Origin: Candidatus Heimdallarchaeota archaeon
GTDB taxonomy: Archaea > Asgardarchaeota > Heimdallarchaeia > Hodarchaeales > Hodarchaeaceae
Direction: 5' to 3'
DNA: 44,036 bases
Assembly (NCBI GenBank): GCA_048881705.1
Contig: JBHLSH010000025.1
Coordinates: forward strand, 1-44,036
Each line of letters opens with the position of its first letter. The stretch's first letter is position 1. Made by a program: the position numbers and the translations under genes. The notes beneath the pieces are model-generated. The model was not told the origin of the DNA, did not search any database, and saw only the letters and a program-made list of their open reading frames with translations. This document shows, piece by piece, positions 1-44,036 of the stretch.

Positions 1-684
1 GTTAGAGAAATTTTCGATCGGGATATCCGGGTCACAGTTTTGGGTAACACGGGAGTCGGGAAAACAACGCTCATTGATCGGATGAAGGGTACCCAGGTTA
101 AGAAGATCTTAAGTAGAAAGACTCTTGATATTAACGTGGAAGAAAAAAGAGTTCGATTAAGGAGCTCAGATACTTATCCTTGGTATAATCCAGAATATTG
201 GAGAAAATATAAGATCCTCTCAATCGACAATCCTGGAGACTACAAATTAAGAAGAAAATGGCGCGAAGCAATGCGCATATTCAAAACGGACGGCATGTTG
301 TTCCTGTTGGATCCTCAACAATCTTTTGAGGTTCAACGGGCCGCTATGGAAGATTCATACAACTATTTTCTGGATTCTCTTGATCTAGATCCTGATCGAG
401 CTGATCAAAAAGCTTTGGAAACAAAATACATATTTCACTTCGTTGTAAACAAATGTGACACTTTTCTGAGTGATGGAAGAGATAGAAAGAAATTCAAGAT
501 CACCGTTCCAGTTAAAGAACGTGCCGTTGAGTTTCTTTCCAACTTCGCAGAGACCATGGATGAATTTAAATCGACTTTTCCCAGTTCAAAGTTTGGAATA
601 ACGTACCTTTCGGCTATCTACTCACCCTACAAAGCTGTAGATAAGCTTTTTGAAATTCTCAAAGTATATTTATACCAGACATAA
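1..684 (+). CDS. Divergent small GTPase (Ras superfamily), 5' partial
   Basis: Frame +1 is open from base 1 (VREIFDRDIRVTVLGNTGVGKT), so the gene starts outside the window rather than at TTG 40. G1 GNTGVGKT, G3 DNPG, G4 NKCD, G5-like LSAI. Confidence 0.85.
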   Translation, partial: VREIFDRDIRVTVLGNTGVGKTTLIDRMKGTQVKKILSRKTLDINVEEKRVRLRSSDTYPWYNPEYWRKYKILSIDNPGDYKLRRKWREAMRIFKTDGMLFLLDPQQSFEVQRAAMEDSYNYFLDSLDLDPDRADQKALETKYIFHFVVNKCDTFLSDGRDRKKFKITVPVKERAVEFLSNFAETMDEFKSTFPSSKFGITYLSAIYSPYKAVDKLFEILKVYLYQT

Positions 685-688
685 CTCT

Positions 689-1495
689 CTAGGGTTTCAC
701 CAAGGGGCTAAGAAGTTCTGCTAAGTTGGATGGATCTAATACCAGAGGTTTTAACTTGATTGAGATTCCCTCTTTTTTCTTTAAAGGCTCTGATTCCAGA
801 TGCTCCTTCAAAGCCGATATCATGCGAATTTTACGTAGGAAAGGGGAAATTAGTGCCATCGATATCTGTTGAAACTCGGATATTTGGTCCGAACGTATAC
901 TTAGGATTTTTTGAAGATCGCCATGACGACCGATAAATCGCGGAAATTCTCTAGTAGTGATATCTATCGCTACCGCTGCCCGATCTTCTTTCGAGGTTTG
1001 AGCTGAAATAACCTTTTGTTTGAAAGGAAGGAACACATTGTTTTCAAATGTCGCCATTGTAGTTGATATCGGATCCTCCAAATCTGCAGCCAATCGGTAG
1101 AATTCTTCGTAAATGTTTGGGACAAACCGTTTCAGTAGGTAAAAATTTGGATACGAACTGTGCGGAAACGGGAGGAGGTCCCCGAAAATAAAATCCATCA
1201 AAAACTGATTGTTATCACTCCTTTTAGGAAAAAAACACAGTTCCGTTATCTCTTTTGTTAATACGTGCAGTAAAAGCATGGGGTCAAGATCCCCAAATAT
1301 CTCTGAGGATTGCATTCTGCCGATTCCTGTTTCTGGTTCTAGAGTTATGTATTCCAATGTCTTTCCGGAAATCCTATAGACAATCCTATTTTTTAAAATC
1401 TCGAAATAACCTCTTTTTGCTAGAACGGTAATTTTTTTCGATTTTGGAATTTCTACGGGTGGTACACAAAAAAATTCTCGGACTAGCGGCTCCAC
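689..1495 (-). CDS. Hypothetical protein (268 aa)
   Basis: Long ORF, GTG start with AGGAAGG-like RBS, convergent with the GTPase across a 4-bp gap. No motif recognised. Confidence 0.7.
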   Translation of the reverse strand: MEPLVREFFCVPPVEIPKSKKITVLAKRGYFEILKNRIVYRISGKTLEYITLEPETGIGRMQSSEIFGDLDPMLLLHVLTKEITELCFFPKRSDNNQFLMDFIFGDLLPFPHSSYPNFYLLKRFVPNIYEEFYRLAADLEDPISTTMATFENNVFLPFKQKVISAQTSKEDRAAVAIDITTREFPRFIGRHGDLQKILSIRSDQISEFQQISMALISPFLRKIRMISALKEHLESEPLKKKEGISIKLKPLVLDPSNLAELLSPLVKP

Positions 1496-1664
1496 TTTGA
1501 CACCTTCCTAGGTATAGATCTTTAAAAAAATGGGTGGTTTAAAAACCTTCAAGAATACAACTCATATATTTGGAAAAAACCAAGGTTGCCCGAATCTCAA
1601 ATTTAAAAGACAATATTAGAATTATCTGCCTTGCCCTCAAACAACCCCTCTACCTCTTCCAAAC

Positions 1665-4600
1665 TTGCGTACAAGTTTTTCGGAGAAACCTTTCATGACC
1701 ATCTTAGAAATCCCATCTAGATGGGATTATAAGGAATTTATTATCTCAGACATGGAACTCAACAAGGAAAACGCATCCAAACTCGCAGATTGTTTAAATT
1801 CATTCGATGATTCGGAAAGCTGGCCCGGTGGATTTACACACGGTAATCCATTTACCGCAGAACGTGTTTTGGATGAGTTTGGCCGAGAGGAGGCCATAGC
1901 TCGTCTTGTTCCATCTGTTGATAACCAGATTGTGGGGATCTGTACTATTCACGTAAACTTTAATGATCCGACATCGTTTTATGTCGGTTTATTCGGGGTG
2001 AATCCAAAATTTCAGGGGAGGGGATTTGGAAAAGCACTTTTGCTGTGCGCTACTGAACTAGTTACACAACTCAAGGGAACCCATTTAGATCTTCATACAT
2101 GGGGTGGAAATCTCAAGGCGATGCCACTGTACAAGCGTACCGGATTTAATTGGTTTCCTGAAACATCTGTACTCATGGAATCCTATATCCCTCCAATTCT
2201 TACCTCTCCATTCTTTTCTCAGTTTATAAACAAGGCAGATTGGTATATCCGACTGGAACGTCCCATTCTTCAATCACCTGACATCCACAAGATTGATGGC
2301 TCCGCCGTGTTTAAATATCATTTCAAATTGGACAATGACTCGGATTTCTTGGATATATTCGTGGATAGAGAAGCAAAAACTGTAAATGGTTTTCATCTGC
2401 AAAATCCCAGCTTGGCTGTCGAAATTGAAACTAGCTTACTTGATCAATCAGGATATATCGGATCAGCGAACAATAAATTCTTTTGGAAGCTCACCAACCA
2501 CTCCGCAGAGAGAATCACTATAAGAGGAGGCCTTATTCTCTCAGATGGAATCAAACTGGTAAAATCTGTATTACAAGATTTTAATATCAACCTTGAACCC
2601 GGAGATAAAAAGATTCTTGATTTTGACATCGCGATTGGTTCCGATGTCAAACCAACAAACAAGAGGTGGGAGGTTTCAGAAAGAACTAGTTCAACAATTA
2701 CCAGCCGTTTTAAGATTGAGAACTATCCAGAAATAGCACTCACATCAGGTTTTATAATAAAGGAACCCTTCGAACTCTCTTTTGATCCGCTTTATCCGTC
2801 CGTGCGGTCTGGGAAGGAATTCGAAAAGTTCGGAATGGTAATAACCAATAACATGGGTTCTTTCCAGTCTCTGGTAGTGGAACTGGCATTTGAGGGTGGT
2901 TCAATCGAACCAACGGAAGTTCAACCCATACAATTGAGGCCTTACGAATCAGAGAAAATTATGGTAACTGTATATCCAGATTTGAATGGTTTAAACCGAC
3001 AAAACGCCAAATTGATTTTAACTTTGAGTTCAGATCAATTTGTTCATCCTCTAAGGAAAGTTCGAGAACTTGGGGTGTTGATCGGGGGGGTCTCCATTCG
3101 TTCTTTGCCTGATGATGAATTTCTTGTGGAAAATACGAGACTGCAGGCGAAAGTTCGAACGAGCAAATGGTGTGGAATTACTCATGTTATCGATCTCTTG
3201 AGGGATGAAAGCCATACCCTACAGGCAGGATTGGATGCACTAGGAGTTCCATTTCCGTATGCAACAGAGGATTTAACCGTTCATTCTTATGTAGCCGTAA
3301 GGAACGCTGAAACAGGTCAACTGGAATTATCAGCCGAATCAAAAAAATTTCCACCTCTAAAAGTTAGAAAAACGATGGCTCTACTTCCTGGCGAACCCAT
3401 CATTCAGTTAACACACCAAATCGAGAACGATGGAGTCACTGATTTTTCAGAAGTAGGTTTTCTTACCTGGGGTTTTGGATTATGGGAAACAGGGAATGAG
3501 ATCACGATCCAAACACCCGATCAAGTGGTGGTTGTTGACGACATTGAATGGGGCGGCACTAATGACTTGAAGGGTCTAAGTGATCGGGCCAATGAAGGTT
3601 GGATCTTCCATAATCGCAGAACGGGATCATTTGCAGTAATTTGGAGTCCCAAATCTGTGTACAAGATACGGTTACACAGAAACCGTTCTTTCTACCTAGA
3701 GTATCGATTTCCTTTGTTGGCAAATCAGACAAAGCAGTTTGCACCTATTTATCTAATTTTCGGTTTAGAGAACTGGCAAGAGGCTAGGCGAACATGGGAC
3801 CGCTTTTATGGAAACAAAAATACTCCATTAAAAACCTCTCTGGAAGTCGATAGCCAAAAGGCCATTGGAATCTCAATATGCGATTGCATCGACGAACGGA
3901 AGCAAAAGCCACTTTTTCTAACCCGTGGTACCCCTCAAACACTATTCTTGAATTATGTCAATGATTTTCGCAGGAAATTAGAAGGAAAGGTCAATTTTAG
4001 TGGGTTCTCCCATTTAAGAGTTCCAGATGAAACAATACTTCTTACAATGACGCCCGAATCAGAAGGGGGTATGCCGGTTACGGTGCATTCTTCGGATGAT
4101 CCTCACCTTTATCACGATCAGCTCGAAGTTTCCTACCAAACAAATACTTCAATCCGGCGATATAATACTTCCATTTTCTATTATGGCGGTTCCCAAGAAG
4201 AAAAAGTCCATGTAACTGAAGTGTTAGATTCGCATGGAAATACGGTTAATATATTAGAAAACGGCCTGATCCGCCTTATGGCCACAAAAAAGTTTTCAGG
4301 TTCTCTTCATCTGCTAGAGATAAAAGGGTCTCCTTTCAACTATATCATGACTTCCTATCCGGATAAAAAGCCATATTTATGGTATAATCCATTTTTGGGG
4401 GGATTACAGGTTACATTACGTGAGAAATCTCAAAATCATGGCGAAGGAATGATCTATAAGTTCCCCGCCATCAAAGCTCAAGAAATCAACATGGCAGATT
4501 GGAAGGGGATTCAATTCCTGCTTGATTTATCCCGGAATAATCTGTTAGCAAACATTCAAGCCAGTTTAAGTTATCTCATGCTCCCTAGCTCAAATATCCT

Positions 4601-5024
4601 TCGGATTGACCTCGATATCTCAAATCGTCGGTCAAGTCCCGTCCAGCTTCGGTGTGGTTATGAGCTATTCCTCAGTACGGAAATCGACCGTGTCCATTTC
4701 ACCTCACAGGACGCTACTGTTGATATTAAGGTAACGGAAAATCTCGAAAATAGTTTTCTTTTGCCAAGGAGGGCTCCATGGGCCCTGTTTTATTCTAGTT
4801 CAGAAGGAACAATTCCATACAAACTTGGATTTTTTGGGGGGATTTCGCACCTGACATGGAAAGATAGAATTGAAATTGCAGAAAAAACGCGAGTGATCTT
4901 TCCAGGGGGGGAAGTAGTTATTGCGCCTGGTGAAACATGGAGCTGTACTTGTTTTCTCGTTTTTATAGAGCAGCTAGAGGAGATCCAAGCATATAAAAGA
5001 CTGCAAACGTTCCAAAATACCTGA
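1665..5024 (+). CDS. Large GNAT-family N-acetyltransferase with long beta-rich C-terminal region
   Basis: N-terminal GNAT acetyl-CoA motif VNPKFQGRGFGKAL and HTWGGNLKAMPLYKRTGF. About 900 further aa look like beta-sandwich/supersandwich domains. Start may be ATG 1696. Confidence 0.8.
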   Translation: MRTSFSEKPFMTILEIPSRWDYKEFIISDMELNKENASKLADCLNSFDDSESWPGGFTHGNPFTAERVLDEFGREEAIARLVPSVDNQIVGICTIHVNFNDPTSFYVGLFGVNPKFQGRGFGKALLLCATELVTQLKGTHLDLHTWGGNLKAMPLYKRTGFNWFPETSVLMESYIPPILTSPFFSQFINKADWYIRLERPILQSPDIHKIDGSAVFKYHFKLDNDSDFLDIFVDREAKTVNGFHLQNPSLAVEIETSLLDQSGYIGSANNKFFWKLTNHSAERITIRGGLILSDGIKLVKSVLQDFNINLEPGDKKILDFDIAIGSDVKPTNKRWEVSERTSSTITSRFKIENYPEIALTSGFIIKEPFELSFDPLYPSVRSGKEFEKFGMVITNNMGSFQSLVVELAFEGGSIEPTEVQPIQLRPYESEKIMVTVYPDLNGLNRQNAKLILTLSSDQFVHPLRKVRELGVLIGGVSIRSLPDDEFLVENTRLQAKVRTSKWCGITHVIDLLRDESHTLQAGLDALGVPFPYATEDLTVHSYVAVRNAETGQLELSAESKKFPPLKVRKTMALLPGEPIIQLTHQIENDGVTDFSEVGFLTWGFGLWETGNEITIQTPDQVVVVDDIEWGGTNDLKGLSDRANEGWIFHNRRTGSFAVIWSPKSVYKIRLHRNRSFYLEYRFPLLANQTKQFAPIYLIFGLENWQEARRTWDRFYGNKNTPLKTSLEVDSQKAIGISICDCIDERKQKPLFLTRGTPQTLFLNYVNDFRRKLEGKVNFSGFSHLRVPDETILLTMTPESEGGMPVTVHSSDDPHLYHDQLEVSYQTNTSIRRYNTSIFYYGGSQEEKVHVTEVLDSHGNTVNILENGLIRLMATKKFSGSLHLLEIKGSPFNYIMTSYPDKKPYLWYNPFLGGLQVTLREKSQNHGEGMIYKFPAIKAQEINMADWKGIQFLLDLSRNNLLANIQASLSYLMLPSSNILRIDLDISNRRSSPVQLRCGYELFLSTEIDRVHFTSQDATVDIKVTENLENSFLLPRRAPWALFYSSSEGTIPYKLGFFGGISHLTWKDRIEIAEKTRVIFPGGEVVIAPGETWSCTCFLVFIEQLEEIQAYKRLQTFQNT

Positions 5025-5245
5025 ATGCTTGGATTGACCTAGTTGTGGAATATCTCATTGGATTTCCGCCAATTTTGGGAGAATTCCTGTTTTTGATCTA
5101 TTCATCCATAATCTTTGTTAGTACCGAAGGTTATCGTGAAAAACAAAATAAATCACCCAACTTATAAGAAACATGAATTCTAGGATGATTAAATACTCGC
5201 AATTGCGGTTACTAGTTTGTATCAACCCCTCGTTTATATCTGCGC

Positions 5246-7099
5246 ATGGAGATTGTAGAAAAGCAAATGCCCATCCCCGTAGTACCACGTGAAGAACTTT
5301 TGAAAAAGATACCGGAGCGGCCAGGGATCTATCTCATGTTGGATGTGCATGAAAAGATAGTTTACATCGGCGGCGCCACAAATTTAAAAAAACGGGTTAC
5401 ATCCTATTTTGCCAAAGAGGTTCCAGATCAGAAAACAAAGCGCCTACTTACCCATGTTCACTCTCTGGACTATGAAATCCATGAATCCGAAGAGAAGGCC
5501 TTTCTACGTGAACGTGAGCTAATCCGAATACACCACCCGAAGTATAATATAGAATGGAGAGATGATAAAGAATATCCTATGATTCGGATAACAAAGCCAT
5601 CTTCAACGGAGTTGTTCTCTCGTTTATTTGTTGTGAGGGAGGTATCTGGGACTCAAGATTGGCACTTTGGACGTAAAACTGATGTAAAAGCACTTAGAAG
5701 AAGTATTCGTGCCCTTCGCCGGATTTTTCCAGTTGCAAATAAAGGTTATTGTTTTAACGTCAAAAAACCTTGCCTGGATTATTCTGTAAAACGTTGTGCA
5801 GCTCCATGTGCAACCAAAATCTCATTAGAGCGATATCAATCCATTGTGGGTCAATTGGTTCTCTTCCTTCAGGGAAGAAGACAAGATCTAATGGAAAGTC
5901 TATATAAAGAAATGGAAGACGCTTCGAAGACCTTGGAATATGAACGGGCTGCTGTTCTTAGAGACAGAATAGCCCAGATTGAGCGAACGATTGATTCTCA
6001 GCATGGATTTCCTCAATCTCGGAACCGAGACGTTTTTCTAGTTTTAGAAGAGTCTAATCATTTTATGTTGGCTATTTTTTGGATCAAAGAAGATTCAGTA
6101 TTGAACTCCGAAGTTCGCTATCTTGGCCAGTTGGAACATCTAACAGGGTCTGAGATACTCCAATCATTTGTACGACATTATTACATGAATTCAGAATTCA
6201 TTCCTCCAATCGTGGAGGTTAATTTTGATATTAAAGATAATAAAGAAGTATTGGAGCTCTGGCTTTCAAAGAAGCAAGGAACAACGGTGCTTATCAAGAA
6301 AGCTGACCTTTCCTTTCCTTCTCAGCTCAGATCTCTCATTTCAAAGCAGAAATACTCCTTAAGTGAAAAAATCAGGAGAGGAGTAAGGACAGCAGTGCAA
6401 CAAAATACTGCTCTGCATCAACTTATGGATTATCTGGGCCTAGATGATCTTCCAAATCGGATAGAGTGCTTTGATATTTCGACCACGCAAGGGACACTTC
6501 CAGTGGGGTCAATGGTAGTCTATCAAAACGGAACACTGGATAAATCCCAATATCGCAAATTTAAGATTAAATCCATCACGGGGGAAGCCAATGATGTAGC
6601 TATGCTTGCCGAAATGATTGGAAGACGTCTCGAACATACCGATCTAGGCTTTGCGAGTGCTCTACCCGATTTAGTTGTAGTAGATGGAGGAAAACCTCAA
6701 GTAAATACCATAGCACGCGTTTTAAAGAAACGAAAACAGCAAATTCCAGTTATCGGTTTGGCCAAGAAGGAAGAAGATGTATTTCTTCCTCACCAACCTG
6801 ATCCAGTACCCATCCCTAAAAAGAGTCCAGCTCTAAACTTGCTTCAGCAGATTCGTGATGAGGCTCATCGATTTGCGATAACTTATCACCAAAAGCGGAG
6901 ACTAGTTCATCCAAGATCTCAGCTTGACCTCATTCCGGGAGTTGGTGCGAAAAGAAGGAACGCTCTTCTCCAATATTTCGGAGATCTACCTCAAATCAAG
7001 AAAGCCACTGTTGAGGAATTAGCCCAGGTTGAGGGGATTAATCGGGCTTTGGCCGAGCGAATTTATCTTTATTTTCGGGCAACTATACCCGTAGAATGA
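5246..7099 (+). CDS. uvrC: Excinuclease ABC subunit C
   Basis: GIY-YIG (PGIYLM..VYIGGA.NLKKRV.SYF), four-Cys cluster (CFNVKKPCLDYSVKRCAAPC), UVR coiled coil (LEYERAAVLRDRI), RNase H-like domain (IECFDIS, DLVVVDGGKPQ, RDEAHRFA), tandem HhH (IPGVGAKRR, VEGINRALAE). Confidence 0.97.
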   Translation: MEIVEKQMPIPVVPREELLKKIPERPGIYLMLDVHEKIVYIGGATNLKKRVTSYFAKEVPDQKTKRLLTHVHSLDYEIHESEEKAFLRERELIRIHHPKYNIEWRDDKEYPMIRITKPSSTELFSRLFVVREVSGTQDWHFGRKTDVKALRRSIRALRRIFPVANKGYCFNVKKPCLDYSVKRCAAPCATKISLERYQSIVGQLVLFLQGRRQDLMESLYKEMEDASKTLEYERAAVLRDRIAQIERTIDSQHGFPQSRNRDVFLVLEESNHFMLAIFWIKEDSVLNSEVRYLGQLEHLTGSEILQSFVRHYYMNSEFIPPIVEVNFDIKDNKEVLELWLSKKQGTTVLIKKADLSFPSQLRSLISKQKYSLSEKIRRGVRTAVQQNTALHQLMDYLGLDDLPNRIECFDISTTQGTLPVGSMVVYQNGTLDKSQYRKFKIKSITGEANDVAMLAEMIGRRLEHTDLGFASALPDLVVVDGGKPQVNTIARVLKKRKQQIPVIGLAKKEEDVFLPHQPDPVPIPKKSPALNLLQQIRDEAHRFAITYHQKRRLVHPRSQLDLIPGVGAKRRNALLQYFGDLPQIKKATVEELAQVEGINRALAERIYLYFRATIPVE

Positions 7100-7463
7100 T
7101 TTATAATTGGATTCAGAAAGGTTACCAAAATGTCAACAATAAAGACTTTGATTCCTTCTTCTTTTCTTCCAGCATTTTTTGAACTGATATTTTAAAATCG
7201 AAAACAATCGGTCAGGTAGCGACAAACTTGTATTTAAACGGATTTTTCTTCTTATTGATGGAAAAAGGATAAGAGTTACACATATCTTTTGAATGAGTCT
7301 AACTATAATCTTTAAAACGCATATCCAAATTACGGATAAAATTGAGTACGGATTCATGATACAAGGCCATGGCTTCGTTGCACGGTATAAAAAAAAACTT
7401 CAAAAAGGCCCATTCTTGTACTGAAATGAAATGAAGTAATTCCCATTTGAAGGAGTAACCAGA

Positions 7464-7664
7464 GTGAGCGGGCGAATTTCAAAATTCTCAAAAAAATTGG
7501 TAAAAGAAGGCGGAAAAAAGGCGTTAAAACTAAGTGGTGTCTCTTCTGATGCGGCTAGTGTCGCAAAAGAAACAATAAAGGCGAAATTGGATGAATCGGG
7601 AGTAGCAGAGACAGTAAAGGAAAAGGCATTAGGTCCTGTGAAAAAACGGCTACCGAAGAGATAG
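7464..7664 (+). CDS. Small Lys-rich helical protein (66 aa)
   Basis: GTG start preceded by GAAGGAG RBS. First ORF of a co-oriented run (7464-9790). Confidence 0.55.
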   Translation: MSGRISKFSKKLVKEGGKKALKLSGVSSDAASVAKETIKAKLDESGVAETVKEKALGPVKKRLPKR

Positions 7665-7700
7665 ATCTAGTTCAAGACTCGCGGAATTTAACGCACCTAA

Positions 7701-8072
7701 ATGCGCGGTGTAAAAATGAAAATGAAAAATGTAGATAACGTTTCAAAAGAAGATGTGACTGCATTCGGATCGACAGGAACAACCATACAATGGATATGGG
7801 GAAAAAAAGATGAAGTACCAAATTTTTTTCTCCGAAGATTCGCGATAAGTCCTGGCAATCACATTGGATTGCACGATCATTTGGAAGAGCATGAGATTTT
7901 TGTTCTGTCAGGGGAAGGTATGGTTTTTGACGGATCAGGTCGTGAAGTCCTTATAAGACCCGGTGACTCATTATTTGTTCCTCCCGAAGAATCTCATGGC
8001 TATAAAAACACGGGAACTTCAGATTTAATCTTTTTGTGCATCATCCCGCGATTATCCAAGGACGACGCGTAA
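7701..8072 (+). CDS. Cupin domain protein
   Basis: Cupin metal motifs IGLHDHLEEHEIFVLSGEG and PGDSLFVPPEESHGYKNTG. Start may be ATG 7716 or 7722. Confidence 0.92.
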   Translation: MRGVKMKMKNVDNVSKEDVTAFGSTGTTIQWIWGKKDEVPNFFLRRFAISPGNHIGLHDHLEEHEIFVLSGEGMVFDGSGREVLIRPGDSLFVPPEESHGYKNTGTSDLIFLCIIPRLSKDDA

Positions 8073-8103
8073 AAAGGCTATCATCTGGGTGGAGTCATAA
8101 AAT

Positions 8104-9450
8104 ATGAAGGCACGGAGTGAATGGCTAGCCACCTATCACGATGGCGATCCACGGTTGAAAAATTCTCGAAATGGAATCTTACAACTAAATCCGGAAAAGC
8201 TCCGTGTTGAATTTGCGGTTCAAACAACTGAAAAGGAATCGTCCCCAATCATTTTAGTGAATTATCCACTGGAACATCTTCACCGGGTTCAAATCATCGA
8301 AAAACGACAGAAGTTGAAGAAAAAAGTATTTTTACAGTTAATTCTTGGGTTTCCGCCCAATGAGATGCGCCCCCTGTTTTCTTTCGGCCTAGTGGAACCC
8401 AAAGAGATACAAATTAAGATTCAGGAATTTATCGATAACCACAAGGACAAAGGAGATTTGGAGTCATCGCAAGTTGAACCTGATTTCTTGGAAGCTTTTG
8501 CGCAACTTCTTACGACTCCTATTGGCCAGATTCAACAACTTCTTGAACCGATTCGGGCTGTCACCAATCGGATATTATCATTTACGACTCGTCCTCTAAT
8601 CACAACGCTTGAACCAAAATACGAGTACGAAACTCAGACTATCGAGGTAAATAAAAGGCGAGTTACGTTCTTTGAGACCGCCAAAGTCTATCCACTAGCT
8701 TTGGTAATGCTTTCTCCTGTGGGGGGTCAAATAAAAGACCTATTTCCTCTGATTGGTTCCTTTCTAGGCAATTACCAGGTTTATATTCTCGGGATGCGGG
8801 GTTTTACGCCTCCTATTGAGCAGGATACGGAATTTACCCTAAAAAACTATATCCGGGACCTAAAGGACTTTCTAGGGTATATCAGATCAGTTCACGAGCG
8901 AAGAATTGTTCTCTGTGCGCATTCAATCTTCTCTGCAATAATACTTGAGGAATTTATTGATCCAGATTCCTCTGATATTGAAAAGCTAATTCTGATTTCT
9001 GGTGCTCACAAAGCTCCAGACAATTATCGTGCAGGTATTCGGGCGCTACCCCCTCCTAGACTATGGCCTTTCAAGGGCCAGGTTAAGAAAATAGCACCTA
9101 AGGTACTTTTTTCAACCGCAGCCAATCAGACTTTAACGCGTAGCTACATTGATCAAGCGTTTACAATTCCAGATAAGATTTATTACAATTTACTTAAAGA
9201 TCTCTTACCCCAGTTCGACTACACAAAACAGATTAGGCAGCTAGAGAAACCCGTTTTATTAATTTGGGGAAACAATGATTCTTTGATCCCTAGTTCTTTA
9301 CAGGAGGAAATGATATCGCTTATTTCCTCAAACAATCTTGTTCATAGATTAGTTCCCGGAGGGCATTACGTGATGTTAGAATCTCCAGAGGCCGTTGGGA
9401 GTGAGATTAACAAGTTTATGACACAAAGGTATGTGATCTCAGTTGACTGA
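8104..9450 (+). CDS. Alpha/beta hydrolase with N-terminal PH-like domain
   Basis: C-terminal ABH fold: ILGMRGF, nucleophile elbow AHSIF, LLIWGNNDSLIP (acid), PGGHYVMLESPEAV (His). The N-terminal ~110 aa show a bPH-like strand pattern plus terminal helix (inferred). Confidence 0.8.
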   Translation: MKARSEWLATYHDGDPRLKNSRNGILQLNPEKLRVEFAVQTTEKESSPIILVNYPLEHLHRVQIIEKRQKLKKKVFLQLILGFPPNEMRPLFSFGLVEPKEIQIKIQEFIDNHKDKGDLESSQVEPDFLEAFAQLLTTPIGQIQQLLEPIRAVTNRILSFTTRPLITTLEPKYEYETQTIEVNKRRVTFFETAKVYPLALVMLSPVGGQIKDLFPLIGSFLGNYQVYILGMRGFTPPIEQDTEFTLKNYIRDLKDFLGYIRSVHERRIVLCAHSIFSAIILEEFIDPDSSDIEKLILISGAHKAPDNYRAGIRALPPPRLWPFKGQVKKIAPKVLFSTAANQTLTRSYIDQAFTIPDKIYYNLLKDLLPQFDYTKQIRQLEKPVLLIWGNNDSLIPSSLQEEMISLISSNNLVHRLVPGGHYVMLESPEAVGSEINKFMTQRYVISVD

Positions 9451-9790
9451 CAAAGTATCCCGACCCAAAAACCATTATAGTGTACGTTTTACCGACAAGA
9501 ATTCATGGAACGAATTTAAGGAAGATCTTAAGCCGATCTTGCGCGAGCAGAGGATAAAATACCAATATTCGGAGAAAACACCGACCTTTCACATTCTTTA
9601 TAAAAGCCCAGAAATTAATTTCAAAGTTATATGGGAGGAGGATGGTGGACTACTGGTTTCTTTGCAGGCTGGTTCAGAAATTAATAAAGAAAATGTATTG
9701 GTATGTAGAGAGATCTACGATCTATTGCTACTCTTTTCAGGAGAGCTCGTTGAAGGAAAAAATCCATATGATTGGGCTGATAGTGACTAG
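9443..9790 (+). CDS. Hypothetical protein (115 aa)
   Basis: TTG start overlaps the hydrolase stop by 8 nt (translational coupling). Globular alpha/beta composition. Confidence 0.65.
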   Translation: MTDKVSRPKNHYSVRFTDKNSWNEFKEDLKPILREQRIKYQYSEKTPTFHILYKSPEINFKVIWEEDGGLLVSLQAGSEINKENVLVCREIYDLLLLFSGELVEGKNPYDWADSD

Positions 9791-9966
9791 GAATCAGGAT
9801 ATCCATAATCCAGTTCCAAGGCCTTAATAAATTCTTTCAGCCTAGTATAGAACGGTTTTATTTTCCCTTGCTTCCAGTCCCGAGCGATTTTTCGATAAAG
9901 TTCGCCATCAAGACTTAATTGAAAACCTTTCTCAGTTTCTATAACAGAAATTCCTGATTTCACCAT
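9787..9966 (-). CDS. Small hypothetical protein (59 aa, below the ORF-track cutoff)
   Basis: Manual translation: MVKSGISVIETEKGFQLSLDGELYRKIARDWKQGKIKPFYTRLKEFIKALELDYGYPDS*. It fills the intergenic gap, and its TAG overlaps the convergent TAG in a shared CTAG. Confidence 0.6.
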   Translation of the reverse strand: MVKSGISVIETEKGFQLSLDGELYRKIARDWKQGKIKPFYTRLKEFIKALELDYGYPDS

Positions 9967-10126
9967 TTACGAAACGAACCGTTAAAATGGATAAAAACAA
10001 GATCATTTTATCATGCTAATATTAAAGCTATCCTTTTAAAATATCATTGAGATTGATTTTCGTCAAATAATATGGAAAAAGATTTATGAGGTTGCATAAC
10101 CCTATAATTCGCACGTGGTTTGAGAC

Positions 10127-10660
10127 ATGGCAGATGACGAGTATATTCTAAAAATCTGTTCAGCGGGTAGTTATCAAGTTGGTAAAACCAGTCTCATCCG
10201 TAGATATGCCGAGAATACTTTTAGCGAGGATTATCTTCCCACACTAGGTGTCGACATTACCACTAAACGTATTATTGTTGATGGCAAGCCCATTAAGCTT
10301 ATTCTCATGGATACGGCGGGACAAGAGATGTTCGGAAATATAAGAAAATCGTATTTCGATGGTGCGGCTGGCTGTCTCATTGTTTATGACATTACACGTA
10401 GAGAATCCTTTGATTCGCTTGATCGATGGGTCGCTGACTTCCGCTCTAATAAGGGTCGTGAAACTACCCCTATCGTAATTATCGGAAACAAAAACGACCT
10501 TGAGGCTGATCGAAAGGTCGAGCCAGAGGAAGGTCGGAAATTTGCAGAAGAAAAAGGTAATGTTCCATTCTATGAATGCTCTGCTAAACTAGGCGGGCCT
10601 GAAATTCCTGAGATTTATGTAAATCTTGCCCGACAATATCTTAATTCTGTCCAGCGGTAG
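10127..10660 (+). CDS. Rab-like small GTPase
   Basis: G1 GSYQVGKT, switch I PTLGVDI, G3 DTAGQE, RabF-like KLILM/YFDGA/IVYDIT, G4 GNKND, G5 CSAK. No C-terminal cysteine prenylation motif. Confidence 0.95.
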   Translation: MADDEYILKICSAGSYQVGKTSLIRRYAENTFSEDYLPTLGVDITTKRIIVDGKPIKLILMDTAGQEMFGNIRKSYFDGAAGCLIVYDITRRESFDSLDRWVADFRSNKGRETTPIVIIGNKNDLEADRKVEPEEGRKFAEEKGNVPFYECSAKLGGPEIPEIYVNLARQYLNSVQR

Positions 10661-10834
10661 AGTCATTCTTCCAACTATCTCTAGGGGTTTATTCTTGTTT
10701 TAACCAGGCTTGTTTCTCTTAGTCTTAGCTTGAAAAACGTAATAAAAAATTGTCAAAACCTGTCCTAGATTGACTCGCTCGATCACGTTTTCTATGCACG
10801 ACTCGTGAGAGAGAAAAAGCTAGGTCATAATGTC

Positions 10835-10882
10835 TTTTATCTACAGTTTAGATAAAAAAAGGAGGGGGGAGGGAAGAAAAGA
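10835..10882 (-). terminator. Putative terminator: pyrimidine/T tract plus hairpin
   Basis: Perfect inverted repeat TTTTATCTA-cagtt-TAGATAAAA (10835-10857) and a minus-strand pyrimidine tract directly after the 870-aa gene stop. Confidence 0.5.
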
Positions 10883-13495
10883 TTAATAACCTTCTCTTCG
10901 TTTTCTTACGAAATAAACACCTGCTGCAGCTGCAACTCCGATTCCTACAACTCCACCAACTAGTAGTAGAGCATCTAACGGAAAAGGCGGGGTTAAACCG
11001 CCAGCCAACATCTCAGGAGGAATGATTTCAGTAACAATCAATTGATTATTGAATACTTCCTGTTCGCTGGCGTTGGCATCGTAAGCCGTGTCAATCTGAA
11101 ACTCCAGGTTCGGTATATTCAGTTTGGTGATCTCTACTCGTAGTGTTGCGTTGAAGTACGGTGGTACCTGAGGGCCATTCCATTGTCGTTCAAGATCGAC
11201 AAACAGATACGATGTACCTGAAACAGTCAGAATCAGGAGAGACCGCCACTCATACGCAAGACTTTCATTCTCAAAAGTTCCGATCTGCGTCCCAAAAATC
11301 TCCAGGGATTGTAAATTACCCCCATGTATATTGATCCCCGCTTCGTTGTAGAAGGTCGCATTTAGAAAATCGCTCGGATCGTTATCGGGGGTGTAGTTTG
11401 AGTGGTTGCCTTTAAGGAACACTGTTATGTTGTAGATGCTGTAAGGATCCAACGTTAGAGGAATCCCATAAAGGTGGTCATCATCTGGAGAGTATGTATC
11501 ATCGATCCTAAATTCTGTCGTGGCACTAATCGCTGATAATGGAATGAAAAACTGTTGCCCTGAATACAGATTGGCTGTCGGAATGTTCGGTACGAACGGC
11601 GATAGACTCCCCAAGGCATTGATAGCGGTTGCAGATGGATTCAAAGCTACATTTGTACTAACAGTCAGACTCGCTGAAAATGTATCGAGTTGATCTAAAG
11701 TCCAGTTCCGCGCTTGAAATGGCCTGATCATCAGGATCGGTCTTTCATATTCCCGTGTGGGGAGCAAGGCGTTAATGATGGTGTCGTTATAATCCCAAGC
11801 TTCCCAAACATTGGTGGAATTCTCGTTTCCGAACCAATCGCTATTTGTCTGTGCACTGATTAGTTCGTTATATTTGCCAATGAAGGTCCATTCGTATAAT
11901 ATCTGCTGAAGCGGAAAAACATCGTCAGTAGTGGAAAGGTTTATCCAGTTTAGTTGATTGCGGACTATCGGAAGCTCAATTGCAAACAAACTGTCTTGAT
12001 TTACCTGAAGGGTTCCTGGTTGTTGAATTGGAACCGTAGTGAATCGGATTTCTCTTCCTAATGTGCCTGCCGAATCAACCGTAATTGCATAAGAGCCTGC
12101 AGGCATATATCGCCAATCCGCCACATTGCCAATGTCTTCAACAGTATCGCCATATAAGTTACCTGTGTTTGGACTAAAGAAATTGTCGCTTGTAACGTCT
12201 ATCCATTGATCAGGATAGGCCCCTGGAATGTAAAATGTAAGATCGAAAGTTTCTGTCCAATTTATGGCCATCATAGACTCTGTACCGAGTGTGAAAGTGT
12301 AATAAATGTTCTCCTCCAGCGTTGTATTCGTGTTTAAAGGTAATGGCATAGTTTCATAAATTGTGGTCGGAGGTATCTCTTGATAAAAGATCGAATATTG
12401 GCCATTGGTTTCACCAGGTGAATATAAGACCAGAGTGGCATTTTCCGTTTCTCGTGCGCGGATAACCATTCCGTCTTGGTCTATACTGCCCGAAATTTCT
12501 TCGTAATGATCACCAATTAAAAATCGAACTGGTTCAGCGGAAGAAACACCTGGCCTGACGTCTTCCATATCAAATATGGCACTTAATCGGTAGAATTGAT
12601 CCTTTACCAACGGTACATCAAACATTCTTATGCTGAAGAAATCGTACTCTGGTTCAATCAACTGATCCGTGGCTTGATCATACTGCCAAGGTTCTCCTTG
12701 GCTTAGTTCTCCATTAATAAGGGTGTTCGCATCAAGAGCAGGCAACGAAGTTGGGAATGTCCAAGGGTGCGGAGTCAGAGTAACAATAGTGGAGCCATTT
12801 GTTGCTAGCGTAAACGTAAGTAGACTCTCATTTTTGGGAAAAATGGGATAAGTCATTTCATTTTCAGGCATACCAACGATATATCCCGGGGCTGGCGGAT
12901 TTGCTTGCTCAAAGTATAATATACCCCATACATTAGTAGCTGTGAAAGAAACATCAAGGTAGAAAGGATCAGAACTCTCAACAAAACCGGAATATAACAC
13001 GTTTTGCTCGGCGTAAAATGTGGATGAATAGTCCATATGTAGACTAAGCGGTTTGGTTATTGACTGATTGAATGTTGGATTAGCGTCTGTATCAATTCTT
13101 ACTGCTCTTGGATACGGGGTCCCAGGGATAAAATCGTGATTACTGTCACGAGAGCTGTTTTCTAATAGCTGCACCTCTCGTTGGTTTGGGATGAGGTCTC
13201 CGCGGGTTAGTGAGAATGGAGTGATCTGGCTATCTCCGAGTGCATCTGCACCAGTTGTTGTATAATATACCAAATTTGTACTGGTACCCCAATATTCAAT
13301 ATCCCGATAACTTGTTCCAGGCGGGAGTATATAATAATCCCAATCGCCATATGTTTCTGGAGTGAATGTATCTTGAAGTTCTCCTGTTTGGATGATCGGT
13401 ACCTGGCTTGGTGACGATAGAACCGATGAAACATACATTAGCGATATTAGGATTATGGAAATTAGTGTAAATCGTATTTTTTTGTTTTTTACCAT
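10883..13495 (-). CDS. Large type I membrane-anchored surface glycoprotein (870 aa)
   Basis: N-terminal signal peptide (MVKNKKIRFTLISIILISLMYV), beta-rich acidic ectodomain with many N-X-S/T sequons, C-terminal TM (LLLVGGVVGIGVAAAAGVYFV) and basic tail RKRREGY. Confidence 0.85.
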   Translation of the reverse strand: MVKNKKIRFTLISIILISLMYVSSVLSSPSQVPIIQTGELQDTFTPETYGDWDYYILPPGTSYRDIEYWGTSTNLVYYTTTGADALGDSQITPFSLTRGDLIPNQREVQLLENSSRDSNHDFIPGTPYPRAVRIDTDANPTFNQSITKPLSLHMDYSSTFYAEQNVLYSGFVESSDPFYLDVSFTATNVWGILYFEQANPPAPGYIVGMPENEMTYPIFPKNESLLTFTLATNGSTIVTLTPHPWTFPTSLPALDANTLINGELSQGEPWQYDQATDQLIEPEYDFFSIRMFDVPLVKDQFYRLSAIFDMEDVRPGVSSAEPVRFLIGDHYEEISGSIDQDGMVIRARETENATLVLYSPGETNGQYSIFYQEIPPTTIYETMPLPLNTNTTLEENIYYTFTLGTESMMAINWTETFDLTFYIPGAYPDQWIDVTSDNFFSPNTGNLYGDTVEDIGNVADWRYMPAGSYAITVDSAGTLGREIRFTTVPIQQPGTLQVNQDSLFAIELPIVRNQLNWINLSTTDDVFPLQQILYEWTFIGKYNELISAQTNSDWFGNENSTNVWEAWDYNDTIINALLPTREYERPILMIRPFQARNWTLDQLDTFSASLTVSTNVALNPSATAINALGSLSPFVPNIPTANLYSGQQFFIPLSAISATTEFRIDDTYSPDDDHLYGIPLTLDPYSIYNITVFLKGNHSNYTPDNDPSDFLNATFYNEAGINIHGGNLQSLEIFGTQIGTFENESLAYEWRSLLILTVSGTSYLFVDLERQWNGPQVPPYFNATLRVEITKLNIPNLEFQIDTAYDANASEQEVFNNQLIVTEIIPPEMLAGGLTPPFPLDALLLVGGVVGIGVAAAAGVYFVRKRREGY

Positions 13496-13621
13496 CTTTT
13501 TACCCCTAATGAGGCTTTTTCAGAATATGTTACTAAAAGGTGTAAAATACCCATATAAAGATACTCAAATGATTTTGGAAGGATTTTAGTCGATCGTGAC
13601 GACGTTGTAATCTTTGTGAGA

Positions 13622-14899
13622 TTATTCAGAAGGAGGTTCAGCTTCTGTTTCTGTATTGGAGCTTTTATCCTGGGAAACCTGACTTAGAACTGGAGATGAT
13701 TTAAGATCAGGAGAGTCTGTTTCTTCTTCAATAGTCAATGTGGACTCAGAATCTTCTGATTTCACAGGAATTTCTTCTAAGATTTTCTTCTCTTCCCTGG
13801 AGGTTTCTCCAACTTCCTCTTCTTCCACTTCTTCTATTGCTTCTTCTTCCTCCTCTTCTTCCTCTTTTGCCTGTACTTCCTCATCTACTTCCTCTTTTTC
13901 CACTTCTTCTATTGCTTCTTCTTCCTCCTCTTCTTCCTCTTTTTCCTGTACTTCCTCATCTACTTCCTCTTTTTCCACTTCTTCTGTTACTTCTTCTTCC
14001 TCCTCCTCAGCATCATAATCTCCCATTAATCGCTTTAATCGCCATAGCATTTGGAGTTTTAGCCGTCTGCTTTCGTCATCAAACCCAAAAGCTTTGGCAA
14101 ACGAAGGAGTAGTCGTAAACACCAGAGAACGGGCTCGTTTTTCACTCGTAATAAATCCACGATACTCGAGACGATTGCAGATTTCAGTTACTTTAACTGG
14201 TCCAATCCCTTGAACCATTTTTTTTACCATTGCCAAAGAAATAGGTTGACGGTACGCAATTTCAGTAATAACTTTACGTTCATCATTTTCCATAAATCTG
14301 TCGGGCATTTGCGGAGAAAAAAGCTCATAATACATCGGATTTAACTGCATAACCCAGCGATCCTTAGAGATCTCATCAATTACTATAGGTGAGGTACGCT
14401 TTCGTCCCCTCTGAAGCTTTCTTAGAGTTCTTTTCACTACGGGCGACTCTATTTGTAGGTTTTCGATCAGTTCGCTTACATGAACAGGTCGGCCAACTGC
14501 AAACATTGCCCCCTCGATCTTTTCTTCTAGTGTGATGGGGGGTAATCTAAACGAAGGTACCAGAGGTCGAGCTTCTTCTTGAACTTCCCCCTCCAACACT
14601 ATTTCCTCTTTTTTAAAAATAAACATTTCTGGCGAGACAAATCCTCCAACCGATGCCTCAATATCAAGGATTTTCTCGACATAAGGATATAGGTCAAGCG
14701 GGCGAATGATTTCTGGTTTAGGTAAGGCTGTCTCGGGTTCAATTTCTTCTATAATTTCTGTTGGTGCCGTTTTTGAAAGTAAATCAAAATGTTCTTCAAA
14801 TGGAGTTTCTTCAACGGCATAGCCCTCCAGTTTTTGAGTTCCCTGTTCTTCTAGAGGGAGGGACGACGTCAGTGGCGAAATGGGATCAGTGGTTTCCAC
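13622..14899 (-). CDS. scpB: SMC-Scp complex subunit ScpB (KITE) with long acidic N- and C-terminal extensions
   Basis: Tandem winged-helix ScpB core: KIEGAMFAVGRPVHVSEL...ITEIAYRQPIS...RGFITSEKRARSLVFTTTPSFAKAFG. GTG start with GAGG RBS. Confidence 0.88.
   Translation of the reverse strand: METTDPISPLTSSLPLEEQGTQKLEGYAVEETPFEEHFDLLSKTAPTEIIEEIEPETALPKPEIIRPLDLYPYVEKILDIEASVGGFVSPEMFIFKKEEIVLEGEVQEEARPLVPSFRLPPITLEEKIEGAMFAVGRPVHVSELIENLQIESPVVKRTLRKLQRGRKRTSPIVIDEISKDRWVMQLNPMYYELFSPQMPDRFMENDERKVITEIAYRQPISLAMVKKMVQGIGPVKVTEICNRLEYRGFITSEKRARSLVFTTTPSFAKAFGFDDESRRLKLQMLWRLKRLMGDYDAEEEEEEVTEEVEKEEVDEEVQEKEEEEEEEEAIEEVEKEEVDEEVQAKEEEEEEEEAIEEVEEEEVGETSREEKKILEEIPVKSEDSESTLTIEEETDSPDLKSSPVLSQVSQDKSSNTETEAEPPSE
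13822..14008. repeat. 75-bp in-frame tandem repeat (~2.5 copies) encoding EEVEKEEVDEEVQ(E/A)KEEEEEEEEAI
   Basis: The unit anchor CCACTTCTTCT recurs at 13825, 13900 and 13975 (period 75 nt = 25 aa). The two full copies are near-identical. Confidence 0.92.
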
Positions 14900-15030
14900 A
14901 ACAACCTCTTGGGGAGGGGTTATCTCTGCTTGTATTCCGGTTTTTTTTTCTTTCCTGTCCTCCTTTTTACCTCTTCTAAATCGCCTGAAAATGATAGATC
15001 ACCCCAATACCTAGTTTTTTGTAAGCTTTC

Positions 15031-15594
15031 CTACTCGTATTGCAATTGTTTCAATGCATAATTTCTTAATCCATCTTGAATCGCTTCCTTGGTTTCTCTC
15101 CTTTCCTTTGGGAGTTTAAATAGGTCCAAAAACTCCTCTGTTACCGTTATTACCCGTTTATTTCCTTTCAGCGTGATAGTGATGAGAGCCATTGCCGAAA
15201 GTTCATCAATGTCTTCCCTTACCTTTTTCTTGCCAAAAATCCGCTGCAATTTAGTTGGTGTCACCTGTTCTCCCAGGACGTACTCTTTGAACGCGATTAT
15301 ACTGAGAATCTTCAATAGATGTTGGGGGACTTCTGATCTTTTAACGAACGGATAGGGAAGGTGTGCAGCCACTTCCTCACGTAATTTCAATTGGATATTT
15401 CCTCTTTCTGTGTCAACTATCGTGTACGCTGTTTTTCGATCTAGATATTCATCCCTAAGTTCCTCGATATATTTTTCTACCGCACTCTCCTCAATCTGTA
15501 TGATCTCTGCGAGTTCCGAATAAGCCACTGGCCTATCTAGAAGGTATAGAGTCGCCTCGATTACGTTTCGTTCGGTGAGTTGATTAACGTCCAA
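15031..15594 (-). CDS. scpB: SMC-Scp complex subunit ScpB (KITE), compact paralog
   Basis: VIEATLYLLDRPVAYSELAEII, EELRDEYLDR, LLKILSIIAFK, ITVTEEFLDLFKL match the ScpB pattern, with a short insertion (EYVLGEQ) in place of the canonical YxQP. Confidence 0.85.
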   Translation of the reverse strand: MDVNQLTERNVIEATLYLLDRPVAYSELAEIIQIEESAVEKYIEELRDEYLDRKTAYTIVDTERGNIQLKLREEVAAHLPYPFVKRSEVPQHLLKILSIIAFKEYVLGEQVTPTKLQRIFGKKKVREDIDELSAMALITITLKGNKRVITVTEEFLDLFKLPKERRETKEAIQDGLRNYALKQLQYE

Positions 15595-15756
15595 TACGAT
15601 GACCTATGGCGTTCTAAGATTTGATTGTTTAAAAAATTTACATATATCTTTTCGGGAAGAAACGTAATTCGGTGTTCATCCTTGGAAATTTAAAGAGCAG
15701 CTCTTGTTAAGAACACCTTCCCGCATTTTTTGGTATTAAATGGAATTATTGGTCTC

Positions 15757-16728
15757 TTAACGCGTTCTTCTTCGACTATATGAGCTGAAGAGAGCAATTA
15801 GAAGCACAGCCAACATCCAGGCGGGGGTCGTCGTCGGTGTCGTGGGTGTTGTCGGTATGGTCTTTAGTGTCAATGGATCAGCATAGAACTGGTCAAGAGT
15901 GCCTGCAATACTGTGAGAAAACATATTAAATGTAAGATTCATCGAGTTAAAGAGCAGAAGAACGGAATGATCTTCTACACCTCGATAATAATAATGTTTA
16001 ATCCCCGAATCATTCAAGGCAAGCGAAAAGTTGTCAGTTTCGAGGACATTTGTATTATACGCCCCATTATTGGTTCCACTGGCTAGAAATAATGTCTTAT
16101 CTCGAAAGAGTTCTAAATGTAGCAGAGGATCTAGTTGAAGGAACTGAGTTGCATTATCCCACTCGCTCGCTGCTAAAAAATCGAGCAAATTAGGAAGTGT
16201 CCATATTAATCCATCCCCAACGTATAGTCCACCAAACAGACCTGGATGACGTAGCGAAATCGTTATCGCCCCAGCACCGCCCATAGAAAATCCATAAATA
16301 AACCAAGACTCACTGGGTATTTTGAGTGAAGCATTTGCATCATCTAAGCAAGCGAGAACTCTTTTTTCCCCTTTATTGGGTGAATAAAAATCCGCTGCGG
16401 CGCCTGCTGCCATAACCAACGCTAGTCCAAACTTCTTGGCGGCCTTTACTACGTGAGACTCCTCCCAGTTTTCATCAAGGATTTGATCTTCTAATAACTC
16501 AAATTGAGTTGCAACATAACTAGGGATTATCAAGACGCCTCCAATAGGGTTTTCAGGAGTGTAGAGGACATAATGCTGAATATCACCATCAACTGTAACA
16601 CTTTCAAACGTTACACCTTCGCTCGAAGGTTCTGTTTGACCAATAATAGAAATTGGGGCAAATAGGATCAGGATAACAATCATTAAACCAAAAAACCATT
16701 TAGCTTTTAGTTTCATATTCACAACCAC
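15757..16728 (-). CDS. Secreted, C-terminally anchored esterase (PHB-depolymerase/esterase-like ABH), paralog A
   Basis: Signal peptide, GFSMGG nucleophile, His in EDHS, Thr-rich linker then TTPAW + TM + RRRTR. Confidence 0.85.
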   Translation of the reverse strand: MVVNMKLKAKWFFGLMIVILILFAPISIIGQTEPSSEGVTFESVTVDGDIQHYVLYTPENPIGGVLIIPSYVATQFELLEDQILDENWEESHVVKAAKKFGLALVMAAGAAADFYSPNKGEKRVLACLDDANASLKIPSESWFIYGFSMGGAGAITISLRHPGLFGGLYVGDGLIWTLPNLLDFLAASEWDNATQFLQLDPLLHLELFRDKTLFLASGTNNGAYNTNVLETDNFSLALNDSGIKHYYYRGVEDHSVLLLFNSMNLTFNMFSHSIAGTLDQFYADPLTLKTIPTTPTTPTTTPAWMLAVLLIALFSSYSRRRTR

Positions 16729-16949
16729 CTCTGAATTCCGTAATTCTCAGACTTTTAATTTAAAAGCTTTTTGCTTTAAATACATTCTTTCTGGCAATTA
16801 AAAACCGAAAAGAATAATGACTCCCAATAGTTATACTTCCTTTCTCATTCCTCGAGTTTACAACACGAGAAATGAATATGGAACTCAATATGAGAGATCG
16901 AATGTCAATGGTATCTCCCAGTTCTATCGTAAATTGCAGGCTAAATGCC

Positions 16950-17879
16950 TTAATGCATCTTTTTACGAACTAGTAAGAGAATTAGCGTAATTAAGAGTAT
17001 AAAAATCGTCCAAGCGGGGGTTGTTGTTGGAGCAGTAGTTGGTTGTACCGTTGAGGAAGGTGTAGCCATCCACCCATCTTCATAGAATTGATCTAATGTA
17101 CCATAGATATGATTAGAAAACATACTAAACGTCAGATTTAATGAATTATAAAGTAAGAGAAGGGAATGAGGTTCGTTTCCGCGGTAATAAAAATGTCTAA
17201 TACCAGAAGCATTCAATGCTTGAGAAAATTCGTCAGTTGGAGCGATATTGGTCTGGAAATAAGTTCCATTATTGGTTCCACTAGCAAGAAATAAACTTTT
17301 ATTCCTAAAAAACTCCAAATGATTCAGGGGATCTAAACCCAAGAATTCCTGGGAATCCCACCAATAGGGGGTCTGAATTTGTCCCCATACTAGTCCATCC
17401 CCAACATATAATCCCGCAAATACGTCTGGGTGTCGTAGAGATATTGTTATTGCCCCGGTTCCACCCATAGAAAACCCAAAGATGAACCAGGAATGATTGG
17501 GTATATTCAGGGTTTTGTTTGCATCATTTAAACATGCGAGAACCTTTTTCTCTCCATTATCTGGAGAATACCAGTTTCCGACAACGCCTTGCGCGAAAAC
17601 CAGAGCTAATCTAAACTTCTTTGCTGCTATTATAATAGGAGATTCCATCGCCTCTGCTAACAATTCATTATGATCCCCAGTAAGAGTAGGAATAATTAGT
17701 ACGGCTCCAATCGGATTAGAAGGCATATAAAGGTTGTAGTATTGGGTTTCACCGTTTACATCCAGACTATTAAGTTCTATCTCGTCACTAGATGTTATTA
17801 TCTGAACTCGAATTCCAAATGGGAATAGAAGAAAAAAACCGAGGATGAAGAATTTCAAGACACGATCTCTGATAGACAT
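16950..17879 (-). CDS. Secreted, C-terminally anchored esterase, paralog B
   Basis: Clear paralog of the neighbour (AAKKF.LALV, YSP..GEK.VLACL.DAN, GFSMGG.GAITISLRHP, EPHS), ending TTPAW + TM + RKKMH. Confidence 0.85.
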   Translation of the reverse strand: MSIRDRVLKFFILGFFLLFPFGIRVQIITSSDEIELNSLDVNGETQYYNLYMPSNPIGAVLIIPTLTGDHNELLAEAMESPIIIAAKKFRLALVFAQGVVGNWYSPDNGEKKVLACLNDANKTLNIPNHSWFIFGFSMGGTGAITISLRHPDVFAGLYVGDGLVWGQIQTPYWWDSQEFLGLDPLNHLEFFRNKSLFLASGTNNGTYFQTNIAPTDEFSQALNASGIRHFYYRGNEPHSLLLLYNSLNLTFSMFSNHIYGTLDQFYEDGWMATPSSTVQPTTAPTTTPAWTIFILLITLILLLVRKKMH

Positions 17880-18115
17880 TTTTCGATTACCCCGACATCT
17901 TTAGATAGATTTAAATCGTTCTCTGGCGTTATTAAGTATTCCGTAATCGTCATCACAGCAAGTATTTCTCTTTTATCTGATACAGGAACTTACAAATATT
18001 CAATACCTAAACCTAAGCCGTTCTTTAAGATCCGTGTTTAGTAAAACTGCATTCATTTAAAAGGAGATTTTTTAAGGTAGAAACAACATCTCCTTTCTAT
18101 CTAGAAGAGTAGGAA

Positions 18116-20554
18116 GTGTATAAAGTAATGTCACTTGATGGTTTAGCAAGAACAATGAATCTAAATTTTCAGGAATCCAAAATATATGCCTTATTACTCG
18201 CTTTAGGTCAAATAAGTTTTGGTGAGATCGTCCAACTTACCGAATTCACACCTGAAGATACTTCACGATCATTAGAGAGTCTAAAGAACATGGGCCATGT
18301 TCTAGAGGTTTCGGGAATAACTAATCGTTACCAGGCACTTATTCCATTCAAAGATTTGGAAACATCAGCCAAGGGAATTATTACAGAAGCCGAAGATACT
18401 ACTGGAGAACTGGATGCATATATTGGAGAAAAAACCGGGGTAATTCGCAATCAGATGAATGATGAATCTCAAAAGATTTCCAAAGGAATAATTGCAGCTC
18501 AGGCAGCCGTGAAACAAGCTGAAATGAAAGGAGAAGGAGATACTGAGGCGCGGATTGCACGATATACATTAGAAGTTGAACAAGCTACCGACCAAACGAA
18601 AAACGAAATCGCAGCTATTTTCCAAAGCAAACAATCAGAACACTCAGATGTCTTGGAACGAGTTAAGACCCAGTTCAGTCAATCTGCTAAGCAGATAGGT
18701 GATAACCTTCATGATGTCAATAGTAGTCTTCGATCAAAATATAATGAAGGTTTTACAGCTTTGAAGGAACAAGAAACGCTTCGTAGTAGCGAACTGACGG
18801 CCAAGCTTCAGGAATTAGCCACGAGTTCTCAAGCTGCATTATCAAAAGGTATAGAAAATGTCCAATCCTCCATCGCGAAAGCTGGAGACACTCTAGCTAA
18901 ATCTGTCGATGATCAAAAGAACGCTTTATCCTCCTATCTAGTTCAAGTGTCAGAGGGTGTTAAAGCAAAGGCTGTACAACTGAATGAGGTAAGTGGATCT
19001 CAGGTTAGTTCTTCTCTGAACACCAATACCGAAAATATACGACAGCGATTAGAATCAAGTAAAACTAGTGCTGTTGAGGTTTTGACAGGTGCCGGCAATT
19101 CTGTCAAAGACGGGACTACAGAATCTCTTCAGAGTTTGAAACAGACATTATCAGAAACTCTTACCGCTACGCAGACCCAACTTAACGCTATGATTAGCCA
19201 AGCCCAAGAAACTCTATCTCAACTTATTACCCAGGTCGATGGGACTGTAACTCAAACCCAAAACCAGATTCAGTCGAATCTAGATCAGTATTCAGAAAAA
19301 ATATCCTCCGAGGTGGATACAAACGTACAGAGGGCTTTGACCGACACAACATCACTTCACGATCGAAGTATTCAGGAAGCGCTTTCCTCCAATGAATTGG
19401 CCCGTGATGAAGTCACGGCGGCTTTTAACGCCTTTCTAGAATCAGCTGATTCCACATTGACAGAATTCAGAGCGAAAACGCAACAGGATATTTCTGCAAC
19501 AGTTGCTACCCTGAGGGGCGAAATTAATTCTCAGGTTGGATCTTTTTCAACTTCTATGGCACCTCAAATACAAATCCTAAACGAGGAGTTCTCGAAGCTG
19601 AAATCTTCATTATCAGTTTCCCAAACTGAATCTCTCGAGTCTTATCTTTCGACTCTTCAAGGAATGACCGAAAGCGTTGAACAACGCCATCAAGAAACGC
19701 AGAATCATATTACTCAAGCGATTGCTGCTCTGCAAGAAACAATTGAGCAAACAATGAATCAGATCCACCAGCAGTTTGTTGCGTACGATCAACAATACTC
19801 AGAAGCGCTTAATAGTTCTGCCATAAAGAATAGCGAACATATAATCGCCCAAACAGAGGAACTCAAAACTAGAACCATTGGGGTGGTTAATGAGCTATCT
19901 CAAGCTACATTACAGACACTCACAGGTATTGAAAGTCTTATTTCCACAGGTATCGACGCAGAGATCGCAGCATTTGAAAAAGGCTTCACTGGATTCACGG
20001 AAAAATTCCAAGAGGTTTCTAGAAAGACAGATCAAATGTTCCAAAGCTATATAGGTAGCCTTCGTCAACTTTCCACAGCTGCTACTACTATTAAGCGCCC
20101 AGAAGTACAGACTGCTCCAATTTTCTCCAAAGCGGCAACCCTTGATTACATTAACCAGATGTTTAATAGAATGAAGGGGGGTTTGACGCTTCTGATTCCT
20201 GATCCTCAAGAAATCCCCATCGAGAGTATCATGGCCACCAAGAATCACCAACGAGTTCAAGTTGTTTCAATCATAGATCCGGTGACTCATTCTGATATAC
20301 TGAAAAAATTGTTCCAGAAACCTAATGTCCGTGTTAGAAGTGTAGATCCATCTCGTTTTCCCGGAGTGGATCGAAATGTTGCAGCGGATCGAGATGGAGA
20401 AGAGGTTATAATTGGCGTTGTGGAGGATTCTGGAGAAACCGTTTCAGTTGCCAGCGAATCTAGAGCCTTTATACAACTCATGGGGAAGATCGTGATTGGA
20501 GGCACTTTTCTTGCCCAAAGTACGGAGATAAATCGTGCTCAAGTCGGGATGTAA
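18116..20554 (+). CDS. TrmB-like winged helix + long hendecad coiled coil + TrmB/PLD-like C-terminal domain
   Basis: N-terminus LNFQESKIYALLLALGQISFGEIVQLTEFTPEDTSRSLESLKNMGHV...RYQAL is a TrmB wHTH. About 590 aa of Q/S/T/E-rich helix follow. The C-terminal alpha/beta domain (INQMFNRMKGGLTLLIP...AADRDGEEVIIG) resembles the TrmB effector-binding fold. No Walker A. Confidence 0.75.
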   Translation: MYKVMSLDGLARTMNLNFQESKIYALLLALGQISFGEIVQLTEFTPEDTSRSLESLKNMGHVLEVSGITNRYQALIPFKDLETSAKGIITEAEDTTGELDAYIGEKTGVIRNQMNDESQKISKGIIAAQAAVKQAEMKGEGDTEARIARYTLEVEQATDQTKNEIAAIFQSKQSEHSDVLERVKTQFSQSAKQIGDNLHDVNSSLRSKYNEGFTALKEQETLRSSELTAKLQELATSSQAALSKGIENVQSSIAKAGDTLAKSVDDQKNALSSYLVQVSEGVKAKAVQLNEVSGSQVSSSLNTNTENIRQRLESSKTSAVEVLTGAGNSVKDGTTESLQSLKQTLSETLTATQTQLNAMISQAQETLSQLITQVDGTVTQTQNQIQSNLDQYSEKISSEVDTNVQRALTDTTSLHDRSIQEALSSNELARDEVTAAFNAFLESADSTLTEFRAKTQQDISATVATLRGEINSQVGSFSTSMAPQIQILNEEFSKLKSSLSVSQTESLESYLSTLQGMTESVEQRHQETQNHITQAIAALQETIEQTMNQIHQQFVAYDQQYSEALNSSAIKNSEHIIAQTEELKTRTIGVVNELSQATLQTLTGIESLISTGIDAEIAAFEKGFTGFTEKFQEVSRKTDQMFQSYIGSLRQLSTAATTIKRPEVQTAPIFSKAATLDYINQMFNRMKGGLTLLIPDPQEIPIESIMATKNHQRVQVVSIIDPVTHSDILKKLFQKPNVRVRSVDPSRFPGVDRNVAADRDGEEVIIGVVEDSGETVSVASESRAFIQLMGKIVIGGTFLAQSTEINRAQVGM

Positions 20555-20558
20555 AAGC

Positions 20559-20613
20559 GGAGGTTTCTCCCTTTTTCCCATATTAACCGTGAAAGACGGC
20601 TAGCTTTTTTTTT
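20559..20613 (+). terminator. Two short hairpins each followed by a T tract
   Basis: GGAG-gttt-CTCC then TTTTT, and CCGT-gaaag-ACGG then T9, between convergent genes. Confidence 0.45.
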
Positions 20614-20625
20614 CAAACGTACGCC

Positions 20626-21501
20626 TTAGGCCTCTGCTCTCCTTGTTGGAGAAATATAAATTTCATAGGGGGGATTCAATTCCTGTTCAGCTGTGATTTT
20701 CTCGTCCCTGAAGAGGTACAATAGCGATATCAAAACTCGGGCCCTAGTAAGCCGCTTCTGTTCATCTGTGTGCCCCCGTTCCTCCATCATTCTAACAACC
20801 TTGGAGAACTCCGCTTCCTTATTCTTATCCTGTTTTGCCAGGTTGATAATTGTCGTTAAAGTTTCTTTGACTATGTCTTCAATCTTAACCCTGCTTAAAT
20901 CAATATCATAATCAAAGCTTTCGAAGTCCGCTAGATCAAGCTTTCGGCGTTGTCTTTGTTGTCCAGCCTTAACACCTAATCTCTCTCGCTCTTCCTTAAT
21001 TCTCTCTAGTTTCTTCTTCTCTTCTTCCTCTTGCAGGCCGAGTAATAGCTCCGCATAAAAAGCGTCAGGATTCGCTGACTCAGCTAATGCTAGTAAATCT
21101 CTAGTTGTATAATATTCAAGGGGGATCTTAAATTGAAATGCTCGCCTCTTGGTCCGGATTTCTATTCTTTCCTCCTGTTTTTTCTCGTACTGGATGGCGA
21201 GACTTACTTTCTTCTTATGAATTCTGCTAGCTGAGTATATCGCTTGCCCTAATATTCTGAAATCGAGTCCTTCCTGTAATAATCTATTATAAAAGTCTCG
21301 AATGATTTCCTTTAATTTAAAATCCTTAACAAAGGATACGCGTTCTGGAAATAAATCTGGATTGATGAGATATACATACGGTTCCTCTAAGAAAAATGAT
21401 TGTTTGCTACTAAACAAGCGGATGTAATCATCTTCAAGATCTCCCTCTTCTTCCTCCGTGCTCTCATCCTGTTCATCCACTACGTCTTCGAGTTGGCTCA
21501 T
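20626..21501 (-). CDS. scpA: Kleisin, segregation and condensation protein A (archaeal-type)
   Basis: N-terminal kleisin helices (LKEIIRDFYNRL..LDFRILGQAIYSASRIHKKK) and C-terminal winged-helix cap-binding motif (RARVLISLLYLFRDEKITAEQE...EIYI). Confidence 0.8.
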   Translation of the reverse strand: MSQLEDVVDEQDESTEEEEGDLEDDYIRLFSSKQSFFLEEPYVYLINPDLFPERVSFVKDFKLKEIIRDFYNRLLQEGLDFRILGQAIYSASRIHKKKVSLAIQYEKKQEERIEIRTKRRAFQFKIPLEYYTTRDLLALAESANPDAFYAELLLGLQEEEEKKKLERIKEERERLGVKAGQQRQRRKLDLADFESFDYDIDLSRVKIEDIVKETLTTIINLAKQDKNKEAEFSKVVRMMEERGHTDEQKRLTRARVLISLLYLFRDEKITAEQELNPPYEIYISPTRRAEA

Positions 21502-21615
21502 TGATAGTCATCATCATATGAATATAGGTCTGAAGGATCCATTTAGTTCTTTCTTTGACTTCTTTCTTAAATATCCTCCTAAATTAATAGTACGCGAGTT
21601 GAAATTACCCAAGTT

Positions 21616-22818
21616 GTGTTAGAAGGTGATAAATTGGTCACAAAACAGATAGATGTAGAAAAAGCCCGATCGGATACCCCTGCGTGTGAGAATGTTATCC
21701 ATTTTAACAACGCCGGAGCGTCCCTCATGCCTGAGCCCGTTTTAAATTCTCTTATTGGGCACTTACGACTTGAAACCAGGATTGGGGGATATGAAGCTGA
21801 ATCGCAAGAAAAGAAAAAGATCGAGGCTGTTTACGATACTATTGCTTCTTTGATAAATGCTAGCCCAATAGAAGTCGCGTTAATAGAGAATGCGACAAGG
21901 GCCTGGGATATGGCCTTTTATTCGATCCCATTCATTGCCACCGATCGAATTCTAACCGCTAGGGCCGAGTATGCGAGCAATTTCCTAGCTTATCTGCAAA
22001 TTGCCAAGCGATATGGAACAACCATTGATGTAATTCCTAATGATAAATTTGGTCAGGTCTCGATTGAGGAACTAAAGCAGATGATTGATGATGATGTGAA
22101 ACTGATCAGTATCACCCACGTTCCAACCAATAGTGGATTAGTGAACCCTATAGAAAAAATTGGCGACATAGCAAACGAACATAATATAATATTCCTTATT
22201 GACGCGTGTCAATCGGTCGGGCAACTGCCGATAGATGTTAAAAAAATCGGCTGTGACATCCTCTCTGCTACCGGACGCAAGTATCTAAGAGGACCACGAG
22301 GAACTGGATTTCTCTTTATGAATGAAAATCTTATTGAAAAACTTGAACCTCCTTTCGTCGACCTGCATGCTGCCACGTGGTTATCAGAAGATCAGTTCCA
22401 TCTGAGAGAAGACGCGAGACGGTTCGAAAATTGGGAATCTTATGTGTCAGGAAAACTAGCTTTAGGCGAAGCTGTGAGTTACGCGGCGAACTGGGGTTTG
22501 GAAAATATCTGGTTTAGAATTCAGAAACTCGGACGAAGATTTCGTCAAAGATTAGGCAATATAACAGGTGTTGAGCTCAATGATATTGGGCGAACGAAAT
22601 GCGGGATTATCTCATTTAATGTGGAAGGGAGGGATCCGCGGGACGTCAAGGTTCAGTTGAATAAGAATAAGATCAACGTTTCCATATCTTCAAAGGAAGC
22701 TACCAGATTGGATATGGTATCTCGATCTTTAGATTCCGTTATTCGTGCATCAGTTCATTACTATAATACTGAGGAAGAAATCGACCAGTTTTGTGAAGTT
22801 ATTGAAACGTTTGTGTAG
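21616..22818 (+). CDS. Class V PLP-dependent aminotransferase (cysteine desulfurase/lyase-like)
   Basis: HFNNAGAS, IDACQSVGQ, PLP-lysine SATGRKYLRGPRGTG, RASVHYYNTEEEI. No Cys in the SufS/IscS catalytic loop region. Confidence 0.92.
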   Translation: MLEGDKLVTKQIDVEKARSDTPACENVIHFNNAGASLMPEPVLNSLIGHLRLETRIGGYEAESQEKKKIEAVYDTIASLINASPIEVALIENATRAWDMAFYSIPFIATDRILTARAEYASNFLAYLQIAKRYGTTIDVIPNDKFGQVSIEELKQMIDDDVKLISITHVPTNSGLVNPIEKIGDIANEHNIIFLIDACQSVGQLPIDVKKIGCDILSATGRKYLRGPRGTGFLFMNENLIEKLEPPFVDLHAATWLSEDQFHLREDARRFENWESYVSGKLALGEAVSYAANWGLENIWFRIQKLGRRFRQRLGNITGVELNDIGRTKCGIISFNVEGRDPRDVKVQLNKNKINVSISSKEATRLDMVSRSLDSVIRASVHYYNTEEEIDQFCEVIETFV

Positions 22819-23079
22819 AAAATGTCCCTTTATTCGATTCTTGTGAGACATGAGTTCATTTCTTTACCTTTTTTTTGCTCTAAGAATTGAATGAGTTCAT
22901 TGAAGGGTTATGACCTATCCAATTATATAACCCCTTACTCAAACACTGTGGGGTCGAATCGATAGAGGGTCTTGGAGTTTAATTAAATTTAAAAACGGAT
23001 TTGATCTACCATACATCTAGGATTGTGGATCAGGTTCAATAAGACATTATTGCGCTGAAAACCATTCATTGATTTAGTA

Positions 23080-25887
23080 TTGATCATCTGGGTGATATTA
23101 CGTATGTTTCACAATAGATTTTCCGAGTATTTAATGATTATAATAATTGGGGTAAATTCCTTCATACTAGCTATGGATCTAGCTATTTATGGCAATGTTT
23201 TGGCTTTAAATCAGAGCAATAACAATACACAAAGTGTTAATTCGCCCTTCTCAGAGAAAGTGAAAAGGAGAGCTGTAATTGGAGACACCTACAGGTATCT
23301 AAGCGATTTAGTCTCAATGAGACGGAGGATTGGTGAAACCGGGAAATCATGGAGTATTCGGGATGACTTCAGTACCGCAAATGATGCGGAGCAGTTTTTA
23401 TCAGATTTTTCACCGAATTTTATGAAGATAAATGCGGGCCCATACCTTCCTCACGCGCCTATCTACATAACCAACGATGCTGGTTTTACTAATCCCGCGA
23501 ATAACTTTACGGGGAAAGGTACTGAAGCAGATCCCTACACACTTACCGGATTTAACTTTACCGATAATACAGGAACATTGATACATATTCAAAACACTAC
23601 CGCTCATTTCGAAATATATGATAATATTCTAAATGGGATTGACAAGTCCAATACTGGTATCTTCCTTAGTGAGGTTATAAATGGAACAATTCTACTGAAT
23701 TTTGTCCAAAATGCAAATTATGGAATCTATTTACAGAAAACCAATGGCTCGTATCTGCTGAATAATTCGATCGTTGAGAGTTTGTACAATGGAATATTTC
23801 TTGCGGATTCGCCGCTTAACACTATTGGCGGAAATGACGTGATTGCCAACTCTGCGCACGGTATATCTGTAACAGCTTCTTCATATACAAGCATCTTTGA
23901 AAATGATGTACTAAACAATAGTTTGCACGGGATTTCAGGTTTTAATTCATCGTTTCTTACTCTAAAGGATAACTACGTCGAGAATAACAAGGGGAATGGA
24001 ATTGTACTCATGAGATCAGCCAACAGCGTTTTATCAAATAACAAGATAATGAGCAATGGCCAAAACGGGCTCGGGGTCGGGTATATCAATGACAGTTACA
24101 TCGATAGCAACATCATTGCCTATAATTCTGAGAATGGCATTACGGTGGGAATAAGTACGAATAACCTGGAAATTGTGTATAATGACGTGTTTGATAACCA
24201 TGGATGGGCTGGAATCGAACTTGGGTTGTCAAATGGAAGCAAGGTGAGTGATAATCTCGTTTACAACCACGATCTTGGCAATGGAATTACTCTTGGTTAT
24301 TTTGGCATGCCGCCCACCGATACCTATTTCGAAATTCACTATAATTCCATTTACAATAATAGATATAGAGGGATTAGGGTCGAATTTTCGAGTAGTAACA
24401 TGATTTCCTACAACGATGTTCACGATAACATGGAGGACGGAATTGATCTATATAACGCAAGTAAGAACGTAATTGAGTTTAACTCATTCTACAGGAATAC
24501 TTGGACCGGAATTTTGCTTATTAATAGCTCACATAATAACATTAGCGATAATTTTGTCGAGTCCAATCTGGCTCAGGGAATCTTCCTTGAGAACTCGAAT
24601 GATAATCTGGTTTATTTCAATACGATTTATGATAACTTTCTGGATGGGATCGCCCTCGTCAACTCTCATTATAATTTCATTGACGATAATGACGTGTCTT
24701 GGAATGGTCATGGAGGTTCTGGATCAGCGATCAGCCCTGCTACGCGATCCAGTACGAAACAGGCTCTACGTGGCAGTGGCATCTTTCTTGATCCCTCTAA
24801 TTACAATACTATCGTAAATAACTACGTAACGAATAATGGAGAAAATGGAATCTACCTGTTCGATTCAGATGTTACCCAGATTGCCAATAATATTGTTTCA
24901 GATAACCTAAACGGGGTTTTTCTACAGGAATCAGCATACAATAACATTTCTGAAAATTACATTTTCGATAACGGTCAAGAAAAGCAAGGTACGGTTCCTG
25001 CAGATCTTGATACAAGTTTTGCGATCAATCAGGCATTAAGGGGAAGTGGGATCTTCCTGGATCCTTCAGATTATAACAATATTTTCGGAAATCATGTATT
25101 TGGTAATACTGGGCACGGAATCTATCTCATTGACTCCACGGAGATTACGGTATCTGATAACGTGGTTTCAGTGAATGGTCTTTATGGGATTTACCTTGCC
25201 AGAACACTAACCACTTCAACAATCACGTTTAATGATTTTGGAGAGAATAATCTATTGAATCCGAATGCAGGGTCTCAAGCCTTTGATGATGGAGACGGCA
25301 ATGTTTTTGATATGAACTACTGGAGCGATCTTCAAGAAGGGCAAACTTCCTATGGGATCGATGGCTTATCGGGGAACTCAGACAATAATCCTTCCTTCGT
25401 GCCACTCCATTTTCCTGAAATTGAGCTTTACCCGCCTGTAGTTCAGTACCCTAATGGCGGAGAAACTCTCTCTGACATTGTGTCCGTTCAATGGAAGATG
25501 TCATATGCTGAAACTATTACATATTGGGTTTTCTATTCTGACGATGCGGGGATCAATTGGCAATTCATTCTTACGGGACTCGCAGGTCAGGTGATCTTCC
25601 CAGGGACTGTGACTGACTTCTCAATTGAATGGGACACAAAGAGTGTAGGTAATGGCGACGAATACTTGATAAAGGTTTTAGTAATGAATTCCGAGGGGTT
25701 CCTCACCCGTGATCTATCGGATGGAGTTTTTTCGATTAATAATACAGAATCAAATGTTGGTACTAGGACCACAACTACAACAACTCAACCTAGAATATCA
25801 CCAGGGTGGTCCATAGGCATATTACTCTTCACGATGGTCGTTACAATTGCTATATTAAGAAATAAATACAATAGCAGGAGACTATAG
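23080..25887 (+). CDS. Secreted right-handed beta-helix (NosD/PbH1) surface protein with Ig-like domain and CTERM anchor
   Basis: Many N-x-I-x-x-N...GI-x-L repeats, PNGGE Ig-like module, Thr-rich linker, SPGW + TM + basic tail. Exact start uncertain. Confidence 0.9.
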   Translation: MIIWVILRMFHNRFSEYLMIIIIGVNSFILAMDLAIYGNVLALNQSNNNTQSVNSPFSEKVKRRAVIGDTYRYLSDLVSMRRRIGETGKSWSIRDDFSTANDAEQFLSDFSPNFMKINAGPYLPHAPIYITNDAGFTNPANNFTGKGTEADPYTLTGFNFTDNTGTLIHIQNTTAHFEIYDNILNGIDKSNTGIFLSEVINGTILLNFVQNANYGIYLQKTNGSYLLNNSIVESLYNGIFLADSPLNTIGGNDVIANSAHGISVTASSYTSIFENDVLNNSLHGISGFNSSFLTLKDNYVENNKGNGIVLMRSANSVLSNNKIMSNGQNGLGVGYINDSYIDSNIIAYNSENGITVGISTNNLEIVYNDVFDNHGWAGIELGLSNGSKVSDNLVYNHDLGNGITLGYFGMPPTDTYFEIHYNSIYNNRYRGIRVEFSSSNMISYNDVHDNMEDGIDLYNASKNVIEFNSFYRNTWTGILLINSSHNNISDNFVESNLAQGIFLENSNDNLVYFNTIYDNFLDGIALVNSHYNFIDDNDVSWNGHGGSGSAISPATRSSTKQALRGSGIFLDPSNYNTIVNNYVTNNGENGIYLFDSDVTQIANNIVSDNLNGVFLQESAYNNISENYIFDNGQEKQGTVPADLDTSFAINQALRGSGIFLDPSDYNNIFGNHVFGNTGHGIYLIDSTEITVSDNVVSVNGLYGIYLARTLTTSTITFNDFGENNLLNPNAGSQAFDDGDGNVFDMNYWSDLQEGQTSYGIDGLSGNSDNNPSFVPLHFPEIELYPPVVQYPNGGETLSDIVSVQWKMSYAETITYWVFYSDDAGINWQFILTGLAGQVIFPGTVTDFSIEWDTKSVGNGDEYLIKVLVMNSEGFLTRDLSDGVFSINNTESNVGTRTTTTTTQPRISPGWSIGILLFTMVVTIAILRNKYNSRRL

Positions 25888-26040
25888 CCAACGGGCAATA
25901 CCTCTGCCCCAACGAAACGCTTTTTGAATTCATTTTAATCTTAACCCAATATTCCTTTACGAATTGGTATAAAGCGGTAAATATTTAGTTTACCCAAACA
26001 TCTAGGTCATAGCTGAAGCGAAAACAGCGGGGGTTTTCCC

Positions 26041-28257
26041 TTGCCATTTCAAACTCTCTATCAATTTATCCTCGAAAAGTTTAGACCTCCTTTTTCTCTA
26101 GTTCCTCCTCCAGAAGTTGAGAAGATTACGTTTCTTTCTCATAAAGGAAGCTTTAACGACGGTCTTCGAGAGTTAGAGAAATTTGAAAATTCTGAAAATC
26201 TTACTGAAGCTGACCTGGTTCAAGGCCTCATTTTAAAGAGCCGTATTTTATCCTGGAAGGGGAGTCCGAGCGAAGGATTAGAACTAGCTGAAAAGCTAAT
26301 TGTTAGGTGTAAGGGATTAGAAAATCCTTTATTGATGTTCGACTCTGTTATTTCCAAGACCATTGGATTGATTGAACTTGGCGATTTGATCAAGTCCGAA
26401 AGAGCAATCGAGAGGGGAGAAATAATGCTGGTTTCAATAAAAAGGGCGCGGAGAAAAGATTATCTCGAAAGGTTGTCGACCCTAAAATACCTGAAGGGTA
26501 AGTTATATCAAAAAAAGGGGGACTTAAACTCGGCACTTGAGAATGTACAAGAATCTTTATCACTTCAGCGAAGTTTAAATGGGAAAATAGATACGGCTGA
26601 ACCTTTGAATGTTCTTGGGATTATTTATGCACAAAAAGGGGAGTTTGATCTTGCACTAGAACACTTTGGATCAAGCCTGGAATTATTCGAGAAAATTGGC
26701 AACCTTATGTCTAGTATTAAGATCCTGAACAACATGGGATTATGTTTATCGATGAAAGGGGAATTAGATCAAGCTATTGAGAATTACGAACGAAGTCTGG
26801 GGATGAGTGAAAAACTCGGAGTTAAAACCTATATGGCTGCTATTTCCATGAACATAGGGTTAATCCAACAAAAAAAAGGAAATTTAGATAGCGCTCTGAA
26901 CTACTATCAAACTAGTCTTCCGATTTTTGAAGAATTAAACAATACTCACAACGTAGCAACATGTCTGAACAATGTTGGAATAGTTTTTCAGGTAAAAGGG
27001 GAACTAGATCAAGCTTTGAAGTATTACCAAAAGAGTTTGGAAAAAAGAGAAGAACTGGGGAACAAGCAGGAAATCGCCGAAAGTTATAACAATATAGGAG
27101 CCCTTCTTGAAATGAGAGGAGACTACGTCGAATCCTCGTCATATTACATGCAAAGTTTCCTCTTGAGTGAGGAAATCGGCAATGATACTGATACGTGTGA
27201 AACTCTCTATAATCTCGTAAGATCCAGTGTACATGCTGAAAATGAGGAACAGGCTCGTTTATATCTTCAAAAATTGCAGGAAATCAATGATAAGGTTGAA
27301 AATAAACTGATAAGCCAACATTTTCGGCTAGCTCGAGCCCTAGTTCTAAAAATGAGCACGAGGGTTACTAGTCAAGCCAAGGCCCAGGAGATCTTTCAAG
27401 AGATCTCCAATGAAGAAGTTTTAAATCACCATCTGACATTCGAGGCGATGCTCAATCTCTTTGAACTGCTTCTTAATGAATTACGGACAACGGGGAGATC
27501 AGATGTCCTTAATGAAGTGAAACAGTTGTCCGAGAACCTCCTAGATATTGCCAAGTCACAAAACTCCTTTTCGAAGTTGGCCGAAACCTATCGTCTCCAG
27601 GCAAAGCTTGCTTTACTTGAATTAGACGTAAAAAAATGTCAACAATTGCTAACTCAAGCCCAAATAATAGCCGAAACTAAAGGGTTACAAAAATTGGCCA
27701 TTAATATTTCCAATGAGTACGATACTCTCCTAGATCAGTTATCTAAATGGGATAATTATGTTGATCGCCAAGCCTCAATCAGTGAAAGGTATGAGCTTGC
27801 GGAACTAGAAAAAATGATGAGCGGCCTCCTCCAGAAAAAGGTAATGAGTGATGACGAACTACCAGAGGAACAACCCATAATGCTTCTAATATTGGAGGAA
27901 GGAGGAATCAGTATTTTTTCAAAAAACTTTGGAACGGAGCCCTTGCAAGAACAGTTAATTGCAGGCTTTCTCAATGCCATTAATGCATTTATGCAGGAAG
28001 CATTTTCGGTTTCGGGTTCAATTGAACGAATAAAACATAGGGATAATACCCTCCTCCTGAAAGCGATTGAACCCTTTCTTTTTTGCTATGTATTCCAGGG
28101 GCAATCCTACTCCGCTCTCCAAAAGCTCGAGAAATTCATTGATGATATTCAAGCTTCTGACGAATTATGGAATGCCCTTCTCAATATAAAGGCCAAAGGG
28201 CGCACACACCTTGTAAAAGAAGCGCTTGATAACGTACTGGAACAGGTTTTTACTTGA
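26041..28257 (+). CDS. TPR-repeat protein with C-terminal longin-like domain
   Basis: About six TPRs (LNNMGLCLSMKGELDQAIENYERSL pattern). C-terminal PIMLLILEEGGISIFSK...LIAGFLNAINAFMQE...IERIKH...LLLK...FLFCYVF matches the longin b-b-a-b-b-b-a order. Confidence 0.85.
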   Translation: MPFQTLYQFILEKFRPPFSLVPPPEVEKITFLSHKGSFNDGLRELEKFENSENLTEADLVQGLILKSRILSWKGSPSEGLELAEKLIVRCKGLENPLLMFDSVISKTIGLIELGDLIKSERAIERGEIMLVSIKRARRKDYLERLSTLKYLKGKLYQKKGDLNSALENVQESLSLQRSLNGKIDTAEPLNVLGIIYAQKGEFDLALEHFGSSLELFEKIGNLMSSIKILNNMGLCLSMKGELDQAIENYERSLGMSEKLGVKTYMAAISMNIGLIQQKKGNLDSALNYYQTSLPIFEELNNTHNVATCLNNVGIVFQVKGELDQALKYYQKSLEKREELGNKQEIAESYNNIGALLEMRGDYVESSSYYMQSFLLSEEIGNDTDTCETLYNLVRSSVHAENEEQARLYLQKLQEINDKVENKLISQHFRLARALVLKMSTRVTSQAKAQEIFQEISNEEVLNHHLTFEAMLNLFELLLNELRTTGRSDVLNEVKQLSENLLDIAKSQNSFSKLAETYRLQAKLALLELDVKKCQQLLTQAQIIAETKGLQKLAINISNEYDTLLDQLSKWDNYVDRQASISERYELAELEKMMSGLLQKKVMSDDELPEEQPIMLLILEEGGISIFSKNFGTEPLQEQLIAGFLNAINAFMQEAFSVSGSIERIKHRDNTLLLKAIEPFLFCYVFQGQSYSALQKLEKFIDDIQASDELWNALLNIKAKGRTHLVKEALDNVLEQVFT

Positions 28258-28301
28258 GTCCGGGAATTCGTATCGTAACCGTTTTTCAAATTCCTGTGGC
28301 T

Positions 28302-29351
28302 TTATCTCTTCATGGTATTAACTAGATCATCGATATCGAATTTGTACTCCACGTACTTCTTATAGAATCTAAAACCAAGCCTTCTATTAATCGATATCAT
28401 AGGTTTATTGGTCAAAGCAAAGTCAGTAGCGACAGAACGTACTGAAGGGAGATTATTTTTGACGAATGTCATCATTTCTGCTTTTAACCACTTTCCCAGA
28501 CCTCTACTTCTATATTTCTCCTGGACGCCCGTGAGTCCTTGATATAGTAGAGATGAACGATCCGGTCTGAACGTTGTTTCTGTTAATCCACTTATAGCGC
28601 CGTCCTTCTCTCGAGTAATCATCGTTGTCCAGGTGGTGCCTAATTCCTTTTCTCTCTCTTCGCGTTCTCGTCGCGTTTCTGGAGTTTCTTTGGCCTCCCA
28701 TTCGGTTTCGCCTTTCGGAACTTGATTTAATACTTCGGTATAGAGGTTACAATAATTTACAATATCCTTTTCATCAACAGTTTCAAATTTTTCAATAGTA
28801 ACTCCCTGTGCACGCCTTCGTCCCTCCACACGCCAATTTTCGATCATATCCCAATCAATTTCCTCAATCTTGAGGCGACTTTCTTCCTCCGTGAGCGCAG
28901 AAAGTCCTCCAAATGCTTCACAAAAAGCAATTCCTGCTGGATTAAGGGCACCAACCTGAAAAACAGTTTTGGATTCTTTCACGACTTCTGGAACAAGAGT
29001 ATCTAGTAAATGAGTTCCAATTTTGCTACGACGATACTGGGCATCAACAAACAGGGTTCCGAACGCCACATGTTTGTTCTGCTCGTATCCAGGCGATGAT
29101 TCTTTATAGACGGAAACTCTTCCGTATCCTATAACTCTAGCATTGTCTGGAGTAAAAACTATCCATCTTGAATGGCGTAGATCTGGGTTTGGCAGATAAA
29201 ATTCCTTCTTTACGACATCTCTTGATGGCAATGGATCATCAGGATTTAATTCTAGCCAAAATGCTTCAAAAAAATCTAAAATTATATCCCATTGAGCATC
29301 ATCGGTAGATTCTGGATCGAATACCTCAACCTTAACCTTCATTTTAATCAA
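28302..29351 (-). CDS. Tandem-GNAT acetyltransferase
   Basis: Two GNAT halves: LFVDAQYRRSKIGTHLL and LTGVQEKYRSRGLGKWLKAEM...TNKPMISINRRLGF. Confidence 0.92.
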   Translation of the reverse strand: MIKMKVKVEVFDPESTDDAQWDIILDFFEAFWLELNPDDPLPSRDVVKKEFYLPNPDLRHSRWIVFTPDNARVIGYGRVSVYKESSPGYEQNKHVAFGTLFVDAQYRRSKIGTHLLDTLVPEVVKESKTVFQVGALNPAGIAFCEAFGGLSALTEEESRLKIEEIDWDMIENWRVEGRRRAQGVTIEKFETVDEKDIVNYCNLYTEVLNQVPKGETEWEAKETPETRREREEREKELGTTWTTMITREKDGAISGLTETTFRPDRSSLLYQGLTGVQEKYRSRGLGKWLKAEMMTFVKNNLPSVRSVATDFALTNKPMISINRRLGFRFYKKYVEYKFDIDDLVNTMKR

Positions 29352-29557
29352 TGGTAGATTTCTTGATAGACATTAAATCCTCCTTTCTTTGGGCAAAATT
29401 AGCCTTTAACATGAGCTCGCCCTCTTGTGAGATCAATTTCTGCTTGTCCGTCAAATACATACAATTACATGAGTCCTCACATCGACGTCATATTAGGTCG
29501 TCAATGTTAGATCTTAAAAGGCAAAACGGTCTTTGATTCCTCAGTCGAGGTATCGAC

Positions 29558-29983
29558 ATGAAGAGAGTGTATCTAATCCGCAATGGAGTCTCATTAGATG
29601 AAATACGTGACTTTGCGGATTTTATCGATGGATACCCAGGTCGCAGGTTCAAAGTAGTCTATTTTGAGGATTCCCACGATCCCGAGACTGACCTAATCCA
29701 GGTTGAAACCTTGGTGAGAAGTTGTACAAGGGCCCTTCTGTTCCTGGGGAGTGATATCACGTCTAGGAGTCCCTATTTGGATCACGAAATCCGGTGTGCA
29801 TTCGTGTTCGGATTAAAAAAGTTTGTCCTCACTCTGGATGAGGAAAACTATCCCGCGGGCCTGGCCAAGGGGGTGCCCATCACGTGGAGACTGGATGCGA
29901 ATACGGTGTTTAAGGCCTCCGAGCAGAATATTGTCCTTGGTATTTTAGGGATCGGCCAGCTGAAGTATATCAACTGGCCGTGA
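29558..29983 (+). CDS. Stand-alone TIR-like (ThsB-like) protein
   Basis: MKRVYLI (betaA) and RSCTRALLFLGSDITSRSPYLDHEIRCA resemble the ThsB/TIR consensus S..TIVLIG..T..R.WVDWEI..S, with the putative catalytic Glu77. GAGG RBS. Confidence 0.6.
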   Translation: MKRVYLIRNGVSLDEIRDFADFIDGYPGRRFKVVYFEDSHDPETDLIQVETLVRSCTRALLFLGSDITSRSPYLDHEIRCAFVFGLKKFVLTLDEENYPAGLAKGVPITWRLDANTVFKASEQNIVLGILGIGQLKYINWP

Positions 29984-30030
29984 GCAGCGATGGGTACTCC
30001 CTTTTGGGGAATGTTCCCGTTTTAACGGGA
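29953..30030 (+). other. Cluster of three GC-rich hairpins at the 3' end of the TIR-like gene
   Basis: CGGCCAG..CTGGCCG (29953-29980), TCCC-tttt-GGGG (29998-30009), TCCCGTT-tt-AACGGGA (30015-30030). Confidence 0.45.
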
Positions 30031-30798
30031 GGTGGGGAAAGCTCAATCCAGTCCCTTCCGAGATATGAAGGTTGATAGGCTAGCTTGTGATTAGAGGAAA
30101 TAGATCTGTAAAACTACTGACAACGGAAAATGAGTAAAGATTCCGACTTACGCTTTTCATCATTCTTTTGTGGATTACGAAGAAGAATCGTGGAAAGGCT
30201 TTCTTTCAATAAGGAAATTGGGAAATGGCAGCATGTGGTTTTGCTCAAGTGTTACAGGTCAACCCCCATGACCAAGAGGCAAAAAAATTTTACACAAAGG
30301 CAGATTTTCGTCATCGTAGCTACTGCTGCTAGGGATGAGGATCTCTACTATCAAGGGCGAGCGAGTATTATGGTGGGTGACGAGTCTAGAAAGTGATGGA
30401 GGGATGGGTTCCAAGCACCCTTCTTCACAAAATACTCGCGAGTGTCACCCATCCTTAGATTCACATGGTTCCTTATAAAGCCTCCTGAGCTTTTCGAGGG
30501 ATTTGAGTCTTCGTTGACTTTCAATTTTCGATGTACCGCGGAACTGGAATCTTCAATCGAATCTGTCCTATCTATCAAGGATTCATCTTTACGATGAGTA
30601 ACAATTACTGCGTATTCCTCTGACTTCTTTCGTATGATTCTATGGCGTGCATTAGGGCCTCAGCACTGTCCTGGCGGATCCAGGGAGTTTTTTTCCATTA
30701 GTGATGGAGTTAAGAAACCATAAAACACGAAATGTTCTTATAAAATACGGAACGCTCATAACGGATTATGCTCAATTAAACAGATATTGAAATTTTGA

Positions 30799-31602
30799 GT
30801 GAGAATAATGAAATTTATTGATCTATCCATTCCAATTAAGAATAATTGGCCATGTGACCCTCCACTTATGTATCCTGAGATTGAATACAATGATCATGAG
30901 CACGGGGCCTTGGAGATGGGCTTTTTCTTTCCTGATTTGAACCCAGAGGAAGAGCTACCTCTTGGTAAAGGTTGGGCAACCGAAAATGTGCGTCTATCCA
31001 CCCATAATGGCACCCATATGGATGCTCCGTGGCACTATGCACCAGTAATGGACAAAGAAATAGTGGAAAAACCAGCAATGACCATTGATGAAATTCCTCT
31101 AGAATGGTGTATGGCCCCGCTGGTGATCTTAGATTGTACAGACCTGGAGGATGGATATATAATGCAACCAGAAGATATTGATCAAAAGCTGGTTGAACTA
31201 GATTATACCCTAAATCAGGGGGATGTTCTTTGTATTCATACAAATGCTCCCAATTATATTGGAACGGATGAGTACGTAAATCACGGGATAGGAGTAGGAT
31301 TAGAAGGTACTTTGCATATCCTAAGGAAAGGGATAAAGATAGTAGGAACCGACGCTTGGTCTTGGGATGCACCGTTCGCCCTTACCTCTGAAAAGTGGCA
31401 GAAGGCCCTTAAAGAAGACATTCGGGATCCGTCGATAATTTGGGAAGGCCATTTCGCTGGAATTGAACGGGGATATTTTCAGATGGAGAAATTAACGAAC
31501 TTGGACCAAGTACCTCCTGCCGGCGCAACAATATGCTGCTTTCCAATAAAAATAGAAAAAGCAAGTGCAGCGTGGGTAAGAGCTGTCGCCTATTTTGATT
31601 AA
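30799..31602 (+). CDS. Cyclase family metal-dependent hydrolase (kynurenine formamidase-like)
   Basis: Signature STHNGTHMDAPWHY, VGTDAWSWD, QMEKLTNLDQVP, AWVRAVA. Confidence 0.93.
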   Translation: MRIMKFIDLSIPIKNNWPCDPPLMYPEIEYNDHEHGALEMGFFFPDLNPEEELPLGKGWATENVRLSTHNGTHMDAPWHYAPVMDKEIVEKPAMTIDEIPLEWCMAPLVILDCTDLEDGYIMQPEDIDQKLVELDYTLNQGDVLCIHTNAPNYIGTDEYVNHGIGVGLEGTLHILRKGIKIVGTDAWSWDAPFALTSEKWQKALKEDIRDPSIIWEGHFAGIERGYFQMEKLTNLDQVPPAGATICCFPIKIEKASAAWVRAVAYFD

Positions 31603-31776
31603 AATTGAATAAAAGAAATATTGCGTAATACAGGATGCTCTCAGATCAATAGATGGTTGTATTAATTTCACCAAGCGATCCTTAGATTTAACCTGCCATA
31701 ATCATGGCGTTCAAACAACAATTTAAGAAATAACCAACCCTAGAATTAGGCAACAAAATTTAGTACTGAGGAGGGA

Positions 31777-32457
31777 TCACTGAGTCTTTATCTGACCTCT
31801 CTCGTATAGTTCGATTGCGTAGATCAGGGCCTGCGGGCTATCCAACGGTATTCTTTGCGAGTTTTTCATCTGAGAGTCTCGTACTGGAGAAAACCGGATC
31901 TTTTGCCAAATTAAATCCTCAATCATCACGGAATAGTACTTTTCCATCATGCTATGAATAGTTTTATGAATTTCTCTAACAGCGTGCTTGGTAATCTCTG
32001 TAAGCTTTGAGTAATGTTGAAGCATATCCTTTAACGCACGGACAAGAAAATATGATGGTGGGATTGCCACTTCAAACGAATTTGGGAGATATATTACAAG
32101 GATGCCGTAGTTGGTTCCTAAATATCGCGGATCGCAATCTGGGTCAGTAAAACTAAACGGATACACGAGGCCAAAGTACGGATACCCAGGAACGGGCAAA
32201 CGATAGATTGAGCCCCCATAAATGGCACCTTCATGGCCCAAAGCGGTCATGTATCTGGCAGCAAGCTGAAAATGGAATTTTAGAGGGTAATCTGACTCGT
32301 TTGCGAAAAAAGGAACCTCTGATAAGATTACCGGTTCAGGACCTCGTTCCCCAAATCGATAGATATTCACAGATATCATATTTGGGGATAGAAAAGCTCT
32401 TTTGGGTGTCATTGCCTCAGGAATCGGGAGGCCAGGATTTTCAACGGGCGTCGTCAT
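31777..32457 (-). CDS. uDENN/longin-like domain protein
   Basis: N-terminal strand + F-x-x-x-GP-x-P (IYRFGERGPEP) typical of uDENN modules, then helix and beta strands (YRLPVPG.PYFGLVYPFSF.D...DPR). Family call is by pattern only. Confidence 0.5.
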   Translation of the reverse strand: MTTPVENPGLPIPEAMTPKRAFLSPNMISVNIYRFGERGPEPVILSEVPFFANESDYPLKFHFQLAARYMTALGHEGAIYGGSIYRLPVPGYPYFGLVYPFSFTDPDCDPRYLGTNYGILVIYLPNSFEVAIPPSYFLVRALKDMLQHYSKLTEITKHAVREIHKTIHSMMEKYYSVMIEDLIWQKIRFSPVRDSQMKNSQRIPLDSPQALIYAIELYERGQIKTQ

Positions 32458-33524
32458 CCTGATGCCAACCCTTCTTCCCGAATCAGGTGCCTCCAGCCGC
32501 CGCGTCCAGGATATGGGAGCGAATCTACATTATCCGTCTCAGATTCCTGATCATAAACTTTTGCCTCATTGGCCGCCTGTGGGATGGGTCTTGTTTTGGA
32601 GTTGGAAATCACTGTAGGTACAGTTAATTTCACGGAAGACGAATCCCCAAGATCATTATCAGGATTCCCGCTGTTCAAGGCCTTATTAAGACGGGTGCGC
32701 GTGGTACAGATTACATTTAGCTTTGGCACGGAGAATACCGATTTTATATCTAGGGTCGGGAACTGTTTCAGACTATGATAAACAATTGCTCTGCCCCACG
32801 ATTGATATGCGTTAATTCGGCGGCCTTCTTCCGTTTCTAGGAATCTCTTTGTTACCTGCATCACCATCCGCCAAATTCGTTTTATCTGACGATGTGATAA
32901 TTGATCCAAGGTAAGTTCTCGCTCAAAACATTGGTGCGCCGCCTGATAGAGGGCTTGGTTTTGTGTTCGAACCCTAACCTCTTTCCATTGCTGCCGAAGC
33001 TTCGGGGCTTTCCATAGAATTTTCCTTCGGGCACGATTAATGTCTATATGTGTAATTGGATCGGAAAAATGGATAGAAGCATTGATACTCTGTATTTCAT
33101 CTTCAGTTAAGATGGCATCTCGAAAATTCCGCTGTAATTCAATCATAGCGATCAAACCAACATATCGATCCCTTTCGGAACCATGAAACAGCTCTGGTAC
33201 CCGTGAGAGGCTGATAGCACACTCAACCATCATAGGATATGAAAAAAACTCTGATAAACTATTCACTGTTTTCATGTAGGAAACCATCCGATTATTGGCC
33301 GTGAATTCCGCGTCCTTGCTTCGAATTCGGTTATGTAGGCGTGCTAAACGTCGAAAAGTGGGCCCATACGAGGCCCATTCGTGAATTCCTGCGCGGGTAC
33401 CGTTGATCCAGATCCTTTGACGATCCGGATGTCCCCGCTGTGGATCGTAGTCATCTAATGGCACAACTAGGCCAGTTATTTGAGGAGACGGGGCAATGGC
33501 CCCATCTAAAGGTTTGGAACCCAT
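32454..33524 (-). CDS. Highly divergent TFB/TFIIB-like cyclin-fold protein lacking the zinc ribbon
   Basis: TGLVV..DY.P aligns with CG.V...ID.GP, RRLARLHNRIR with the TFB linker RLRKWQ.RIR, LFHGSERDRYVGLIAMIELQR...LTEDEI with L..GRS....AA.LY.ACR...PRTL.EI, and SWGRAIVYHS with GLAAAALYIA. Its stop overlaps the downstream ATG (ATGA). Confidence 0.55.
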   Translation of the reverse strand: MGSKPLDGAIAPSPQITGLVVPLDDYDPQRGHPDRQRIWINGTRAGIHEWASYGPTFRRLARLHNRIRSKDAEFTANNRMVSYMKTVNSLSEFFSYPMMVECAISLSRVPELFHGSERDRYVGLIAMIELQRNFRDAILTEDEIQSINASIHFSDPITHIDINRARRKILWKAPKLRQQWKEVRVRTQNQALYQAAHQCFERELTLDQLSHRQIKRIWRMVMQVTKRFLETEEGRRINAYQSWGRAIVYHSLKQFPTLDIKSVFSVPKLNVICTTRTRLNKALNSGNPDNDLGDSSSVKLTVPTVISNSKTRPIPQAANEAKVYDQESETDNVDSLPYPGRGGWRHLIREEGLASG

Positions 33525-33853
33525 TCATTCATCACTTTCCTGTCAGTTCGGAACTATAAGCGCTCCAAACTGCTCGAAAAGAGATGAATAGGTTAACCGC
33601 TTATAAAGAGTTTCGGGCATTTAAATACCCCTTTAAAAGCTCCCAATAAACTCAAGCAGGAAAACGGCAAGCGACCTTAATCGGACATTGAGAAAATGGA
33701 TCTATGAATTATTCTAGTAAACTTCTTAATCGGTCATCATAACGAAAATCGCGCTATTTATGAGGGATCCAATCTACACTCGGTCTTCATCACCTCGGAA
33801 ACGAAAACCAGTCCAATATCGATTGATGGCCCAATGTCATTTTTTACTTCAAG

Positions 33854-33919
33854 TATATAAACACCCATAGACTTCGGTGGGGGATTCGATGTGTTTCCTC
33901 GGATACACGTCAACCCCAC
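33854..33919 (+). promoter_or_regulatory. TATA box and leader hairpin upstream of the luxE-like gene
   Basis: TATATAAA at 33854-33861. Inner stem GATGTGTTTCC/GGATACACGTC (33888-33911) is closed by GTGGGG/CCCCAC (33877-33919). Confidence 0.45.
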
Positions 33920-33985
33920 GGATCCTAGCGGGTTTTAGTGGGAAAAATCCTGAAATATGGTGAAAATTAAAACAGTGAAAAAGAA

Positions 33986-35413
33986 ATGACATCTATTATC
34001 AAAACAATCGTCCAAAACGAGGTGGGACGATATATTTTGGATCCTGCGGAGTTAACCAAACTCCCAATCTCCCAGGTGTTGGATCTGGATGCTAGTATAG
34101 TTGAACAGATCCAATTAGAGGCGCTTAAGCGTCGCTTTGAATACTTCCGACCGCGAATCCAGGCCCTCGAAAAGCTGGCCAATGAACAAGGTATCCATGA
34201 AATCGAAACCTTGGATGATGCTGGGCCGCTGCTTTTTCAACACAGTGTCTATAAGAGTTACCCGCTTTTCCTGATCGAAAAAAAGCGTTTTGACAAACTC
34301 ACTGAGTGGCTTCAGAAATTAACCACCCACGACCTCTCCACAGTTAATACGAAGGGAGTAAAAACCATAGATGGGTGGTTACAGGCAATTGAAGATGCTA
34401 CGGACATCGAAATTGTTCATAGTAGTGGGACGACAGGGAAGCTCTCTTTCTTGCCCCGTTCTGCCTCGGAGATGGCAGCCTATACTGATGGCTTTTACTT
34501 ATTGCTGGAAGGAATGACTGGGAATAATTATCGCAAGGTTCACATGCCCGTCTTTTTCCCAGGCTATCGAGATGGTAGACAGTTACAGCAACGAGTTATC
34601 GGGAAATTCGGGCCCGAAATCGCAGGTTCGAACGAGGAATTCCATACTGCCTTTGATGGCTTCATGAGTGCCGACTTTATGAGTTTGGCAGGTCGCGTGA
34701 AAGCGGCCAAAGCGAAGGGTGAATTGGGAAAACTTCAATTGATCAAAGCTTTGGCTCACAACAAAGGTGAACTAATCAAGATGAAACGGCAGGCTCCAAA
34801 GATGATGGAAGCGTTCATCAAAGAACTGGTGACTGAGTACGCTGGAAAAACAGTGTTATTCATGGGTGTGTGGTCAGTCATTATTGAAACTGCATTGGCA
34901 GGCTTGGAACAAGGAGCTTCCAACCTGTTTGGCCACAGTACAGGGATCGTGACTGGGGGTGGTATGAAGAACTATCAACCCCCTGAAGGCTGGTACGAGA
35001 AATGTCTAGAATTTTATGGTGTACCATTTATTCGAGATTCCTATGGAATGACAGAAATGACCGGCGGTGGCTGCATTCCCTGTGACCACAACCATTACCA
35101 TCTCCCTCCATGGTTGATCCCTTATTTGTTAGATCCTGAGACAGGCAAAGTTCAACCACGGAATGAAACTAAGACTGGACGTTTTGCGTTCTACGATCTT
35201 CTAACGGAAAGCTATTGGGGAGGCTTCATCACTGGTGACGAAGTGACCATCCATTGGGATAATGATCCCTGTGGGTGTGGGTACAAGGGTGTGTGGTTCG
35301 ACAAAGGGATACAAAGATACAGCGAAAAGCAGGGCGGCGATGATAAGATCACCTGTGCCGGCGTTCAGGAGGCCAATGAGGCCTTACTCGACTTTTTATT
35401 AGAGGAAGATTAG
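33986..35413 (+). CDS. LuxE-like acyl-protein synthetase
   Basis: Adenylate-forming motifs HSSGTTGKLSF, TGGGMK, DSYGMTEM, ITGDEV, and a C-terminal Cys (KITCAG) in the position expected for the LuxE acyl acceptor. Confidence 0.8.
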   Translation: MTSIIKTIVQNEVGRYILDPAELTKLPISQVLDLDASIVEQIQLEALKRRFEYFRPRIQALEKLANEQGIHEIETLDDAGPLLFQHSVYKSYPLFLIEKKRFDKLTEWLQKLTTHDLSTVNTKGVKTIDGWLQAIEDATDIEIVHSSGTTGKLSFLPRSASEMAAYTDGFYLLLEGMTGNNYRKVHMPVFFPGYRDGRQLQQRVIGKFGPEIAGSNEEFHTAFDGFMSADFMSLAGRVKAAKAKGELGKLQLIKALAHNKGELIKMKRQAPKMMEAFIKELVTEYAGKTVLFMGVWSVIIETALAGLEQGASNLFGHSTGIVTGGGMKNYQPPEGWYEKCLEFYGVPFIRDSYGMTEMTGGGCIPCDHNHYHLPPWLIPYLLDPETGKVQPRNETKTGRFAFYDLLTESYWGGFITGDEVTIHWDNDPCGCGYKGVWFDKGIQRYSEKQGGDDKITCAGVQEANEALLDFLLEED

Positions 35414-35460
35414 TGATCGCCCCTTCCTCGTCTCTTTTTTCATAAATGAAGTGTTGAACT

Positions 35461-36954
35461 ATGACAGCGATTATTCAACAAACGCAAAAACCAATGGTAC
35501 GCCCAGAGACAGCCCGTCCGAAATCGGTTGCTGTTGAATTCGAAGTACCCTTAATTATAAGAGGTAAGGCCATTTTTCCAAATTCAAACGATCCAGTATT
35601 CGGCGGAAGAAATGGTAGTGCTCAGTTCTTAACTCCAGATGCAAAAAAATATGTTCATCGCATCGGACTCTCAGATCCTTCACAGCTCAGGGATCTCTAC
35701 AATCTCTCGATTGAGAACATATTGGATTTCATTCACGATCTCGGGGAAAGACTGGTTTTAAGTGAAAACGAATACCTCCGAGAAGCTTTCAAGTTGTCGG
35801 TAGAAGCAAGTGGTCTCACTAAAAGCGTTTTGGCCGCAACCTACCATGCGCTCCCACAGTTCTTGAGCAAGCCTCACATCAAAGACATGTTGGAACACCG
35901 TATTGGAATACCTTATCTGGAAGAATGGGTTCCTACCAGAATGTTGGATGGACGAACTGTATCGATTCGGGCTTTTGGAGCTCGAACTGTTCACGTGATA
36001 GCGGGAAATGTTCCATTAGTGGCCGCGGGTACACTAGCTCGTAGCTGTGCCACACGTTGCGATACAGTAATCAAAACGCCTTCCAACGACCCCATTACTG
36101 CCTCCGCTCTTGCCTTGACTATGATCGAAATGGAACCTAACCATCCCATAACCAAACACGTGAGTACCGCTTATTGGAAAGGTGGCGATGTTGAGTTTGA
36201 AGAACAGTTCTATACTCCCCAGTACGTTGAGAAAATCATTGCCTGGGGTGGATTTGCGGGTATCAAACACATCACGCGATACCTGCAACCAGGTATAGAC
36301 CTAATCACTCTGGATCCCAAGTTGTCTACCTCCATAATTGGAAGAGAAGCCTTTTCAAATGAAGATACGATTTATTCAGCGGCGGCATTAGCCGCACGTG
36401 ACGTGGGGGTGTTTAATCAAGAAGCTTGCGTATGTGCTAGAGTGATTTATGTCGAAAGCGGCACTGATCCTGAAGGCATCGAAAAGGCAAATCGTTTCGG
36501 GCAATACCTTTATTCTGCGTTGGCAAATCTTCCCCCAGAGTTTTCAACCCCTCCAAAGACATTCAATGCCGAATTAAAGAATGAAATTGATGCAATTCGA
36601 CTCACGGATGATTTTTATCAAGTGTACGGAGGTCAGGACAATGAGGGTGCCGTCATCGTCTCGCAATGGGATGAACCAGTTGATTTTTCAGCACAGCTTT
36701 GTTCACGGGTAGCCAACATCGTTCCCATTGATTCCATTGAAACAGCTATCGAATCGACCAACGCATACACTCAGACCGCAGGAATATATCCAGAACGCTT
36801 AAAGAAAACAATTCGGGATGATCTTATCATGCATGGTGTACAACGAATAGTTTCTTTGGGACACGCTGGTAATGGAAGCTTTGCGACCCCTCAGGATTCT
36901 ATCGAACCCTTGAGGCGGATGGTCAGATGGGTGATGGACGAACAAACATTCTAA
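35461..36954 (+). CDS. luxC: LuxC-like acyl-CoA reductase (aldehyde-forming)
   Basis: VHVIAGNVPLV, IKTPSNDP, IIAWGG, catalytic-Cys segment FNQEACVCARVIYVE, GVQRIVSLG...PQD...PLRRMVRWV. Confidence 0.85.
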   Translation: MTAIIQQTQKPMVRPETARPKSVAVEFEVPLIIRGKAIFPNSNDPVFGGRNGSAQFLTPDAKKYVHRIGLSDPSQLRDLYNLSIENILDFIHDLGERLVLSENEYLREAFKLSVEASGLTKSVLAATYHALPQFLSKPHIKDMLEHRIGIPYLEEWVPTRMLDGRTVSIRAFGARTVHVIAGNVPLVAAGTLARSCATRCDTVIKTPSNDPITASALALTMIEMEPNHPITKHVSTAYWKGGDVEFEEQFYTPQYVEKIIAWGGFAGIKHITRYLQPGIDLITLDPKLSTSIIGREAFSNEDTIYSAAALAARDVGVFNQEACVCARVIYVESGTDPEGIEKANRFGQYLYSALANLPPEFSTPPKTFNAELKNEIDAIRLTDDFYQVYGGQDNEGAVIVSQWDEPVDFSAQLCSRVANIVPIDSIETAIESTNAYTQTAGIYPERLKKTIRDDLIMHGVQRIVSLGHAGNGSFATPQDSIEPLRRMVRWVMDEQTF

Positions 36955-36975
36955 TTCCTTCTCACCCCATTTCTC

Positions 36976-36991
36976 TTTTTTTTTCTTTTTT
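36976..36991 (+). terminator. Oligo-T archaeal terminator
   Basis: T9-C-T6 tract about 20 nt after the luxC-like stop. Confidence 0.5.
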
Positions 36992-37122
36992 CCTACTCCA
37001 GTCCGAATAGTGGATCCTATTTTCACTAGCAGACTCTCCCTAACCAAGACAAATTCGCATAATGTCAAGGAATTTTATGATTTGGTTATCCTATCAGCAA
37101 AGCTAAAGGAAGATCCAATTGA

Positions 37123-39561
37123 TTAACAATTTCCATTCGCAGGTTTTTTAATTTCAACTATTCCCTTCCCACCGTCAACCAAAACCTTATTTCCGGTTTT
37201 TAATCTCATGGTGGCATCTCCACATCCAACAACGGCTGGAATCCCTAATTCCCGTGCAACAATTGCTGCATGCGACAGAATGGCTCCCACATCCGTAACT
37301 ATACCAGCAGCTTTGGGAAAAAGCAAGGACCAGCCAATGTTAGTTGTCGTGGTAACCAATATCTCCCCTGGTTGTAATAAGTGGCCCTCATCGGGAGAAT
37401 TTAATAGGCGAACGTAACCTTCAACTCGACCCATGGACGCGGCTGAACCTTTAACAACATCAGCTTTTTCATCTATGCTGATAGCTGAGGTTCCCTGAGA
37501 ATCATAGAGGTCACTCCGTCTAGTTGGACTTTTGGCCCATTCTAATGGATCAAAACGACCAATAATAAATGCTGGATATGGAGGAAGCTCTTTATATCGC
37601 TCATATGTATCTTTGCGAGTTGGTATAAACGCCCGTACGAATTCATTTCCCTTAAGAACCTCTAGCACTTCCTCCTTTGTCAAGAAGAAAATATCATCTC
37701 CTAAATTCGTGAGCTGTGCCACTTTTAATAAAAACTCTCTAAGAATACCCCAGAAGCGTATATATTCTGACCTAACATCTTCTCTATCAATCGTAGCTTG
37801 GGTAACGTGAGTTATTTGATTTTTAATTTTGTTTGCTTTTTTGGGATATTTTTTCGTCAACTTTTCCCAAGCTACTTTGAATTTATCATGTTTCCTATGC
37901 AGTAACTCGTTAACCTTGATCGGAGTCTCCCTATATTCTTCCAGTTTTTCATTCAACCAGTTTGGATCTTCATATGGCCGAGGAATAGATAACTCTGTCT
38001 CATGGGAAGATCTATGACCATATTTTTCCATATATTGAGTAGGGGACAATTCTCCTTCATCTACTTTCGATAGCCCAATTAACGGTCCGAGACTAGCTAA
38101 TTGACCCTCAATCCCAGATAGATTAGACAATAATGTATTTGCATCCTCTTCCCGCACTAGTTTGAGTAATTTCTTTCGTAGCTTGGTGGTAGGAGGAATA
38201 GCACTTTTCATAATGAAACGAAGAGTCCAACAAGAATGGAGAAAATAGGGGTAAATTTCCTCGTTATACAAAGAAATCAATTCATCATTTGTGGAAGCGG
38301 TACTGATTCTTTCCTTTATTTCTTGACATTTTTTGGGAGTACTAGCCACAAATTCGTATCTTTTCCTTATGAATTTTTTTCCAAAGAATTCTAGCCAGAT
38401 ATTTGCTGGAGCATGCCTGATCAATGTCCGCAAACGGTAAGGGAACAATGGAACTCTTGGGAGTTTTGGTATACGACCCATAGTATCTTCAAACTGACCC
38501 AATGACTTTTCAAAATTCATACCAAGTGACCCAAATGATGATGCAAAATAACTCAAATTCACATACGGTCTGCCACAAATATTTCCCGCAACAGGACAAT
38601 CAGCATCTGATACAAACGTTTCTGCTTCGATAAGGAGGATTTCGCTGAATGACCATGTACTTGGTGTCATTACTTCAGGTGTTGCCTCAGACATGTTGAC
38701 ATTCGACCAGAGATAATCTCCAATCAAACTCGCATTCCACAAACCTTTAACTGGATCATAACCCACTAGAGTAGAAACTGATCTTGATTGAAGTAGGTAT
38801 AGCTTCCCACCCGAAACACAGAATTCGATATCTTGTGGAAAAGCAAATAATTTCTCAACTCTTATAGCCAACTTGTATAGCCTCTTTGAGTGTTTTTTCA
38901 GAGAGCTAGGGCCATTATATCTTCCTTTTGGGCGTTCAAAAATGAATTTTTTAGCATCACGTTCTCCAGAAACTAAATGTTCTCCGTAACCAGTAATATA
39001 GTTCCCCACCATTATCATTCGATTACCTGTAACTGGATCTGCTGAAAACAGCACACCAGAGATGTCTGCTGGGATTTGTTGCTGCACGATTAAGGCCATC
39101 TCGTGAGCAACTGTCAGACATTTCTCTTTGCTGTAAACTTTTGCTCGGTCTTTAAGTCGTGATGCACGCACAACATGGATGGCTTTGTGAATCTCATCAT
39201 CGGTTCGATTGTTAAGAACCGTTTCAAATGCTCCAGCAAATGATGCTCTAAAAGAATCCTCCATTAAGGCTGAAGAACGAACGACAAACTGTGAATCAGG
39301 GTTCTTCTTACGAAGATTTGTTAAATGCCTCTGAATTTCTAGCCAAGCTTCTGACATCAATTCATCGTCATCAAAGGCATTGGGTTTGATAATGAGTCCA
39401 TTTGGAACAGGAAAACCAGCCTGAAAGAGACGAGCAAGATTTCCTCCCTTCCCTCCTGCAACATCTTGATCAATTGAATTAAGATCTTTAAATGCCACAG
39501 TAAATAGGTTTTTGGATTTTATCATGCTGCACCGTTCCCGTAGTGTTATCATACTTTGCAC
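37123..39561 (-). CDS. PEP-synthase/rifampicin-phosphotransferase-like enzyme (ATP-grasp + substrate domain + C-terminal phospho-His swivel)
   Basis: GGKGGNL..L.QAGFPVP, RSSALMEDSFRASFAG, DIEFC, LLQSRSV, C-terminal ILVTTTTNIGW...GAILSHAAIVARELGIPAVVG. RPH-type domain order. Likely true start is ATG 39525. Confidence 0.88.
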   Translation of the reverse strand: MQSMITLRERCSMIKSKNLFTVAFKDLNSIDQDVAGGKGGNLARLFQAGFPVPNGLIIKPNAFDDDELMSEAWLEIQRHLTNLRKKNPDSQFVVRSSALMEDSFRASFAGAFETVLNNRTDDEIHKAIHVVRASRLKDRAKVYSKEKCLTVAHEMALIVQQQIPADISGVLFSADPVTGNRMIMVGNYITGYGEHLVSGERDAKKFIFERPKGRYNGPSSLKKHSKRLYKLAIRVEKLFAFPQDIEFCVSGGKLYLLQSRSVSTLVGYDPVKGLWNASLIGDYLWSNVNMSEATPEVMTPSTWSFSEILLIEAETFVSDADCPVAGNICGRPYVNLSYFASSFGSLGMNFEKSLGQFEDTMGRIPKLPRVPLFPYRLRTLIRHAPANIWLEFFGKKFIRKRYEFVASTPKKCQEIKERISTASTNDELISLYNEEIYPYFLHSCWTLRFIMKSAIPPTTKLRKKLLKLVREEDANTLLSNLSGIEGQLASLGPLIGLSKVDEGELSPTQYMEKYGHRSSHETELSIPRPYEDPNWLNEKLEEYRETPIKVNELLHRKHDKFKVAWEKLTKKYPKKANKIKNQITHVTQATIDREDVRSEYIRFWGILREFLLKVAQLTNLGDDIFFLTKEEVLEVLKGNEFVRAFIPTRKDTYERYKELPPYPAFIIGRFDPLEWAKSPTRRSDLYDSQGTSAISIDEKADVVKGSAASMGRVEGYVRLLNSPDEGHLLQPGEILVTTTTNIGWSLLFPKAAGIVTDVGAILSHAAIVARELGIPAVVGCGDATMRLKTGNKVLVDGGKGIVEIKKPANGNC

Positions 39562-39588
39562 AAGTTCTGCAACTCACGGTTTATAAAA

Positions 39589-39625
39589 CTTACTTTGAGG
39601 TCAATTTTATATACTTTGAAGTACA
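39589..39625. promoter_or_regulatory. Candidate TetR operator(s) in the divergent promoter
   Basis: Imperfect palindrome TATACT-ttga-AGTACA (39610-39625) with a degenerate copy 21 bp upstream (CTTACT-ttga-GGTCAA, 39589-39604). A third TACTTTG lies at 39552. Confidence 0.45.
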
Positions 39626-39644
39626 ATATTATTCTTGAACCTAG

Positions 39645-40244
39645 ATGCCAAGAATTATTCCCGAATATAAAGAACAAGCAGAAAAACGGATAATAGAAGG
39701 AGCATTAAGAATTTTTTCTGAAAATGGCTATCATAATACGAAGATGGAGGATATTGGGAAAAAATTAGGAGTTAGTAAAGCAACCATTTACAATTACTTC
39801 AAAAGTAAGGAAGATCTATTCCTTGCTGTGGCAGAATATCGCATAGCCTTACGTCAAGAACAATTTTTTTCTTTTCTTTCAACAGATCTCAATGCTCTCG
39901 CATCGGAACAGTTTTTTCTGGAGAATCACGCGAAAATTGCTGATTCACCACGTTTTAGTCTTGATTTTATTAATGAAATTAGACGAAATGAGTTATTACG
40001 GCGGAAATTTCGGGAATCCAATGACCTAGCTCTTGAAAGACTGCTCCAATTCTTCGATAGCTTTAAAGAAAAGAAGATCCTCAAACAAGAAGCTGATTCA
40101 AAAACGCTTATCTTCGCTTTCATGGCCATAAGAGATGGATTAAACCTTGGATCATTATACGGTTTGGATCTTTCTGCCGCAGCAAAAGCATGGGCGAAAA
40201 TATGGGAAATGATCTTGAAAGATGTTACGGTTGATCCTCTATAA
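39645..40244 (+). CDS. TetR/AcrR family transcriptional regulator
   Basis: N-terminal HTH RIIEGALRIFSENGYHNTKMEDIGKKLGVSKATIYNYFKSKEDLF. Confidence 0.96.
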   Translation: MPRIIPEYKEQAEKRIIEGALRIFSENGYHNTKMEDIGKKLGVSKATIYNYFKSKEDLFLAVAEYRIALRQEQFFSFLSTDLNALASEQFFLENHAKIADSPRFSLDFINEIRRNELLRRKFRESNDLALERLLQFFDSFKEKKILKQEADSKTLIFAFMAIRDGLNLGSLYGLDLSAAAKAWAKIWEMILKDVTVDPL

Positions 40245-40542
40245 GAGGATAAATTCCCCATCAATGATGGCGACAAGGTATGTACGGCCTCGGATCCTCC
40301 AAAGGATCTTATGACGTTCCTACACCATTAGGGCATATCGAAAATCCTTTTGGGGGTTTTTTCAAGGAAAAGTTTCTTATATACCGCATATTCTGCAGTC
40401 CAGTACTGATGCGATGAATGCGATAGAGTTTGCCTTCCAGCTCACCTTTAGATTAGTCTAAAAAGATCACATCAAAGATCTTGAGGGAAACCGCTTAAAG
40501 AATGTCTTCGGATGTCAAAAATGGTGATGACGTGGAATCCAT
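40239..40542 (-). pseudogene. Possible decayed small gene downstream of the hcp-CTERM pair
   Basis: GGAGG RBS + ATG at 40542 reads MDSTSSPFLTSEDIL*AVSLKIFDVIFLD*SKGELEGKLYRIH through two in-frame TAA. Protein-like fragments continue in other frames (ERHKILWRIRGRTYLVAIIDGEFILL*), ending at a TAG that overlaps the tetR 3' end. Confidence 0.3.
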
Positions 40543-40592
40543 CTAGCCTCCAAAGTGATTTCCTCAGATAATGACTAGACAGCCGTTTATGA

Positions 40593-40620
40593 CCCTGAAA
40601 GGTTAGGTCTGCTTTCAGGG
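40593..40620 (-). terminator. Hairpin overlapping the stop of the CTERM gene
   Basis: Perfect 9-bp inverted repeat CCCTGAAAG-N10-CTTTCAGGG. Confidence 0.45.
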
Positions 40621-41328
40621 CCGGCTTTTCCTTTTAAACTTCTTTAAGAGAAGAACTAAAAGGAATACACCAATTGTGGAAATGATTGGGAATCCGGAGG
40701 ACACATTTGGTGATTCTAAGGATGTGGTTGATGTCGCTGGATAGAAACCCGAAAGATAAGAAATGGGTAATCTGCCAATGAATTGATCTAGGATAATCCT
40801 AAAATCGGGAGTCTGCTGATTTGGCTCGAAATCTGTTGTAATTTGAGCCAATACAGTCGTTTCCAAGTTTTGATTGTTTATATCTGAAAACTCAATGAAG
40901 AAAAGGGTCAATCGCTCATTTTTAACTGTAAAATGTTCGTTTTCATTTCCCGTTTGCCAATTTTGGGCATGTCGATAGGGATCCCCAAGCATCCAAAAGA
41001 GATGGTATTGTCCATCCACGGTCTGCATGAACAACATTGCAGCTTTGATCACAAAGGGATTTTCTTGAATTCCAAGAACAACCAAAACGGCGAGTAATTC
41101 ATTTGATTCCAACTGAGAGGTGGTATTCAAATCATATTCCAACGTTATTGCTATAGTTGGCCCCGTTTGAACTACTCCAACAATCCCGACATTTTTCTCA
41201 TTGGTACCCGCTAATGTACCTTCAAAGGAGTTGGTATTGACGTTTGTTCCAGCGGATAATATCGGAGCATTCCAAAGCACGAGGGTGAAAACGAAAACCC
41301 TCAGTAATAGAAATGAAGTTTTTTTCAT
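40615..41328 (-). CDS. Secreted surface protein with CTERM-type anchor (237 aa)
   Basis: Signal peptide MKKTSFLLLRVFVFTLVLWNAPILSA, beta-rich core, Ser/Thr linker, SSGF + TM + KKFKRKSRP. Confidence 0.82.
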   Translation of the reverse strand: MKKTSFLLLRVFVFTLVLWNAPILSAGTNVNTNSFEGTLAGTNEKNVGIVGVVQTGPTIAITLEYDLNTTSQLESNELLAVLVVLGIQENPFVIKAAMLFMQTVDGQYHLFWMLGDPYRHAQNWQTGNENEHFTVKNERLTLFFIEFSDINNQNLETTVLAQITTDFEPNQQTPDFRIILDQFIGRLPISYLSGFYPATSTTSLESPNVSSGFPIISTIGVFLLVLLLKKFKRKSRP

Positions 41329-41348
41329 TACCGCTCAACATTCGCTCA

Positions 41349-41960
41349 TTAAACCGCTGAGCCTCCGCCCCAAGTAAGCCAACCTGATGCCACATCGCCC
41401 ATGGGATTGCCTGCTGAATCATACTCAGTATAGGTCCACTGGATTTTCTCATAATTGAAAGATAATGTTTCAGTCGGATGGTCGTCGACTAATCCATAGC
41501 TTTGAACAGAAGTGATTATCACATTTTGGAGTTCAATCATCAGGAATTTATGTGAGGAGCTTCCTCCAGACCAGAATTCCAACGTTACTGCTGGGATAGC
41601 GGCTCCATTTGCACATTTTTGAGTTATTATAGGCGTCGCCTTATCCACAGTTTTGGTAATTCGAAGGGGGCTATGTTTCACGACGCCACTAGCGCGTCCT
41701 GTAGCCACATCATAGGAACCTTGGATGTTATGTGAGTATGAGAGCACTTCAATCCAATTTTGATGATTTGCATCTTTGGACTCACCGTCGATCCCATCTA
41801 TATGGAGGAACATGTCCGCTGCTAGACTTGTAGGGCCATTCACTTCGTCAGTTGAAGCATTGACAGGGGGAGCGCTTAAAGCTTCGACTAAAAAAGCAGA
41901 AGCGGTACCCAATAGGAGTAGTGAAGGGATGATTATTCTTATCAAAGAATTCGTTTTCAT
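41349..41960 (-). CDS. hcp: Hcp (type VI secretion tube protein family) with N-terminal signal peptide
   Basis: Residues ~48-203 match Hcp1: ADMFLHIDGIDGESKDANHQNWIEVLSYSH, HSPLRITKTVDKATP, IELQNVIITSV, PTETLSFNYEKIQWTYTEYDSAG...SGW. Preceded by MKTNSLIRIIIPSLLLLGTASAFLVEALSA. Confidence 0.92.
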   Translation of the reverse strand: MKTNSLIRIIIPSLLLLGTASAFLVEALSAPPVNASTDEVNGPTSLAADMFLHIDGIDGESKDANHQNWIEVLSYSHNIQGSYDVATGRASGVVKHSPLRITKTVDKATPIITQKCANGAAIPAVTLEFWSGGSSSHKFLMIELQNVIITSVQSYGLVDDHPTETLSFNYEKIQWTYTEYDSAGNPMGDVASGWLTWGGGSAV

Positions 41961-42142
41961 TTTTATCTTTCCATTCTTCTTATCAAAATATGTGGAGTTG
42001 GAAAGGGAATTTTTTAAGGATTACCAAATGGAATGAGAATTAGGCATAGATTTGACAGCTTGTTGTTAGTCTGGCGTTCCATGAAATAGGCAAAAGAAGA
42101 AACGATGTGATATGGTTCTAGCTGGATGATGGACGAAGGATC

Positions 42143-42163
42143 AATTGGAATCCCATTCCAATT
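42143..42163. promoter_or_regulatory. 21-bp palindrome in the hcp / methyltransferase divergent region
   Basis: AATTGGAAT-ccc-ATTCCAATT, perfect 9-bp arms. Confidence 0.4.
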
Positions 42164-42292
42164 ATTCCTTTTTATTTCTTCAAATCCTCAATAGGAAGTG
42201 TACCAATGTTCGTTACCTGAACCCTGACCCAAAAAACCTTGACTTTTTTTTTGGATTTCGTAGCATCAAATATAAAAAGATAGTTATCCATA

Positions 42293-43129
42293 GTGGAAAA
42301 AAGTCCCACTTTTGATTATGTAAAACTTATCGCAATCGCCCCGGTTAGGATTAGCATGGTGGAAACAGATCCCGAAGGTAGAGAACTTGAGGCTTTACAG
42401 AAATACGTGTCTTTGAAAGATAAAAAGGTTTTGGAAATTGGGTGTGGAGACGGTAGACTTACTTTCAAGTATGCTAATCTCGCGAAGTATGTAATTGCCA
42501 TTGATGTCAATGCTAAAGAGATCGAGAAAGCGATAAGCAAGATTCCCCCAGAATTGTCATCAAGGTTGGAATTTCAGGTCGGGAGTGGCGATAACCTTCT
42601 TTTTGAAGATGAATCCTTTGATGTCGTCTTTTTCGCTTATTCCTTGTGTTGCTTCATGGACGGGTTAGATGCTATGAAACAGGGACTAAATGAGGCGTGG
42701 CGTGTATTGAGATCTGATAAAGGAGTTCTAATCGGTCTGCACCCTTCTCTTCAACAACCATATCAATCCAATGCCGGAAACTTCCTCTATCTTATCACTC
42801 GGAAGCCAAAAGATCTTCTACAGCCATGGTCTGCAGAGAAATGGTGCGAACTAGAACGTGATGCTCGGTTCGCACTTAAAAATATAGCAGTAATTGAACA
42901 AAAATTCAATTTTGTAGCTGATGAATCAATTGTAGTGAATTACTACTATACAACGCTTGATGATGTGTTAGGAGATTTAGGGGAGGAGGTAGCGGAGAAT
43001 TATCTTATAAACATAAGTAACGACACAGTGGAGGAACTTCGTAAAATGGAGGAAGCAATGCGAACCCCTAAAGGGATTTTATGTCAAGAAAATGCGATCT
43101 TAACGGTTCTAGAAAAAATATCAAGGTAA
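42293..43129 (+). CDS. Class I SAM-dependent methyltransferase
   Basis: Motif I VLEIGCGDG, IAIDVN, GSGDNLLFEDESFDVV, EAWRVLR. Start may be ATG 42356. Confidence 0.92.
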   Translation: MEKSPTFDYVKLIAIAPVRISMVETDPEGRELEALQKYVSLKDKKVLEIGCGDGRLTFKYANLAKYVIAIDVNAKEIEKAISKIPPELSSRLEFQVGSGDNLLFEDESFDVVFFAYSLCCFMDGLDAMKQGLNEAWRVLRSDKGVLIGLHPSLQQPYQSNAGNFLYLITRKPKDLLQPWSAEKWCELERDARFALKNIAVIEQKFNFVADESIVVNYYYTTLDDVLGDLGEEVAENYLINISNDTVEELRKMEEAMRTPKGILCQENAILTVLEKISR

Positions 43130-43307
43130 GCTGGGGATATAATGGCTACCATCCAGAAAAACCTGCAGTTGTCCAAAGGGGCAGATAATCTGAATATCGT
43201 AGCATCAGGATCAAAAACACGAATTCTCGGCTTTTGCCAAGTTCTCAATACATGCCTCGTTGAATTCGGAAATATAAGTAATGGGACGTTAAGTTGCTAA
43301 TATTTCG

Positions 43308-43796
43308 GTGAACAATATGACTGACGTAAATAAAGTAAATCCTCGGAACAAAATGGTGTATGGTGCCATTGCAGGGGGGATTGGTGGTGCCGTTGATATT
43401 ATCCTAAAATTTGTGGTCACAACATTCAATATCGGGAAATTTGATGACATAGCTTTTGCTTCTCAACAATTTTTCGGTACGGCATCAGGTAGCCCGAATA
43501 TAGTTGGAGTTTTTGGTATGGGTATTGTGATGTGGGCCTTTGTGGGCTTGATTTTTGGTGGGATACTATACCTATTGTTGACGCGTGCTGGCTGGGAACG
43601 AAATCTCACCAGATACACCGTTGTAGCGTTCGTAATTGGTTTTGTGTTGTTCCTCGCCACTCTAACCTATTTGCCGTTAGCAGAGTGGGATTTGCTTATT
43701 GACCTTCCAATTCAACTCGTGATAGGTGTAGGTAGTATGGTACTTCTCGCACCAATTGTTTATGCTTTAGAACAGCGGGATGTCTCCGCATTCTAG
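43308..43796 (+). CDS. Integral membrane protein (4-5 TM helices)
   Basis: Alternating Gly-rich hydrophobic segments (YGAIAGGIGGAV, IVMWAFVGLIFGGILYLLL, VVAFVIGFVLFLATL). Confidence 0.8.
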   Translation: MNNMTDVNKVNPRNKMVYGAIAGGIGGAVDIILKFVVTTFNIGKFDDIAFASQQFFGTASGSPNIVGVFGMGIVMWAFVGLIFGGILYLLLTRAGWERNLTRYTVVAFVIGFVLFLATLTYLPLAEWDLLIDLPIQLVIGVGSMVLLAPIVYALEQRDVSAF

Positions 43797-44036
43797 AGAG
43801 CTGCTCCTGATTTCCAAATTATAAAGAATCAATCTTTTCTAGTAAAAGAAAATCTATTCGGTGAAAAAGATTATGTCCTCTCTGAAACAATATCTTACAC
43901 TCAAAAGCTGGTTTATTTTTAATGCAGCTTTATACATTTTGGTTGGCTTGCCCTTTCTCGTTGACCCAGTAGCTTTAGGTGCACCTGTAGCATCATCTGG
44001 TGATATCTTTACAATACATGCCTGGAGATCGTATGC

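What the first reader, a model, noticed from the sequence alone, without database searches (positions are those of the whole stretch)
40615..41960. Signal-peptide-bearing orphan Hcp paired with a surface-anchored protein: candidate non-contractile extracellular tube or ring system
Seen: a well-conserved Hcp domain preceded by a basic-hydrophobic signal (or anchor) and a short linker. A secreted CTERM-anchored beta-rich protein follows 20 bp downstream, and a hairpin closes the unit. No TssB/C sheath, VgrG, PAAR, baseplate or ClpV gene is in the window. Known: T6SS Hcp has no signal peptide, forms hexameric rings that stack into tubes, and exits only through the T6SS. Inference: the phage-tail-tube fold has been rerouted through Sec to assemble outside the archaeal cell as rings, nanotubes or filaments, with the CTERM protein as base, cap or chaperone, perhaps for adhesion, cargo binding or contact with syntrophic partners. 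Signal-bearing Hcp-like proteins may exist in other prokaryotes, so novelty needs checking.
Basis: partly seen in the sequence, partly recalled or inferred. Interest (0 to 1): 0.82.

Follow-up and report, generated by a model that had tools for sequence, protein, structure and literature searches.

The report
Exported Hcp ring on anchored peg
An Asgard archaeon with no injection machinery exports the ring protein of the bacterial type VI "syringe" and always pairs it with a small membrane-anchored protein that is predicted to sit inside the ring's hole, so a weapon part appears to have become an undescribed cell-surface fitting, which can be tested in a cultured relative.

Summary
Confirmed. 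ORF 41960-41349 is a true Hcp (PF05638 E 4e-37) behind a leader under purifying selection (pN/pS 0.24). ORF 41328-40615 is an exported β-sandwich with a C-terminal anchor. The genome (Asgard, 91% complete) lacks TssB/C, VgrG, PAAR, sheath and gp25; TssC is absent from 400 phylum genomes.

All 28 Hcp genes in three Asgard families have this partner directly downstream, including cultured Ca. Lokiarchaeum ossiferum (NEF87_000442/443). The partner is practically never found alone.

A predicted complex passed: score 0.63, best control 0.21; the mark was reached by 58 of 80 solved and 2 of 110 mismatched pairs. It places the partner on Hcp's inner face, touching equivalents of all six known cargo-binding residues of P. 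aeruginosa Hcp1. Relatives with six tandem Hcp domains in one chain suggest the hexamer is kept.

Best model: an exported ring wraps around the tethered partner as T6SS Hcp wraps cargo. Tube formation and biological role are not shown. Signal-bearing Hcps also occur in bacteria. The scan noted this pair before on other DNA; I found no paper describing it.

The parts
41856..41960 (-). Hcp export leader (codons 1-35): basic n-region, long hydrophobic h-region, probable signal-peptidase site after V-N-A; an uncleaved anchor is not excluded (N34-A-S is also a glycosylation sequon)
41349..41855 (-). Short linker and complete Hcp/TssD domain; predicted partner-binding inner face at L73, S74, S76, R100, T102, S151, Q153, L157, T163, T165, S167
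41329..41348 (-). 20-bp intergenic gap (11-58 bp in homologous loci), consistent with a two-gene operon
41250..41328 (-). Partner signal peptide (about codons 1-26)
40747..41208 (-). Partner β-sandwich domain (about 154 aa, 17.5 kDa), no Pfam family, weakly DOMON/CBM9-like; conserved W124 and E146 lie in the predicted Hcp interface; sequon N68
40615..40746 (-). Partner Ser/Thr/Pro linker, SGF motif, transmembrane helix and basic tail (Heimdall-CTERM-like anchor)
40592..40621 (-). 10-bp stem-loop overlapping the partner stop codon; possible terminator or stability hairpin, modest support

Best explanation
A two-gene cell-surface module. Both proteins are exported by Sec (inferred from conserved leaders). 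The partner stays in the membrane by its C-terminal helix and holds its 17.5-kDa β-sandwich out on a Ser/Thr linker (architecture seen directly). Released Hcp subunits bind this domain with their inner, cargo-binding face (predicted) and close into a hexameric ring around it, as T6SS Hcp wraps an effector (inferred). The result is a ring of about 8.5 nm, probably 6:1, pegged to the cell surface; further rings could stack only on the far face (not shown). The partner is thus a tethered pseudo-cargo that nucleates and anchors the ring in place of VgrG and the baseplate. My preferred use is a structural or contact element of the envelope that displays or shelters a binding domain, but the use is untested.
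For: (1) One-to-one pairing: 28 of 28 Hcp genes in families f1, f19 and f32 have the partner directly downstream; 28 of 30 partner matches in 400 genomes are next to Hcp, the others being half of an N-gapped split gene and a weak spurious hit. Four of four informative distant partners from an exhaustive search also follow an Hcp (with 73, 107, 108). Flanking genes differ, and five genomes carry two divergent cassettes, each complete. (2) Complex of 2 Hcp + 1 partner: score 0.63, best of 3 controls 0.21; mark reached by 58 of 80 solved complexes and 2 of 110 mismatched pairs, counts that hold only roughly here; runs agree in at least 85% of contacts, partner pLDDT at least 81. (3) In both Hcp copies the interface includes the equivalents of P. 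aeruginosa Hcp1 L28, A29, S31, T59, S115 and T122, the inner-ring residues needed for cargo (PMC8262886). Hcp interface columns are more conserved than the rest (p 0.008), and the partner's two most conserved columns are in the interface. (4) Precedent: Hcp3 wraps stepwise around one Tce1 starting from a heterodimer; inner diameter 45 A (PMC13323088). The partner's volume, about 21,000 cubic A, is under half of an assumed 40 x 40 A lumen. (5) Three proteins with six tandem Hcp domains, and one signal-bearing protein with three beside a second 546-aa Hcp gene. (6) No T6SS or eCIS parts.
Against: No hexamer was modelled; with two copies the inner sheet is the most exposed surface, and I could not see whether the copies sit side by side as in a ring. 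Hcp-cargo complexes have been solved (9QPE), so the pass may partly reflect likeness to them. The partner's interface as a whole is not more conserved than the rest of its domain (p 0.41). The R100/E131 co-loss is a single event on the tree and is not significant. Congruent trees (rho 0.63) are expected from linkage alone. Family f6 pairs leader-bearing Hcp with unrelated large PKD/Ig proteins, and bacterial examples have no such partner, so the peg is not a universal need. No expression or proteome evidence was obtained.
Confidence: 0.5

Rival explanations
1. HilE-like heterodimer: the exported Hcp binds the partner 1:1 or 2:1 as a monomeric chaperone or co-receptor and forms no ring.
For: HilE is an Hcp homologue with a short loop that is monomeric and binds HilD 1:1 (PMC10696396). 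L024-L026, including L. ossiferum, have a loop of 10 residues against 15-19 elsewhere. The complex prediction cannot tell ring from sandwich.
Against: The window's protein keeps a 17-residue loop and the invariant K-x-x-D-x-x-x-P helix motif. HilE is modelled to bind through a subunit-like interface, whereas the partner uses the lumen face. Six-domain fusions exist among relatives.
Confidence: 0.2
2. Non-contractile extracellular nanotube or filament: the partner plugs the first ring and further rings stack into a tube used for adhesion, contact or transfer.
For: Intact Hcp fold and a full-length extended loop in most copies; this loop supports stacking in B. pseudomallei Hcp1 (PMC4650826). 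L. ossiferum carries many unassigned surface structures (PMC9834061).
Against: T6SS tube formation depends on VgrG (PMC8262886), which is absent. No tip, cap or length gene is co-conserved. The loop is shortened in three Lokiarchaeia. A plugged base rules out a conduit. The 15-25 nm helical filaments of Hodarchaeales HC1/SC1 are wider than a bare Hcp tube and are reported as a difference from L. ossiferum, which has the cassette.
Confidence: 0.15
3. The two proteins are co-expressed surface proteins that do not bind each other; Hcp acts alone as a ring or ligand binder and the partner is a lectin-like DOMON/CBM9 protein.
For: Orphan signal-bearing Hcps exist without this partner. The partner's nearest folds bind sugars or heme. 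Anchored surface genes are common in this genome (at least 9 Heimdall-CTERM hits over the cut-off).
Against: The partner has no free-standing paralogue in 400 genomes or in this genome. The predicted complex passed, 0.63 against a best control of 0.21 (mark reached by 58 of 80 solved and 2 of 110 mismatched pairs), on a known binding face.
Confidence: 0.12
4. Remnant of a T6SS, eCIS or provirus, or a contaminating contig; or a normal cytoplasmic Hcp with a mis-called start.
For: The genome is 90.9% complete with 7.5% contamination.
Against: Present in 18 of 22 genomes of the genus and in single-contig genomes. Leader under purifying selection. No TssC in 400 genomes; no VgrG-type, sheath or PAAR match in 22 genus genomes. 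All 27 paired Hcps in the tree lie on one side of a 98% SH-aLRT branch.
Confidence: 0.03

Closest known systems
[quoted passage not shown]
   Same: Full-length domain, same fold (TM about 0.8), inner-face residues S76 and T102 identical to Hcp1 S31 and T59, extended loop present.
   Different: Conserved export leader; no sheath, VgrG, PAAR or baseplate found in the genome; archaeal host; a lumen Arg (R100) in 24 of 30 paired copies that is uncommon in other Hcps.
Hcp-cargo complexes: Hcp1-Tse2 (PMC8262886) and Hcp3-Tce1 (PDB 9QPE, PMC13323088)
   Same: A single small protein predicted on the inner face through the same positions; gene pair; size that fits the lumen.
   Different: The 'cargo' is Sec-exported and membrane-tethered, has no toxin domain or immunity gene that I could recognise, and cannot be fired; assembly would be outside the cell.
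HilE of Salmonella (PMC10696396)
   Same: An Hcp homologue taken out of T6SS service to bind one dedicated partner.
   Different: HilE is cytoplasmic, monomeric and regulatory; this protein is exported and mostly keeps the long loop.
Uncharacterised exported Hcp-domain proteins (Hcp + PEP-CTERM; signal-bearing Hcps of Nitrososphaerota, Bacillota and others; six-domain proteins P0172, P0173, P0175)
   Same: Export signal, and no T6SS neighbours in the loci seen. PEP-CTERM Hcps were noticed and removed from a tree by Howard et al. 2021.
   Different: The anchor is fused or absent there; here it is a separate, dedicated partner family that I found only in Asgard genomes and unnamed contigs.
DOMON/CBM9-like β-sandwich (glucodextranase C-terminal domain 1ULV, ethylbenzene dehydrogenase gamma 2IVF_C, CBM9 1I82)
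   Same: Best structural matches of the partner: Z 6.2 (rmsd 4.0, 117 aligned), 5.7 and 4.8; Atlas neighbours Glucodextran_C, DOMON and CBM9.
   Different: Middling Z, 3-9% identity, no Pfam hit in 80 members; no ligand site tested.

Membership tests
Hcp/TssD protein family | PF05638 and TIGR03344 above curated cut-offs | tested here: met
   127.8 vs 23.5 bits; 85.6 vs 58.9 bits
Hcp/TssD protein family | Hcp β-barrel fold with one helix | tested here: met
   pLDDT 90.5; Foldseek E 3e-15, TM about 0.8 to 4W64, 7FCF, 1Y12
Hcp/TssD protein family | Forms hexameric rings | tested here: inconclusive
   No hexamer modelled; indirect support from six-domain and three-domain fusions in relatives and conserved motifs
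Hcp/TssD protein family | Rings stack head-to-tail into a tube | not testable with these tools
   Loop of 17 residues here, 10 in three Lokiarchaeia; needs EM or ultracentrifugation
Type VI secretion system | TssB/TssC contractile sheath | tested here: not met
   None in own genome; TssC in 0 of 400 phylum genomes; controls positive
Type VI secretion system | VgrG/PAAR spike and TssE baseplate | tested here: not met
   PF05954, PF05488 and PF04965 absent from own genome; first two in 0 of 22 genus genomes
Type VI secretion system | Hcp lacks a signal peptide and assembles in the cytoplasm | tested here: not met
   Leader in 30 of 30 loci, under purifying selection
Type VI secretion system | ClpV and TssJLM membrane complex | not tested
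   Not searched genome-wide
Extracellular contractile injection system or tailed provirus | Phage-type sheath and baseplate genes | tested here: not met
   PF04984 in 0 of 22 genus genomes, PF04965 absent; flanks are variable cellular genes
Hcp-cargo pair | Partner binds the inner-ring residues (Hcp1 L28, A29, S31, T59, S115, T122) | tested here: inconclusive
   All six equivalents are in the predicted interface; score 0.63, best control 0.21, mark reached by 58 of 80 solved and 2 of 110 mismatched pairs; a model, not a measurement
Heimdall-CTERM surface proteins (NF045529) | C-terminal motif, helix and basic tail scoring against the model | tested here: inconclusive
   This copy has no hit; 13 of 39 homologues hit at E up to 0.1, best 3.8e-5; the tripartite layout is visible
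PGF-CTERM / archaeosortase A substrates | Archaeosortase (PF09721) in the genome | tested here: not met
   0 matches, control positive; genome 91% complete
DOMON/CBM9-like fold | Structural match of the partner domain | tested here: inconclusive
   Best Z 6.2, rmsd 4.0, 117 aligned, tied with Ig domains; Atlas feature score 0.89; TM 0.50-0.55 to CBM9-type clusters
HilE-type monomeric Hcp | Shortened extended loop | tested here: not met
   17 residues in the window's protein; shortened only in L024-L026

The most novel reading that the evidence does not exclude
Asgard archaea, including cultured Ca. Lokiarchaeum ossiferum, build an undescribed surface structure in which Sec-exported Hcp rings assemble around a membrane-tethered pseudo-cargo that nucleates and anchors them (possibly as the base of a short non-contractile stack). 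This would be one case of a wider, T6SS-independent extracellular use of the Hcp hexamer across prokaryotes.
Probability: 0.45. Interest if true: 0.87.

Novelty: new variant of a known kind. Interest (0 to 1): 0.74.

Why it matters
Hcp is treated as the hallmark of type VI secretion, and databases label these Asgard genes as T6SS effectors or tube proteins, which is misleading: no T6SS was found in these genomes. If the model holds, the cargo-loading step of the T6SS has been turned into a way of pegging a ring to the cell surface. The surface structures of L. ossiferum are unassigned (PMC9834061) and are discussed as the means of partner contact relevant to eukaryote origins. This cassette gives a named candidate (NEF87_000442/000443) of known size and shape that can be looked up in an existing proteome (PXD074767, cited in PMC13716822) and in tomograms, and rebuilt from two small recombinant domains.

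Tried and rejected
Mis-called start at Met50: rejected. T6SS, eCIS or provirus remnant: rejected. Partner as a diverged Hcp or tube paralogue: profile-profile probability 0.2%. Partner fold by Foldseek against PDB: nothing at E up to 0.001; no Pfam family in 80 members. Link to the helical filaments on Hodarchaeales HC1/SC1 protrusions (bioRxiv 10.1101/2025.02.26.640444): not supported; they are 15-25 nm wide, reported as a difference from L. ossiferum, which has the cassette, and I could not identify the HC1 or SC1 genomes among my handles. Hcp R100 / partner E131 covariation: 27 of 30 concordant but one independent event, not significant. Partner interface conservation overall: not significant. 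Promoter and terminator scan: no excess over shuffles. Partners P0156, P0158 and P0170 lie on contigs too short, or without DNA, to identify the upstream gene. Literature searches for Asgard + Hcp and for Sec-dependent T6SS-independent Hcp returned no paper; the library omits most subscription journals. SignalP and DeepTMHMM were not available; leader calls rest on hydropathy and conservation.

Full report
OBSERVATION. The minus strand carries a 203-aa ORF (41960-41349) and, 20 bp downstream, a 237-aa ORF (41328-40615). The first matches PF05638 over the whole profile (E 4.1e-37) and TIGR03344 above cut-off. Its predicted structure (pLDDT 90.5) matches solved Hcps at TM about 0.8. Before the domain lie a basic n-region, about 20 hydrophobic residues and a V-N-A-S motif. 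The second ORF has no family match and shows a signal-like N-terminus, a β-rich domain, a Ser/Thr linker, an SGF motif, a hydrophobic helix and a basic tail. A 10-bp hairpin overlaps its stop codon, with modest support (z -2.2).

THE LEADER IS REAL. All 30 Asgard loci examined have a hydrophobic leader. Across six pairs of close homologues the leader has pN/pS 0.24 and the domain 0.22. The internal Met50 corresponds to Met5 of P. aeruginosa Hcp1, inside the first strand, and several homologues have no ATG there. Whether the leader is cleaved is inferred only: V-N-A fits a signal-peptidase site, but N34-A-S is also a sequon and the h-region is long enough to anchor.

ORGANISM AND ABSENCE OF A MACHINE. 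The genome (3.96 Mb, 90.9% complete, 7.5% contamination) has one Hcp. The nearest named homologues are labelled Ca. Thorarchaeota and Ca. Hodarchaeales; submitters' labels conflict, so I say Asgard, probably Hodarchaeales. No TssB, TssC, VgrG-type, sheath, PAAR or gp25 match was found, with positive controls. TssC is absent from 400 genomes of the phylum; VgrG-type, sheath and PAAR from all 22 of the genus; TssC and VgrG-type also from two single-contig Lokiarchaeia genomes.

A DEDICATED PAIR. Hcp occurs in 26 of 400 genomes, including 18 of 22 in the genus. In families f1, f19 and f32, all 28 Hcp genes have the partner directly downstream on the same strand, 11-58 bp away where measured. Of 30 partner matches, 28 are these; the others are half of a gene split by N-gaps in G065 and a weak hit in an unrelated protein. 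The partner profile was partly built from Hcp neighbours, so I checked independent distant members from an exhaustive search (73 representatives): four of four informative contigs have Hcp upstream (with 73, 107, 108). Flanking genes vary. Five genomes hold two divergent cassettes (Hcp 26-41% identical in the four compared), each with its own partner. L026 is Ca. Lokiarchaeum ossiferum B35 NEF87_000442/000443 and L024 is Ca. Harpocratesius repetitus. In family f6, four leader-bearing Hcps are followed instead by large PKD/Ig-repeat surface proteins. The 27 paired Hcps in a wider tree lie on one side of a branch with 98% SH-aLRT support, with five other rows (quick tree, unrooted, so no donor is claimed).

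THE PARTNER. Its domain folds as a β-sandwich (pLDDT 86.7). The best structural matches are DOMON/CBM9-like (1ULV Z 6.2, rmsd 4.0, 117 aligned; 2IVF_C 5.7; 1I82 4.8), and Atlas searches point the same way, but these scores are middling. Of 60 full-length representatives, 51 have a hydrophobic N-terminus and 52 a C-terminal helix with basic tail. Thirteen of 39 homologues weakly match Heimdall-CTERM; this copy does not, and no archaeosortase was found, so the tail may simply stay in the membrane.

PREDICTED COMPLEX. Two Hcp copies plus one partner scored 0.63 against a best control of 0.21; the mark was reached by 58 of 80 solved complexes and 2 of 110 mismatched pairs, and these counts hold only roughly because my own alignments and three chains were used. 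The runs agree in at least 85% of contacts and partner pLDDT is at least 81. Both Hcp copies use the same face. Mapped through the alignment with 1Y12, it includes the equivalents of L28, A29, S31, T59, S115 and T122, the inner-ring residues reported as needed for Tse1-3 (PMC8262886). These Hcp columns are more conserved than the rest (p 0.008); the partner's W124 and E146, its two most conserved columns, are in the interface, although its interface as a whole is not enriched (p 0.41). The touching pair R100-E131 is lost together in one clade, a single event without statistical weight. Caveats: the inner sheet is exposed in a two-copy model, the geometry between the copies was not reported, and Hcp-cargo structures exist (9QPE), so the pass may partly reflect likeness.

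IS THE RING KEPT? Not tested directly. Three proteins carry six tandem Hcp domains (P0172, P0173, P0175; P0172 has a weak, below cut-off Planctomycete extracellular motif), and a signal-bearing protein carries three (P0176) beside a 546-aa Hcp gene whose domain count I could not read. Counts of six and three fit a hexamer. The loop linked to stacking (PMC4650826) is 17 residues here and 10 in three Lokiarchaeia. A short loop marks the monomeric Hcp homologue HilE (PMC10696396), which keeps the heterodimer rival alive.

MECHANISM. Shown: gene pair, conserved export leaders, anchor layout, absence of a T6SS. Predicted: binding on the lumen face. Inferred: a ring closes around the tethered domain, following the stepwise wrapping described for Hcp3 and Tce1, where Hcp3 is monomeric when dilute and cargo binds non-hexameric Hcp (PMC13323088). 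A tethered pseudo-cargo would capture exported subunits at the surface and hold the ring there. A 17.5-kDa domain fits by volume. Confidence 0.5; heterodimer without ring 0.2; tube 0.15; no binding 0.12; remnant 0.03. The biological use is unknown; a structural or contact role in the envelope is my guess.

COMPARISON AND NOVELTY. The protein is a member of the Hcp family but the locus fails the membership tests for T6SS and eCIS. It works most like an Hcp-cargo pair moved outside the cell. Exported Hcps are not confined to Asgard archaea: they occur as orphans in bacteria, in Nitrososphaerota and Bacillota clusters, and as PEP-CTERM fusions, which Howard et al. removed from their analysis. I found no paper on them or on the Asgard pair, within a library that lacks most subscription journals. 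Earlier notes of this scan report the same pair and other exported Hcps on other DNA; they are unchecked and are not used as support. Verdict: new variant of a known kind, interest 0.74.

Noticed in passing
P0172, P0173, P0175 (L068:4678-8286), P0178, P0179: Proteins of 1050-1200 aa with six tandem Hcp domains and Planctomycete-like N-termini, without T6SS neighbours where contigs were seen: apparent single-chain Hcp hexamers.
   Followed up: partly
P0176 locus (ENA ERZ24794656): Tandem 546-aa and 570-aa Hcp genes (the second has a signal and three domains) beside a thiolase/DUF35 cluster typical of archaea; possibly a 3+3 heterodimeric ring.
   Followed up: partly
L069:1673-5252, L070:179-2918, L071:1206-4556, L072:2505-5126: In Asgard family f6, leader-bearing Hcp is followed by 700-980 aa PKD/Ig-repeat surface proteins (one with Kelch repeats) instead of the small partner.
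   Followed up: partly
L024, L025, L026 Hcp genes: These Lokiarchaeia Hcps lack about 7 residues of the extended loop; the NCBI call for the Harpocratesius gene (MCF2140055.1, 163 aa) omits most of the leader.
   Followed up: partly
L064:6001-10499: Bacterial signal-bearing orphan Hcp directly after an F-type ATP synthase operon, followed by a 1233-aa peptidoglycan-binding protein and a CAP protein.
   Followed up: no
window 33986-36954 (+): LuxE-like acyl-protein synthetase and LuxC-like acyl-CoA reductase pair; no luciferase noticed among the neighbouring ORFs scanned.
   Followed up: no
window 18116-20554 (+): 812-aa protein with a long apolipoprotein-like repeat region and an N-terminus that resembles a TrmB-type regulator by eye.
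   Followed up: no
window 10883-13495 (-) and 23080-25887 (+): Two further large proteins with signal-like N-termini and C-terminal anchors; the first has no Pfam match, the second has β-helix/NosD repeats.
   Followed up: no
L003 and L074 (G065): The partner gene is split by N-gaps, its halves 1.36 Mb apart: probably a scaffolding error.
   Followed up: yes
L076:4770-5810: E2-CBASS-like and ThiF genes, plus a HEPN/nucleotidyltransferase pair, downstream of a cassette.
   Followed up: no
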